Assembly (NCBI GenBank): GCA_963711565.1
Contig: CAVQEQ010000004.1
Coordinates: forward strand, 1,571,293-1,635,292
Origin: an uncultured delta proteobacterium
GTDB lineage: Bacteria; Desulfobacterota; Binatia; Binatales; Binataceae
Direction of reading: 5' to 3'
DNA: 64,000 bases
Both the position numbers and the translations under genes were made by a program. Below are positions 1-64,000 of this stretch, in pieces (position 1 is the first letter of the stretch; each line of letters opens with the position of its first letter). The notes below the pieces were generated by a model that saw only the letters and a list, made by a program, of their open reading frames with translations, did no database searches and was not told the origin of the DNA.

Positions 1-310
1 TCCTGGCGACCCGAAAATCGGCACCGAGGGCTGATGCACGCTCGGCAAATTCTCTCATCGAACCGAGACGTACGGCGGCGTCGTTGAGACGAGGCCATGC
101 CTTGCGTTTGGCGGCGCCGACGATCTCGCGCACTTCGGCGCGGCTGAGATTGCCGCGCAGCGCGTGGCCATAGTCGCGGCTCCAGAGACGCGCGATCTCC
201 GCCTGCGAGGTGGCAAGAGCAGGTTCGCGCTCGCTCGACGCGGTTTCAGCAGTTTTAACGATGTCTGCCGTCAGCCCGACGACACGCGAAATGCGCTTCT
301 TAACGGTCAT
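1..310 (-). CDS. hypothetical protein, N-terminal part (runs off the window edge), divergent from the GNAT-like/desaturase pair
   Basis: Manual translation from ATG at 310 gives MTVKKRISRVVGLTADIVKTAETASSEREPALATSQAEIARLWSRDYGHALRGNL..., open to base 1 with GC-rich codon usage. Not in the ORF track because it is truncated. Confidence 0.6.
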   Translation of the reverse strand, partial: MTVKKRISRVVGLTADIVKTAETASSEREPALATSQAEIARLWSRDYGHALRGNLSRAEVREIVGAAKRKAWPRLNDAAVRLGSMREFAERASALGADFRVAR

Positions 311-444
311 CGTTGGTCATCCCCACTGCCAAATTATAACCAAAAGTACTGAATTAATGCTAGATAGGCAACCAGCCGTCAGTTTAGCCTCCTCAGGCTC
401 GAAATTGCGTTGCGTTCCGGGCGCCGTCCCCTGTAATTAAGCGC

Positions 445-473
445 CTGTACTACAAATTGACGGATTTTATAAT
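445..473 (+). promoter_or_regulatory. candidate sigma70 promoter for the 627 gene in an AT-rich divergent intergenic region
   Basis: Perfect TATAAT at 468-473, 17 bp downstream of a weak -35 (CTGTAC, 445-450). Surrounding DNA is AT-rich relative to the genes. Confidence 0.4.
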
Positions 474-626
474 CTAAATGTTTGAGTCATTAACGACTGA
501 TCTTAGAGCATCTCGCGCGCGGCGCGCGCCAACTTCCCGGCGGCATTTGAATCCCACTGCGCCACGTCCGCCGCCGATCCGTGCGGCAGAGATTTTTCGG
601 GAAGCCGCGTCCCCGCATCACAAGGA

Positions 627-1379
627 ATGAATCGCGACGAATTCAGACTGAAAGGAAGGAGCTACTCAATGGAACTGCGTCTGCTGTCTACCGAAACCGA
701 ACGGAGAATTTTCGCCGCGCGCACCGAACAGATTCGTGCGAAGCACGGAGTCGGCTTCAAGGAGCGCTCGCGTTCGCGCCTCGCCAGAATTCACCTGACG
801 TTTGGCAATCTTTACGCGCTGTTTGAGAACGACGGCGAGCCGGCCGAGAAGATGATTGCGGGGCTGGTGATGCACGACCTCGAAATGTTTCCGCAAACCT
901 GTCCACGGCCCGACCTGTCGCATCTGCCGCCGCGATCGGTGCTCGAGGTCAGCGAGCTGTGGTCGCGCGCAGTCGGCGCGGGCGCGCTCGCGCGAGCCGG
1001 AGCCGCAATCCTGGCGGGGCTGCTCGACGCGCGAGCGATCCTCGCGTACCTGGGGGTGAAGCCATTCGACGGTACGCCATTCTACCGCGCGACAGGGTTC
1101 GTCAACGCGGGCGAACCGGTCGAGTATCCATACCTGGAAACTCTCAAGGGGGAAGCGATTTGGGCGCAGCCCATGATCCTAGAGGGCGAGTCGCTCGCAA
1201 AACTGACGCGAGTATTTTCGCAACTGATCATTGAGACGAATGAGGACCATAGCGTCCTGCGTTTCAGAAATTTCCTGAAGGGGAAATCGGCGGGCGGGCG
1301 GCCGGCGTTCGTGGACGATGCAGCACCCATGGTTGAACCGCGGATGGTGCATGAGGAAACCGCGGCGCCGATGCAATAG
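627..1379 (+). CDS. hypothetical protein with GNAT-like features (FeeM/N-acyl amino acid synthase or LuxI-like fold suspected)
   Basis: 250-aa ORF; probable start at ATG 669 after GGAG. Motifs VLEVSELWS and FYRATGFVNAGEP resemble the GNAT beta4 strand and the FYxxxGF motif B. Confidence 0.5.
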   Translation: MNRDEFRLKGRSYSMELRLLSTETERRIFAARTEQIRAKHGVGFKERSRSRLARIHLTFGNLYALFENDGEPAEKMIAGLVMHDLEMFPQTCPRPDLSHLPPRSVLEVSELWSRAVGAGALARAGAAILAGLLDARAILAYLGVKPFDGTPFYRATGFVNAGEPVEYPYLETLKGEAIWAQPMILEGESLAKLTRVFSQLIIETNEDHSVLRFRNFLKGKSAGGRPAFVDDAAPMVEPRMVHEETAAPMQ

Positions 1380-1384
1380 CGCCT

Positions 1385-2491
1385 ATGTCAGTTCGAGAGA
1401 CCGGATCAGAACGATTGAGGAAGCACTCGAGGGTAACAATGAATTACGGATCACAAGCAGAGTCCTCACCGGGGGCGGGACGCTTCGGCGACACCGGCAC
1501 GAACATCCCCGTCAAACTGACAAAGGAAGAGCTGACGGAGCTGTCGAGGGTCAAGCCGATCCTCGCGTGCGCTCACGTAGCCGCGGAGTGGGCGTTGATC
1601 GCGGCGACAATCTATCTGTGTCAGCGATTCTGGCATCCGATGCTGTACGTGTTCGCGGTCGCGTTCATCGGATCGCGCCAGCATGCGCTGCTGGTCCTGA
1701 TGCACGACGGCGTTCATTACCGGCTGCTGCGTAATCGGCGGCTGAACGACTGGCTGTCGGAAGTAGTGCTGGCATGGCCGCATCTCGTATCGGCGCGGCA
1801 ATATCGCAAGAACCATTTCGCGCATCATCGGTTCCTGAATACGGCGCAGGATCCCGACTTGAAGCGCAGGGCAGGCGACCCGGCGTGGGTATTTCCGCAG
1901 GCGGCGCCGAATCTCGCGAAGATGCTTTTCCGCGACGCGGTCGGATTGAACGCACCCGCGATGATCAAGCTGGCGGCGTCGGTAGCGGCGGCGGACGAGG
2001 TGCCGACGTGGTTTCTCGCGCTGCGCTACGGATTTTACGCGGCAGTACTTGGCGTCGTCATTTACTTGGGAGTGTTCGAGGGTTTCATTCTGTACTGGAT
2101 CGTGCCGATGTTCACGTGGCTGGTGCTGATCATGCGCATCCGCAGTATCGCCGAGCATCACGCGATCGACGTCGACGGGCCGCAGACGGCGTACCCGCGG
2201 ACGCGCACGACCGATGCGACGTTGCTCGAACGGATTTTCCTCGCGCCGAAAAACGTCAACTACCACATCGAGCATCACTTTTTCCCGAGCGTGCCGTTCT
2301 ATCGCCTGCCCGAACTCCACGCGATCCTGATGTCGAAGCCGGGCTACCGTGAAGGCGCTCACGTGACGCATACGTACTGGGGCGTGCTCGGAGAATCGGT
2401 GGGCCGCAAGGCGTCGAATGGCGGCAAGTTCCGCGCCGAGGACAGCTCGCAGCTCAACGGAATCCAGCGCGTCGCGGAGGCAACTGTTTGA
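1385..2491 (+). CDS. membrane fatty acid desaturase family protein
   Basis: Three His boxes (HDGVH, HFAHH, HIEHH) plus hydrophobic segments. Start may be ATG 1439. Confidence 0.9.
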   Translation: MSVRETGSERLRKHSRVTMNYGSQAESSPGAGRFGDTGTNIPVKLTKEELTELSRVKPILACAHVAAEWALIAATIYLCQRFWHPMLYVFAVAFIGSRQHALLVLMHDGVHYRLLRNRRLNDWLSEVVLAWPHLVSARQYRKNHFAHHRFLNTAQDPDLKRRAGDPAWVFPQAAPNLAKMLFRDAVGLNAPAMIKLAASVAAADEVPTWFLALRYGFYAAVLGVVIYLGVFEGFILYWIVPMFTWLVLIMRIRSIAEHHAIDVDGPQTAYPRTRTTDATLLERIFLAPKNVNYHIEHHFFPSVPFYRLPELHAILMSKPGYREGAHVTHTYWGVLGESVGRKASNGGKFRAEDSSQLNGIQRVAEATV

Positions 2492-2653
2492 TGATCTGAT
2501 CCCACCTGCGATCAACCTTCTGTTATCGCGCGCCGGCCAAGCGGTTGCACACCGCGGTCGCCTAATTGTAGAGTTGCGCCGGGCGCGAACCGACTGATTA
2601 CAGCCAGGACTGGGGTGGACTCCGTCTGGCGGCGGATTTCGACCCCGTAGCGA

Positions 2654-3823
2654 ATGGCTGCAATTCCGATAACCTACAATCTTAGAAGCCTGATGGTCCG
2701 GCGGACGACCTCGCTGATGACCGCGCTTGGGATAGCGCTGGTCGTGATGGTGGTCGTGATCCTGCTGAGCTTCGTCAGCGGCTTGCGACAAAGCCTCGAG
2801 CTGGCGGGAGAGCCGGGGCACTGGATTATTCTCAGCCGCGGCACCGTCTCCGAGGGCGAAAGCTACATCCCGCGCGAGCAGTCGGACATCCTGCGGACGC
2901 GGCCCGAAATCGCCACTGACGCGTCGGGCGCGGCGCTCTTTTCCCCGGAGATGGTCGTGCCGTTCAATGCCGCGGTGAACCGGCCGGCGATTCAGTTTCG
3001 GCCGGCGTCATTGCGCGGCGTGTCGCCGATTGCGTATCAGATGCGGCGCGGGCTCAAGCTGGTGAAGGGGCGATGGCCGGCGCAGGGCCGCGACGAGATG
3101 GCGATCGGACAGAAGCAGGCGGCGCGGTTCCCGGAGCTGGGCGTCGGCACGACGTTCAAGTACGGGCGCCGCACGTGGACGATTGTCGGAATTTTCGCCG
3201 ATCGAGGCAGCGCGCTGGAGTCGGAATTCTGGACCGACATCAACGTCCTGCAGCAGGATGCGCGATTCGAGAACGGCTACTCATCGTTCCACGTCGTGCT
3301 GAAGCCCGGCACCGAGGAGACGTTTCGAAATGCGCTCAACGAAGATGCGCGACTGACTGTCGACGCGATCAGCGAGCATGATTTCTTCGCGGAGCAGGCC
3401 AAGGTCGCCGACCGCTTGCGCGAGCTCGTGCTGATAGTCGGCTTGATCGTGGGAACCGGCGCGGCCTTCGGCGGCATGAACACGATGTATGCGGCGGTGG
3501 CGCGGCGCACGCGCGAAGTTGGAGTGTTGCGCACGCTGGGCTTTAGCCGCGGATCGGTGCTGACGAGCTTTCTCGCTGAGAGCGTAATTCTGGCAATGGT
3601 TGGCGGGGTCATCGGCGATCTGCTCGCGACTCTCGTCGGCGTGGTCGCCGGTCTCGATAATCGGCTGATGAGCGTTGGCGCGGTGGTTTTTTCGTCGGCT
3701 TTCTCGGTGAACGCGCTGGTGGCGGGAATCGTTGCCGCGCTGCTGATTGGAATCGTCGGCGGGCTGATGCCGGCCTGGCGTGCTTCGCGTCTTCCGATCA
3801 TCGAGTCGCTGCGCGAGGCGTAA
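2654..3823 (+). CDS. ABC transporter permease, MacB/FtsX family
   Basis: N-terminal TM, large periplasmic loop, MYAAVARRTREVGVLRTLGF motif, C-terminal TMs and PAWRASRL ending. Confidence 0.9.
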   Translation: MAAIPITYNLRSLMVRRTTSLMTALGIALVVMVVVILLSFVSGLRQSLELAGEPGHWIILSRGTVSEGESYIPREQSDILRTRPEIATDASGAALFSPEMVVPFNAAVNRPAIQFRPASLRGVSPIAYQMRRGLKLVKGRWPAQGRDEMAIGQKQAARFPELGVGTTFKYGRRTWTIVGIFADRGSALESEFWTDINVLQQDARFENGYSSFHVVLKPGTEETFRNALNEDARLTVDAISEHDFFAEQAKVADRLRELVLIVGLIVGTGAAFGGMNTMYAAVARRTREVGVLRTLGFSRGSVLTSFLAESVILAMVGGVIGDLLATLVGVVAGLDNRLMSVGAVVFSSAFSVNALVAGIVAALLIGIVGGLMPAWRASRLPIIESLREA

Positions 3824-3827
3824 CCCG

Positions 3828-4988
3828 ATGCAATCGCTTCGACTGGTTTTTCGCTACGTGATCCGCCAACCGCGGCGCGCGATCCTGACGATGCTCACGT
3901 TCGCGGTCGCCACTTTTATCTTCACGGTGCTCGCGGCGATACCGAGCTCGATCGACATGATTCTGAAAAAGACCGCGGAGACGCTCCGCGTGTATTCCTA
4001 TAACGCCGATGGGCGTTACCTGGGCGTGCCCGCGCGCGATTGCAGGGAAATCGAGAAGATTCCCGGCGTCGTCGCCTGCAACCCGATGGTGGTGCTGCGC
4101 GCCACGTATCAGAGCGCGTCGGAAACGGTGCAGGCGTTTGCGCTGGACGCGGACAAAGTCGAGCTGATGTATCCCGACTACAATCTTACGCCGGAGGTGC
4201 TCGGCCAGTTCACGAGCCTGCGCAACGCAGCGGTCGGGGGACGGCTGCTGATGCGCAAGCATGGCTGGAAGGTGGGCGACGTGGTCGTGCTGCGCGGCGA
4301 TTCCAACCGGCTCGACATCAAGTTTACGATGGTCGGCGAGATCCCGGCGGACAACTATCCGAATTTTTTCATGTTCCGGCGCGACTACCTGGTCGAGGCG
4401 GAGAAAAAAATCGGAATCCCCGAAGAAAAGCATCCGGCGGGCTTCCTGGTGACACGCGTCAACTCAGCCAATCACATCGCGTCCGTCATTCATCAGATCG
4501 ACAGCACCTTTCACAACTCGGACTTTGAAACCGCTTCGATGACCGAGAGCGAGGCGGTATCAGGCCTGATGTCCACCGTCGGGGACATCCGCGGCATCGT
4601 GTCCGCGATCTCCGCGGTGATCGCGCTGACGATTTTTCTGATCGCCGCGAATGCGATGTCGATGATGGTGCGGGAACGGTTGCGCGATGTGGCGGTGCTG
4701 CGCGCGCTCGGATTCAAGCAGCCGTACATCGCGCGTATCCTGCTCGGCGAGTGCGCGCTGATCGGCACTGTGGGCGGCGCGCTCGGATGCGCGCTTGCGC
4801 TGTGGCAGTTCGGCAGCGGCACGACGTTGCGCGCGGTGCTGGAGAGCGCCGGTTATCTGACGGTGACCTACGGCGCCGCGCTCGAAGCGATGCTCGCCGC
4901 GATTGCGATCAGTATTCTGAGTGCCGCGATTCCGGTGTTGGGTGCGATGCGGGTGACGCCGGCCGACGCCTTCCGAAAGACGATCTGA
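3828..4988 (+). CDS. ABC transporter permease, MacB/FtsX family
   Basis: MVRERLRDVAVLRALGF motif and same architecture as the upstream gene. ATG 3828 lies 4 nt after the previous stop. Confidence 0.88.
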   Translation: MQSLRLVFRYVIRQPRRAILTMLTFAVATFIFTVLAAIPSSIDMILKKTAETLRVYSYNADGRYLGVPARDCREIEKIPGVVACNPMVVLRATYQSASETVQAFALDADKVELMYPDYNLTPEVLGQFTSLRNAAVGGRLLMRKHGWKVGDVVVLRGDSNRLDIKFTMVGEIPADNYPNFFMFRRDYLVEAEKKIGIPEEKHPAGFLVTRVNSANHIASVIHQIDSTFHNSDFETASMTESEAVSGLMSTVGDIRGIVSAISAVIALTIFLIAANAMSMMVRERLRDVAVLRALGFKQPYIARILLGECALIGTVGGALGCALALWQFGSGTTLRAVLESAGYLTVTYGAALEAMLAAIAISILSAAIPVLGAMRVTPADAFRKTI

Positions 4989-4993
4989 ACCGG

Positions 4994-5422
4994 CTACCTG
5001 CCGACCGCGTGACGAACCGTGTTCAGTATATAGATGAAGTCGCGCGGCGATTTTACGTCGCCGAGAAGCGCTACCCGCTCCAGCATTTCCATCTCGTCGC
5101 CCGTGATATTGTGGATGCGCCGAATCTGTTCGTCCTTGCGAAAATCTTCCCACGCAGACTTTGCGTCGGTCTCCGGCTCCGGGCTGAGTAGTGCCTGCGC
5201 GCGCGGATTGGCGAGGAAAAACAGCTCCCGCCGATCGAGTCCGAGCACTTCGGCAAGGCGCGTGACGATCTTGTCCGACGGGTGCCGTTTGGCCGATTCG
5301 AGGTGACCGATGTACGGGGTCGAAGTCTTGATTCGGCGCGCGACCTCTTCCTGGGTCAGGTCCAGTTGCCGCCGGCGGTCACGAAGTACTTGACCAAAAC
5401 TACGTTCCTTGGTCCGTGCCAT
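4994..5422 (-). CDS. XRE-family helix-turn-helix transcriptional regulator
   Basis: FGQVLRDRRRQLDLTQEEVARRIKTSTPYIGHLESAKRHPS is a typical HTH_3. ATG at 5422 is preceded by AAGGGG. Confidence 0.9.
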   Translation of the reverse strand: MARTKERSFGQVLRDRRRQLDLTQEEVARRIKTSTPYIGHLESAKRHPSDKIVTRLAEVLGLDRRELFFLANPRAQALLSPEPETDAKSAWEDFRKDEQIRRIHNITGDEMEMLERVALLGDVKSPRDFIYILNTVRHAVGR

Positions 5423-5476
5423 TAATGTAAGTCCCCTTGAGGAGTCGTTCGCGGCGTGGATCAACCGCGTTCCCAA

Positions 5477-6202
5477 TCAATTGGGTGAGATTCGACGCTG
5501 CCAGTTTGTACCATCCAAGAGCCTGTAAGGCAAATTCAGTTCGGACGGTTTTCCGGCCTCGGCCTCCTCGAGGTCGCCGCCCTTGACCAGGGTGGACCAG
5601 AGGTCCTTGGGGTCGCCGAAAATCAGGTCAGCCTTCGCAGGGATCATGTACCATGCGCCGGACATGACTTCGCTGGAGAGCTGATCGCGCAGCCACTGCG
5701 CCTTGCCTGAAATGACGCGGAGATCGGTGATCCGCGGGTCCTTGAGGACGCCTGCAACGGCGTCGCGGCCGGCCGCGACGTAAACGTCATCGAAGACCCG
5801 TGTGGCGGAGCTTTGTGCTGACGACGCGCGGAAGATCACCGATATCCCGTCGAGTAAGGGTATGCGATGGTCGAGGAAACCGTTTTCAACTGGGCCGCCC
5901 ATGTAAACCGTTCCATCTGGACCCTTTAACTGGCGCGCTTGCGGAAACAGATCCCGCACCTGCTGTTTTGCCGGGGTATTTATGATGAGGCCGGCGAGCA
6001 GCGGCGGCTCGGTCGACGGCACCATCAGGATCACGGCGTGCTCAAACAGCGGGTCCTGCAAGTCGCGAGTGGCGACCAGAATGGACGGCATGGTCAGGTC
6101 CATGCTGTCCGCGTTCCGCGCCGTCACCAGGGCCGCAATCAACGCCGTGATAAGAATGCCGGCGACCATACGTCGGCGGAGCTTGATGCTGAGCCGCACC
6201 AT
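5477..6202 (-). CDS. YqgE/AlgH (DUF179) family protein with N-terminal signal/TM segment
   Basis: ILVATRDLQDPLFEHAVILM, GLIIN, VYMGGPV, QLSSEVMSGAW motifs. Confidence 0.8.
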   Translation of the reverse strand: MVRLSIKLRRRMVAGILITALIAALVTARNADSMDLTMPSILVATRDLQDPLFEHAVILMVPSTEPPLLAGLIINTPAKQQVRDLFPQARQLKGPDGTVYMGGPVENGFLDHRIPLLDGISVIFRASSAQSSATRVFDDVYVAAGRDAVAGVLKDPRITDLRVISGKAQWLRDQLSSEVMSGAWYMIPAKADLIFGDPKDLWSTLVKGGDLEEAEAGKPSELNLPYRLLDGTNWQRRISPN

Positions 6203-6286
6203 ATATCAAGTACATAGCGTCAACTCGAATCGAGGTTCAACGCCGGGGCGCTGACCTCGGCAGCGTCAAGTGCTATTGCTGTCCCA

Positions 6287-7429
6287 GTGAGCGCAAATCG
6301 AAAAGCGGACGTGGCGATCGTCGGGGCCGGCATCCTCGGCCTCGCGCATGCATACTTCGCGGCCAAGCGCGGGCGGTCGGTTGTCGTGTTCGAGCGCACA
6401 CCGCGGGCGCAGGGTGCGTCGGTGCGCAACTTCGGCATGATCTGGCCGATTGGGCAGAGAGCCGGCGTCGTGCATCAGATGGCGATGCGCAGTCGTCAAA
6501 TCTGGAATGAGATGCTGGAAGCGTCCGGATTGCAGTATCGCCCTACTGGCTCGCTTCACGTCGTCTATCATCAGGACGAGGCCGACGTGGCGCGGGAGTT
6601 CGTCGAACGCGCGCCCGCGCTCGGTTATACCTGCACGTGGCTTGCGCCCGCTGAAGTGCTGAAGGCAAGCGCGGCGGTAAATCCCAAGGGACTTCTCGGC
6701 GGCATCTGGAGTCCTACCGAGCTCACTGTCGATCCGCGGCAGATTCTGGCGAAGCTGCCGGCGTTTCTCGGCGAGAAATTCGGCGTACAGTTTCGCTTCG
6801 GTACCGCAGTGCGATCGATTCAGTTGCCGAATATCGAAGCCGGATCGGAAACCTGGGAGACCACTCAGGCGATCGTTTGCGGCGGGGATGATTTTGAAAC
6901 TCTCTACCCGGAATTGTTCGCGACCAGCGCGATCGATCGATGCAAGTTGCAGATGATGCGTACCGCGCCGCAGAAATCTGGATGGGAGCTTGGCCCGTCG
7001 CTCGCCGCGGGCCTCACGCTGCGCTTCTATCCAGCGTTTGAAATCTGTACGGCGACGCTGCCGAAATACAAGCAGCGTGTCGCGCGCGAACTCGGCGATT
7101 ACGATCGCTTCGCCATTCACACGCTCGTCTCGCAGACCGCGGACGGAGCGCTGACGCTCGGCGATTCGCATGAGTACGGTCGCGCAGTCGATATCTTCAA
7201 CAAGACCGAAATCGACGAACTGGTCATGCGCAACGTGCGCGAGTTCCTGGTTGCGCCTGACCTCTCGATCGCGGAGCGATGGTACGGCGTGTACGCAAAG
7301 CATCCGGACAAATCATGGGTCGCGATCGACGCCGCGCCCGGCGTGCGCATCGTCACCGCAGTCGGCGGATCCGGCATGACACTGTCGTTCGGCTTGGCCG
7401 AACAGATGATTCGCGAGATGGATATATAA
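6287..7429 (+). CDS. FAD-dependent oxidoreductase, TIGR03364-like (aminophosphonate amine oxidoreductase candidate)
   Basis: GAGILG dinucleotide-binding motif, GASVRNFGMIW, GDSHEY, GGSGMTLSFGLAE. Stop overlaps the phnX start (TAATG at 7427-7431). Confidence 0.85.
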   Translation: MSANRKADVAIVGAGILGLAHAYFAAKRGRSVVVFERTPRAQGASVRNFGMIWPIGQRAGVVHQMAMRSRQIWNEMLEASGLQYRPTGSLHVVYHQDEADVAREFVERAPALGYTCTWLAPAEVLKASAAVNPKGLLGGIWSPTELTVDPRQILAKLPAFLGEKFGVQFRFGTAVRSIQLPNIEAGSETWETTQAIVCGGDDFETLYPELFATSAIDRCKLQMMRTAPQKSGWELGPSLAAGLTLRFYPAFEICTATLPKYKQRVARELGDYDRFAIHTLVSQTADGALTLGDSHEYGRAVDIFNKTEIDELVMRNVREFLVAPDLSIAERWYGVYAKHPDKSWVAIDAAPGVRIVTAVGGSGMTLSFGLAEQMIREMDI

Positions 7430-8246
7430 TGAAGCAATCGTATTCGGGGCCGGTGAAGGCCATCATTCTCGATTGGGCGGGCACAACGGTCGATCACGGC
7501 AGCCTCGCGCCGGTCCGCGTCCTGCAACAGGTGTTTGCGGGCCGCGGCGTTCCGATTTCGGAGGAAGAAGCGCGCCGCGACATGGGCGTGCTGAAAATCG
7601 ACCACATCAGAAAGATTCTGTTCGGGGCAAATGTCTCGGAGCGATGGCGCAAAGCCGTCGGGCACGATCCAATCGAGGCGGACGTCGAGAGTCTGTTCGC
7701 GAACTTCGTGCCGCTACAGCTCGAATGCCTGGTCAAATACTCGACCGTGATCGATGGTGTCGCGGCGGCAGTCGCGCGCGTCCGCAAACGCGGAATCAAG
7801 ATCGGAAGCACCACGGGATACACCCGTCCAATGCTCGATATGATCCTGCGACCCGCCGCCGAGCAGGGTTACAGGCCAGACTGCGCGATAACTCCGGATG
7901 ACGTCGGCGCGGCTGGCCGCATCCATGGATGATCTACGCCAACGCGATCCGGCTGCAGGTCGAGCCGCTCGAGGCGATCGTGAAAGTCGGCGACACACCC
8001 GTGGATATCGAGGAAGGACTTCGCGCGGGTGTATGGACGATCGGCGTCGCGCGTACCGGCAACATGATCGGGCTGTCCGTTGAGGATTTTGCTGTTCTCA
8101 CACCAGCGCAGCAAGCGAGTCGCCTTGAGAATGCGCGTGCCGCGCTATCCGCAGCAGGCGCACATGAAGTGATCGACGCGGTCGCCGATTTAGAGCCGGC
8201 GCTCGACGCGATCCAAGCGCGCATCCGCAAAGGCGAGCGTCCTTAG
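7429..8246 (+). CDS. phnX: phosphonoacetaldehyde hydrolase (phosphonatase); frameshift near 7910
   Basis: ILDWAGTTVDHGSLAP, MGVLKIDHIR (Schiff-base Lys), IGSTTGY, then in another frame PHPWMIY...VKVGDTPVDIEEGLRAGVWTIGV. Confidence 0.92.
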
Positions 8247-8269
8247 GGAAGGTAGATCACTTCATTTGA

Positions 8270-8318
8270 CGTGAACCCGCGGTGGGTTTCACGCTTCCTC
8301 GGCAGGGGTGACCCCTGC
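8270..8318. terminator. two tandem hairpins between convergent genes (probable bidirectional terminator)
   Basis: CGTGAACCC..GGGTTTCACG (8270-8293) and GCAGGGG-TGA-CCCCTGC (8302-8318). Confidence 0.55.
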
Positions 8319-8328
8319 ACCCAATGGT

Positions 8329-9897
8329 TCAATAACGCGACGCACGGCGGGTGACTGGGCCATCGTCGCTGAGCATGATGTGCGTCAGTGTTTGCTCGTC
8401 GTGGTTCATGCGCCATGACAGGAGCTTTTGTGCGTACTCCAAAACTTGCGGCGCGTACGAGGCGTCGTTCGCGAGGTTCGTGAACTCGCCCGGGTCCTTT
8501 TGCAGGTCGAAGAACAGCGGCGGCAGATTTGTGAAATGAACGTACTTGTAACGCTCGCCGCGGATGATGTTCATCGTGCACTGATGCATCGTGAGACCGA
8601 GCGCGCGCTCGGCCGAGTCGTCGCCCGGATCGCGGAAGTCGTACTCCCAGTGCGCTTCGGTCCGCCATCTGGCGGGACGGCCCGCGCCCTCGAGGAACGG
8701 CGCGAGTGATTCGCCGTCGCATTGCACCGGAATGTCGGCGCCGATCGCCTGCAGCATCGTCGGCATGATATCGACGTTTTCGGTGAACGACGAAACTACC
8801 GCGCCGCGTTCAGCGTCGGCATCCGGGCGCGGATCGCGGACAATTAGCGGGATGTGATACGAGCCGTCGAAGTAACCGCATTTGCCGATCAGCCAGTGGT
8901 CGCCAATCTGCTCGCCGTGATCCGACGTGAAGATGATGAGCGTCGAATCCCATCGCCCCGCTTCCTTCAGAAACTGAACCAGCCTCCCAATCTCCGCATC
9001 GACTCTGCTCATCAGCCCGTAGTAAACCGCCTTCAGCCGCCGGAGCCTCTTCTCGTTGTCGGTCGCTACGAAAACTCGGCGGCCTAGCTGATGCGCAAGC
9101 CACGGATGCTGCCTTGCTTCATCTTCCGGCGTGGCCAGACGCCTGAACCCCGGCACCTTCGCGGGATCGTACATCGAGTTGTAAGGCTCGGGCGCGACGA
9201 ACGGCGGATGCGGCCGCAGGATCGACAGGTGCGCGGCGAACGGACCGCTCGCGCTCTTGATGTAGTCGATCGTCCGGCCAACAAGGAACGCAGTGTCGTC
9301 GAATTCCGCCGGATACTTGAGCGGCTTGGGATGCGCCGCGCCGTCCTCATAGTCGGGGCCGGAATCGCGATTGCCGTAGGCGAAGCGAATGTCCGCCGGC
9401 ACCTCGAAACCATGAGCCTTGAGCCAGTCAGTCCAAGGCGTCGGCGCGCCGATCATCAGGCACACGGGGCGGATGCCGGGCAGCGGACCCTCGTAACTCT
9501 TCAGCCACGGATCGCCCGCGTCGAGCCCGCGCGGATCCTGGCTCGTGTCGGTGTAGCCAAACAGGACGGGATCGTAGCCGTGCGACGCGGCCTCCCTGGC
9601 CCAGTTGGTGTGGCGCGCATCGAGTGGAGTGCCGTTGGTGCCGGAGCGGTGATTCTGCAGATACATCCCGGTGTGAAGCGACGCGCGACTCGGACCGCAC
9701 GGGACGGCGTTGGCGAAGTGACGCCGGAAGAGCACACCTTCGGCCGCGAGTGCGTCGAGATTCGGCGTGCGAACACAAGGATGGCCGAGCGCTGAGAGGC
9801 AGTCGCCGCGCCATTGGTCGGCCGTGATGAACAATACATTGAGCGGCGATCCCACGACCTCGGATACTAGCCGCCGGTTCCAATTGGCGTCCAGCAC
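8329..9897 (-). CDS. alkaline phosphatase superfamily phosphonate monoester hydrolase / phosphodiesterase (PMH/PehA-like)
   Basis: NVLFITADQWR, formylglycine motif CGPSRASLHTG, PLDARHTN...GYDPVLFGYT and C-terminal QKLLSWRMNHDEQTLTH match the PMH subfamily pattern. True start may be GTG 9855. Confidence 0.8.
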   Translation of the reverse strand: MLDANWNRRLVSEVVGSPLNVLFITADQWRGDCLSALGHPCVRTPNLDALAAEGVLFRRHFANAVPCGPSRASLHTGMYLQNHRSGTNGTPLDARHTNWAREAASHGYDPVLFGYTDTSQDPRGLDAGDPWLKSYEGPLPGIRPVCLMIGAPTPWTDWLKAHGFEVPADIRFAYGNRDSGPDYEDGAAHPKPLKYPAEFDDTAFLVGRTIDYIKSASGPFAAHLSILRPHPPFVAPEPYNSMYDPAKVPGFRRLATPEDEARQHPWLAHQLGRRVFVATDNEKRLRRLKAVYYGLMSRVDAEIGRLVQFLKEAGRWDSTLIIFTSDHGEQIGDHWLIGKCGYFDGSYHIPLIVRDPRPDADAERGAVVSSFTENVDIMPTMLQAIGADIPVQCDGESLAPFLEGAGRPARWRTEAHWEYDFRDPGDDSAERALGLTMHQCTMNIIRGERYKYVHFTNLPPLFFDLQKDPGEFTNLANDASYAPQVLEYAQKLLSWRMNHDEQTLTHIMLSDDGPVTRRASRY

Positions 9898-9964
9898 CAG
9901 ACGACGCTACTTTGTTTGCACGCGTGCAAGCCTCGTCTAACGATACTCTTTTGCGGGAGGCGCA

Positions 9965-10888
9965 ATGATTCCCTTTGGCGGTAGTCCTCTCAATCGCGCG
10001 AGCGAGAAGCGGACCGATTCTAACTGGATCGAGTCCCGGCGGCGCGATCCGTCTTCGCTTGTGCTTCCGATGTGGCGGCTGGAGCCGTTTATTCTCGGGT
10101 CGGAAAAGTCGGGGCCTCCGGTTGAACTTGGCCTCGTGCGAGCAGGAGTCGTGGATTCGATCGTGGAGGCTGGCGCGCTGTGCCTTTTTTTGGGTCTCGA
10201 CGGCGAGCGTGCGGTATTTGCGATGGACGTCCCTGGAGCCGATGATCCTGCGACCGCGGGGCCGCTCGCGGGCCTTGGATATTTTCGTGACGCGCGCGTG
10301 GCCGCGTCGATCGTCTCGCTCAAGGACGCCGCGATAATCGCGCAGGCGAAGGCGATGATCGATTGGCATCAGCGGCACGGCTTCTGCGCGCGATGCGGTG
10401 CGCCGACGAAAATTATGGACGCCGGTTACCGGCGGCTGTGCGGCCAATGCAAGGCCGAACATTTTCCGCGCGTCGATCCGGTGGTAATCATGCTCGCGAC
10501 TTTCGGCGAGGCGTGCCTGGTTGGGCGCGGCAAACAGTTTCCGCCCGGGATGTTTTCGGCGCTGGCAGGCTTCGTCGAGCCCGGCGAAACGATCGAAGAA
10601 GCGGTGCGACGCGAGCTGATGGAGGAAGCGTCGGTGAAGGTGGGCGAGGTCACCTATTACGCCACGCAGCCGTGGCCGTTTCCGTCGTCGCTGATGATTG
10701 GATGTTTCGCGAAGGCGGAGAGCCGCGACGCCAAGGTCGATGAAAACGAACTGGCGGAAGTGCGCTGGCTGGAGCGCAGCGTCGCGCGCGAGCTGATCGA
10801 AGGAAAACAGATAGACGGTCTGCGAGTGCCGCCGCCGATTGCGATCGCGCATCATCTGATAAGGACGTGGGCGCTTGGTGGCAAATAG
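9965..10888 (+). CDS. nudC: NAD(H) diphosphatase NudC
   Basis: Zn finger FCARCG...CGQC, FPRVDPVVI, Nudix box GFVEPGETIEEAVRRELMEE, TQPWPFPSSLM. Confidence 0.95.
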   Translation: MIPFGGSPLNRASEKRTDSNWIESRRRDPSSLVLPMWRLEPFILGSEKSGPPVELGLVRAGVVDSIVEAGALCLFLGLDGERAVFAMDVPGADDPATAGPLAGLGYFRDARVAASIVSLKDAAIIAQAKAMIDWHQRHGFCARCGAPTKIMDAGYRRLCGQCKAEHFPRVDPVVIMLATFGEACLVGRGKQFPPGMFSALAGFVEPGETIEEAVRRELMEEASVKVGEVTYYATQPWPFPSSLMIGCFAKAESRDAKVDENELAEVRWLERSVARELIEGKQIDGLRVPPPIAIAHHLIRTWALGGK

Positions 10889-11004
10889 GGCTTCGTGTTC
10901 CCGCCGGGACCAGCGGTACTGAAAATCAGCACTGGGGATAGTCCTACAGTTAGTTTCGTTCGGCGCCAACTGCTAGACTCCTGCCGCAGCGGAGGACGCG
11001 CTCG

Positions 11005-11679
11005 GTGGGGGAAATGTTGGCGAGCGACCGGAAATCAGGTCTGTCGGCGGCACTCGTCGCGCTGCTTGCGGCGATCGCGTTCGGCACGGCGGGATGCATG
11101 CTGCCGTTGCTTGGGGCGATTCCGTCGGTAATCAATCTTGTGCACTCCGCTTTCACGTCGGGCAGCAGCACCAAAGACGACGCTGAAGCGAAGAATGCGG
11201 AAGCGGCCGCACCCACCGTAGAAGCCGACGCGCCCACAGACGAGGCGGGCAAGCCACCGCCCAAACTGACCCCCGGAAATATCTGCCAGATGATGGCGAT
11301 TGCGCATCCGGATATGGTGCTGGTCGAGTTGCGCAAGGACGCCGCGGGCGCCCCCGAGTATCGCGAACTTCATCTGCAGAATTCCGCGGACGAAGCGCAC
11401 TGGACCCCTGTCGTTGACAGCGATACAGGCGCGGGCGGCTGGATTCCGGCGGTGAACTTTCTCAAGATGGATTTCCAGCCTCCTTTGACTGACGTGATTC
11501 CGCCCGCTGGGACCTGCTACCTCGCGTATGCGCCAATCGCGATAGACCCGAACAATCCCTACCAGGCAGCGGAACTCAAGTCTGTTGCCGGAGGTCCAGT
11601 GAGCACTTTCTCGTGGGCCGGGCGAACCTACCAATACAAGGTGGCGCCTACCGTGCCCTGCCTTTCTCCATCATCGTAG
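11005..11679 (+). CDS. hypothetical lipoprotein
   Basis: Hydrophobic signal ending AFGTAGC (lipobox-like). No recognisable domain. Confidence 0.6.
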   Translation: MGEMLASDRKSGLSAALVALLAAIAFGTAGCMLPLLGAIPSVINLVHSAFTSGSSTKDDAEAKNAEAAAPTVEADAPTDEAGKPPPKLTPGNICQMMAIAHPDMVLVELRKDAAGAPEYRELHLQNSADEAHWTPVVDSDTGAGGWIPAVNFLKMDFQPPLTDVIPPAGTCYLAYAPIAIDPNNPYQAAELKSVAGGPVSTFSWAGRTYQYKVAPTVPCLSPSS

Positions 11680-11705
11680 AGATCTGTCGGCAACGCCGTT
11701 TCGGC

Positions 11706-14700
11706 TCAGCCAAGTATGATCCGTACGCGATGCGTCACGTTGTCGTCGGCTAGAGCGATTTGCGCCGGCCGTTGCACGAGCGCCTGGCCGTCGAGCTCGA
11801 CGCTGCTCACACCGCGACTGACGCCACGCGGGTTTTCGACCGCGATTTCGTAGCGCGTCGAGCCGTGCCGATAGACAACCTCGAAGCCCGGCCACTTGCT
11901 CGGGATGCATGGATCGATCAGCAACGTTTTGCCGCGGAGACGAAAGCCCAATATCCACTCGAGGCCCGCGCGATACATCCATCCCGCCGAGCCCGTGTAC
12001 CAGGTCCATCCGCCGCGCCCGATATGCGGCGGCGTCGAGTACAGGTCGGCGCACACGACGTACGGCTCGACCTTGTAGCGCTGGATACCGGCGCGGGTGT
12101 TCGCATGATTGATCGGGTTCAGAATCGAGTACAGCTCATTCGCCTTGTCGCCATCACCGAGCATCGCAAAGGCGATGACGGACCATAGCGCGCCGTGCGT
12201 GTATTGGCCGCCGTTCTCCCTGATGCCGGGCGGATAGCCCTTGATATAGCCGGGGTCGAGTGGAGTGTGATCGAACGGCGGCGTGAACAGCAGCACCAGC
12301 CCGTCTTCGCGTTTGACCAGGTATTCGTCAACTGACGCCATCGCCGCGGCGGCGCGGACCGGGCTCGCGGCGCCCGAGATTACGCTCCATGACTGCGCGA
12401 TCGAATCGATTCGGCATTCGATACTGCCGGCCGAGCCGAGCGGCGTGCCGTCATCGAAGTAACCGCGCCGATACCAGTTGCCGTCCCATCCGTCGCGCTC
12501 GAGCGATGCCGCAAGGGCGGTCGCATGATTCCTCCAGGCCGTGGCGCGCGCGTCGCGGCGAATATCCGCCAACGGGGCAAAAGCCTGGAGCGTCGTGTAG
12601 AGGAACCATCCGAGCCAAGTGCTCTCGCCCTTGCCCGCCTCGCCGACGCGGTTCATACCGTCGTTCCAATCGCCCGATCCGAACAGCGGGATTCCGTGGA
12701 CGCCAACCGCGAGGCTTTGATCGAGGGCCAGCGCGCAGTGATCGAAGACTGTGGCGCGCTGCTCGGAAACCGTCGGTTGAAAAAACGACTCTACCTCGCC
12801 GGCATTCAGCTCCGGCCCGTCGAGGAAGGGAACCGTTTCGTCGAGGATGCCGAGGTCGCCGGTCACCTCTATATAATGAGCGACCGCATACGCGAGCCAG
12901 ACGCGATCGTCGGCAATGCGCGTGCGAACTCCCTGTCCCGCAGGCGGCAGCCACCAGTGCTGGACGTCGCCGGCGACAAACTGGCGCGATGCCGCGCGAA
13001 TCAGTTGCTCGCGCGTGATCGCCGGTTGCGCCACCGTCAACGCCATCACGTCCTGGATCTGATCGCGAAAACCGTACGCTCCGCCCGCCTGATAGAAAGC
13101 TGAGCGCGCCCACACGCGGCACGCCAGCGTCTGATACAGCAGCCATCGGTTGAGCATGACGTCCATCGAACGGTCAGGAGTCTTGACCTGCACCGTGTCG
13201 AGCATGCCGTCCCAGTATTGCGTGACCGCGGCCAGCACTGAGTCGAGATCGGCGTCGCGATATTTTTTGACCGACGCGATCGCATCGGCCCTGCTCGCCG
13301 CCTCGCCGAGAAGGAGCACCACCTCGGTCTCGGCGTTGGGCCGGAGCGACACGATGGTTTGCAGCGCCGCGCACGGATCCATCGCGGCGCCGGCCCTGCC
13401 GGACAGCGGCTTGTTGCCCGCAAGCGCGGCAGGATTGTCCAGCGTGCCGTTGCGTCCGAGAAACTCGGTCCGGTCGGCCGTCGATGAATTCTGCCGGCCT
13501 AGCATATCCACGAAGGCAATCCGCGTTCCGTATTCGACGCTGAACGAGTTGCGCGCGAGCACCGCCTGAGTTTCGGGCTCGATCCCGGTGACGACGTACG
13601 GGGCCGAAGCGCCGCGCGAAGTGCCGAGCACCCATTCCACGTAGCCGGTAATCGACAAGCGTCGCGTGCGCGGCGAGAGATTGCGAATCTTCAAGCGCGA
13701 AATCTTGACCGAGTCGTCCACCGGCACGTACTGCGTCAGCTCGAGCGAAATTCCATGCGAAGTGTGCTCGAAGACACTGTAGCCGTGGCCGTGACGAACG
13801 GCGTACGGCGACCCGTCCTCACGGATCGGCAGCGCGGTCGGTCCCCATAGCTCGCCGCTATCGAGGTCGTGAACGTAGAGCACCTCGCCGGGCCGGTCGC
13901 TCACCGGATCGTTTGACCATTGCGTAATCTGATGCTGCTGGCTGTTGATTGCCCAAGTGTAGCCAGCGCCCTCGACCGAGACCTGAAAGCCGAACGAGGG
14001 ATTTGCGATCACGTTGATCCATGGCGCCGGCGTCCATTGTCCCTCGCCGAGAATCGTAACGTACTCGCGGCCGTCCGCCGCAAATCCACCGAGCCCATTG
14101 AAAAATTCGACATCGCGCCGCGGCACCAGAATACTCGCCCGGTGCACGGCCGGCGTTCGCCGCGGCGGCGGTCCTGCAGCCGGCTGGAACACCTCGAGTC
14201 GTTTGACTTGCTCGGACAACGTGCCGCGGCGGCTTAGCAACACAGCGCGCGCCGCGGTCAGCAGAACGCTACGCAACTCGGCCGAAACCAGATCGGCGCG
14301 CAGCACGAACACATTTCCGCATGAGCCCTGCCCGTCGGGCGCGCGCGCCGGGATGGTCCGAACGAGCGCCTCGAGCGCGTTCTGCAAGTCTTGATCGTAT
14401 GACGGGGGCCGCTCGTTCAGGATCACCAGATCAACGCACAGCCGCTTCAGCCGCCAATACTCATGGGCGTGCACCAGCTCGCGCACGATTTCCATGTCCG
14501 AGGTCTCGTCGATCCGAACCAGCACGATGGGCAGGTCACCGGAAATCCCGGCGGGCCACAGCTTCGATTGTCCGCCCTCGCCGCGCCGCAGCAGGTCGGA
14601 CGACGGCCGCAGCGTCGGATCGGAATAGAGCACGCGATTGGCGATACGCTGAAAGAGATGCGCCTGGTCGGCGTCAACGTTCAGGTGATGCAGTTGCACC

Positions 14701-17700
14701 TGCGCCTGCGTCCACGCCAGAGTGACCGCGCGCTCGAAAGCGTTCGAGTCGTGATGCTTATCGACCAGGTCGAGCACTTCGGTCCGTGACGGCGCAACGA
14801 TAGTCCAGAACGCGACGCGCGCGGTCGCTCCCGCGGGGATTCGCAGGCGGCGGCGGACGCTGAAGATCGGATCGAGAACCGTACCGACGGTATCCGACAA
14901 CGGCCGCCCGTCGATCACCGAGACGGCGTCGCGGATCTCGCGCCCACGCCCGAGAAATCGCGCACGGTCGGTCTCGAACTGGATCTCACCGATCGATTCA
15001 CCTTCTGCCACCGCCAAGTGCGCCGCCCATATCGGCGCGTCGGTGGGCGCGCGGAGCCGCCGCGTCGCCAGAATCGCGCCGACTTCGGCGTCGAACTCCG
15101 TCTGCACGAACATCTTGGAGAAGGCCGGATGCGCCGTGTCGGCCGCCGCCGGCGCCAGCACGATTTCGGCGTACGAGGTCACCTCGACCTCTCGCACGCG
15201 GCTGCCGAGATTCGTGATCGACACGCGTCGGACTTCGGCGTCGTCCTCGGCCGACACTGCGACTTCGAGCGTGGTCGTCATGGTGCCGTCGCGGCGCACG
15301 ATTTCCGCGCGGTCCTCGGAGAATTCGACTTCGTAACTGTCCGCCTCGACGCCCGCCGGTTGAAATCCCGCCGACCAGACCTTGCCGCTCTGTACATCGC
15401 GCACGAAGATGTATGTTCCCCACGAATCGCGGGTCACGTCCTCGTGCCAACGCGTGACCGCCATCTCGTGCCAGCGGCTGAAGCCCGATCCGGCCGCGGT
15501 AATCATCACAGTGTACTTGCCGTTGGATAGAAGATGCGTGCGCGGGATCAGATCGTGCGGTGAATGGAACCGGCGAATCGTCGGCGGCGCGTTCTCGCGA
15601 ACGTTGGCTTCCGCCTTGACCTCTTCGGCCCGCGGGCGCGCCACCGCAACGTCGCGCGGCGTTCGCTCCTGCAGCAGCAGTTCGGTTGCCTGGATGATCG
15701 GCTCGAGGTGGAACCGCGCTCGCATCGCGCCGTCGTTCAACGCGTCGGCCAGCGCAACCAGCGTCATGCCCTGGTGATGCGCCATGTAGGCGCGCACGAT
15801 CGCGACGTTCTCGCCCTCGGGCACGCGCGACGGCGTATAGTCCAGCGCCTCATACCAACCGAAATGGCCGAGGCCGCCCGCGGCCAGCAGCCGCGCGAAG
15901 TTCTGCACCGCGGCCTCGGGATCGACCATCGCCGCCAGCGCCGTCGCATAGGGCGCGATCACCGCATTCTCGCTCAACCCGCGCTTCAGCCCGAGTCCGG
16001 GCACGCCGAAGTTCGAGTACTGATAGGTGAGCTCGAGATCGCGCGCGTTGTACGCGGACTCCGAGATTCCCCACGGCATCCCAAGCTCGGCGCCATACTT
16101 CATCTGCCGCCGCACCACCAACCGATTGGTTTGCTCGAGCAGGCTGCCGGCCGGTGCGCGCATCACCAGAGAAGGCATCAGGTACTCAAACATCGAGCCC
16201 GACCATGAAATCAGCGCCGAGCCGCGATCGACCGGCGTCATCGCGCGTCCCAGGCGGAACCAGTGCCGCGCCGGGATTTCCCCCTTCGCGATCGCGACGA
16301 AGCTCGCCAGCCGCGCCTCGGAGGCAAGCAAGTCGTAGCAGTTGGGATCGAGGCTGCCGTCGGTGACGCGATATCCAATCGACAGCAGCTGGCGCGCGGG
16401 GTCGAACAGGAAGTCGAACTTCATCGCGTCGAGCATCTTGCCCGCGACCGCGGCGAGTTCCGTCAGCCGCCGCTCGAGCGCGATGGCCGCGTCGCTCGCG
16501 CGCGCAACCGGAACCCGATCGAGCGCCGAGTCCCGGCTCGCCGCGTTATTATATAGGTCCGGCAGATCGCCCAGCGTCGGCACCGCGTGGGGCGTCGTCG
16601 CACCAGCATCCTGATTTGCCAACGGCTTCAGCAACTCGACGTCGCGTTGATGACTGCCGATGCACGCTCGCAGCGCCTCGGCCCATGCGAGCACCTCGCC
16701 GGAAGGGAAGTCTGCGCGTTCGAGCGTCAACGCGCGCGCGATGTCTGTGATTGAATCGCTGTGAGACGCGAGCTCCGTCAGCCACGCCGTCATCTCCACC
16801 ACGGTCCGCGGCTCCGACTGCGTCAACGGCGCCATCGTGTCGAGCACTTCTTCGAGCTGCTTTGGCGTGACCGTGTAGCTGCGCCGGTCGGCGGTCAACC
16901 CTCGAAGCGACTCGCGAACGAGTGCGATCGAATCCTCGATGCCCTTGAGCCAATCCCGCTCCACCACCGGCCGCGCGACCATCTCGCGACACGCGTTGCC
17001 CAGCGCGATTAAATGTCCCGCCAGATTGCCGCTGTCCACCGACGACACGTACTTGGGGTCGAGCGGCCGCAGATCGCGCGTGCCGTACCAGTTGTAGAAA
17101 TGCCCGCGGAACTGCTCCATCCGCTTCAGCGTGTCGAAGGTCGCGCCGAGCCGCTCGACGGTCTCATGCGTCCCGATCCAGCCGAAGTCGTGCGCCGCGA
17201 CGATCGACAACAGGTACAAACCTATGTTGGTAGGCGACGTCCGATGCGCCAGCACCGGCTTGGGGTCTTCCTGAAAATTGTCGGGCGGGAGCATATTATC
17301 TTCCGCAGTCACGAACTTTTCGAAGAAGCGCCAGGTGCGGCGAGCGCTAAGCCGCAGCGCGGTCGTGTCGCCGAGCGAAAGCACCTTGGCGCCCTCGGTC
17401 GGCGGCGGCATGCTTGCCCATCGCGCTATCGCCGGCGACAGCATCCACAACATCACGAATGGGATCGCGATTAATCCGCCGCCACGGCCCGCCCACGCGA
17501 CAACGACGGCGACGATCATGCCGAGCGCCAGCCCGCCGGCCATCGTCGCGTAGAACCCGCGGACATCGAGGCGCGTCGTCCGCTTTGCCTGCGCCGCCGT
17601 CGTCCACTCGAGCATCAGCCGATGACTCACGTACAGGCGGTAGAGCGTTCGCGAAATCGCGTCGATCATCAGCCACGCCTGATGCGCCAGTAGGGTCAGC

Positions 17701-20415
17701 ATCATCGCGAGCTGCGAGAGCCCCGACACGAAATCCTTGCCCACGGCGAGAATATGACTGCGCTTAGAGATGTCGCGGCGTCGCGGGATGATTCCGGTCA
17801 CGAACGGAAGCATCGGCGCGGTCGCGATCGTCGCGACGATGAACGCGGTCCAGATTGCGGCGGCGAGCGGCGGCAGCGTCCATCCAGCGACCAATGTCAA
17901 CAATACGAATGGCGCCGACAGCGTGCGGCGCAGGTTGTCGATCATTTTCCAACGGCCGAGCGGCGGCATCGTCGAGCGGCCGTCGCGCGGCTGCGACGCG
18001 GCCGGGGCGGGATTGGAACCGTGCGCGCGGCCCAGGATCCACGGCAAAAGTTGCCAGTCACCGCGAGCCCATCGATGCTGCCGGGCGGCGGCAACGTCGT
18101 ACCGCGAAGGAAACTCCTCGACCAGTTCGATGTCAGAGACCAGGCCCGAGCGCGCGAAAGTTCCTTCGAAAAGATCGTGGCTCAGAAGCGTGTCGTCCGG
18201 GACGCGGCCCGCGAGCGCCGCCTCGAACACGTCCACATCGTAAATCCCCTTGCCGCTGTACGAGCCTTCATCGAGAAGATCCTGGTAAACGTCGGACACG
18301 GCGAAGGCATACGGATCGATTCCCGCGGCGCTCGAGAAGACGCGCTGGAAAACTGAGCCGTCGCGCCCGGTCGGCAGTGACGCCGTGATTCGCGGCTGCA
18401 GAACTCCGTGACCCTCGATCACGCGGCCGAGCTGCTTGTCGAATCGCGGCGCGTTCAGCGAATGCGCCATCTTGCCGACCATCCGCTTGGCGGCGCCGCG
18501 CGGCAGACGCGTATCCGCATCGAGCGTGATCACGTAACGCACGCCGTCGGGGACCGTCGGCGGACGTCCGTCCGACGCGACGAACGTGATATCTGTCGCG
18601 CCGCGCAGCAGCCGATTCAGCTCGTGCAACTTGCCGCGCTTGCGCTCCCATCCCATCCACACGCCTTCGGCTGCGTCCCAGACGCGATGGCGATGGAGCA
18701 ACAAAAATCTCGGCGGCCGGCCCCGCTCCGTGACGTTGATTCAGTCGCGCGATTCCGGCCGTCGCTGCGGCCAGCAGATCGTCGTCGCCGGGCGCGGTTT
18801 CTGTGGCGGAGTCGATCCAGTCCGACAGGAGCGCGAAATACAGCTCGCCATCCGGACTCGCAAGGTAATGAACCTCGAGACGCTCGATCTGCTCGTCGAT
18901 CTCGGCGCGCGTGGTCAACAGAGTCGGCATCACGACGAGCGTGCGCAGGTTCGCCGGCACTCCGTCGTGAAGCTCGAGCGCGGGAATCACGGCGGGACCG
19001 ATTACGGTCGTCACGGCGCGATTCACCAACGCGACCGCCGCATCCATCGCCGGAATTATCGCGAGCATCGCGAGAATGAGCCGGGTCAATCCGCTGACGC
19101 TGGCGTCCACAATTGCCAGCAGCCCGCATGCGACGATTACCGCAGTGACGACCGCGATGGTGCCGAGATAGCCCTTGATCCCGGCCGCCGCATTGGCGCG
19201 AGCGATCCAGTCGCGCACCGGCGCACGAAATCCCAGCTTAGCTTCGAGCGCGTGACGCCCCTCTGAAATCAGGTAGTAGCCGGGATGATGCTCGCGGCGC
19301 GCCACCACGCCGTCGTTGGGCTTTGCGGACGCCGCGCTCTTCGCCGAATCGATCGCGCTTTGTGCTACTTCGGTTTCGGTGTGCCCTGAACCCAGCGCGA
19401 GTTTTTCGATCGCATGCCGATAACGATCGCGCGTGGCAAAATCCATCGCGGCGAAATCGCTGTTGGCGCGCAGCACCGCATCGACCGCGCTCACGCTCTC
19501 GAAAAAATCCGCCCAGTCGACCGCCGACATCAGGCGCATGCTCGTGATCACGTTGCGGACCGTCACGTTCATCGCGCCCTGCCCCTGGTGCACTTCGCGG
19601 ACGATCTCGTCGGCCGTGGTTCCCTGCGCCGCGAGCCGCTGATCCAGCCAAGTGAGCGCCGGCGCCACCTTGGCGTCCTGGTCGCGCAGGCGTTGAACCA
19701 TTTCCACCGCGAACGCCGCCGGCACCGGCGACCGATCGAAATCCTTGAACACAACGTCCGCCGCTTCCGCCTCGCGGCCGTTTGCTCCCAGCAGCCTGTC
19801 CGCCATCGCGTCGGCTCGCTGGCGTTGCACACGGCTGCGGCCAATCAGTTCAGCGGCGCGCCGCAGATTTTCGACCAGCACTATCCGAAGCGTGATGGCG
19901 ACCGCCCACAGCTCGCCGATCGTGAGCGGTTGCACGTGCTGGTAGGCCTGCACGAACCTCGCCAGCGTCTGCGTGTCGAAGTGACTGTCGGTATGCGCGA
20001 TGTAGGCCCACGCGATCCCGAACACGCGCGGATATCCTTCCAGCGGACCCTCGGCGAGCTTGGGGAGTTGACGGTAGAATCCGCGCGGCAGGTCGTCGCG
20101 AATTTCGCGAATCTGCTCTTCGACGACGTGAAAATTATCGACCAGCCATTCCGCCGCCGGCGTGATCGCACGCTCCTCGCGGATCGCGCCCGCGATACTC
20201 CGATAGGCCTCGAGCAACACGCGTCCGTTGTCGCGCACCCGCGGCGCCATCGGCCTGCCGCGCCCCGGGCGGTCCGTGACGCGCTGCGCGACCGCCAGCG
20301 TCTCGCCATGCTGTTCCAGTCGTTCGACGCTGAACAGTTCCGCTCTGATCGGCTCTTCTGTGTGTGCGAAACCAGGGGCAGGTGGCTTAGGCGCGCGAAG
20401 AAATAACAGGCTCAA
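11706..20415 (-). CDS. ndvB: cyclic beta-1,2-glucan synthase (Cgs/NdvB/ChvB; GT84 + GH94 phosphorylase domains); frameshift near 18708
   Basis: EPIRAELFSVERLEQH, PAAEWLVDNF, WMGWERKRGKLHELN, YVITLDADT, LLSHDLFEG, RQHRWARGDWQ, GDWNDGMN, ENGGQYTH, GGWTWYTGSAGW. The two ORFs (18268-20415 and 11706-18704) join as ...GPA-x-RFLLLHR. Confidence 0.93.
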
Positions 20416-20580
20416 ACTTGCCTCTCGATCCGGACGGCCGGCTGCTGGATGAACTAGATCCGAAATGCGCAGAGTGACGAGCGCAGCCCGATGCGGGGAA
20501 CGATCGTGTTAGTGCGTCGCGCGAGTATATCAGAACGCGCGCGCCAAGCCTCGCCAGAAGCCCGTCCAATCTGCCACCTT

Positions 20581-21621
20581 ATGAATATGAAAAAGAGCAA
20601 TCCTGAAATTTGGATGATCACCTTCCCGACTCCCGGAGCCTTCGCGCAGTTGGCGCGAATGGTTGAAGAGAGCGGCTTCGATGGAATCGGGCTTGTCGAT
20701 ACTCAGAATCTGGCGGCGGACCCCTATTCGGAATTGTGCCTTGCGGCACACGCCACCAAGCACCTGAAGCTGCGCACCGCGGTTACCAACCCGGTGACTC
20801 GTCATCCTGCCGTGACTGCTTCGGCGATCGCGACCGTCCATGCGGAGTCCGGCGGACGCGCGACACTCGGAATCGGCCGGGGTGATTCCGCAGTTGACAA
20901 GATTGGCGAACGCGCACCGTCGAGCAAGGATTTCGCGCGCTACATTTCGCAGGTACAGGGTTTCCTGCGCGGCGACGAAGTCACGCTCGATAACGGCTAC
21001 CACAGCCGCAACGAATGGATCGCGCGCGCCAATCTGCCCAAGGTGCCGGTCAACGTCGCGGCCACCGGGCCTCGCGTGATCGAGGTCGGTGCGAGAGTCG
21101 CCGACTCAGTAACGTTTGCGGTCGGCGCCGATTCGGAACGGCTGCTGTGGGCCGTCGGTCACGCTCGAAAAGCTCGCGAGCAAGCCGGGCTGGATCCCTC
21201 GACGCTCAAGCTCGGCGCATTTCTAAACGTGGTAGTGCATCCCGATATTGCGCGCGCGCGTGAGATGGCGCGCGGCACGGTCGGCGTCATCGCGCACTTC
21301 TCGGGAATGTCCCGCGATTCGGCGGCAGGAATGCGTCCGGACGATCGCGCGGTCGCGCAGAAGGTCGGTGAGACCTACGACATGTCGCGGCATACCCGGG
21401 CCGACGCCGGTCACGCCCAGTTCATCGATGACGCCTTCGTCGATCGATTCGCTATCGCAGGACCTCCCGCTCATTGCATCCAGCGCTTCGACGCGATTCG
21501 CGAACTCGGGCTTGATCATTTGATCATCGTCGGTCCCGGAGCCAACGTCGCGCCCCAAGACCACATGCAGACGGTGCGGCTCTTCGCGACGGAGGTTCTA
21601 CCGGCCCTCAAGTCAGCTTGA
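20581..21621 (+). CDS. LLM-class flavin/F420-dependent oxidoreductase
   Basis: DTQNLAADPY, AVTNPVTRHPAVTASAIAT, LGIGRGDS, AATGPR. Confidence 0.88.
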   Translation: MNMKKSNPEIWMITFPTPGAFAQLARMVEESGFDGIGLVDTQNLAADPYSELCLAAHATKHLKLRTAVTNPVTRHPAVTASAIATVHAESGGRATLGIGRGDSAVDKIGERAPSSKDFARYISQVQGFLRGDEVTLDNGYHSRNEWIARANLPKVPVNVAATGPRVIEVGARVADSVTFAVGADSERLLWAVGHARKAREQAGLDPSTLKLGAFLNVVVHPDIARAREMARGTVGVIAHFSGMSRDSAAGMRPDDRAVAQKVGETYDMSRHTRADAGHAQFIDDAFVDRFAIAGPPAHCIQRFDAIRELGLDHLIIVGPGANVAPQDHMQTVRLFATEVLPALKSA

Positions 21622-22240
21622 AGCTGGCGACCAATTCCTTCAGCCGATCCTTCGCGTCGCCGATTACAGATACGCCGTCGCCCACCAGGATAGTGTCGAA
21701 GTCGAGCGCGAGCATTTGCTGGACGCTGCGCCGCAGGCGCGCCGGATCGTCCATCACACTCTCGCGCAGCATACTTAGCTGCCCGGGCGGATTCCCGATA
21801 ACCGCGTCGCCCACGATCAAGACTCTTCGCGCGGGCCAAAGGAACGCCACCTCGCCGGGACTCTTTCCACTCGCGCCTACGACTTCGAGCGCGCCGATCC
21901 TTTCACCCTCGCGAAGGTCACCGTCGAGTGCGGCGCCCTGCCCTTTTGCGTATCCAGCGTCGTCGGGATGAATGTAGGAACGGGCGCCGGTGCGCTCGCG
22001 AATCTTGTTTGCCGCCCGCACGTGATTTCGGTTCGTTAGAAGAATTCGGCTCACTCCCATCCGGACAAGTTCACTCATCACTTCATCGTTCGGCTCGACC
22101 GGATCGATGCAGATGTTTCCGCCGGGCTCTTGAATCAGCAGACTGTTGAAGTTGTAGCCATGCGGCTCGGAAAACCATGACCATGTAAAAACGTCGCCGA
22201 GTATCGTTTGCATCTGTTGCTCCTTGCCGCCGTCGATCAT
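21608..22240 (-). CDS. metallo-beta-lactamase fold protein
   Basis: ILLTNRNHVR (degenerate HxHxDH), GKSPGE, LIVGDA, ILVGDG. Confidence 0.75.
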   Translation of the reverse strand: MIDGGKEQQMQTILGDVFTWSWFSEPHGYNFNSLLIQEPGGNICIDPVEPNDEVMSELVRMGVSRILLTNRNHVRAANKIRERTGARSYIHPDDAGYAKGQGAALDGDLREGERIGALEVVGASGKSPGEVAFLWPARRVLIVGDAVIGNPPGQLSMLRESVMDDPARLRRSVQQMLALDFDTILVGDGVSVIGDAKDRLKELVASFKLT

Positions 22241-22364
22241 AATCCCGCGCGCGTGTGGGATACCAATGGCCGCTGCGGCGGTTGGCAGCCTGACCCGCGC
22301 CGACTATTGATAAACGATGCCCCGCTTCGAGCGGGCGAGCTTCAGACCAACACGGAGAGAAATC

Positions 22365-23225
22365 ATGGCTAGACTCGAAAAGAAAGTTGCAGTGATTACC
22401 GGTGCGGCGAGCGGAATCGGCCGCGCCACCGCGATTCGATTCGCAGGCGAAGGCGCCGCGGTCGTGATCGCCGATCTTAACCGCGAGGGCGGAGACGCCG
22501 CGGTGCGCGATTGCAAGGAGAACGGCGGCAACGCGGTCTTCCAGCTCACCGACGTCGCGAGCGAAGAAAATATCAAGAGCGCTGTCGATCGCGCGGTCAA
22601 GGAATTCGGGCGTCTCGACATCATCTATAACAACGCCGGTCTGGGCGGCGCGGTCGGGCCGCTCGAGAAGACCAGCGCCGAAAACTGGGACCGCAGCTTC
22701 GCGATCCTGCTCCGCGCGGTCTTCCTCGGCATCAAGCACGCGGTGCCCGAGATGCGCAAGACGGGCGGCGGTTCGATCATCTCGACCGCCTCGATCGCCG
22801 GACTGCGTGGCGCAGCCGGGTTGCATGCATACTGCGCTGCCAAGGCCGGAGTGATCAGCCTGACCCGCTCGGCTTCGATCGAACTGGCCAAGGACAAGAT
22901 TCGCGTCAATTGCATCTGTCCGGGTCTGATCGCGACTCCGCTGACTTATAATCGCATCCCGGGCGGCGAACAGACGGCGACGCAACTCTTTGCCGCCTTC
23001 CAGCCGTGGCCGCGTGCGGGACGACCCGAAGATATTGCGGCGATGGCGCTGTTCCTCGCCAGCGACGACTCGGAGTTCGTCAGCGGCCAGGCGATGGTGG
23101 TCGATGGCGCCGTGACATCGGGAATGGGCTCGGGCAACCTGAATCGGGGCTCGCAAGCGCAAGCGCCGCAAATCCTCGATGACGAATGGGCGGGGCCGTC
23201 GTTCCAGATGAAGCGACCGTCGTAG
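22365..23225 (+). CDS. SDR family oxidoreductase
   Basis: TGAASGIG, NNAG, YCAAK. GGAG precedes ATG 22365. Confidence 0.93.
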   Translation: MARLEKKVAVITGAASGIGRATAIRFAGEGAAVVIADLNREGGDAAVRDCKENGGNAVFQLTDVASEENIKSAVDRAVKEFGRLDIIYNNAGLGGAVGPLEKTSAENWDRSFAILLRAVFLGIKHAVPEMRKTGGGSIISTASIAGLRGAAGLHAYCAAKAGVISLTRSASIELAKDKIRVNCICPGLIATPLTYNRIPGGEQTATQLFAAFQPWPRAGRPEDIAAMALFLASDDSEFVSGQAMVVDGAVTSGMGSGNLNRGSQAQAPQILDDEWAGPSFQMKRPS

Positions 23226-23263
23226 CCGCGTCATAACTTTCTTCGCGCGGAGGGAATTCGATC

Positions 23264-24802
23264 ATGCCGCAGCATGTTGTCGTCGAAACGGATTGCGGAA
23301 AGCTTCGCGGCGTCGCCGAGGGAGGCGTCAACGTTTTCAAGGGTATCCCGTACGCCGCATCGCCCGAGGGTGACGGCCGCTTCGCCGCGCCGCGCAGCCT
23401 CCGGCCCTGGAGGGGCGTTCGCGACGCTTTCGACTTCGGCAATCGCGCGATGCAGGACGAGAATGCATTCGCGTTGCCGCCCGCGATGCTCAAGCTGTTC
23501 GCGGGCCGCGAGCTCCCGCCGATGAGCGAGAACTGCCTTGTACTGAACGTGTGGACCCCCGCCGTCAACGACGGACGCAAGCGCCCCGTCATGTTCTGGT
23601 GCCATGGCGGCGCGTTCATTTCGGGCTCCGGCGATTCGCCGTGGTACGACGGGACCAACCTCTGCCGCAAGGGCGACGTCGTTGTCGTGACGATCAACCA
23701 TCGGCTGGGAGCCTTCGGCTATCTGCACCTGGGCGAGTTCGGCGGCGAGGGATTTGGAGCCTCAGGAAATGCCGGAATGCTCGATATCGTCGCGGCGCTC
23801 GAATGGGTCCGCGACAATATCGCGGCCTTCGGCGGCGACGCGGGCAACGTGACAATCTTCGGTGAGTCCGGCGGTGGCGCGAAGGTCAGCGTGCTGATGG
23901 CGATGCCGACGGCGCACGGTCTGTTTCACAAGGCGATCATTCAAAGCGGTCCTGCAGTACAGATGGCCAGCCGCGACGACGCGAGCGAGACCGCGCGCCA
24001 ACTGGTGGCGGAGTTAAACCTCAGTCCCGGCAACGTGAGCGAGTTGCGCAAGGTGCCCGCGGTGAAGCTCGCACAGGCGCAGGCCGCGGTCCTGAAAAAA
24101 GTCAGCATGATGTCCTTCGCCAATCGGCGGCGCGTCGGTTTCAATCCCGTGGTCGACGGAAAATATTTGCCCGGCGGTCCCTTCGCGCCGACTGCCCCGG
24201 CAATTTCCGCGAACGTGCCGCTGATGATCGGCACGAATAAAGATGAGATGACGCTGTTCTTCGCATTCGCGCCGTGGCTCGACGGACTGGACGAGGCCGC
24301 GATGCGCAAGCGCGTGCAGATGTTCGTCGGCGATCAGGCCGACAACATCATCGAGGCTTACCGGCGCGCGCGACCCAACGATTCGCTGCGCGACTTGGTG
24401 CTGGCGATCGCGACCGACCACGCGATGCGAATGCCGTCGCTCGTCACCGCGGACCGCAAGGTCGCGCAGCACGCCGCGCCCGTGTTCGTCTACATGTTCA
24501 CCTGGGAGACTCCCGTGCTGGACGGCAGGCTCAAATCGCCGCATGCGCTCGAGATTCCGTTTGTCTTCGACACCGTGCACACCTCGGGGTTGACGGGAGA
24601 TTCGCCGACGCGATTCGCGCTCGCCGACAAGATGAGCCGCACCTGGCTCGCGTTCGCGCGCGCCGGAAATCCGAATCATGAGGGCATTCCGAACTGGCCG
24701 CAATATTCAACCGAGCAGCGTCCGACGATGATGTTCGACAATCAATGTCGCGTCGAAAACGATCCCTATCGAGCGGAACGGCTGGCTTGGGAGGCGCACT
24801 AG
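23264..24802 (+). CDS. carboxylesterase type B (pNB-esterase family)
   Basis: FKGIPYA, SENCLVLNVWTP, HGGAF, FGESGG nucleophile, HALEIPFVF. Confidence 0.93.
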   Translation: MPQHVVVETDCGKLRGVAEGGVNVFKGIPYAASPEGDGRFAAPRSLRPWRGVRDAFDFGNRAMQDENAFALPPAMLKLFAGRELPPMSENCLVLNVWTPAVNDGRKRPVMFWCHGGAFISGSGDSPWYDGTNLCRKGDVVVVTINHRLGAFGYLHLGEFGGEGFGASGNAGMLDIVAALEWVRDNIAAFGGDAGNVTIFGESGGGAKVSVLMAMPTAHGLFHKAIIQSGPAVQMASRDDASETARQLVAELNLSPGNVSELRKVPAVKLAQAQAAVLKKVSMMSFANRRRVGFNPVVDGKYLPGGPFAPTAPAISANVPLMIGTNKDEMTLFFAFAPWLDGLDEAAMRKRVQMFVGDQADNIIEAYRRARPNDSLRDLVLAIATDHAMRMPSLVTADRKVAQHAAPVFVYMFTWETPVLDGRLKSPHALEIPFVFDTVHTSGLTGDSPTRFALADKMSRTWLAFARAGNPNHEGIPNWPQYSTEQRPTMMFDNQCRVENDPYRAERLAWEAH

Positions 24803-24810
24803 GCGGCGGG

Positions 24811-25785
24811 TCACTCGTGCTTCGGATGGGCCTTGAAGAACGTCCAGATCGTGCTGGTCGCGTCGAGGAGGTTGGTCGAGTTGCCGAAAATATGAGGCAG
24901 AGCGACTTGAGCGCCGGGCCAGACGTGGCCCTGTCCCTCGACCGTCACATACTCGAACTCGCCGTGCGCGCACTTATTCCACAGCACGTCGTGGAGGCCG
25001 CCGGAGTCTCGCACGGTGCGAGGTTCGCCGGTACATCCGAGTGCATCGCGCCATCCGCTGAGCGTGTCCTCGACCGGCGCATGGTTCTGAGCGTTGCCCC
25101 ATGGCGACGTTGCGCTTCCGCCGGCGAGCGGATTCAGCGGATCGGCGGTCCCGATGATGAACAGCGTCGGCATCGCTCCTGTGAGCTTCAGCGGCTTGCT
25201 CCACAGCTCGCCCGAGACCGGCGCGATCGCGGCGATGCGCGAGGTCAGCTCCGCACCGAGCACCCAGCTTATCGAGCCGCCGTTGGAAAATCCCGTGACG
25301 TAAACGCGTGCTGGATCCGCACCGTAGTTGCTCTCTAGGAGATCGATTAGCGCCGCGATGAACCCAACGTCGTCAACTTGCTTGCCTGCGCCACCACCGT
25401 TTCCTGAGCTCCAATTCCACTGCCGCGGATTCGTGCGAAAATTCGGCGGCTGATCCGGCGACTGGGGTGTCGCGTCGGGAAACACCGCAAGAAAATTCTC
25501 GCGATCGGCGAGGGCGTCCCATCCGGTCTGATTCTCGACGCGCGCGCCGCTGCCTCCCCTTCCGTGGAGCATGATCACAACGGGAGTTTTTCGATGCGGG
25601 TCGAAGCCGGACGGAACGTGAACGATGAAACTCCGCGCCATCCCACCGAATTGAAGCATCTCCTCGTGATCTCCCGGCGCTGCCGGTGCGTTCTCAGCCG
25701 CCGATACATGCAGGGCGGGCACAAGGAGCAGCATTGCCACGAAGATCACGGCGCCAGGGGCCGCGCTGAATAGCCGTCTACTCAC
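24811..25785 (-). CDS. secreted PHB-depolymerase/LpqC-family esterase
   Basis: Signal peptide, LHGRGG, VDDVGFI, GFSNGG, GTADP, GHVWPG. Confidence 0.85.
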   Translation of the reverse strand: MSRRLFSAAPGAVIFVAMLLLVPALHVSAAENAPAAPGDHEEMLQFGGMARSFIVHVPSGFDPHRKTPVVIMLHGRGGSGARVENQTGWDALADRENFLAVFPDATPQSPDQPPNFRTNPRQWNWSSGNGGGAGKQVDDVGFIAALIDLLESNYGADPARVYVTGFSNGGSISWVLGAELTSRIAAIAPVSGELWSKPLKLTGAMPTLFIIGTADPLNPLAGGSATSPWGNAQNHAPVEDTLSGWRDALGCTGEPRTVRDSGGLHDVLWNKCAHGEFEYVTVEGQGHVWPGAQVALPHIFGNSTNLLDATSTIWTFFKAHPKHE

Positions 25786-28700
25786 TCAATTCCTTGAGGA
25801 GCGCCTTAGCGTCCTTAAGATCAGCCGTGTCGAAACCTTCGGTGAACCAGTTGTAGATGTCGTCGAGCATCGCACGCGCTTCATCGCGGCGGTCGGTACT
25901 CATCAGCATTCGCGCGAGCGAGGTCGTCGCGCGCAGTTCGAGCGATTTCGCCCCCTGCTGTCGGGCCTTCTTGATCGCGTGCTCGACCGACGCTCTCGCC
26001 AGAGCCGGATCGGAAGGACTCTGACCGAGGAGCAACTCGCCGCGAAGACGATTAATTTCCGCTTCCCAGAAACATTCGCCGCTGCGACGGACCAGGTCCA
26101 GGGCGTCGCCGATCGCCTTCAAACCATGCTCGATGCGTCCGGCTCTCAGGCACGCGTCGGCGAGAGTCGCGAGACTGAGCGTAAGCCACAACTCCTCTCG
26201 GTTGGCCGAAAGTGCATCGGTTTCTTCGCGTATCTGCCCCACTCCCTCCTCCGCTCTTCCAAGCTCGGTTAAGGCCCACCCTTTGACAACTCGCGCATGG
26301 CGCAGAACGTAGAGGAACCCCACGTCCTCCGCTGTGTTTATCGCGGCCCCGGCGATTTCCAGCGCAAGCTTCGGTTCCAGCATCATGCGATGAACCAGTG
26401 CCTTCAAGTACAAGGCGAAAGCTGCCGACATGGCGTCTCCAAGTTCCTTCGCAAGTGAAACGGCCCGCTCCGCGCATCGCCGCGCCGCATCGGGACGACC
26501 GCGCAGCCATGACAGCTGCGCGTCCCATGCATAACCGCACACGGCCGGATGATGAGCGGTGTAGAGGGGGACGGCAGCCGAACGAAGCTTCGACTCGAAC
26601 AGCTTGAGCCCCCGCTCGACATGGCGTTGCGAGGCCTCCAGTTCACCTGCGGAAAGCGCCACCGACCAGTCATGATGGATCGCCTCGAGAAGGAAAACCG
26701 GATCGGGGTGGCGATCGACGAAATCCCAGATCGGCTTCTGCCGTTCGCGGGCTCCGCTCAAGTTGCCGCCGACGTAGAGCAGTCCAAACAATCCAACCAG
26801 TAGCGCGAACTGCTGCTCGGGTGTGGCTCCTGTCTCAGCAAGCTGCTCGGCGCGAAGATAGGCCCTCTCGGTTTCCGGCGCCGCCCACCCTTTGGTGGCC
26901 ATCAGCGCGGGACCAAGGCTGGTTTGGAGCACGAATTCGCGCCGGTCCCGCTCGGGGCTGGATGGCGTGCGTTCAAGTAATTCCAAGGCGGCGGCGAGGT
27001 TCCGCATCGCCTCGCCGTACGCCAGTCGCCGAACGGCCCGGAGACCTGCGCTTTCGAGATAGTCGAGTGCCTTCGCGGAATTTCCGCTGCGGCTGTAATG
27101 ATGGGCCAGTTCGTCGAGGTGGTCGTCGATTGAATTTGTGTAGAGACTCTCGAGAGCCGCACCGATTCGTCCATGAAGTTGTCTGCGCCGTTCCATCAGT
27201 ACCGAGTTGTACGAGACCTCCTGGGTCAAGGCGTGCTTGAAAGTGTATTCTGAATCGCCGATGGCCGGCTGCTCGTAGATGAACTCGCCGAGTTGGAGGT
27301 CATCGAGCAGGCGCCTCGTCTCATCATCCGGAACGGAGACCACCGCACGAATCAGCGACAGCGGAAACTCGCGGCCAATTACTGCCAGCGTCTGTAACAG
27401 GTCTTTGGCATCCTGCGGCAATCGGTCGATGCGCGCCGCAAGGATCGCCTGCACGGTCGGCGGAATCTTCAACTCCGCCAACGACCGGGTGAGCTTTACC
27501 GCCCCGCCGTCACGCACTAGCGCGTTCTCGTCGAACAGGACCTGCACCGTCTCTTCCATGAAGAACGGATTGCCCTCGGTCTTCTCGACAATCAGCCGCT
27601 TGAGCGGCGCGAGTTCGACGCTGTTGCCGACCAGGGCCGAGAGCATCTCGTCGGCACTCTCTTTTCCCAGCGGGTCCAGGCGCAACTGAATGTAGTAGGT
27701 CTTGCTGTTCCACTGATGCGAATACTCGGGGCGATAATTGACCAGCAGCAGGACCTTGGCGGTGCCGATTGAGTCCGCGAGCAGATTCAGAAATGCCTGC
27801 GTCTCCTCGTCGATCCAGTGCAGGTCTTCGAAGATCACGATCAGCGGCTGATTGAGCGACTCGCGCAGCAGCAATCGTTTGATCGCGTCCAGCGTGCGCC
27901 GCTTGCGAACCTGCGGATCCATTTGCGCCAGGGGGTCCTTCTTTTGCACTTCATGCAAATATTCGTCGAGACGATCAAGTGCTTGCTCCCAATGCGGAAA
28001 GTGCTCGGCGCCCTCGGAGATTCCCAACAAGGAGAACAGGTACGGAATCGTGTCTTCCAGCGAGCGATCGAGCGTCAGGACTTTGCCGTTGACCTTTTCG
28101 CGACGCATGCGCTCGTCATCGCTACCGGCGATTTTGAAGTAACCGTGCAACAAATCGATCACCGGCAGGAATGCCGACGCCTTGCCGTGGGAGACCGAAA
28201 ACGTTTCGAGCACCATCCAGCCCGATTGCGCGACCGCCTTGAACTCGAAATAGAGGCGCGACTTGCCGACTCCAGCCTCAGCCATCGCCGCCACAATCTG
28301 GCCGCGTCCAGCCTTGGCCTGCTCGGCCGCACGCTTGAGCGCGTCGATCTCGGCCTGCCGCCCCACGAACTTCGACAAACCGCGACCCGCCGAGCGTTGC
28401 AGTCGCGTGCGCAGCGGCCCCAGCCCCGTCACTTCGTAAACGTTGACCAGTTCGCTGACGCCTTTGACCCTGGTCGGCCCGAGCGGTTTGAGCGCGAAAT
28501 ATCCTTCGACCAGCCTGCGCGTCTGCTCGCTGATAGCGATCGAGCCGGTCGGCGCTAGCGCCTGCATCCGCGAGGCGAGATTGGTCGTGTGCCCGATGGG
28601 CGTGTATTCAGTGTGTCCGGCGCCGGTCGCGATCGAACGCACCACGACCTCTCCGGTGTTCACACCGACGCGCGCTTCGATCGGCAGGTTGCCGGACTCG

Positions 28701-29254
28701 CGCAATTTTGCCGAGTAGCGTTTCAGCTCTTCCTGCATTCTCAACGCCGCGTACAGTGCGCGCTGCGGATGGTCTTCGTGCGCGACGGGCGCGCCGAACA
28801 GCGCGAAGATGCCATCGCCGGTGGATTGCACGATGTAGCCGTCGTAGCGGCGAACCGCGTCGATCATCAGCTTGAGCGCTGGATCGATAATCGCGCGCGC
28901 CTCTTCAGGATCGAGATCCTGCTCAAGCTCAGTCGATCCCTTGATGTCGGCGAACAGTGCGGTGACCGTCTTGCGCTCGCCGTCGGCGGCGAGTGCTTCA
29001 AGCGGGGCGTCCGCGGCTAATCGAATCGGCGCAGCATCGGGCTGGATTCGGGCCGTCGATGCGCGCACGACGGCAGCCAGCGCAGTGCCGCAATCTCCGC
29101 AGAACTTCTTCTCGGGCGGATTTTCCGCGCCGCACTGGGCACATCGATTTGCCAGCGCGGCGCCGCAGTCTCCGCAAAACCGCTTGCCCGCCGGATTTTC
29201 CGCTCCGCACTTCTCGCAGCGCATCGTCTCTCGTTGCGTTAAATCGAACGTCAT
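25778..29254 (-). CDS. class III adenylate/guanylate cyclase with double zinc ribbon, AAA/STAND ATPase and TPR-like C-terminus
   Basis: CEKCG..FCGDCG twice, GERKTVTALFADIKGS, GDGIFALFG, AGVGKSRL, FEDLHW, WFTEGFDTADL. Confidence 0.92.
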   Translation of the reverse strand: MTFDLTQRETMRCEKCGAENPAGKRFCGDCGAALANRCAQCGAENPPEKKFCGDCGTALAAVVRASTARIQPDAAPIRLAADAPLEALAADGERKTVTALFADIKGSTELEQDLDPEEARAIIDPALKLMIDAVRRYDGYIVQSTGDGIFALFGAPVAHEDHPQRALYAALRMQEELKRYSAKLRESGNLPIEARVGVNTGEVVVRSIATGAGHTEYTPIGHTTNLASRMQALAPTGSIAISEQTRRLVEGYFALKPLGPTRVKGVSELVNVYEVTGLGPLRTRLQRSAGRGLSKFVGRQAEIDALKRAAEQAKAGRGQIVAAMAEAGVGKSRLYFEFKAVAQSGWMVLETFSVSHGKASAFLPVIDLLHGYFKIAGSDDERMRREKVNGKVLTLDRSLEDTIPYLFSLLGISEGAEHFPHWEQALDRLDEYLHEVQKKDPLAQMDPQVRKRRTLDAIKRLLLRESLNQPLIVIFEDLHWIDEETQAFLNLLADSIGTAKVLLLVNYRPEYSHQWNSKTYYIQLRLDPLGKESADEMLSALVGNSVELAPLKRLIVEKTEGNPFFMEETVQVLFDENALVRDGGAVKLTRSLAELKIPPTVQAILAARIDRLPQDAKDLLQTLAVIGREFPLSLIRAVVSVPDDETRRLLDDLQLGEFIYEQPAIGDSEYTFKHALTQEVSYNSVLMERRRQLHGRIGAALESLYTNSIDDHLDELAHHYSRSGNSAKALDYLESAGLRAVRRLAYGEAMRNLAAALELLERTPSSPERDRREFVLQTSLGPALMATKGWAAPETERAYLRAEQLAETGATPEQQFALLVGLFGLLYVGGNLSGARERQKPIWDFVDRHPDPVFLLEAIHHDWSVALSAGELEASQRHVERGLKLFESKLRSAAVPLYTAHHPAVCGYAWDAQLSWLRGRPDAARRCAERAVSLAKELGDAMSAAFALYLKALVHRMMLEPKLALEIAGAAINTAEDVGFLYVLRHARVVKGWALTELGRAEEGVGQIREETDALSANREELWLTLSLATLADACLRAGRIEHGLKAIGDALDLVRRSGECFWEAEINRLRGELLLGQSPSDPALARASVEHAIKKARQQGAKSLELRATTSLARMLMSTDRRDEARAMLDDIYNWFTEGFDTADLKDAKALLKELSE

Positions 29255-29257
29255 CCC

Positions 29258-30652
29258 TCAGTTGTGATTATAGCCACCGGCCTCATTTTCGGTGAGCGGG
29301 TGCGAGATGGGATGCTTTTCCAAGATGGCCAGCGAACGGCGAATGTCTTCCAGCAGCAGGTCGCCCAGATCGCGGCTGACGCCGTGGCGGACCAGCACTC
29401 GCTGGATTACGAGATCCTCCCGCTTCGGCGGCATTGAGTAGGCCGGCACTTGCCATCCGCGCGCGCGCAGCCGATCGGAAAGATCGTAGAGCGTGAAGCC
29501 GTAGTCCTTGCCCTCCTTGAGCACCCAGCAGACGGCGGGCAGTCCGCCGTGGCCGTCGTGGATGACGCGGAACGGTCCCATCTTGCCGATCTCGGCCGCG
29601 ATGTGTTGGGCGGTGTGATAACAGGCGTTCTGGATTTTCCGGTAGCCTTCGAAACCCAGCCGCAGAAAATTGTAGTACTGGCAGACGATTTGGCCGGCCG
29701 GTCGCGAAAAGTTCAGCGCGAAGGTCGGCATGTCGCCGCCCAGGTAGTTGACGTGGAAAATCAAATCCTCCGGCAGGTCCACATGGTCGCGCCATACCAC
29801 CCAGCCGACACCGAGCGGCGCCAGGCCGAACTTATGTCCCGACGTATTGATCGACTTGACTCGCGGCAGGCGGAAATCCCACGCGAGGTCGGGCTCGCAA
29901 AACGGCGCGAGAAAACCGCCGCTGGCCGCATCTACGTGAATTGGAATGTCGAGTCCGGCGCTCTTCTCGAGATTGTCGAGCGCCCGCGCGATAGCCTGAA
30001 CCGGCTCATACTGACAGCAGGTCGTCACGCCGAGCGTCGGGACAACCATGATTGTGTTCTCGTCGCATCGCGCGAGCGCCTGTTCCGGACCCATCAGAAA
30101 CCGATCACCTTCGACTGGAACCTCACGTACTTCGACATCGAAATACTGGCCGAACTTGTGCCAGCATACTTGCACCGGCCCGCAAACCAGGTTCGGCCGG
30201 TCAGTGGGCTTGCCCTGCGCCCGCCTACTGGCTCTCCAGCGCCATTTCGCCGCCAGGCCGCCGAGCATCGCCGCTTCGCTGGAACCAGTGGTGGAGCATC
30301 CGATGGTGTTTGCACCGGCGGGGGAATTCCACAGATCGGCCAGGATATGAACGCATCGCGCCTCGATCTCGGCGGTTTGCGGATACTCGTCCTTGTCGAT
30401 CATGTTCTTGTCGATGCACTCGGCCATCAGGGTCAGCGCCTCGGGTTCCATCCACGTGGTGCAAAAGGTCGCGAGGTTTTGCCGCGAGTTGCCATCGAGC
30501 AGCAGCTCGTCGTGGATGAGCGCGTAAGCGGTTCGCGGCGAACGCTCGTCGCGGGGAATCTTGTTCTTTGGAACCGACAGAGAAAGATCGGTGGAAGCGT
30601 AGATGACGTCCAACATCTTTCGGTTGGCGTCATGTTTTTTGTGAAGTGACAT
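29258..30652 (-). CDS. gadB: glutamate decarboxylase
   Basis: [41 protein letters not shown] (PLP Lys), LNFSRPA. Confidence 0.95.
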
Positions 30653-30699
30653 CCTCGTTCCTCCGGAGCTGGCTTAAATCAGGACGCGAACGAGTCTAG

Positions 30700-31359
30700 C
30701 TACTGGCCGGTGACCTGCGCGAGTGCGCTATAGCCGCTCCAAATAATTTCGATGCCGATACAAAACAGGATGAAGGCCGACAGCCGCACTACGACGTTGG
30801 TGCCCTGCTCGCCGAGCGCGCCGACGGTGCCTTCGGCGAATCGGTAGCATACGTAGATGGTCGCTGCGATTGCGACGATACCGGCGACGGCCGCGCCGCC
30901 GAGCACCGCCAGCCGCGACAAGGACTCTACCCTGGGCCGCTGGCTGCCGAGCGTGATTGCTACCGCAATCGATCCCGGGCCCACGGTGATCGGCATCGTG
31001 AGCGGATAAAACGGGTCGGTCGGTGTGGTTGGCTTATGTTCGGTTCGGTCGTCGGTAAAGTCATCGTTCGCCTGGAGAAGGCTCCATCCAGTGGCCGAAA
31101 CGACGAGTCCGCCGGCAACACGCACGATGGGCAAGGTGATGCCGAAGAACTCAAGCACATAGGAGCCGATGAGCAGCGAGCCGAGCAGCAGGAAGAAGCA
31201 GTTGATCGTCACCCGCAGCGCGAGCGCATTGCGTTCCTTGTCGGTGCAGTGGCGAGTCAGGCCAAGAAAAATCGGCGCGCCGCCGATAGGGTTTACGATT
31301 GGGAACAACCCCGCGTAAACGAGCAAAAAAGCATTGGCAATGTCGTAACCTGAGACCAT
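30700..31359 (-). CDS. MarC family integral membrane protein
   Basis: LFPIVNPIGGAPIF, FYPLTMPITVGPGSI, RLSAFILFCIG. Confidence 0.9.
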   Translation of the reverse strand: MVSGYDIANAFLLVYAGLFPIVNPIGGAPIFLGLTRHCTDKERNALALRVTINCFFLLLGSLLIGSYVLEFFGITLPIVRVAGGLVVSATGWSLLQANDDFTDDRTEHKPTTPTDPFYPLTMPITVGPGSIAVAITLGSQRPRVESLSRLAVLGGAAVAGIVAIAATIYVCYRFAEGTVGALGEQGTNVVVRLSAFILFCIGIEIIWSGYSALAQVTGQ

Positions 31360-31487
31360 GCCGCACCAGTCCTTGCAGTATCACATCGGTCGCTTCTATC
31401 GCACGACGATGACCGTTACCGGGAATGGCGCAGACAATCTACACTGTCGGCAATGCGACCCTCGCCGACATTGGAGGCATCATTGCA

Positions 31488-32960
31488 ATGAGACTGCTCT
31501 ACGTTGATATCGATACTATCCGCGCCGACCATCTCGGCTGCTACGGCTACCGTCGCAACACCAGCCCGGCTATCGACGCGATTGCGCGCGAAGCGATCCG
31601 CTTCGAGTCGGTGTACGCCTCGGACACGCCATGCGGTCCCTCGCGCAGCGCACTAATCTCGGGCCGCTTCGGGATTCATAACGGCGTGGTCGGTCATGGC
31701 GGCACCGGGGCCGATCCATTTCTCGAAGGCGCCGCGCGCGGATTCCAGTCGCGCGGGGCGGCGACCAGTTGGGCGCGCCGGATGCGATCGATCGGAATGC
31801 ATACGGCGACCATCAGCACGTTCGGCGAGCGTCATTCCGCTTATCATTGGGATGCCGGCTTCAACGAGGTTATCAATCTGGGCACGATGGGGTTCGAAAC
31901 GGCCGATCAGGTTGCTCCCCTCGCGCTGGACTGGCTCGCTCGCAACGGCGCGCGCGACAACTGGTTCCTGCACGTCCATCTGTGGGATCCGCACACGCCC
32001 TATCGCACGCCTGACTCGTACGGTGAGCCGTTCGCGAATGATCCCGCGCCCGATTGGATCACCGAGGAGATCCGCGCGCACCATTGGACGATGCCGGGGC
32101 CGCATTCCGCGCAGGAGATGGTCGGGTTCAAGCCCGGCGAACATGGCGTGTCCGAGCGGTTTACGCGACAGCCTCAGCAGGTGACCTCGATGGCCGAGAT
32201 TCGGCGGATGTTCGACGGTTATGACGTGGGCGTCCGCTATGCCGACGATCATATCGGCCGATTCATGAACAAGCTCGCAGAAATTCGAGTGCTCGATGAA
32301 ACCGCGGTGATGATCTCGGGCGATCACGGCGAGACTTTGGGCGAACTGGGCATCTATTGCGATCATCACACGGCCGACGAATGCGTCACGCACTTGCCGA
32401 TGGTGCTGAAGTGGCCGGGACTCGATGGCGGTCGCGTTGACCACCGCCTGCACTACCAGATTGATGTGGCGGCGACCGTCCTCCAGCTTCTCGGCGCGCG
32501 GGTTCCCTCCAACTGGGACGGCGCGGGGTTCGCGGACGCGCTCCGTAAAGGCGTCGAGGCGGGCCGCGAGTATCTGGTCGTCTCGCAGGGCGCGTGGACC
32601 GCGCAGCGCGCAGTGCGCTTCGGCGACTACATCTGCATCCGCACCTACCACGACGGCTATCACGGTGTGCCCGAGATCATGCTGTTCGATCTCAACCGCG
32701 ATCCGCATGAGACTCGCGATCTCGCACAGGAGCAGCCGGAGCTTACGACGCGCGCCCTCGCGAAGCTCGAGGATTGGTATGGGCGACAGATGATGCGATC
32801 GACGACGGGCATCGATCCGCTATGGACGGTGCTGCGCGAGGGCGGTCCGTGGCACGTGCGCGGCCACCTCAAGGAATACCTGGAGCGGCTGCGGGAAACC
32901 GGTCGTGGCGACTGGGCAGATCGCATCGCAGCGGATCACGCCGACGACCTGCGATTCTAA
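31488..32960 (+). CDS. sulfatase (Cys/formylglycine type)
   Basis: DIDTIRADHLGCYGY, CGPSR, HLWDPHTPY, GDHGE. GGAGG lies upstream of ATG 31488. Confidence 0.9.
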   Translation: MRLLYVDIDTIRADHLGCYGYRRNTSPAIDAIAREAIRFESVYASDTPCGPSRSALISGRFGIHNGVVGHGGTGADPFLEGAARGFQSRGAATSWARRMRSIGMHTATISTFGERHSAYHWDAGFNEVINLGTMGFETADQVAPLALDWLARNGARDNWFLHVHLWDPHTPYRTPDSYGEPFANDPAPDWITEEIRAHHWTMPGPHSAQEMVGFKPGEHGVSERFTRQPQQVTSMAEIRRMFDGYDVGVRYADDHIGRFMNKLAEIRVLDETAVMISGDHGETLGELGIYCDHHTADECVTHLPMVLKWPGLDGGRVDHRLHYQIDVAATVLQLLGARVPSNWDGAGFADALRKGVEAGREYLVVSQGAWTAQRAVRFGDYICIRTYHDGYHGVPEIMLFDLNRDPHETRDLAQEQPELTTRALAKLEDWYGRQMMRSTTGIDPLWTVLREGGPWHVRGHLKEYLERLRETGRGDWADRIAADHADDLRF

Positions 32961-34855
32961 ATGGCCCAAAAGCGCAAGCCGATCATTCCCCAGTAGGCCA
33001 GGAAGACCGTCCAGCCGAGGCACGCGAACGCTACCGCTATCGAATGAAGCCGGGCCGCGCGGTTCATCGGGTATCTGAACGAGCGAAGCGCCAGCAGGAA
33101 TCCGGCGGTCGAAAGGATCGCGTAGAGGATTGTCAGCAAACAGATGCTGATTGCAAACGGGCTGGGAGTCGCAAGTGCGAACGTCGATCCGCCGCCGTGT
33201 ATCCACAGCACGATGGCGGCGAGAAAAGTGAGCGATGCGAGCAAGGGGACGACGCGTAGCGCCAGATATTTCACGCCCTTCATTCGTCCAAACATCTTGC
33301 GCGGAATCCACACCAGCGCGAATAGGATCGATGTCGCCATCGTCAGCACCGCACCAACCAGCAAGATGAGCCGCGTCGCGGGCCAGACTGGGCTTACCTT
33401 GCGGAAGCAAGCCAGCTCGCCGCATCCGTAGCCGTTGCCGTCGCTGTCAGCGCAATACACGCCGTCGGCGCCCGATTCCTTTTCGGTGCGAAACTGATTG
33501 TGGCCGAGATAGATTAGTTCCTCCGGAGGACCCGGTATCAGCCCCCGGCGGTAGAGCTTGTCGTGATCGATGTAGGTCCAACCTTCGAGCAGGATCTCGT
33601 CGAGAAACTTGAACTTCTCGTTGCGCGGCGACGCAAACTGGTAGAAGCCGGCCGCCGCACGGACATCCGCGTCGAGCGGCACGGCAGCCGGCTTGGGCGG
33701 AACCTTAACCGTGCGCGTGATGTAGGCGAAGATCAGGCTTTCAATCTGGCTCAGCGCCGGGCTGCTCGCGTTGATCGAGATGAAATAGCCGAGCCCCTGC
33801 TCCGGCATGTACGCGTACGCCGAAAGGAAGCCGTCGAGGCCGCCGTTGTGGCCGTGCGTCTTGATCGGATGCGCGACCGTTACGTAGTTGCCGAGCCCGT
33901 ATCCGTCTTTGAAGCCTGCGCGCGCCGCCAGCCCGGTCTCCGGCGTCTCCATCCGCGCGATTGATTCCGGGCTTACTATCCTCACGCCGTCGAGCGTACC
34001 GCGGTTGAGCATCGAGCGGACGAAGCGCGCCATCTCGTTCGGTGACGCCTTCATCTCGCCGGCCGGGCGCAACAGGATCGGACAGTACGGCACCGGCAGC
34101 GGCGGGTTCCCGCGATAGCCCTGCGCGAGCGCGGCTTTAACGTCGGGAGTAAGGCGCATATCGGAATGCGTCATGGCGAGGGGGCGCAGGATGTTATCCG
34201 CGATGTAGTCCTCGCACGGCTTCCCGGTGAGCTTCTCGATGATGTAGCCGGCGACCCCATAGCCCGGATTCGAATAGGATTGGAGCGTACCGGGACGCCA
34301 TCGCGCGACCTGCGGCTCGGGAAACCTCGCGAAGGTCTCCAACAGCGGCACCTGAGGGCCGCCGCTCATGTCATAGGTCTCCGCGGGCGGCATGTCGTCG
34401 AAGCCGGCGGTATGCTCGAGCAGGTTGACGATTCGTACAGGATCGGTCGCGTCCCATCGATTGACGATTTTCACTTCGGGCGCGATATCGGCAACCTTCG
34501 CATGGAGGTCAACCTTGCCCTGCTCACTCAACTGCAGAAGCGACAGCGCAACGAAACCTTTTGTGATAGATCCGATGCGGAACATCGTGTCCGCGGTGAC
34601 ATCGCGATTCGCCGCCAGATCGGCCTTGCCAACGCCGCCCGCAAAAACGACGCTGTCCTTTGTGACTAAAGCGAAGCCGCACCCAGGCGTGTGAGTACGC
34701 GTGAGGACGTCCGCGATCGCGGCCTTTAGCTGCTCGATCGTCTGCGGCTTGGGCTCGGATGGCTTCGCCGGGCGCGCGCATCCGCTTGTACCTGCGATGA
34801 TCATCGCGATTGCGAGCATCGTGGCCGACGCCCGCAAGCTTCGCTTCATGCGCAT
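32957..34855 (-). CDS. serine hydrolase, beta-lactamase (class C/FmtA-like) family, with lipoprotein signal and C-terminal TM helices
   Basis: FRIGSITK (SxxK), YSN, HNGG, lipobox-like GTSGC and hydrophobic C-terminal helices. Start is uncertain (ORF extends to 34948). Confidence 0.85.
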   Translation of the reverse strand: MRMKRSLRASATMLAIAMIIAGTSGCARPAKPSEPKPQTIEQLKAAIADVLTRTHTPGCGFALVTKDSVVFAGGVGKADLAANRDVTADTMFRIGSITKGFVALSLLQLSEQGKVDLHAKVADIAPEVKIVNRWDATDPVRIVNLLEHTAGFDDMPPAETYDMSGGPQVPLLETFARFPEPQVARWRPGTLQSYSNPGYGVAGYIIEKLTGKPCEDYIADNILRPLAMTHSDMRLTPDVKAALAQGYRGNPPLPVPYCPILLRPAGEMKASPNEMARFVRSMLNRGTLDGVRIVSPESIARMETPETGLAARAGFKDGYGLGNYVTVAHPIKTHGHNGGLDGFLSAYAYMPEQGLGYFISINASSPALSQIESLIFAYITRTVKVPPKPAAVPLDADVRAAAGFYQFASPRNEKFKFLDEILLEGWTYIDHDKLYRRGLIPGPPEELIYLGHNQFRTEKESGADGVYCADSDGNGYGCGELACFRKVSPVWPATRLILLVGAVLTMATSILFALVWIPRKMFGRMKGVKYLALRVVPLLASLTFLAAIVLWIHGGGSTFALATPSPFAISICLLTILYAILSTAGFLLALRSFRYPMNRAARLHSIAVAFACLGWTVFLAYWGMIGLRFWAI

Positions 34856-34992
34856 GCGGAATCTCCTAGCATTTGTTTGAGCCGCCGTGCGACGGTTGAA
34901 GGCGGGCGGTGTCTGCCATCCCAGCAATTGCAGACGCGATCGGAGCATATTAGGGTCTTAAGAAATCGTGCCGCCGCGCCAGTGCGGCCTCA

Positions 34993-36201
34993 ATGGAGAA
35001 CAAAATGGGACGGAAGGTTTACGTCGTAGGTGTTGGGATGACCAAGTTCGAGAAGCCGGGCTCACGGGCCTGGGACTATCCCGACATGGCGAAGGAATCG
35101 GGCACGATGGCTCTGCAGGACGCCGGGATCGCCTACGACCAGGTCGAGCAGGCTGTAGTCGGCTACTGCTATGGCGAATCGACTTGCGGCGAGCGCGCAC
35201 TGTATGGACTCGGCATGACCGGCATCCCGATCTACAACGTCAACAACAACTGCTCGACCGGCTCGACTGCGCTGTTCATGGCCAAGCAATTCATCGAGGG
35301 CGGAATCGCCGACTGCACGATGGCGCTCGGCTTCGAGAAGATGGAGAAGGGATCGCTCGGCGCCAAGTACACCGACCGTACGAATCCGATGGACAAGCAC
35401 GTGATGCTCATGGCCGAGTTGCGCGGCTTTGCGCCGGCGCCGCTGGCGGCGCAGATGTTCGGTAACGCCGGACGCGAGCACATGGATCGCTACGGCACGA
35501 CCGCGCTGCAATTCGCAAAAATCGGATGGAAGAACCACAAGCACTCGGTGAATAACCCCTACTCGCAATTCCAGGATGAGTACTCGCTCGAAGGAATTCT
35601 CAGCGCGCCGATGGTGTATGAGCCGCTCACGAAGCTTCAGTGCTGCCCGACCTCCGACGGCTCCGGCGCGGCAATTCTGGCGAGCGAGGACTTCGTCAGG
35701 AAGCATGGCCTCGAGAACAAGGCCGTCGAGATTCTCGGCATGGCGATGGCGACCGATTTCGCCAGCACGTTCTCCGAGCGCAGTTGCATAAAGATGGTGG
35801 GCTCTGATCTGTCGAAAGCGGCCGCGCACAAAGTCTACGAGCAAAGCGGTCTAGGCCCCGAGAATGTCGATGTCGTCGAACTCCACGACTGCTTCTCGTG
35901 CAACGAGCTGATCACTTACGAGGCGCTGGGGTTGTGCCCCGAGGGTAAGGGCGGTGAGTTTGTCGACGCGGGCGCTAACACTTACGGTGGCAAGGTGGTC
36001 GTGAACCCTTCGGGCGGCTTGATCTCGAAGGGCCATCCCCTGGGTGCAACCGGCCTGGCGCAATGCGCGGAACTCAACTGGCAACTGCGCGGCGAAGCGG
36101 ACAAACGCCAGGTCTCGGGCGCAAAGGTAGCACTGCAGCACAATCTGGGTCTCGGAGGAGCCGCGGTCGTGACGATGTACCGCCGCGCAAGTCTCGTCTG
36201 A
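34993..36201 (+). CDS. SCP-x/lipid-transfer-protein type thiolase
   Basis: [53 protein letters not shown]. Confidence 0.92.
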
Positions 36202-36218
36202 GTCTCGCGGTCGCGGGC

Positions 36219-36788
36219 ATGGCGCAATTCGATACGAATCTGTTGCTGAAGGCTTTGTCGTTCGCAGCCTACAAACATCGTCATCAGCGCCGGAAAGGTG
36301 TCAAGGCGATCCCCTACATCAACCATCCGATCGCGCTTGCCGATCTGCTCGTCCGCACAGCGCACATCAGCGACCCGGAGATAATCGCGACCGCCCTCCT
36401 GCACGATACGGTTGAAGACACGAAGACCACACCGAAGGAACTCGCAAGGGAGTTCGGGCCGGTAATTTCACGATTGGTGGCCGAACTCACCGACGACAAG
36501 AAGTTGACCTTCGAAGAACGGAAGCGCCGACAGGTGGAACACGCTCCATCGCTTTCGCCGCGCGCGAGAATCGTCAAGCTGGCAGACAAGACCTGCAACC
36601 TGAGGGACGTTGTTCAGGATCCTCCGGCCAAATGGACTCTCAAGCGAAAACAGGAATACTTCGACTGGGCAAAAGAAGTAGTCGATAAGATCCGCGGCAC
36701 CAACGTCGAGTTGGAGAAGGCGTTCGACGAAGCGCTCGCGCAACGTCCGGAAAAGCTAGATCGAAACCGGAAGCGGGCGGCCGATTAG
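36219..36788 (+). CDS. HD-domain (p)ppGpp hydrolase, Mesh1/SAH-like
   Basis: HRHQRRKG...PYINHP, ALLHDTVEDT, VKLADK. Standalone, with no synthetase domain. Confidence 0.88.
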   Translation: MAQFDTNLLLKALSFAAYKHRHQRRKGVKAIPYINHPIALADLLVRTAHISDPEIIATALLHDTVEDTKTTPKELAREFGPVISRLVAELTDDKKLTFEERKRRQVEHAPSLSPRARIVKLADKTCNLRDVVQDPPAKWTLKRKQEYFDWAKEVVDKIRGTNVELEKAFDEALAQRPEKLDRNRKRAAD

Positions 36789-37609
36789 CTGCTCCGTCGT
36801 CGGGCATGAGGCCTTCATGTGGCGCTCGAACTCGCGGCGTTCCATCCGAGGCGCCAGGAATCGGTCTCGCCCCCAGTTAGTGAGCATGAAGTAGCGCTCG
36901 ATCGCATCCTCGCCGCGCGGCGCCACGCCCTGATGGAACAAGTACCGCCAGGTTAACACGTGGCGGGCCTCCTCGGGCTTGACGTTGCGATTCACCTGAT
37001 CGACGAGCTGACTAGCTAGCGGATGATTCCATCGCGAACATGCGTCCAGCACGAGCGGAAAGGCGCGCTCAAGGGCGAGCGTCTCGACGCCGCCGAGGAT
37101 GGCCATCATGTCGAGCACCTTCTGCGTGTTGATCGCGGGGTCGGACACCGGCTCGAGAAAGTCGCCGCCGTTGTTGAGCTGCTCCTCGGGCAGCGGCGTC
37201 GGAGCTACGCCGCCCATCTCGTAGTAAGCGGCGCCGAAGACCTTGTCGCCGTGGCCGGCCTCTTCCGCCGATTGCTGGTTGAGTGCGACAAAGGCTGCGT
37301 CGCGCACCCGGGGCGAAAGATCGGAGGCGATTGCGACGCGCGCCCCCTTGTAGGTCGGATCCTGGCCGGCTTTTCGGTCACCGAGTATGCGCGCAGCAAC
37401 AGGTAGAATTGCGCCACGCTCATCGCGTTACCTTCGTAGTCGGTACCGATGATCGGGCGCGGATCGATTCCCCGATCGCCAAGGCGTGCAGAGGCGGTGG
37501 GCAATTCGGCGAGCATCTTCTGCCGGATAAGGTCGTTCAGCCGCTCGCGTTCGGCGCGGATGTTGTCGTTGGCGAATGACGATTCCATGCTTCCGCTCTG
37601 CTCTGCCAT
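36756..37609 (-). CDS. ferritin-like diiron-carboxylate protein of unknown function; frameshift near 37372
   Basis: Adding one A to the run at 37371-37374 joins the two ORFs: TEK-AGQDPTY...QQSAEEAGH...GGVETLA...PEEARH, i.e. E...ExxH...E...ExxH. Confidence 0.7.
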
Positions 37610-37641
37610 CGTGTTTCCTCAGATGCCGGCCAAGTGCCAGC

Positions 37642-37655
37642 CTAACAGACGTTAG
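37642..37655. promoter_or_regulatory. palindromic operator candidate CTAAC-N4-GTTAG
   Basis: Perfect 5-bp inverted repeat in the divergent intergenic region between the ferritin-like gene and the GH29-hsa operon. It overlaps a minus-strand TTGACT. Confidence 0.4.
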
Positions 37656-37732
37656 TCAACCTTACCGGAAGCGATGGGAACGAGGCAAGCGAGTTTGCCT
37701 CTGACGATCCAGCTTCCGAATCAATCAGTGCG

Positions 37733-39025
37733 TTGGACATTCTGCCAGCCGTCGCGCGACAATCGCGCGCTATGGCCAACTGGTTCGATTCGGCGCGGTT
37801 CGGGATGTTCATCTGCTGGGGACACTGCAGCCAGCGCGGCCTCGAGTTGTCGTGGCCGCTGGTGGGCTGGGACCTGCTGCCGTACAACGTCCCGGTTGAG
37901 GAGTACCATTCGACTGCCGCAACCTTCGATCCGGCGCAATTCGATGCGCGCGACTGGGCGCGCTGCGCCAGGCGTACCGGGATGCAGTATGCAGTCTTCA
38001 CCGCCAAGCATCATGACGGCTTTGCGATGTTTCACACGCGCACGTCGGACTACTCGATCGAGCACACGCCGTTCAAGCGGGACATCGTGCGGGAATACGT
38101 CGAGGCGTTTCGCGCCGAGGGCCTGCGCGTCGGACTCTACTTCTCGCTCATCGACTGGCATCATCCCGACTACCCCGCGTTCACCGAGGCCGACAAGCCT
38201 TACAAATGGGAAGCGTGGCGGCGTCCCGCGCCTGAGCAATGGAAGCGGTTTGTTGCCGCGATGTTCACGCAGGTGCGCGAACTGCTCACCAACTACGGTC
38301 AAATCGATCTCCTCTGGTTCGACGGCGGATGGGAGCGCTCTGCGGAGGAATGGAAGTCGCGCGAGCTGGAGCGGATGATCCGCGAGCTCCAGCCCGCCAT
38401 CGTCATCAACGACCGGCTGCCCGGATGCGTCGGCTACGCGAGCCCGGAGCAGGCAGTGCCGGCGCGCCCGCCGGCGGGGATTTGGGAGACCTGCCTGACG
38501 ATGAACGAGAGCTGGGGCCACAATCCGCGCGACCGCTTCTACAAATCCGCGCGATTCCTAGTCAACACCCTGCAAGAGGCCGCGTCCAAGGGCGGCAACC
38601 TGCTACTCAACGTGTCGCCGATGGCCGACGGCACGATTCCGCGCGAACAAGTCGAGCGGCTCGACACGATAAGCGACTGGATGGCGCGCAACGGCGAGAG
38701 TATCGCGGGCGTGCTGCCGGGATTCGAGAGCTGGCAGTTTTACGGACCGTCCACGCGCCGCGCCGTGGCCGCTGGCGCGAGCGAACGGATTTATCTTCAC
38801 CTGACGACACGTCCGTACGAAACGGTCACGGTGCGCGACGTCAGGGTCAAGCAAATCAGAGCTGTACGGGTACTGGGCAGCGGAGATGAACTGCGGTTCT
38901 GGCCCCGAATCGCCGCGGGCCAGATGTTCCTGAACCCGGACCCGACCGGAGCGCTGGTGATCGAGACGCCCGAGAGTGCGCTCGACCCGATCGCGACGGT
39001 GATCGCGATCGATTTCAAAAGCTGA
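37733..39025 (+). CDS. glycoside hydrolase family 29 (alpha-L-fucosidase-like)
   Basis: WFDSARFGMFICWG, TAKHHDGF, LWFDG, INDR, WETCLTMNESWG, GGNLLLNVSP. Start may be ATG 37772. Confidence 0.9.
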   Translation: MDILPAVARQSRAMANWFDSARFGMFICWGHCSQRGLELSWPLVGWDLLPYNVPVEEYHSTAATFDPAQFDARDWARCARRTGMQYAVFTAKHHDGFAMFHTRTSDYSIEHTPFKRDIVREYVEAFRAEGLRVGLYFSLIDWHHPDYPAFTEADKPYKWEAWRRPAPEQWKRFVAAMFTQVRELLTNYGQIDLLWFDGGWERSAEEWKSRELERMIRELQPAIVINDRLPGCVGYASPEQAVPARPPAGIWETCLTMNESWGHNPRDRFYKSARFLVNTLQEAASKGGNLLLNVSPMADGTIPREQVERLDTISDWMARNGESIAGVLPGFESWQFYGPSTRRAVAAGASERIYLHLTTRPYETVTVRDVRVKQIRAVRVLGSGDELRFWPRIAAGQMFLNPDPTGALVIETPESALDPIATVIAIDFKS

Positions 39026-39834
39026 TGGGCGTAATCGCGGCAGAGGCGAATGCGGTGGAAGAGATACGACTTAAGAAAATTGCGGATCGGCTGTTGAGCG
39101 CCGAGCAAACCCGCAAGGCGATCGATCCACCGGCGGCGGAGATGCAACTCTCAGCCGCTGACGCCTATCGGATTCAGATGATCAACGTCGAGCACGCCAT
39201 CGCAGCGGGACGCCGGGTCGTCGGCCGTAAGGTGGGCCTGACGAGTCTCGCGATGCAGAAAATGATAGGCGTCAACGAACCCGATTTTGGCCATCTGTTC
39301 GATGACATGATCCTGGCGAGCGACGAGAAGTGTGAGGTCAACTCGCTTTTGATCCCGCGCGTTGAGCCTGAGATCGCGTTCGTTCTCTCGCGCGAGCTGC
39401 GCGGGCCGGGAATTACGCGCGACGATGCGATTGCCGCAACTGCTTATGTGACGCCAGCGATCGAGATAATCGACACGCGGATTCGCGATTGGAAGATCGC
39501 GCTCGCGGACACGATTGCCGATAACGCGTCGTCGGCTCGGGTCGTGCTCGGCAAGCTGAAAACCTTAGCGACGGCCCACGACCTCGCGAGCATCGCGATG
39601 ACGCTTGAAAAGAACGGGTCCAAAGTCGAGCAAGGCGTCGGCGCCGCGGTGATGGGGCATCCCGCTGAGCCGGTCGCATGGCTCGCCAACAAGCTCGCGG
39701 AGTTTGGACAAACCGTAGCCGCCGGCAGTATCGTCATGCCCGGTGCGTTGTGCCGCGCAATTGACGTGGCCGCCGGCGATTCGATCACGGCGCGGTTTGG
39801 CCCGCTGGGTAAGGTTAGTGTGAGGTTCGTTTGA
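39025..39834 (+). CDS. mhpD: 2-keto-4-pentenoate / 2-hydroxyhexa-2,4-dienoate hydratase (MhpD/HsaE)
   Basis: GRKVGLTS...[30 protein letters not shown]. Confidence 0.9.
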
Positions 39835-40739
39835 TGGAATCAACACCGAAAGGCAAGCAGCGAGCGCGATGCGCCATCGTTGGCTCCGGCAACATCGGAA
39901 CCGATCTGATGGTCAAGTTGATCCGCAGCGAGACGCTCGAACTGGTCGCCATTGCGGGAATCGATCCGGCGTCGGCGGGGCTCGCGCGAGCGCGCGATGC
40001 CGGAATTCGCGTTTTCGAAAATGGAATCGACGGCATTCTGACCATGTCGCCGAAGCCCGAAATCGTCTTCGATGCCACCAGCGCGCACTCTCATCTTGTA
40101 CACGCGCCACGCCTGCGCGAAGCGGGGATGATCGCAATCGATCTCACGCCCGCCGCGGTGGGTGACTACGTCGTTCCTGCCGTTAATATCGACGAGCGAC
40201 GCGGCGCGAGAAATCTGAATCTCGTCACGTGCGGAGGACAAGCGACGATTCCGATCGTCGCGGCGGTTAATCGCGTCGCGCCGGTTGAATATGCGGAAAT
40301 CGTTGCGACGATTGCGTCGGCGAGCGCTGGTCCCGGCACCCGGCAGAATATCGACGAGTTCACGCAGACCACCGCGCGCGGGCTCGAGCGATTGGGCGGT
40401 GCGCGGCGCGGCAAGGCGATCATCGTGCTCAATCCCGCCGATCCGCCGATCATGATGCGCGACACGATATACGTACGCTTCGAGGCGGGTGCTTCTCACG
40501 AAGAGATCGCCGCGTCCATCAAGCGGATGGTGCGCGAGATCCAGCAATACGTTCCAGGCTACAGATTGCGCACGGAGCCGCTGTTCGACGCCGACCAGGT
40601 GACGGTGATGCTCGAGGTCGAAGGCGCCGGCGACTTCCTGCCGCGATATTCGGGCAACCTCGACATCATGACTGCTGCTGCCGTGCGCGTCGGCGAGGAA
40701 GCGGCGCGGCATCTGCTCGCTGCGCAGGAGGCGCGATGA
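39831..40739 (+). CDS. mhpF: acylating aldehyde dehydrogenase (MhpF/DmpF/HsaG)
   Basis: [47 protein letters not shown]. Confidence 0.95.
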
Positions 40740-41773
40740 AGAAACAACTCAGAATCTGCGACGTGTCGTTGCGCGACGGATCGCACGTCGTGCGCCATCA
40801 GTTCACCACGGAACAGGTCGCGTCAATCGCAAGCGGACTCGACGCGGCCGGCGTTCACATGGTCGAAGTTTCCCACGGCGACGGCTTGGGCGGTTCGTCG
40901 CTGCAATATGGCTTGTCGCTGGTCGACGAACTCGACCTAATCCGCACCGCGCGCTCCGTTCTCTCACACGCCAAGCTCGCAGTTCTTTTGCTGCCGGGAA
41001 TCGGTACGCGCGACGACCTTAAGACTGCGCGCGAACTCGGCGCCGAAGTGGTTCGTGTCGCGACTCATTGCACCGAGGCGGACGTCTCCGAACAGCATAT
41101 CCGGCGCGCTCGCGAGCTCGGCATGGAAGTGGCCGGATTCCTGATGATGGCGCACATGATTCCGCCGAAAGATCTCGCAGCGCAAGCGCGCCTGATGGAA
41201 TCGTACGGCGCGCACGCAGTTTACGTCACCGACTCGGCGGGTGCGCTGACGATGGACGCGACTCGCGATCGCGTGAGGGCGCTGCGCGACGCACTCCGCT
41301 GCGGCATCGGATTTCATGGGCATAACAACCTTTCGCTCGCGGTCGCCAACACTCTTATCGCGATCGAGGAAGGCGCGACCTGGATAGACTCTGCCGTTCG
41401 CGGCTTCGGCGCCGGCGCTGGCAATACTGCGACTGAGGTGCTGGCGGCGGTGCTTGACAAGCTCGGGCTGAATCCCGGCCTCGACGTTCTCAAGCTAATG
41501 GACGTCGCCGAAGAACTCGTGCCTCCGGTCATGCAGAAGCCCGCGACTATCGATCGCGCGGCGCTGACCCTCGGCTACTGCGGGGTCTATTCCAGCTTCC
41601 TGCGGCATGCTGAGCGCGCCGCGGAAAAATTCGGAGTCGACGCGCGCGAGATTCTGATGGAGGTGGGCCGGCGCAAAGCAGTCGGCGGGCAGGAAGATAT
41701 GATCATCGAGGTCGCGCTCGAGCTCGCGCAGACAATGGAAAATTCTCAGCGTGAACCGGCCGGGAAACCTTAG
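40736..41773 (+). CDS. dmpG: 4-hydroxy-2-oxovalerate aldolase (DmpG/MhpE/HsaF)
   Basis: [51 protein letters not shown]. Confidence 0.95.
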
Positions 41774-41830
41774 TCTGATCGGACGATTCATCGCGGCTGC
41801 TCCGTCGCGATGATCCAGCCCGAGGATTCC

Positions 41831-42659
41831 ATGACCGCCGGCGCCACTCCGATTCCCGAAGGCAAGTACGCTGTAACTGACGGCGGGCTATCGCTCCATT
41901 ATCACGAAGCCGGAAGCGGCGAGCCGATCGTGTTCCTTCACGGCAGCGGACCCGGCGCGAGTGGCTATAGCAACTTCAAGGGTAACTATCCGGTATTCGC
42001 GGCCAGTGGCTATCGAGCGATCGTGCCGGATTTGCCGGGCTTTGGCCTCTCGTCGAAGCCGGACACTAACTACGTATTGGATTTCTTCGTCGAAGCCCTA
42101 TACGGGCTGATCGACAAGCTAAGCATCGAGCGATGCACGCTGCTCGGCAACTCCTTGGGTGGTGCTATCGCGCTGAAGTACACGTTGGATCATCCGAAAA
42201 TCGTGAGCCGGCTGATTCTGATGGCGCCCGGCGGACTCGAGGAGCTTCCCGCCTACCTGCAGATGGAAGGCATTCGGAAAATGATCGAAGTCTTCTCGGC
42301 GGGCCCGATGGACACCGAATCGATGCGCCGTCTGCTGACGCTGCAACTGCACGATCCCTCGCACATCACAGCGGAGTTGCTCGCCGAACGCGTCGGCGTA
42401 TGCGCGACGCAGCCGCGCACGGTGCTATCGACGATGCGCGTGCCGAACATGGCCGAGCGCCTCGGCGAAATCCGCTGCCCGGTGCTCGGCTTCTGGGGGA
42501 TCAACGATCGTTTCAATCCTGTCGGCGGCGCGACGAAGATTCTTCGAGCGATGCCCGCAAGCGCGCTTCGTGATGCTGAACCGATGCGGCCACTGGGTGA
42601 TGGTCGAGCATCGCGACTTGTTCAATCGAACCTGCCTCGACTTCCTCCGCAACGGGTAG
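41831..42659 (+). CDS. hsaD: meta-cleavage product (C-C) hydrolase HsaD/BphD-like; frameshift near 42543
   Basis: LHGSGPGASGYSNF, GNSLGG, FWGINDRF. The catalytic His segment RCGHWVMVEH...DFLRNG* lies in another frame ending at TAG 42657-42659. Confidence 0.85.
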
Positions 42660-42744
42660 CGTCAGCGCATCGGCCCAACACCTGCTCGCCGAAATCCTTT
42701 CATCGCGAAGGATCGATCATGAGGTCTCTCCGCAATTTGTCGCT

Positions 42745-43770
42745 TCAATCGGGAAAGCGGACCCTCACCGACGCGCTGTCGGGAATCGCCTGGCACGCCA
42801 GTATCCAATTCTGCTTCAGGTCGTTCTTGTCCAACACCTGATTGTGGCGCAAATGGACCTCGCCAACTTCGAGCGTGCACATGCACGACCCGCACGCGCC
42901 ACTCTGACATGAATGCGGCGCCTTCAGTCCGGCGCGCAGCATTGCATCGAGGATAGGTTCGCGGCGCGAGCAAGTCAGGTCGTGATGCACTCCGTCGAGT
43001 TCCACCTCGAGCTGAACCTGGCCATTCGCGCCCGCATCGAGAACAGGCTCCGCATCTTCTTCGTCGGGGAGTGAGACGAACCGCTCGACGTGAATTCGTG
43101 CCGGCGCGACGTTGAGCCCGCGCAGTGCATCGAGCGCGCACTCCATGAAGGCCTCGGGACCACATACGTAACAGTCCGCGTGGATCCAGGTTCGCGACAG
43201 TTCCGCGAGCCGCGCGATCGATGGCAGTCCGTGAACGGCATCGAGCAGGTGAATCACCTGGAGGCGAGTCGGATGCTCCTTTGTCAGCGCGTTCAGCTGG
43301 TCGCGGTAAATCACCGAATCCTCGTCCCGGTTCGCATATATAAGGTAGAGGCGCCCGCGACCCGCGATGAGCGCGGACCTGATAATCGAAAAAATCGGCG
43401 TGATGCCGCTGCCGCCCGCGAAGAGCAGGAAATCGCCGTCAATCGAGTGCGGGGTGAAGTGGCCGGCGGGCGGTTTAACCTCAATCGCATCACTTGCTTT
43501 GATTCGGTCGCAAATCCAGTTGGACACGCCGCCTTGCGGGACGCGCTTGACCGTAACGCGCGGCGGCTCATCGACGAACGGACAGCTCGCGAGCGAGTAG
43601 CATCGCAGCAGATGGCGCCCGTTATGCGCGATGCGCAGAGTCAGAAACTGTCCGGGCCGGTAGCGAAACGCCTCCGCGTGCTCAGGCGGAATTTCGAAGA
43701 CGATCGACTTCGCGTCGGCGGTCTCGTCGATCACCTCGCGAACGCGCAGGGAGTAGTAAGGCTCCGTCAT
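42745..43770 (-). CDS. kshB: ferredoxin-NAD(P) reductase with C-terminal 2Fe-2S domain (3-ketosteroid 9alpha-hydroxylase reductase)
   Basis: RCYSLAS, AGGSGITP, YVCGPEAFM, HSCQSGACGSC, LACQ. Located in the steroid cluster with kshA. Confidence 0.85.
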   Translation of the reverse strand: MTEPYYSLRVREVIDETADAKSIVFEIPPEHAEAFRYRPGQFLTLRIAHNGRHLLRCYSLASCPFVDEPPRVTVKRVPQGGVSNWICDRIKASDAIEVKPPAGHFTPHSIDGDFLLFAGGSGITPIFSIIRSALIAGRGRLYLIYANRDEDSVIYRDQLNALTKEHPTRLQVIHLLDAVHGLPSIARLAELSRTWIHADCYVCGPEAFMECALDALRGLNVAPARIHVERFVSLPDEEDAEPVLDAGANGQVQLEVELDGVHHDLTCSRREPILDAMLRAGLKAPHSCQSGACGSCMCTLEVGEVHLRHNQVLDKNDLKQNWILACQAIPDSASVRVRFPD

Positions 43771-43771
43771 C

Positions 43772-44509
43772 TCAGTGCGCGTTGGTGATCCTTAGTTGCG
43801 CGCCGCTGATGAAGCGCGACTCGTCGGAAATCAGAAATAGCACCAGGTTCGCGACGTCCTTTGGATCGCAGAAGCGCGAGGTCGGGTCGGCGTCGTAACT
43901 GACGGCCGCGGGATCGGGATTGCCCAGCAGCGGCAGCGTCATCGGCGTCAGCACGCCGTCGGGATGGATCGAGTTACAGCGAATGCGGTAGCCGCAACTC
44001 TTGCAGTGAACGGCGACGCTGTGAGTGAGCGCCGCGACCGAGCCTTTCGAGCCGCTGTAGGACACCGCAAACGGCAGGCCCTCCGCGGCGACCGACGACA
44101 TGTTGACGATCGAGCCGCCGCCGCTCGACTTCAACGCGGCGACGCCGTACTTGCAGCCGAGAAAATAGCCGTCGGCGTTGACGCGATGGATCTTCTGCCA
44201 TTGCTCGAGCGTCGCGTCCTCAATCGATCCCATCACGAGCACGCCGGCGTTGTTGACGAGCCCATCGAGCCGGCCGAAGCGATCGTGCGTCGCGGCCATC
44301 ACACTCTTCCAGTTGTCGTCGCTCGAGATGTCGTGGCGTAGGAAGATGGCGGCGTCGCCGATTTCTTTTGCGAGTGAGCGGCCGCCGTCCTCGTTGAGGT
44401 CGGTGATTACAACACGCGCACCTTCGGCGGCGAGCAGGAGCGCATCCTGTTTGCCGATGCCGCTGGCGGCGCCGGTGACGATCACTACTTTTCCTTGAAC
44501 ACGTCCCAT
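43772..44509 (-). CDS. SDR oxidoreductase (hydroxysteroid dehydrogenase-like)
   Basis: TGAASGIG, NNAG, YSGSK, IRCNSIHPDGVLTPM. Confidence 0.88.
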   Translation of the reverse strand: MGRVQGKVVIVTGAASGIGKQDALLLAAEGARVVITDLNEDGGRSLAKEIGDAAIFLRHDISSDDNWKSVMAATHDRFGRLDGLVNNAGVLVMGSIEDATLEQWQKIHRVNADGYFLGCKYGVAALKSSGGGSIVNMSSVAAEGLPFAVSYSGSKGSVAALTHSVAVHCKSCGYRIRCNSIHPDGVLTPMTLPLLGNPDPAAVSYDADPTSRFCDPKDVANLVLFLISDESRFISGAQLRITNAH

Positions 44510-44533
44510 GGCCGTAGCTTCCTGTGATAGATT

Positions 44534-46242
44534 CTAAACTATCGCTTTAACTTTCAATTCGTTTTGTGTTTTGGATACGGCGGCGGAGCGGCCGGCGCGC
44601 CTGCCCGACCAGATGCAATCCGCGAGCGCCAATCCGCTCACGTAGTGATTCGAGGCGATGCCGACTGCGGCACGTCCTGCGGCATAGAGTCCAGGCACGG
44701 TGCCGCTGGCGGTCTTTACTGCGCCATCTGTTTCATCGACACACAAGCCGCCGAGGGTGAGTGCGGCGCAAGGAAACACGCGCTTGTCGACCGAGATGTC
44801 GAGCGCATAGAACGGCGGCGCTTCGAGCGGATGCAGCAAGTCGCGCGATTTGCCCAACGGATCATCGCCGCTGTGTGCGGCATCGTTGTAGCTCTGCCAG
44901 CTTTGACGCATCAACGTCACGTCGGCGCCGATTCGCCGAGCGAGATCCTCGATCGAGCGGCGCGCTTCGCTCCCAAATATGTCAGGACGAGCGCGGGGAC
45001 GCTTTGAAATCCCCAGAGCCTGCCGGACAGCGCTTCCCGGACTGCATCGCGGCGGATTGTCGAGTCGATCACGAGCCACGCTTTACCGTTGTGGCTCTCG
45101 CACATTTCGTAGCCGAGCTTCGCGCCGTAGACTTCCTCGTTGCAGAAGCGCGCGCCGTTGGCGTCGACGATCATGCCGCGGGCCCACGCCAGTGGAGGAT
45201 TGATGAAGCGCCACGCCGACACGCGTTCCAGCCGAGCGCTCTCTCCGCCGACCGATTGGCCGAGGCGGATGCCGCTGCCGTCGCATCCTGAGGTACCGAG
45301 GCGGAAGTTGCGCAGATATTTCGGCGCGTGGCGCGCCACCATTTCGCGATTGAAGATGAAACCGCCGGTGCTGAGAATGACGCCGCCGCGCGCGCGGACA
45401 ATCAGCCGTCGAGCTTCGGCGAGTTCTATTGCAAGTGCGCGGCGGCGCAGCATGTCGGAGATGCCGGGCGCGGGATAGTACATTCGTTCGGCCCAACGGC
45501 TGAGTTGTCGATGGCGCTTTGAGGCGCGGCTGTCGTTGTCGAATTGCCAGAGTTCCGCGCCGAGGACCGCGCCGCTTTTGTTATCGAGAACGAGGCGGCG
45601 CACGGAGGATTGGGTCATCACACGCGCGCCGGAGGTTTGCACACTCTTGCGCAACGCGCGAAAGAGCATCGCGCCTGACAGGCCCGCGCCTTTGACGCGA
45701 TGGCCGCGTGGGGCGGGCGGATATTTGCCGGCGTATTCCTTAACGGTTTCGTTGCCGGAGAAATAAAGATAATAGCCGTCGGCGGGATACGAGGTCTTGC
45801 AGGGCGGGACGGTGGAATCGAACTCGACGCCGTGCGCTTCGAGCCATTCGATCATCTCGACGCTGCGGTCGCAGAAGTCGCGCAGCGTCGAGCGCTCGAC
45901 GGCGTCGCCGACTTCCATGCACAGGTATTCGTACATCGCTTCGGGCGAGTCGTCGTAGCCGGCGGTCTTTTGAAATCGCGTGCCGCCGCCCGCATACACG
46001 ACGCCGCCGCTCTTGGCGCTCGCGCCGCCGCCGCCAAAGCGGTCGGTGACGATGACGCTGGCGCCCGCGTTTGCAGCCTCGATCGCTGCGCACGCGCCGG
46101 CTGCGCCGTAGCCGACGACGAGCACGTCGCACTCATCGTCCCACGCGACGGATTGATCGCCATCGGCGCGGATCGGTGCGCCAATCGGTGTTGCTCCCGA
46201 ATTGCTCGCGTCGATCGCGGTGTCAGGTCCGATGCTGGACGT
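44534..46242 (-). CDS. FAD-binding 3-oxosteroid dehydrogenase (delta4-5alpha-dehydrogenase/TesI-like); frameshift near 44960
   Basis: WDDECDVLVVGYGAAG, GGGASAKSGGVVYAGGG, RFCNEEVYGA, LTLGGL, GLYAAGRAAVGI, YVSGLALADC. The start codon is unclear (see findings). Confidence 0.78.
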
Positions 46243-46253
46243 GGGTAGCGCCT

Positions 46254-47105
46254 CTACTCGATTACTATCGGCGAAAATTCGGTTGGTGGACCCAAGTAGC
46301 CGCGGCCGGAGGGTGGCTGCGCACCGTTAACGTCTTTGACGCCGTAACGATCGGCGAGTTCGGCTGAGAAGAACGTCTGGCCGGTCAACTCCATCCGCTT
46401 CGGATCGTTGTAGAGCGCGTCGATGATGCGGCCGCCGAATTCGGGCGACTCCGCGACTGCGAGCATCGGGCCGTACTTCGACTTGTTCGCGTCGATCGTC
46501 ATCACCTTCTCGGTCTTCACCAGGCCGAGCCAGACCGAGACGACCGCGACGTTGTACGGTTTGAAGTCGTGCGCCATGTCGTGGGACATCTTGTTAACGC
46601 CGGCCTTGGCGGCGCCGTAGGCTGGTCCGTGCACGTAGGCCTTTGCGCCGGGCGAGGACGAGTTGAAGACCACGCCGCCGTTGCGGATTAGCATCGGCGC
46701 GGCGAGCCAGGTCGCGACGTAGTTCGAGCGCAGGCCCACGTCTAGCAGCTTCACGAAACCGAGCGGCTTGCTCCAGAACGGTCCCTTCACGGTCAAGCCG
46801 TCGGGAATTGCGGTGGCGTTGTTGACGAGGATGTCGAGTCGGCCGGACTCGTTCTCGATTCGCTTGAAGAGCGCGCGCACCTGGTTGTCGTCGCTATGAT
46901 CGCAGACGACGGCGACGCCGCGGCCACCGCGTTTCGTGACTTCCTCGGCGGTGGCGGAGACAGTTCCGCCGAAGGGATTGTCGCCGGTTTTGGCGCTGCG
47001 GCCGGTGACGTAAACAGTCGCGCCGGCGGCGCCCAGAGCGATCGCGATACCCTTACCGACTCCGAGGCTCGCACCGGTTACAAGGGCGACGCGATCTTTC
47101 AGCAT
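46254..47105 (-). CDS. SDR family oxidoreductase (DHRS1-like)
   Basis: TGASLGVGKGIA...VYVTGR, LVNNA, YGAAKAG. Confidence 0.88.
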   Translation of the reverse strand: MLKDRVALVTGASLGVGKGIAIALGAAGATVYVTGRSAKTGDNPFGGTVSATAEEVTKRGGRGVAVVCDHSDDNQVRALFKRIENESGRLDILVNNATAIPDGLTVKGPFWSKPLGFVKLLDVGLRSNYVATWLAAPMLIRNGGVVFNSSSPGAKAYVHGPAYGAAKAGVNKMSHDMAHDFKPYNVAVVSVWLGLVKTEKVMTIDANKSKYGPMLAVAESPEFGGRIIDALYNDPKRMELTGQTFFSAELADRYGVKDVNGAQPPSGRGYLGPPTEFSPIVIE

Positions 47106-47106
47106 G

Positions 47107-48833
47107 TCAAGCTCCTGCGAGATGGTGGGCCGCGATGTAGCCGAACGTCATCGCCGGGCCAAGCGTCGAGCCGCGCCAGGGTAGCTCGGTCCCATCACGG
47201 CCGCCGAGGTGTTGCCAGTAGCGTAGAGGCCGGGAATCGGCTGGCCGTCCTCGCGCAGAACGCGCGCGTACTCGTCGGTCAGGAGGCCGCCCTTGGTGCC
47301 GATGTCGCCGGCGTCGATGCGCATCGCATAGAAAGGAGGCTTGGCAATGGGCGCGAGACACGGATTGGGTTTGACGTTGACGTTGCCGTAGTAGCGATCG
47401 AAGGTGTTGCTGCCTTTTCCGAACTCCTTGTCGTCGCCGCTGGCGGCGTATTCATTCATCCTCGCGACCGTCTCGCGCAATCCCTTCGCATCAACTTCGA
47501 TCCGCGCGGCGAGAGCGTCGAGGGTGTCGCCCTTGAAATAAACTGTGCCGGCCCACGACGCGGGCAACGATTTGTCGGGACGCACCATGCCGGGCAGCAG
47601 CGGGCCACATGGATACTTGCGGCGGAATTCGGCGTCGAAGACGAGCCATGCCGGCATGTTGGCTTTGCTCTTCTCGTTGTCGGCGTACATCGCGTAAACG
47701 ATTTCGCTGTACGGCGCGGCCTCGTCAACGAAACGGCGGCCGAGCCGATTGACCATCACGCATCCCGGCAGGTTGCGCTCGACGAAGAGCGCGCGCCGCT
47801 TTTCGCGGCCCATGATGAAAACCGTCGGCGCCCACCACGCATGATCCATCAGGGCAACTTGCGCACCGACGCCCTGCCCTGCGCGAATCGCGTCGCCGGT
47901 GTTCGAGGGCGGAGTGACCGTCCATTCGGCGCGCGTCGGCTTGGGCAGGTACTCGTCGCGCATCGCCTGGTTGTGCTCGAAGCCGCCCGCGGCGAGGATG
48001 ATCCCGCGTTTCGCCGCGATGCGAATCGTTTTGCCGCTTTGAGTGGCAGTAATTCCCACTACTCGGCGCGCATCGGTGACGAGAGATTCCAGCGCGGTGT
48101 TGAGCCACAGCGGAATGTTGCGATCCATCATCGAGCGGCGCAGCGATCCGACCATCGAACTACCCAGCGTGAGGCGGCGGTCGCGCTTGCTGCGAAAGCG
48201 CCACGGGATATCGAGCCAGTAGCGCGCCATGCGGCGCATGAAGAGAGTGATCCACCCGCGTTCCTTGCACAGGATGACGTGGGCCTCGCCCGCCGTCATC
48301 GTGACACGGCCGGCGATCAGCGTGCCGGGTTGCGGCGGCCGCATGTGCGCAAATTCGCCGCCGAGGAGCGCCGCGTTGAACGACAACGGATCCATCGTGC
48401 GGTAACCCGGCTTCGAGCCCGGCAGCGATGGATAGTAGTCGGAGTAGTTGGGCATCGCGCGGTAGCGCAGACAGGTTTTCTCTTCGAGGTATCGAACCAT
48501 CCGCGGCGCGTGCTCGAGGTAGGCGAGAATGCGCGCCTCGGCGACCATCCCCCGCGTGGCGGCCTTGAGGTAAGCGAGCGCGTCGTCGTGGCTATCGTTG
48601 GCTCCCGCGGCGGTCAAGAGATGATTGCATGGCACCCATACGCCGCCGCCGGAGATTGCGCTGGTGCCGCCGTACTGGTCGCTCTTTTCGAGCACCACGA
48701 CCGACTGGCCGAGATCATGCGCGGCGATTGCGGCGGTCAATCCGCCGGCGCCGGAGCCGACGACGACCACGTCGAACTCGTGATCCCAATGCGCGTCGCT
48801 CGCGGGCGCGCCGAGTCGGATTCCACTGCTCAT
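47107..48833 (-). CDS. kstD: 3-ketosteroid delta1-dehydrogenase (FAD-dependent); frameshift near 47171
   Basis: DVVVVGSGAGG, GGTSAISGGGVWVP, GDIGTKGGL, GLYATGN, YPGAG-STLGPAMTFGY after restoring one G. ATG 48833 overlaps the hsaA stop. Confidence 0.85.
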
Positions 48834-50023
48834 ATAAAGAAGTCGGTGTTGCCGAGGCCGAGCAGGACGCCACCGTAGTTGCGGCCGAATTTGTCGGGAT
48901 TGTTGGCGTAGTGCATCCGCGCCGCGTGGATGTCCACGAAGAACCGCCCGATGGGATTGTCGGTGTAGAGCCCTTGGCCGCCGCAGGAGTGGAACAGGCG
49001 ATCGATATGCTCGGCGCATCGTCCGGCGACGGCGGCGGATTGATAGCGGTAATGGATGCGGTCGTTGACGTTGAGCGCGTCGCCGCGGCGCAGCGTCGCC
49101 ATCATCGCTGCGAGGTTTCGATGCAGCGCCAGCTTCATGTCGTCGATCGCGAGCGCGGCGTCGGCGGCGGCGAGCGCGGCGGCGGGATCCTCGGCGGTGC
49201 GGCCCATGTCGTTGATGCTCACGCGCCTGGAGCCGTAGTCGCGAAACGCGGTCAGCGCGCCTTGCAGTGCGCCGATCGATGCGGAAGATACCGCGCGCAC
49301 AAAAATCTGCCCGAACGGCAGCTTGTACAGTGCGGCAGGATTGGCGCTCAGGCCGGGACTGGTGCCGGCGAAGCCGTCGATTGCGCGATGAGTGCGATAG
49401 TCGGGGACGAACGCGCCGTCGATGACGACTTCCTTGCTGCCGGTGCCCCTGAGTCCGACGGTGTGCCAGTTGTCGTTGATCGAGACGTTGGAGCGCGGCA
49501 CGAGGAAGGTGCGATAGTCTGGCACGCCGTTTTTCGACGACACGATGCCGCCGAGGAAGAGCCAGTCGGCATGATCGACGCCGCTCGAGAAGGTCCATCG
49601 CCCGCTGAACTTGAAGCCGCCGTCAACGCGCTCGACCTGCCCTTTCGGCATGTAGCTCGACGCGATCAGCACCGAACTGTCCTTCGCCCAGACGTCCTCC
49701 TGCGCGCGCGGATCGAACAGCGCCAACTGCCAGTTGTGCACGGCGACGACGCCGTAAACCCATCCGGTGGACATGCATCCCTCGGCGAGCGTCATCTGGA
49801 TGTCGAAGAAGACGCCGGGATCGAGTTCGTAGCCGCCATAACGCTTGGGCTGGATGACGCGGAAGAGGCCGGCGCGCTTGAGATCGTCGATGGTCTCGGC
49901 GGGAATCGAGCGATTGTGCTCGGCGAGCGCGGCGCGTTCGGCGAGCGTCGGGACCAGCTCGCGCGCGCTCGCGAGAAGGGAGTTCGCGAGGTCGGTCCCG
50001 TTGGTTTCAGTGTCGGATTTCAT
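48830..50023 (-). CDS. hsaA: flavin-dependent monooxygenase oxygenase subunit (3-HSA hydroxylase, HsaA-like)
   Basis: QPKRYGG, STGWVYGVVAVHNWQLALF..AQEDVW, ASSYMP, SSGVDH, GLRGTGS, FFVDIHAARMH. Confidence 0.88.
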   Translation of the reverse strand: MKSDTETNGTDLANSLLASARELVPTLAERAALAEHNRSIPAETIDDLKRAGLFRVIQPKRYGGYELDPGVFFDIQMTLAEGCMSTGWVYGVVAVHNWQLALFDPRAQEDVWAKDSSVLIASSYMPKGQVERVDGGFKFSGRWTFSSGVDHADWLFLGGIVSSKNGVPDYRTFLVPRSNVSINDNWHTVGLRGTGSKEVVIDGAFVPDYRTHRAIDGFAGTSPGLSANPAALYKLPFGQIFVRAVSSASIGALQGALTAFRDYGSRRVSINDMGRTAEDPAAALAAADAALAIDDMKLALHRNLAAMMATLRRGDALNVNDRIHYRYQSAAVAGRCAEHIDRLFHSCGGQGLYTDNPIGRFFVDIHAARMHYANNPDKFGRNYGGVLLGLGNTDFFI

Positions 50024-50086
50024 GTGTGCAGAGAGTCCCGCGATATTTTCGCGGATTCATCGTCCGAAGGGACTATGAACCGCCGC

Positions 50087-51262
50087 TCATCCTAGCCAGA
50101 TGACGCTGCTTAGAAGGACGCGGACCAGAGTTGTTTGGCGGGTTACGCCGATCTTCGAGAAGATTGCGCGCAGGTGGGCGCGGGCGGTGTTCTTGCGGAT
50201 GTGGACGGCGTCGGCGGCTTCGTCGAGGGTGAGGCCGTTGGCGAGAGCCAGCGCCAGCGATGCTTCGGCGGGAGTGAGATCGAACAATCGGCGCACCATC
50301 TCGCGTGAAGCTTCAGACTTGCGCTCGGCATCGCGAATGAAGAGCGCGACACTCGGGCGGCGCTTTGCTTTCGACGAACCGGTGTTGGGCAGGCTGCGGA
50401 TTAATACGCCTAACTTGCCGGGTGACGATTTGCGAGTGATCGAGAGCGCGTCAACGACGGCCGGGCGGCCACCGGACTCGCCGCTCAGCGCTTGTTTCAC
50501 GAGGCGCTGAAGTTCGCGATTTTCGGCGGATGCGTCGGCGCGCAGCACACCGTTGACAATGCACAGGCCGTCGGCTTCCCGGAACATTTCGTCGGCGACC
50601 GGGTTGCTCTTCAGAACGGCGCCGGTCTCGTCGAGCGTTACGGTGCCAACCAGCATGCGATCGACAGTGCCGGCATAGAGGCGGCGTTCGGAGTCCATCA
50701 GCTCGAGCTGCGAATGCAGGCGCACGGCGCGTTTGAGATGCGGCAGAATGCTGGCGCATAGCAGTTTGTCGTTTTCCGAAAACGGCGGCTCGCGATGGGG
50801 CCGGGCGACGCGCAGGCGGCATTCGAGGCCGTCGTCGGTGCGGATGTCGGCGCCGAGCGCGTGCAGGATGTCGAGCGGCTTGAGGAAATTCTTGTAGAAC
50901 TCGCTCTCGCGCCAGTTCGCGTCGCCTATCAACTCGTTCACCGTCACGACTTTGTCCTGCGGCAGATCGACGAACGGATCGAGCGCGTAGTAGTGTTTGT
51001 TGTATTCGGCCTCGCGAGTGATCGGCCAATCACCGGCCGAGTTCACCATCAGGGCGTCGCGCTCGGCGGAGGGCGGCCGCAGCATGAGAGTGACATAGCT
51101 GGCGCGCAGGTGACGCCGGAGAAGATCGAGCGCACTTTTCCAGGGGACAGCTTCGAGCGGCCCTTCGTAGATTGCGGCGAGAAGCTCGCTGAACTCGGAG
51201 AGAGTTAGTGAGACTGAGCCCTGGGGAGAATTGGTCCGCTTAGGTTGAAGCGCCTTGCGCAT
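50087..51262 (-). CDS. LuxR/NarL-type HTH transcriptional regulator with N-terminal sensor region
   Basis: C-terminal LFDLTPAEASLALALANGLTLDEAA...NTARAHLRAIFSKIGV. Confidence 0.88.
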   Translation of the reverse strand: MRKALQPKRTNSPQGSVSLTLSEFSELLAAIYEGPLEAVPWKSALDLLRRHLRASYVTLMLRPPSAERDALMVNSAGDWPITREAEYNKHYYALDPFVDLPQDKVVTVNELIGDANWRESEFYKNFLKPLDILHALGADIRTDDGLECRLRVARPHREPPFSENDKLLCASILPHLKRAVRLHSQLELMDSERRLYAGTVDRMLVGTVTLDETGAVLKSNPVADEMFREADGLCIVNGVLRADASAENRELQRLVKQALSGESGGRPAVVDALSITRKSSPGKLGVLIRSLPNTGSSKAKRRPSVALFIRDAERKSEASREMVRRLFDLTPAEASLALALANGLTLDEAADAVHIRKNTARAHLRAIFSKIGVTRQTTLVRVLLSSVIWLG

Positions 51263-51333
51263 CCTCCTCATCTACGCCAAGGCGTGGAGAACTGCGAGAT
51301 GCCAGCAAAAAAGCCAAGGCCGAAAAATCTGCT

Positions 51334-51564
51334 CTATAAGAGTGCGGAGAATTGCTCGACAGTAAGACCCGCCTGACGAATGATCGATCTGAGCGTGCCG
51401 AAGGGCACGTCACCCGAATGGGACGGCACGGTGACTCGAAGTTCGGGATGATCGCGATGTTTCAGCTGAACGTGGCTGCCGGTCGAATGATGAACGAAGA
51501 AACCGGCTCTCCCAAGCGCGGTCACGACTTCACGCGCCTTAAGAACCGGAAGGGCTGGGCTCAA
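51334..51564 (-). CDS. hicA: HicA family mRNA interferase toxin
   Basis: GFFVHHSTGSHVQLKH...VTVPSH..DVPFGTLRSIIRQAGL. TTG start overlaps the hicB stop. Confidence 0.9.
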   Translation of the reverse strand: MSPALPVLKAREVVTALGRAGFFVHHSTGSHVQLKHRDHPELRVTVPSHSGDVPFGTLRSIIRQAGLTVEQFSALL

Positions 51565-51839
51565 AGCGCGACCACTACCTCCTCGCGAATCGGCTGGCCT
51601 TCGGGCGGCGTCTCGGCCGGTATCGCCTCGCCGTCTTTGCGGAGCCCTTCCAGATGGCAGCGCAACGCATCGCGCGCCATCGCGCGAGCGTCGTCGAGGG
51701 TGCGGCCGAAGGTCACAATCTCGGGGAACGCCGGAAACACCACAGCGAAGCTGCCGTCGGTCTGCGGCTCAAAGTAGACAGTGTAGTGGTAGGGACCGTG
51801 TGCCGCTGTCGTCGCTTGGTTCTTGCCTCTCGACTTCAT
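51561..51839 (-). CDS. hicB: HicB family antitoxin (short, no obvious DNA-binding domain)
   Basis: YTVYFEPQTDGSFAVVFPAFPEIVTFGRTLDDARAMARDAL...GEAIP. Confidence 0.88.
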   Translation of the reverse strand: MKSRGKNQATTAAHGPYHYTVYFEPQTDGSFAVVFPAFPEIVTFGRTLDDARAMARDALRCHLEGLRKDGEAIPAETPPEGQPIREEVVVAL

Positions 51840-51911
51840 CGCTTTTGAGAGTACTACGGCAAGCCTCCCCGGTGCCACTCGCACAGAGACTCAGAGCCAT
51901 CAAGAGAGGAC

Positions 51912-52982
51912 TTAGTCCTCGAACACGTGATGCGGCGGGGGCGGCGCGGGGATGCCGGCGTTCAGCTCGACTACCTGGCGCTTGAGCGCTTCCTCGGGGA
52001 CTTCGCCAGCGTCGAGGTAGAACTGGCGGTACCACTCGCGCAGTTGATAGATCGGGCCGTCGCCCTCGCATAGAAGGGGATTGTCGATGCGGACCTTGTT
52101 ATCCCAGATGGCGACGTCCTGGTAGAAGCCCTGCTGGATACCTTTGATGTAAGCGGCGACGATCTGTTGGGACATCTCATCGCTCACGCCCTCCATCTTC
52201 CGCACGATCATGCCGAAGCGTAAGTCGAAGCTCTTAAGATGAATGGGCACGTGGCAGTTGAGCAGGATCGAATCGATCGGAAAGCCGCCCATCTCACCTT
52301 TCATCTCTGTGATCTGATAGGCGGGGCCGAAATAAGTCGCGCAGGTGGCGAGGCTGCCCTGATTTCCTTGCGTGCCGGAACCGATCATGATCTGCGTCGC
52401 CTTGTGCGCCTGGAATATGTTGGCGAAGTAGTCAACCGGCGCGCCGTGCACGACCGGAAAATGCGCCATGTCGGCGACGTTGTCGATCAGCTCGCGGCAG
52501 TTGGTGTTGATGGTCCACTTCTCGATTACCCAGTCGCTCCACTTGTCGGAGAAGCATGCGTCGATGCGCGGGATCGAGACCTCGGGCGGCGGCGGATTGT
52601 TCTCAGGATCGTTCCACACGAACAGCAGCTTGTTCTGCTCGCAGGCCGGCCATGACTTCACGCGCGCCTTGGGCGGAATGCGTTTGCTGTAGGGAATATT
52701 GTTGCACTTGCCGTCACTGCCCCAGCTCCATGCATGAAAAGGACACACCACCGAATTGCCCCGTACCTGGCCGCGGCTAAGATCGGCGCCCATATGCGGA
52801 CAGTAACTGTCGAGGACGTGAACCTGTTGATCTTCGCCGAGGTAGGCGACCAGGCGGGTGCCGAAGGCGTTGACGGTGTGCGGCTTGCCGTCCTTGTAGT
52901 CGGCGGCGAGTCCGAGGCAGTGCCATCCGCGAGCGTAGCGATCCGCAATCGGCGATGCCTCAATCATATGTGTCAACGCCAT
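51912..52982 (-). CDS. kshA: 3-ketosteroid 9alpha-hydroxylase oxygenase subunit (Rieske)
   Basis: RYARGWHCLG, Rieske CPHMG...CPFHAW, ELIDNVADMAHFPVVH, QDVAIWDNK.RIDNPLLCEGDGPIYQLREWY. Confidence 0.92.
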   Translation of the reverse strand: MALTHMIEASPIADRYARGWHCLGLAADYKDGKPHTVNAFGTRLVAYLGEDQQVHVLDSYCPHMGADLSRGQVRGNSVVCPFHAWSWGSDGKCNNIPYSKRIPPKARVKSWPACEQNKLLFVWNDPENNPPPPEVSIPRIDACFSDKWSDWVIEKWTINTNCRELIDNVADMAHFPVVHGAPVDYFANIFQAHKATQIMIGSGTQGNQGSLATCATYFGPAYQITEMKGEMGGFPIDSILLNCHVPIHLKSFDLRFGMIVRKMEGVSDEMSQQIVAAYIKGIQQGFYQDVAIWDNKVRIDNPLLCEGDGPIYQLREWYRQFYLDAGEVPEEALKRQVVELNAGIPAPPPPHHVFED

Positions 52983-53224
52983 GGCCCGGCCCTCCGCCAT
53001 CTGTCCGATGTGGATGCTTACAATCCGTGCCGCGGGCGGCATCGTCTTTTTGGACGATAGCAATCGCCGCGCATTTCGACTGTCATGCTGACGACGGGAG
53101 CGCAAGCGACGGGAGGAACGGACCTCGGACAGCTTCGCGCACGCGAAGCCGGCACCGGTCTCTGAGTCGCCCGCCTTGGGCGGGCCACCACAATCGCCTA
53201 CACTGCTCGCCGGGAGGAACTTCA

Positions 53225-53632
53225 ATGCCATCAGTGACAGGCGGCTGCGCGTGCGGCGCGGTCCGATACGAATGCTCGGCGGACCCGATTATGGCGGCCA
53301 ACTGCTATTGCACGGACTGTCAGCATTCGACGGGCACCGCGATGGCGTCGGTGATGCTGGTGCCAAAGGCGGCGTTCAAGCTCACGGGCGAGTTGAAGCA
53401 CTATGAAGTTACGGGTGATAGCGGGGGCAAGGTCAGCCGCGGATTTTGCCCAACCTGCGGCTCGCCGATTCTATCGCTGCTCCCCGCGATGGCGGACTTC
53501 GTCGCGTTGAAGGCGGGCAGCCTCGACGACCAGTCGCAGTTCAAGCCGATGATGCAGGTATTCATGAAGAGCGCGCCGCCATGGGCTCCGGTCCGCGACG
53601 ATCTGCCGAAGTTCGACAAGCAACCCGGCTGA
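53225..53632 (+). CDS. GFA/CENP-V family protein
   Basis: GGCACGAVRY, CYCTDCQ, RGFCPTCGS. GGAGG RBS upstream. Confidence 0.9.
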   Translation: MPSVTGGCACGAVRYECSADPIMAANCYCTDCQHSTGTAMASVMLVPKAAFKLTGELKHYEVTGDSGGKVSRGFCPTCGSPILSLLPAMADFVALKAGSLDDQSQFKPMMQVFMKSAPPWAPVRDDLPKFDKQPG

Positions 53633-53733
53633 ATTTCGTAGCCCAACTTATTCCTCGTTCCCAAGGAAATCCGGTTCGCGCTTTTCGACGAAGGCTCGTC
53701 GGGAATTGCAGTCGAACAAAACAAAACGTGCAT

Positions 53734-53761
53734 TGCTGAGGGTGACCCGGGCTGCTCAGCA
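53734..53761. terminator. hairpin downstream of tRNA-Ser / GFA gene
   Basis: TGCTGAG...CTCAGCA inverted repeat, followed on the minus strand by a T-rich tract. Confidence 0.45.
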
Positions 53762-53782
53762 CGATCTTCATCGCAGGCGCGC

Positions 53783-53872
53783 TGGCGGAGGGGGTGGGAT
53801 TCGAACCCACGAGGGACTTTCATCCCTGCCGGTTTTCAAGACCGGTGCCTTCAACCACTCGGCCACCCCTCC
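53783..53872 (-). tRNA. tRNA-Ser (TGA)
   Basis: Reverse complement GGAGGGGTGGCCGAGTGGTTGAAGGCACCGGTCT-TGA-AAACCGG...GGGTTCGAATCCCACCCCCTCCGCCA has a long variable arm and encoded CCA. Confidence 0.97.
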
Positions 53873-53905
53873 ATGCTTCCGCCGTTGCGGATTTTGCCCG
53901 CTTCG

Positions 53906-53935
53906 ATCCTAAAATCAGCGCGCGGGGTTTGTCTA
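53906..53935 (-). promoter_or_regulatory. candidate sigma70 promoter for tRNA-Ser
   Basis: Minus strand TAGACA-N18-TAGGAT just upstream of the tRNA 5' end. Confidence 0.45.
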
Positions 53936-53983
53936 CGGCTCGGCTATCCTGAGCCTTGAGCCAGCGCGAGTAAATCCCGTGGG

Positions 53984-54053
53984 CTCTCAAGGCAAAAGAG
54001 ATTCCGCCATATGGTCGCTAATCAGTTGCGTTGGCGATGGGAGCTGCGAGGCG
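53984..54053. repeat. 70-bp direct repeat copy 1 (duplicate of the efflux OMF gene 3' end)
   Basis: CTCTCAAGGCAAAAGAGATTCCGCCATATGGTCG...GGGAGCTGCGAGGCG matches 56607-56676 with 2 mismatches. Confidence 0.95.
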
Positions 54054-54263
54054 GGCGGCCGTCGGCACTGGGCTGGAGCAGCGAGCGAATCCATGCCGTC
54101 AGGTTGGCAGAGGATGAAATCGTGATCAATGTCGAGTCTGACGCCGTCACCATCGTCCGGGAGAGAGATTGGGGCGGAATGCGGAAGGTGTATCGGTGCC
54201 TAACGTGAATCTTACGACCACTGTGATTCCAACCGGGCGAATTCTTCTGCCACATCGCATCAG

Positions 54264-54833
54264 CTATTCATATACAGCCACATTGTGCCAGTCGTTGCGG
54301 TACTCAACATTGATATGCGCGGTCTTAGTTACCGCGCCTTCTGCTGCTACGACTACATCAAATCGGCATGTACCTTGATATCCATTAAGGTAACCAAGGT
54401 TCCTGCGGCTCGCATGAATTATCCAGCCCGGTTCGCTCTTTGAGAATTGAACAAGGTCAACATACTGAGATACACCAAATGGGATGTTCTTAGGTTCAAA
54501 GCTATAGCCAGCCCAAGAAAGCTGGTAGCTATCAGCCAACAGATTTTCCGAAACCGCCCTTCCGTCAGTCATTTTGTAGAGGCCGATGATGTAGGCGTAG
54601 CATCCCTTCGCCATCCGACGCTTATTGAAATTGCGGACGCGGAACCTGACCCACAGTTTGTCATTCGACTCGTCCTTGTTTTTGGGAGCGCCTTCGCAAT
54701 CGATCACGAGCTTTGGTCCGAACAACCACTCATCGAAGAAGCGGCCAATAGTGTTCAGTAAGTATCCGACGATGACAAGGACAAGTGGACCGATCCACGC
54801 GGGAAGAACGAAAGATGGGGCTGGCGCAGGCAT
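54264..54833 (-). CDS. hypothetical protein, N-terminal TM helix + beta-rich domain
   Basis: WIGPLVLVIVGYLL hydrophobic stretch, then PKLVI...VRFRVRN... beta-strand pattern. Lower GC; ORF extends to 54899. Confidence 0.65.
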   Translation of the reverse strand: MPAPAPSFVLPAWIGPLVLVIVGYLLNTIGRFFDEWLFGPKLVIDCEGAPKNKDESNDKLWVRFRVRNFNKRRMAKGCYAYIIGLYKMTDGRAVSENLLADSYQLSWAGYSFEPKNIPFGVSQYVDLVQFSKSEPGWIIHASRRNLGYLNGYQGTCRFDVVVAAEGAVTKTAHINVEYRNDWHNVAVYE

Positions 54834-55019
54834 CCGGCTGTGCTTACCACACGTCGCCCACAGAAGGCTAGCAGCCACGCGCCTAGCACGGAATGCCACC
54901 AGTGCGCCGTTGTCGGTCGCGCGGGAGTCTGCTAACTCAGAGAGGTATGAACCTTCGACATGACGCTGCGCTCGCGCTGGTGGGATGGTACTGGATGGGT
55001 GCCAAGTAGGCGACCGTTT

Positions 55020-55739
55020 ATGTCACGACCCAAGATAGAAATAGTCGGTTCGCTTCGCCTAACAGATGAAGAAGGTCTGAGGTTTTCTTTACCATTTGGC
55101 GAACCACCTAAGGCTTTTTGGATGCAGGCCTTGGACGTGGGAAAATACAGCGGCGAAACATATCCGGAGTCGCCAAAGATTGAATCATTCCAACATATAC
55201 CCGGTCCGCAGCGTATGGCTGCCTTCAATGCGGCAAAAGAGCAATCCGAGCGAGATCGAGAAGCATATTTTCGATCAGTATTTTCAGGTCCAGAGTACAA
55301 AGAGGCGGCCCGAGATTTTCTTGACCGGCAGATGCGCGAACCGCAATTGTTCGATGAAGGAGGCGCCTTTTGGGCATACCGCGGAAATGTAGTTCGTCTT
55401 GATACGAAGGAGCCTCAAGAGGCGCGCATTAAGGATAGAGAAGCTCTACTGATAAAGCATCATGTTCTGCAAAAGGATAGGCACTATGAGAAGGTCCGCC
55501 GCGAGGTAGCGGCGCTTGAAAATATGGAAAAGTTGGAGGGCGTGTCTCGCGCGCCGATTCCCGATAGGGTCCGCCTCTTCGTCTGGCAACGCGACAAGGG
55601 CCAATGCGTCAAATGCGGTTCACGAGAAAAACTGGAGTTCGACCACATCATCCCGGTTACGGCGGGCGGAAGTAATACCGAACGCAACGTTCAACTCTTG
55701 TGCGAAACGTGCAATCGATCTAAGGGGGCTATGATTTGA
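55020..55739 (+). CDS. HNH endonuclease with unknown N-terminal domain
   Basis: VWQRDKGQCVKCGS...EFDHIIPVTAGGSNTERNVQLLCETCNRSKG. Start may be 54960. Confidence 0.92.
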   Translation: MSRPKIEIVGSLRLTDEEGLRFSLPFGEPPKAFWMQALDVGKYSGETYPESPKIESFQHIPGPQRMAAFNAAKEQSERDREAYFRSVFSGPEYKEAARDFLDRQMREPQLFDEGGAFWAYRGNVVRLDTKEPQEARIKDREALLIKHHVLQKDRHYEKVRREVAALENMEKLEGVSRAPIPDRVRLFVWQRDKGQCVKCGSREKLEFDHIIPVTAGGSNTERNVQLLCETCNRSKGAMI

Positions 55740-56269
55740 TGACACGAGAAGACAGGCTCCGCGACGTTCTACAACTTTGCGCTTCTTTTGCGCGGAACCT
55801 TGCATGCTACCGCATTGGATGGAACGAGGAACACCAGCACCTTCTCAGCTTCGACAACGATGATGTTTGGCGGGTAGTAAACAACAATTGCCTTGACATC
55901 GGCGTATTGGAATGGTGCAAACTCTTTGGAGACAAGACAGGAGAGTACTATTGGGGAAACGTCGTCACCAATCCTGTAGGGTTCAAAGCAGACCTATTGC
56001 TTCATCTTGGGTTGGATGAAGAGGCGTTTAATCAGCAAGTTAACTCGATCCGCACATATCGCGACAAGTGGGTCGCTCACTGGGACTTGAATCGCATACC
56101 AGTTGCTTCAACTCTCGAAGTTCCGAACCAGGCCGTCTGGTTTTACCAGCCCTACATCAGGAAACACGAGCTACTTGGCATAACCTGGGACATTGATAGT
56201 GCTTACGAACATTTCGAGCGCATGGCCCACGCGGTCTATCGGACTGCTGCTAGCAAGCCATCCCTCTGA
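55739..56269 (+). CDS. HEPN-like (AbiU2-like) putative RNase
   Basis: All-helical-looking protein with VLEWCKLFGD and an R-x5-H motif (RDKWVAH). ATG overlaps the HNH stop (TGATG) with AAGGGGG RBS. Confidence 0.6.
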   Translation: MTREDRLRDVLQLCASFARNLACYRIGWNEEHQHLLSFDNDDVWRVVNNNCLDIGVLEWCKLFGDKTGEYYWGNVVTNPVGFKADLLLHLGLDEEAFNQQVNSIRTYRDKWVAHWDLNRIPVASTLEVPNQAVWFYQPYIRKHELLGITWDIDSAYEHFERMAHAVYRTAASKPSL

Positions 56270-56606
56270 TCTCGCCTTGGCGGGTGAGAAGCGTCGGGCG
56301 GGGCGGGGGCGCCCGCGCCGGTAGCCCCGGTGGCTACAACCAGCCCGGAGCTGTGGCGCGGTGGGTGTTTCGAGGCGACCGGGGAGCCGCTTCAGGCTTG
56401 GCGGACGGGCGGGCGAGCCACGGACGGCTGGATTTTCGCGACCCTCCGCCTTAGAACCGCACGGCGCGTGAGGATTCAGCGAAAACGGACGGGCGGACGG
56501 CCACTTCCACCTCTATCTTTTAAACGAGGACGGTCTATTTTCAGGTGTATATCAATTTGTAAATGTAACTCCCGGATACGTGCCGATATAGGCCAATAGA
56601 GAGTGC

Positions 56607-56676
56607 CTCTCAAGGCAAAAGAGATTCCGCCATATGGTCGGTAGTCAGTTGCGTTGGCGATGGGAGCTGCGAGGCG
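56607..56676. repeat. 70-bp direct repeat copy 2 (3' end and stop codon of efflux OMF gene)
   Basis: See copy 1; 68/70 identical. Confidence 0.95.
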
Positions 56677-58115
56677 TTCCAACCTCCGCCGAGCGCATCT
56701 ATTAACCCGCTGCTGGCCGTCATCTGTTCGATTCGAAGAGTTACGGCTATTTCCTGATTGGCTAGCAATGCAGTCTGCGCGACGATCACATCAAGGTAAG
56801 GATCGAGTCCTAATTTATAGCGATAGACGGCGAGTGTGAGAGTCCTTTGCGCCGACGTGACCGCCGCGTCCTGCTGGTGAATCTCCACCGACAGAATCCG
56901 CAACGCCGCGAGATTGTCTTCAACTTGCTGAAAGGCCGTCAGCACCGTCTGCCGATAGTTGGCAACTGTTTCCTCGTACTGCGCATTGAATTGCTCGACC
57001 GTGGCGCGGCGCAAGCCTGCGTCGAAAATGGTTTCCGCGACCGTCGGGCCAACCGAGAAAAAGCGGCTCGGCCATGTGAACCAGCTCGCGAACATGACGG
57101 TCTCGAATCCCGCCGCGGCGCTTAAGGTGACCGTCGGAAAGTATGCCGCTCTCGCAATGCCAATCTGTGCGTTGGCCTGCGCGACCAGGCGCTCGGCGGC
57201 GGCGATGTCGGGACGCCGCTCGAGAAGCTGGGACGGAAAGCCGAAGGGAATTGCCGGAGGAGTTGATTTGAGCGTCTCGAACGGAATCGAGAACGTCGAC
57301 GCCGGTTGGCCCGTCAGCATCGCGATGGCATGTTCAAATTCCGCCCGCTGGATGCCGAGAGCGGTATCCTGCGCCTGCGTGGATTTGAGTTGAGTCTCGG
57401 CTTGCGACACGTCCTGCTCCGAGTCGATGCCGGTCTCGTACAGAGCCTTGGTCAGATCGAGTGAGACTTGAAAAGCGATCACCGTCGAATCCAGCAGCGC
57501 TTTGAGCGAATCCTGTCCGCGAAGCTGAAAGTAGTCCGTAGCCACATCGACCTGGACAGTGAGACGGCTGAGCTCGAGATCCGCCTCGCTGGCTTGTGCT
57601 CCATAGGCCGCCGATCTAACAGTCTCGCGGATACGGCCGAAGAAGTCCGGCTGCCAGGTAACGTCGAAAGGAAGAAGATAGTCGGTAAATGTAGGCGATG
57701 AGATGCCTCCCATCCCGCCGGGGGTTAGTGTGGACGACAGCCGCTCCCTCGTGAGCTCTGGGCTGGTCGTCAGTGTAGGGAAAAGCTGCGATCGAGCTTC
57801 CTTGACCAGGGCGCGCGCCGCAAAATAGTTTTCCGCAGCGGCTACGATGGTTTGGTTAGAGATATCAACCTTGTCTTCCAGCGCGTCTAGCTGAGGATCG
57901 TTGAAAATCTTCCACCACTTACCGCGAAGGACGGCATCCTTCGGCTGCGCCACCTTCCAACCGTCCGTAGTACTGAAATCGGCGGGCGTTAGCTCCTTAT
58001 ATTCAGTAGGCACTTCGGTGGACGGCACGTGGTACTTGGGACTGAGCAGGCATCCTGCGAGGAGGCACGCTACTATCGCCAGACAGCTAGTGGCTCTTAG
58101 ATGGTAAAACGTCAT
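56610..58115 (-). CDS. RND efflux outer-membrane lipoprotein (NodT/OprM/TolC family)
   Basis: Lipobox LLAGC, WWKIFNDPQL, LLERRPDIAAAER, AFQQVEDNL, ALGGGW. Confidence 0.93.
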   Translation of the reverse strand: MTFYHLRATSCLAIVACLLAGCLLSPKYHVPSTEVPTEYKELTPADFSTTDGWKVAQPKDAVLRGKWWKIFNDPQLDALEDKVDISNQTIVAAAENYFAARALVKEARSQLFPTLTTSPELTRERLSSTLTPGGMGGISSPTFTDYLLPFDVTWQPDFFGRIRETVRSAAYGAQASEADLELSRLTVQVDVATDYFQLRGQDSLKALLDSTVIAFQVSLDLTKALYETGIDSEQDVSQAETQLKSTQAQDTALGIQRAEFEHAIAMLTGQPASTFSIPFETLKSTPPAIPFGFPSQLLERRPDIAAAERLVAQANAQIGIARAAYFPTVTLSAAAGFETVMFASWFTWPSRFFSVGPTVAETIFDAGLRRATVEQFNAQYEETVANYRQTVLTAFQQVEDNLAALRILSVEIHQQDAAVTSAQRTLTLAVYRYKLGLDPYLDVIVAQTALLANQEIAVTLRIEQMTASSGLIDALGGGWNASQLPSPTQLTTDHMAESLLP

Positions 58116-58119
58116 AGTC

Positions 58120-59257
58120 CTATGCACTCGCTGATGGCTCCGCGGCGCTTGGAGCAGGTCCAGACTCACGACCAGGTAACCCGTGCCTCGCTTGCATCCG
58201 CAGCCGCAGCCGGTCGAACGCCAAATAAACGACCGGCGTTGTAAAGAGCGTGAGCAACTGACTCAAGATCAACCCACCGACAATCGTGATGCCGAGAGGC
58301 CGTCGGAGCTCATAGCCCATACCCGTTTCCAGCGCCAATGGCAGTGCGCCTAACAACGCGGCCGTCGTTGTCATGAGGATTGGACGGAAGCGCAACATGC
58401 ACGCTTCGAAAATCGCGTCGTAAGTGCTCTTTCCCTCCTCGCGCTCGGCCTGCAGAGCGAAATCGATCATCATGATTGCGTTCTTCTTGACGATTCCGAT
58501 CAGCAGCACAATGCCGATGATCGAGATGATGTTCAGATCCTCGTTGAAGAGCATCAAGGCGAGCATCGCGCCTACGCTCGCCGACGGCAGAGTAGAAATG
58601 ATCGTCAGTGGATGGACCAGGCTTTCATACAAGATGCCGAGAACGATGTAGACGGCCAGCAGCGCCGTCACAATCAGCAGAGGCTCAGTGCTCAGCGACT
58701 GCTGGTAGGCCTGCAGTGTGCCGGCATAAAAGCCCAGCAGCGTGGAAGGCGCGCCTAGCTTCTGTTCCATCTGGTTAATGCTCGAGGTGGCATCGCTCAA
58801 GGACACGTTCGGCGCGAGGTTAAAGGACACGGTGACCGACGGGAATAAGCCTGTATGGTTGATCGCCAGTGGTGTTGTATTGGTTTGGTGCTTGGCTACC
58901 GCTACCAGCGGGATGTTATTGCCGTTGGACGAAACAAAGTAAACGTCTTTCAATCCTTCCGGGCTTTGCCACCATTGCGGCGCAACTTCCAGCACCACGT
59001 AATATTGATTTGCCTGGGTGTAAATGATCGACGCTTCGGATTGGCCGAATGCGCTGTACAACCCCGAGTCCAGCGACTCTACGGTAAGGCCGAGCTCCGC
59101 CGCAGTGACGCGATCATAGTTCAACAACTCATCGAGACCGCCGTTCTGCTGGTCTGAACTTACGGCCTCCAGTTCGGGCAGGTGCTTCATCGCACCCAGC
59201 AGGACCGGTCCCCACTTGGCAAGCTCCTGTTCACTGTCGGATTGGATCGTGTACTGG
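58120..59257 (-). CDS. RND efflux permease (MdtB/MdtC-like), C-terminal third only, truncated at the junction
   Basis: LYESLVHPLTIISTLPSA, GIVKKNAIMMIDFAL, LRFRPILMTT, ELRRPLGITIVGGL, LTLFTTPVVY. Confidence 0.92.
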
Positions 59258-60672
59258 ATATCTTCTTCGCTAGGGTTCAAAAATTGATCAAATGGTATGA
59301 TATCATCATGACCAAGCTTCTCAGCTGCTTGATTATATAGAGCTTGAATCTCACCACTTAATCCTGGCTCAAATATCGGTTTGGTCCCATCTCTGGTTTT
59401 GGTCCCATCTTCGGTTTCGGTCCCATCTTTAGTTTCGGTCTCATCTTTAGTCGTACGAATTAGAGTGCTTTTTATAAAGCAATTCTTAATCGTCTGATCT
59501 AATATAGACGTTTTCCAAGCTTATGTAACCCAGAATAGAGTATAAGAGATATTCATCCGAAGATGTGGATCAAGACCTCGATCAAGAAAAGCAACCATCT
59601 AACGTAACCATTTCTTCCTATAATGGTGCTTCAAATTTTGGATGATTCCCTGATCTAGAGGTTGATAAATAGACGTTGCGTTTGCTGGGAAAAAAACGAC
59701 CTTAATATGTCTAGGTGGTGGGGTATTTTTAAGACCAGCAATATGCGGAGAGGCATTATCTAATAACAATATTGCCTTCTTATGTATAGGAATACGCCTA
59801 TAAAAAGCACGTAACCATTCTTCCATGATGTCTTGACGCATCCACGCCTTCTTATTATGACGCCAGACGCAGCCAAGAGCATGGAAATTAACTCCCCGGA
59901 GTGCACGAGGTGTTTTTGCCGTTCCAATTAACCATAAAGGCATTCGGTCTGATCCATCTGCGTTTGTTGTGACAACAAGAGATATTCTGGTCTTATCTTT
60001 TTTCTTTCCGGCAATTTGTTTATAAGAAAGACCCCCATTTGGCATCTGTCGCCAAAAGAGGCCCGTTTCGTCCATATTATAGATCTCAGATGGCTCATAT
60101 TGATCGCATATCGTACGAATTCCCTCTATTTGATCATGTATAGAAGATGGGACTGAAGCAGCTTCTCCATGGAAGGTATAATATCGAAGATTATACCGTT
60201 TTTTGAATCGAGTAAGCCAACCCTCAGAAAAAGCGGGTCTTTGTTATTGTTGATATTTAGGGATTTGAGACCAAAGCTCGTTTGCTTTTGTTTGGATTAA
60301 AGGGCCAGAGATCGGATATCCATTATCTATATGCCCTTTAACCCAATTAAATAGCCTCTGGTCTAAAATAGGCCAGAAAGACGAGGATATACGTGTCTCT
60401 GAGGGCCCAGGCCCCGAATCAAGGTAATCATATTGGGATGAAAGAATTCTTGAGACCGATACACGACTAATCTTATGGTCAAATTGGGACTGAAACCAAT
60501 CCACATAAGCAGATTGGGTCGGTTTTGGATTAGAATTAGACCAAAAGACTCGAAGAGCTTATTTGTGTGTATCTGATATACCTAATCGAGCACGTTTTGA
60601 TGGTGGTGGTATAGTAGGTTGGGTGGCCGGTCGGACGCATGGCAACGGAGGTAGGTCAGAGATTTCAGGCAT
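59258..60672 (-). pseudogene. DDE_1 transposase pseudogene with premature stops
   Basis: FSEGWLTRFKKR, YNMDETGLFW, LLLDNASPH, YQPLDQGII (34 residues between D2 and D3 by manual count). In-frame stops at about 60559, 60244, 59599 and 59521. Confidence 0.88.
59378..59449. repeat. 4 x 18-bp tandem repeat inside the transposase C-terminus
   Basis: Units like GTTTCGGTCCCATCTTTA, encoding TKDETE/TKDGTE/TEDGTK/TRDGTK on the minus strand. Confidence 0.85.
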
Positions 60673-61389
60673 TCTGATTGGTCGATATGGCTGACTAAGT
60701 GGATGACTCAGCAAAGATGGGAGGAAAAGGAGTGTACAAAGGTGAGTGTTCTAAAAGCGGGAGTTTAGTATGGGAAAATCAAGAAAAGTGGGTCCATCCA
60801 AGCGAATTATGTAACAAAAGCGGGAGTGTTCTAAGAGCGGGTGTACAATAGGTGAGAGTTGACTGTATATGGTGGTGGTGGTGGTTTGGTGATGCATTAC
60901 GGTCGCCTACGGTTGGTACCCCATCAAAAAAACTCTCTGATTTTGAACCCCTATAACCACCCTTTCTAATTGTTTAAATTACTTAAAAATAAAATGGAGG
61001 GTGGTTGAAATATGAATTAATAATATATTTAAATCTAAGCTTCGTATGAGCTAGGAATATATTTGTAATGCACTCGAATACTTTAAATGTAATGCACTAG
61101 GACCCACTTTTATTTCCCCAACATACTTAAGAAATCCACCCTAATTGTAATGCAGTGCATTATAATTACCCCTATGGGTTAGGTATGTCCGTGCCTGGAC
61201 TGACACGCGTATTTTTTTCCCCTCCTTCTCTCTCCTAATTGAGTACTTGGAGTATCCACAAGTGGGACCAGAACGCGTGGTTTCTGATGGGGTGAGACAC
61301 TCGCTTGTGGCTTACGTTAACTAACTTAACTAACGTATTTCACAGCCGGACGGGTCACCCTATGAGCGCGGTGTAGAGGTGGGTCAAGT

Positions 61390-61503
61390 AGGGGTGTCCA
61401 AACTTATGTGTCACTATCGTACTAAAAACCAAGCTAAGCATCTGTGACCCGCCCGACCATGAAATACGTTAGACTGGGTTACTCAGGGGTGTCCAAACTT
61501 ATG
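61390..61503. repeat. direct repeat AGGGGTGTCCAAACTTATG (2 copies), possible DNA-transposon end remnant
   Basis: Copies at about 61390-61408 and 61486-61503. Resembles Tc1/hAT-type terminal motifs. Confidence 0.45.
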
Positions 61504-61711
61504 AGCAGTATTTAGGGAAGCCCCCACCCACCCATATTTGTGTGTTTTCTCCGGGGGGCAGTCACTACAGCGATTGATGATTGTATACAGTGTTCCACCC
61601 CGCTGCAGCGATATACAATACGTTGCTTCGACGACATCTGAACGAACCCCCTCACCGTTGTAATTTCAATTCGTGACCAGCGCTTCTGTTTGATCGTTCT
61701 GAAGACGGCAG

Positions 61712-63685
61712 ATGTGGCGACAGATTCAATGCCTTGGCACGTCGATGCTATTCCTCTACCTCTTGCTGTGGCAAGCAGTTGTAGCAGTTGATGCCGATTT
61801 TAGTAGCCTCATTTCTCGGCTGGCATTGGACAATTCGCCTCTGCCAGCCCACATTCCAAAGGTTGTTCATTTTATCTATGTTATATTAAGACCGGTCGGC
61901 TGGGCTGAGTATGCGGCCGTTAAATCGGCTGCGGTCAATTTGCAGGCCAAAACCATCAACATTTGGGTTCCCTTGGAAGAGGGATTTCCGGGCGAGATAT
62001 GGCAGCACATCTTGGCCATTCCCGGAGTCGTGGTTCGGAGAATCGAATTTCCGAATACAGTATATGGACACAAAGTCGAATTGCCAGCGCACGTGTCCGA
62101 CTTGGTCAGGCTCCAGGTGTTGTATGCTGAGGGAGGTGAGTTGCTTATGTAGGTGGTGAATGATTCATTCCGGTTGAAGGTTACTGACGTCCGGCAAAGG
62201 TATCTACATGGACACCAACTTGATAGCCCTGCGATCTTCTGATCCAGTCATCTCTGGGGAGTCCACTCGTGAAACGGTCATTGGACATGAATGGGGTCCC
62301 TCATTCTGCAATGCGATGATCATGTCCAAGCCGCGCTCGCCGTTTATGAAACGATGGATGAAGACATATTGGACGTTTATGGAATTGCCTCTGCTGTGGA
62401 ACTTTCATTCAGGAATTGTGCCATATTTCCTGCAGCTGTGGGATAATTCTAATATATCCGTTTTAGACGCCCACGCATGGTTCTATCCCATGTGGGGAGA
62501 TGATTCCAGGGCTTATATACCATGTGGCTGGGCAAGAGTTGGTGGGACATTGAGGTCAATTATGGGGTCCATCTGTGGCATTGGGACGCGATGCCAGTCC
62601 CTCGTCTGTTTTCCAAGGACGTCGTTCGGGAGATCGATACCTCTTTTTTCTGCGCCATTAGAAAGCTGTTTGACGATTTCGGAGGGGATGGTTACATTTC
62701 GACGCCCGTGAAAGAGGACAGAAACTGTTTAGTGGTCTGGATGGAGACGTTAGTCCCGCATGCTCAGGGTTTACTTGCTTCATACGACTTTTCCGAGGAC
62801 AGCAGCGACGCCAAATGGGTCGACACTTCTGGGAATCATCTCCACGGCTGGGCTCCAAATGGTACAGCTATCATACATCAGCCCGATGAATCTGTTGAAA
62901 GACATTTTTCCGCAGGCTCGTATGCCGTTCTCCCAGTTCCAGCTGATTACGACGCCCGGGTGGGAACCATCCACATAGGGATCAGATTTGACGGACATGA
63001 ATGGGCTTCAAATGTACAGCTTGCGAAGCTACGAATCGAAGGCCACCGAGAATTGCTCATCAGTGTAGTGCGTGACGCGCAGCCTGAAGTCGTCAGGGTT
63101 CGCTTCCAATGGATCGCGCCTGGTTTGTTCCGAGGATGGAGGGAAGGCGTGGATTGGAATAGCGATAGGTATGTTCAATAAGTTTGCCCAGGCATCTAGG
63201 ATATTGGCCGCTGACTGCAACGGAAAAGTATCTTTCTTCCGAATGGCCCATCACATAATCTGACGGTGTCATTTGATCGGAGATCACAGGGAGTAGTTTA
63301 TGTGTTCATCAACAATACAATGTTATCCAGGCTCGATGTGAATGTTCTGTCTGAGCCTGTGATAGCGCTTGACGCCTGGATCAATGCCAGGGATGCGGCA
63401 AACTTGGATATGGGCTTTAGAGGTTACTTTCGGCATTTGATGTTATACTCAAATGTACTCTTCGACAGTATGGGGAATCAAAGTATGTTGAATTGTGCTA
63501 TTTTTGTCGATTGGATTTCTAACTGAATAGACAAAACCGTCATGTCGCTAGGTATGATTAACAAGGCCCTCCTCTACTGTGGGAACGCGATCGCGTTATT
63601 ACTTCTCTACCGACTTGGTGGTCGGCGCTGGAGATCCCTTTATTTCCGGCTACGGCACGTGCAAAGACTGGATATGAATCGATGA
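61712..63685 (+). CDS. fungal glycosyltransferase family 32-like protein with C-terminal ConA/LamG-like region and TM anchor; 3 introns, one indel near 62505
   Basis: Signal peptide, IPKVVHFIY, HVSDLVRLQVLYAEGG|IYMDTN. Introns 62136-62199 (GTGAGT..CTGAC..AAG), 63169-63228 (GTATGT..CTGAC..AAG) and 63483-63530 (GTATGT..CTAAC..TAG) all restore frame. Last exon encodes ALLYCGNAIALLLLY. Confidence 0.8.
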
Positions 63686-64000
63686 ACTACGATTTCTCCA
63701 GTGATCTGGGCTGATGGTCTTGCAAGCATATATAAACCAACCCCCAGGTCTCCATATTACGTTCATCGGACAAATGCATTACATATACAATTCATCCAAC
63801 TTTACTACCGCCATGCCACCCGCTTCATCTTATCATAGCCCCGCACTGGTTCAACATAGGCTAAGATCCCCAAAGCTTGATGCGCTCCAAAAGTACCTCT
63901 GCACGTGCACTACGGATATCAACAAGATACATGGAAGGCACACGCCCTTGATGCTTGCCGTGCAAGCGAGGGATCATAAGCCTATCGACGGCGGTCTTGA

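What the first reader, a model, noticed from the sequence alone, without database searches (positions are those of the whole stretch)
55020..56269. Translationally coupled HNH nuclease + HEPN(AbiU2-like) pair: candidate novel two-gene anti-phage or toxin-antitoxin system
Seen: the HNH gene has an unrecognised ~180-aa N-terminal region. Its TGA overlaps the ATG of a 176-aa helical protein carrying RDKWVAH (R-x5-H) and LEWCKLFGD. Known: Rx4-6H is the HEPN RNase motif, and both HNH DNases and HEPN RNases are common defence effectors. Inference: a DNase + RNase pair on a repeat-bounded islet is a strong defence-system candidate. I do not recognise it as a named system.
Basis: partly seen in the sequence, partly recalled or inferred. 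Interest (0 to 1): 0.7.

Follow-up and report, generated by a model that had tools for sequence, protein, structure and literature searches.

The report
Two hitch-hiking nucleases on strain-specific islet
A soil bacterium has picked up a 2.6-kb piece of DNA, missing from close relatives, that carries an HNH DNA-cutting enzyme and a HEPN protein predicted to cut RNA; both likely act against phages, but each usually occurs without the other, so they are probably not a dedicated two-gene system.

Summary
In detail: an intact HNH gene (55020-55739) overlaps by one base a 176-aa helical protein (55739-56269) with an invariant R-x5-H motif; its model best matches HEPN toxins and its family is HEPN_AbiU2-like. 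The islet is a real insertion: contigs in 5 of 8 runs laid (4 studies) skip exactly 2,623 bp between two 70-bp repeats, which are the duplicated 3' end of an efflux gene. It contains no integrase and looks like the cargo end of a tRNA-Ser phage-satellite-like element. The 'dedicated pair' reading is weak: in 165 family genomes the HNH family is in 14, the HEPN family in 10, both in 4, adjacent in 2; an orthologous locus keeps the intact HEPN with the HNH gone; a lone AbiU2-type HEPN is already reported to block phages. No nucleotidyltransferase antitoxin is present. Best reading: two separately mobile, predicted defence nucleases that travel together in one lineage. The more novel part is the HNH family: an undescribed N-terminal scaffold whose loop in 6 of 65 relatives holds the RNA-polymerase-binding domain of Mfd, a possible decoy or tether. 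Interest 0.38.

The parts
53783..53872 (-). tRNA-Ser(TGA); its 5' side is an integration hotspot in this family
   Evidence: ARAGORN; upstream DNA differs widely among the 29 relatives printed; elements integrated here in G017, G280, G362
53902..53977 (-). Remnant of the last codons of a tyrosine integrase gene, present with or without the islet
   Evidence: 79-87% to the same remnant or integrase end in G362, G280, G344; intact integrases stand at this place in G017 and G280; covered by empty-site contigs
53984..54053 (.). Left 70-bp repeat = the resident 3' end of the efflux (OEP) gene, displaced by the insertion
   Evidence: empty-site contigs carry the left-copy letters and join 54021 to 56645
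54264..54833 (-). ORF3, 189 aa, hydrophobic N-terminal stretch, no family; divergent cargo gene that travels apart from the pair
   Evidence: no Pfam or PADLOC match; 7 database hits; 3 of 165 family genomes, none in G465
54903..55009 (+). Decayed start of a small-protein gene of a family common in relatives (begins M-x-LRHAAALALVGWY); not an att site
   Evidence: 76-83% DNA matches to such gene starts in G400, G288, G053; translation ends in a stop
55020..55739 (+). HNH nuclease P0001, 239 aa: undescribed N-terminal scaffold (1-150), long helix (138-171), zinc-finger HNH domain (177-239)
55739..56269 (+). HEPN protein P0002, 176 aa, AbiU2-like, R108-x5-H114; predicted RNase
56312..56598 (.). 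Non-coding stretch like the distal end of a tRNA-Ser phage-satellite-like element
   Evidence: 70% over 297 columns to G017:C23:14770-15060, 65 bp inside that element's duplicated tRNA 5' fragment; that element encodes integrase, Prim-Pol and terminase
56607..56730 (-). Right 70-bp repeat (56607-56676) plus adjoining tract: a different allele of the efflux gene's 3' end that likely came in with the islet
   Evidence: 2 differences inside the repeat and 7-8 at 56678-56730 against empty-site contigs
56610..58169 (-). Outer-membrane efflux (OEP) gene, the target; its stop lies in the right repeat (start codon uncertain)
   Evidence: Pfam OEP E 1.3e-42; translation of the 3' end

Best explanation
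This is a strain-specific 2.6-kb insertion carrying two separately mobile nuclease genes, an HNH and an AbiU2-like HEPN, that likely each act as stand-alone anti-phage effectors and travel together in one lineage rather than forming an obligate system. Shown: gene anatomy, intact catalytic motifs, HEPN-like fold, the empty site, independent occurrence of the two families. Inferred: the fragment came from the cargo end of a tRNA-Ser satellite-like element and entered by recombination anchored in the efflux gene's 3' end; the two genes share a transcript; on infection the HEPN protein would dimerise and cut host tRNA or mRNA (abortive infection), as other HEPN effectors do; the HNH protein would be kept quiet by its N-terminal scaffold until a phage signal binds its variable part, and would then cut DNA.
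For: Empty site in X2, X3 and X5, X6, X8: 5 of 8 runs, 4 studies. HNH family in 14 of 165 family genomes (fragments included), HEPN family in 10 of 165 (two weak); both in 4; adjacent in 2; more than 1.2 Mb apart in G358 and G362. Of 154 collection loci with a long HEPN match, 118 have at least 800 bp upstream and 1 holds this HNH family (L114, the same locus as L045, fell under the length filter but is seen). 0 of 94 nearest neighbours from 50 genome loci is an HNH. L027 is the same locus as G465 (83-87% DNA identity, same flanking genes) with the HNH absent and HEPN frame and motif intact. Neighbours of HNH relatives include AbiU/AIPR, SIR2, NOV_C, GmrSD_N, toxin-antitoxin genes and integrases; neighbours of HEPN relatives include McrBC, DNA methylases, CAP12-TIR, PIN, ParE, HigB and 8 mobile-element genes. 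A single integron cassette with a HEPN AbiU2 domain is reported to resist T4 and T7 (bioRxiv 10.64898/2026.03.17.712381, one passage). Satellite hotspots carry such cargo (PMC9122126, passages).
Against: No function was tested. The pair recurs within one HEPN subclade (12 rows, SH-aLRT 95): directly in G465, and by equal contig lengths in P0125+P0004 (42,721 bp) and P0123+P0141 (1,946 bp), which is far more than chance and fits selection for the pair as well as common descent. No control set was run for the defence-gene counts in neighbourhoods, and many neighbours are housekeeping genes. Several HNH relatives are broken (G352, G368, G284, G143), as expected also of useless cargo. The best fold score, Z 8.7, is below what the tool calls safe for helical bundles.
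Confidence: 0.55

Rival explanations
1. A facultative two-layer system: the HNH protein is the sensor and first-line DNase, and the coupled HEPN is its back-up suicide RNase, switched on by the activated HNH protein or its products; either part can survive alone.
For: One-base overlap here, 32-bp gap in G465; pairing in 2 genomes and 2 inferred contigs, all in one HEPN subclade; the partners come from different HNH branches, which could mean the link formed twice; PMC3710099 (passages) reports HEPN fusions to HNH and other DNases in restriction systems as a layered defence.
Against: 10 of 14 HNH-bearing genomes have no HEPN-family hit and 6 of 10 HEPN-bearing genomes no HNH-family hit; L027 lost or never gained the HNH; no fused form among the 150 listed family representatives that I read or the 65 scanned.
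Confidence: 0.22
2. Transient cargo with no present defence role: decaying satellite freight carried in with the efflux-gene allele.
For: The islet holds decayed pieces (gene-start remnant, orphan element end); the empty form is the common one in the runs laid; broken copies of both families occur.
Against: Both frames and all catalytic motifs are intact here and conserved over 17 and 58 relatives; an AbiU2-type HEPN has a reported anti-phage phenotype.
Confidence: 0.16
3. A type II or VII toxin-antitoxin pair in which the upstream HNH protein neutralises a HEPN toxin.
For: Upstream-then-toxin order with overlap; best structural matches are HEPN toxins of HEPN-MNT pairs (5yep, 7ae2).
Against: The upstream protein is an intact nuclease with no nucleotidyltransferase or DNA-binding-repressor match; the HEPN stays intact without it in L027 and in nearly all other loci.
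Confidence: 0.07

Closest known systems
HEPN_AbiU2 family (Pfam PF18734); lactococcal AbiU2/AbiUii; Vibrio mimicus cassette HNPBCG_15845
   Same: R-x5-H motif, helical fold, size; 55 of 58 aligned members match the model at E<=0.1, one relative passes the cut-off (35.3 bits); top Atlas clusters carry it in 12% of members. The Vibrio protein acts as a single gene against T4 and T7 (one passage).
   Different: P0002 itself scores 14.8 against a cut-off of 26.8. No AIPR/AbiUi gene, Sel1-repeat gene or restriction operon beside it, the contexts given in PMC3710099 and PMC13064643 (passages). In Lactococcus AbiUii lowers rather than gives protection.
HEPN-MNT toxin-antitoxin toxins (SO_3166, PDB 5yep; 7ae2; 8xdj) and integron cassette HEPN (3jrt)
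   Same: Best fold matches among 48,161 chains: 5yep_B Z 8.7 (rmsd 3.4, 114 aligned), 7ae2_A Z 8.7 (3.5, 121), 1ylm_B Z 8.2 (3.9, 128), 3jrt_A Z 7.8 (3.7, 130).
   Different: 6-12% identity; about 30-40 residues longer; no nucleotidyltransferase gene next to it.
McrA-like type IV HNH restriction enzymes (EcoKMcrA, PDB 6ghc) and PADLOC mREase_IV
   Same: Zinc-finger HNH at the C-terminus behind an N-terminal domain; weak matches (6ghc E 7.7e-5; PDLC03656 E 4.7e-6 over 116-234).
   Different: The N-terminal scaffold matched no known modified-base reader by sequence or fold; in relatives it varies from about 55 to 190 residues and can hold an Mfd RID.
Septu (PtuAB), IscB, TerD-HNH fusions
   Same: Related HNH domain (PtuB E 0.23; IscB 45.1 bits; Deinococcus TerD-family protein 32% over residues 59-239).
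   Different: No ATPase partner; far under the IscB cut-off of 175 and too short for a RuvC domain; no TerD domain or ter operon.
Defence hotspots of phage satellites (P4-like; PMC9122126)
   Same: Variable nuclease cargo at the end of a small integrase/primase element at a tRNA.
   Different: Here only the cargo end is present, without integrase or att fragment, and the relatives' elements integrate at the 5' end of the tRNA.

Membership tests
HEPN superfamily | R-x4-6-H motif, conserved | tested here: met
   R108-x5-H114, invariant in 58 of 58
HEPN superfamily | All-helical HEPN bundle fold | tested here: met
   Model pLDDT 91.9; the first four of 48,161 chains are HEPN-type (Z 7.8-8.7; that 1ylm and 3jrt are HEPN is recalled, 3jrt also); Z is modest for a helical bundle and Foldseek found nothing at E<=0.001
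HEPN superfamily | Dimeric, metal-independent RNase activity | not testable with these tools
   needs biochemistry
Pfam HEPN_AbiU2 (PF18734) | Score over the curated cut-off (26.8 bits) | tested here: not met
   14.8 bits; no match in a six-frame search of the own genome, whose control also rang nowhere; family-level link shown by 55 of 58 members and one relative over the cut-off
AbiU (lactococcal) | AIPR-type AbiUi gene beside the HEPN gene | tested here: not met
   neighbours are HNH and ORF3; an AbiU-type gene lies near an HNH relative without HEPN in G366
HEPN-MNT toxin-antitoxin | Adjacent minimal nucleotidyltransferase antitoxin | tested here: not met
   none in the islet; none among 94 nearest neighbours at E<=1e-8
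HNH endonucleases (PF01844) | Score over cut-off and intact His/Asn and zinc cysteines | tested here: met
   46.4 bits against 21.4; residues read
Type IV McrA-like restriction enzymes | Domain that reads modified bases | tested here: inconclusive
   no sequence or fold match for residues 1-175; best Z 5.5 at rmsd 10, searched with the whole-protein model only
Type IV McrA-like restriction enzymes | Cleavage of modified DNA only | not testable with these tools
   needs assay
Septu (PtuAB) | Partner ATPase gene | tested here: not met
   no ATPase in the islet
IscB (OMEGA) | Full-length score with RuvC domain | tested here: not met
   45.1 bits against 175; match limited to 155-237
IscB (OMEGA) | Guide RNA upstream | not tested
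   no Rfam search run; the upstream stretch is explained as a gene remnant
Dedicated two-gene defence system | The two genes are found together in most loci | tested here: not met
   adjacent in 2 of 14 HNH-bearing and 2 of 10 HEPN-bearing genomes; 1 of 118 loci with room upstream
Dedicated two-gene defence system | Both genes needed for protection; physical contact | not testable with these tools
Self-mobile att-bounded island | Empty site with one copy of the repeat | tested here: met
Self-mobile att-bounded island | Own integrase inside the repeats | tested here: not met
   three ORFs, none an integrase; the integrase remnant lies outside the left repeat

The most novel reading that the evidence does not exclude
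P0001 belongs to an undescribed family of sensor-nucleases whose N-terminal scaffold is a slot for captured bait domains: several relatives carry the RNA-polymerase-binding domain of Mfd in a hairpin loop, so that a phage protein attacking the host's transcription machinery, or the polymerase itself, would trigger or position the HNH nuclease, an integrated-decoy design; here the nuclease is backed by a coupled AbiU2-type RNase to give a two-layer DNase/RNase defence.
Probability: 0.2. Interest if true: 0.72.

Novelty: new variant of a known kind. Interest (0 to 1): 0.38.

Why it matters
As it stands it is one more pair of candidate defence nucleases on mobile cargo, in a soil lineage for which I saw no defence paper among the 20 titles listed. 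It gives a clean natural experiment: the same HEPN with and without the HNH at one locus, and strains with and without the islet. The wider lead is the HNH family: 189 representatives at 50% identity share a scaffold with no fold match, and some have taken up the Mfd RNA-polymerase-binding domain. If that insert is a decoy or tether, it would be a new way for a bacterial nuclease to sense phage attack on transcription. AbiU2-type HEPN proteins have little mechanism in print (7 papers hold the term).

Tried and rejected
PADLOC and NCBIfam: no named system for either protein or ORF3. Foldseek against PDB: nothing at E<=0.001 for either model; wide structural search of the HNH model: best Z 5.5, helices only; the HNH part of that model has low confidence. 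Atlas: no usable hit for residues 1-175. PDB sequence search with the HEPN alignment: one chance hit. Viral contigs: no HNH-family locus, 2 HEPN loci. Plasmids: 25 records for the HNH and 8 for the HEPN, none over 80% coverage. Promoter and terminator scans: at chance level. No RNA holder listed. A class-wide search with an Mfd-RID-bearing relative found 10 of 401 genomes, none aligning over the RID, so the gene context of that form is unknown. Complex prediction of the two proteins was not available (queue full; no result). I first read L114 as a cross-phylum occurrence from its record title; rejected because G465, same genus as the window's genome, has the same contig coordinates. I first took 54903-55003 for a cassette or att site; rejected as a gene remnant. 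An att-circle model for the islet is disfavoured, not excluded. No listed contig piece or 73 spans either junction of the filled islet by 31 bases. Literature searches for HEPN+HNH two-gene systems, CarD/Mfd-HNH and decoy nucleases showed no title describing this pair or fusion; I saw listings only for these. Earlier-findings look-ups returned nothing; e1-4120290 does not bear on this.

Full report
Observation. The two genes are as described. P0001 (55020-55739, 239 aa) ends in a Pfam HNH domain well over the cut-off with all zinc and catalytic residues readable in the sequence. Its stop shares one base with the start of P0002 (55739-56269, 176 aa). P0002 carries R108-x5-H114, invariant in the 58 relatives I aligned out of 120 listed. 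The islet has 53.7% G+C against 62.8% for the window up to the tRNA and holds a third, divergent gene, ORF3, with no family.

Host. The genome has 4 contigs and 4.84 Mb. It is unnamed; a same-family locus matches a record titled Candidatus Binataceae, so I infer that family. Runs that hold the stretch are soil or wood-decay metagenomes by their labels.

The HEPN protein. P0002 alone scores under the HEPN_AbiU2 cut-off (14.8 against 26.8), but 55 of 58 family members match that model at E<=0.1, one relative passes the cut-off, and 29 of 30 Atlas hits fall in clusters carrying it. The model is confident and all-helical. Foldseek found nothing; the wide aligner put HEPN-type chains in the first four places of 48,161, at Z 7.8-8.7, modest for a helical bundle but in agreement with motif and profile. 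I take HEPN as established and RNase activity as predicted.

The HNH protein. Residues 1-175 matched no family, Atlas cluster or fold. A profile of ten N-terminal regions found 189 representatives at 50% identity, 150 listed; 60 of the 150 have a complete zinc-HNH motif, and many others are short fragments. The family keeps the first strands, a Q-x2-EP..W-x-Y motif, a long helix and the HNH, while the part between varies: 53-61 residues in minimal members, 110 in P0001, up to about 190. Of 65 longer members scanned, 6 carry a CarD/TRCF RNA-polymerase-interacting domain (E 2e-9 to 5e-17) and 1 an AAA_25 fragment. The insert sits in a hairpin loop at about residue 30 of P0001 and is closest to Mfd: 35-53% identical, for five of the six, to a stretch in the middle of a 1,155-aa protein of the own genome, and Mfd chains head the PDB hits. 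P0001 has no such insert. This suggests, without showing, a slot for sensor or bait domains.

Is it a pair? In 165 family genomes the HNH profile hits 14 and the HEPN profile 10. Four have both; they are adjacent in the window's genome and G465, and over 1.2 Mb apart in G358 and G362. Among 160 loci fetched for the HEPN family (the best 80 of 459 and of 119), two, L045 and L114, have this HNH upstream, and they are the same locus as G465. With a length filter, 1 of 118 loci with room upstream has it, and none of 94 nearest neighbours from 50 loci is an HNH or a nucleotidyltransferase. Two more pairings are inferred only from equal contig lengths. All four fall in one HEPN subclade. In that subclade L027 is the same locus as G465, with the same flanking hydrolase and P450 genes, and lacks the HNH while keeping its upstream leader and an intact HEPN; deletion of the HNH is the simplest reading. 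On HNH trees the G465 partner lies outside the window's clade, whose sister G439 is unpaired (AU p 0.024, quick tree, 29 rows, group chosen after seeing an earlier tree, so weak). The link is thus real but facultative and local.

Are they defence genes? By association and precedent only. HNH relatives lie beside AbiU/AIPR, SIR2, NOV_C, GmrSD_N, toxin-antitoxin genes and integrases (85 and 68 of 149 neighbours scanned, picked by me). HEPN relatives have about 10 defence, restriction or toxin-antitoxin genes and 8 mobile-element genes among 94 neighbours (my grouping, no control). PMC3710099 (passages) lists AbiU2 as a HEPN family of restriction operons and describes HEPN-DNase fusions. PMC13064643 (passages) says AbiUi alone protects and AbiUii lowers protection. 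bioRxiv 10.64898/2026.03.17.712381 (one passage) reports a single HEPN AbiU2 cassette resisting T4 and T7; its supplements were not seen. PMC13092281 (passages) validates other HEPN systems, none described as HNH+HEPN in what I saw. PMC9122126 (passages) describes satellite hotspots.

The islet. The 70-bp repeat is the end of the efflux gene, whose stop lies in the right copy. Contigs join 54021 to 56645, skipping 2,623 bp, in X2, X3, X5, X6 and X8: 5 of 8 runs, 4 studies. The filled form is covered by pieces in X1-X4, and ORF3 is on a 2,613-bp Logan contig, exactly the length of a 31-mer unitig running from 54024 to 56636 between the two repeats; that may be the window's own sample. Empty-site contigs keep the left-copy letters and differ from the window at 7-8 places in 56678-56730, so the window's efflux-gene end is a foreign allele reaching beyond the repeat. 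A donor fragment anchored by homology in the efflux gene and joined 70 bp short of the resident stop explains both repeat and tract; a circle integrating at the repeat would not explain the tract (inference). The stretch 56312-56598 resembles the distal end of a 10-kb element at the same tRNA in G017, which encodes integrase, Prim-Pol and terminase and ends in a duplicated tRNA 5' fragment. So the islet is likely the cargo end of such an element, now without mobility genes.

Assembly caveat. Contig C3 begins with window 56673-59257, and the window beyond 59257 is low-G+C DNA with a DDE_1 transposase, uncovered in the four runs laid, whose contigs run on elsewhere: a chimeric contig end that does not touch the finding.

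Verdict. Real genes, real insertion, known kinds of effector in a new local combination; not shown to be, and probably not, a dedicated two-gene system. Best explanation 0.55, two-layer system 0.22, idle cargo 0.16, toxin-antitoxin 0.07. Novelty: new variant of a known kind. Interest 0.38, carried mostly by the undescribed HNH scaffold and its Mfd-domain inserts.

Noticed in passing
P0155, P0163, P0167, P0173, P0175, P0198 (relatives of window 55020-55739): HNH-family proteins with an Mfd-like RNA-polymerase-interacting domain inserted in an N-terminal hairpin loop (6 of 65 scanned); P0187 has an AAA_25 fragment instead. Gene context unknown.
   Followed up: partly
window 59258-64000: Foreign low-G+C DNA with a DDE_1 transposase joined to the contig end; the bacterial sequence continues in contig C3. 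Chimeric assembly, likely eukaryotic.
   Followed up: yes
L266 1392-11682 (G017), L267 2312-16779 (G280), L269 6581-15020 (G362): Elements of 8-14 kb at tRNA-Ser(TGA) bounded by a duplicated 5' part of the tRNA; G017 and G280 encode integrase, primase and terminase large subunit. Small prophage- or satellite-like elements that use the 5' end of a tRNA.
   Followed up: partly
window 54903-55009; L270 4909-5202; L271 2250-6118; L043 390-755: A family of small proteins beginning M-x-LRHAAALALVGWY, often in several copies or as remnants in variable regions beside cargo genes; no Pfam match for the one scanned.
   Followed up: partly
window 53067-53184: An 80-100-bp intergenic repeat with 28 further matches in the genome; REP-like.
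   Followed up: no
window 51334-51884 (-): HicA-HicB toxin-antitoxin pair among steroid-catabolism genes (KshA at 51912-53231).
   Followed up: no
L066, L069, L082, L084 (upstream of the HEPN gene): Four loci share an upstream 170-180-aa ORF that looks by eye like a nucleotidyltransferase, with a ClpB-like gene downstream; no Pfam match for the two scanned. Possibly a HEPN-MNT form of this family.
   Followed up: partly
L235 6938-7459 and L248 6746-7240 (G358): Near-identical small membrane-protein genes stand beside the HNH locus and beside the frameshifted HEPN locus of the same genome, 1.3 Mb apart: cargo genes are being shuffled between islets.
   Followed up: no
L240 6761-7360 (G352); L237 5065-5883 (G362): Genes directly upstream of two other HNH relatives may be HEPN-like of other families: one has an R-x4-H motif by eye and no Pfam match, the other is DUF5677. 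Untested; would bear on the two-layer rival.
   Followed up: no
L273 4969-6546: A Deinococcus TerD-family protein in a ter operon ends in a related region plus HNH, 32% identical over P0001 residues 59-239.
   Followed up: partly
L114 / G465: The record title gives an acidobacterial order, while the genome with the same contig coordinates is classed in the window's own genus: titles can mislead on taxonomic spread.
   Followed up: yes
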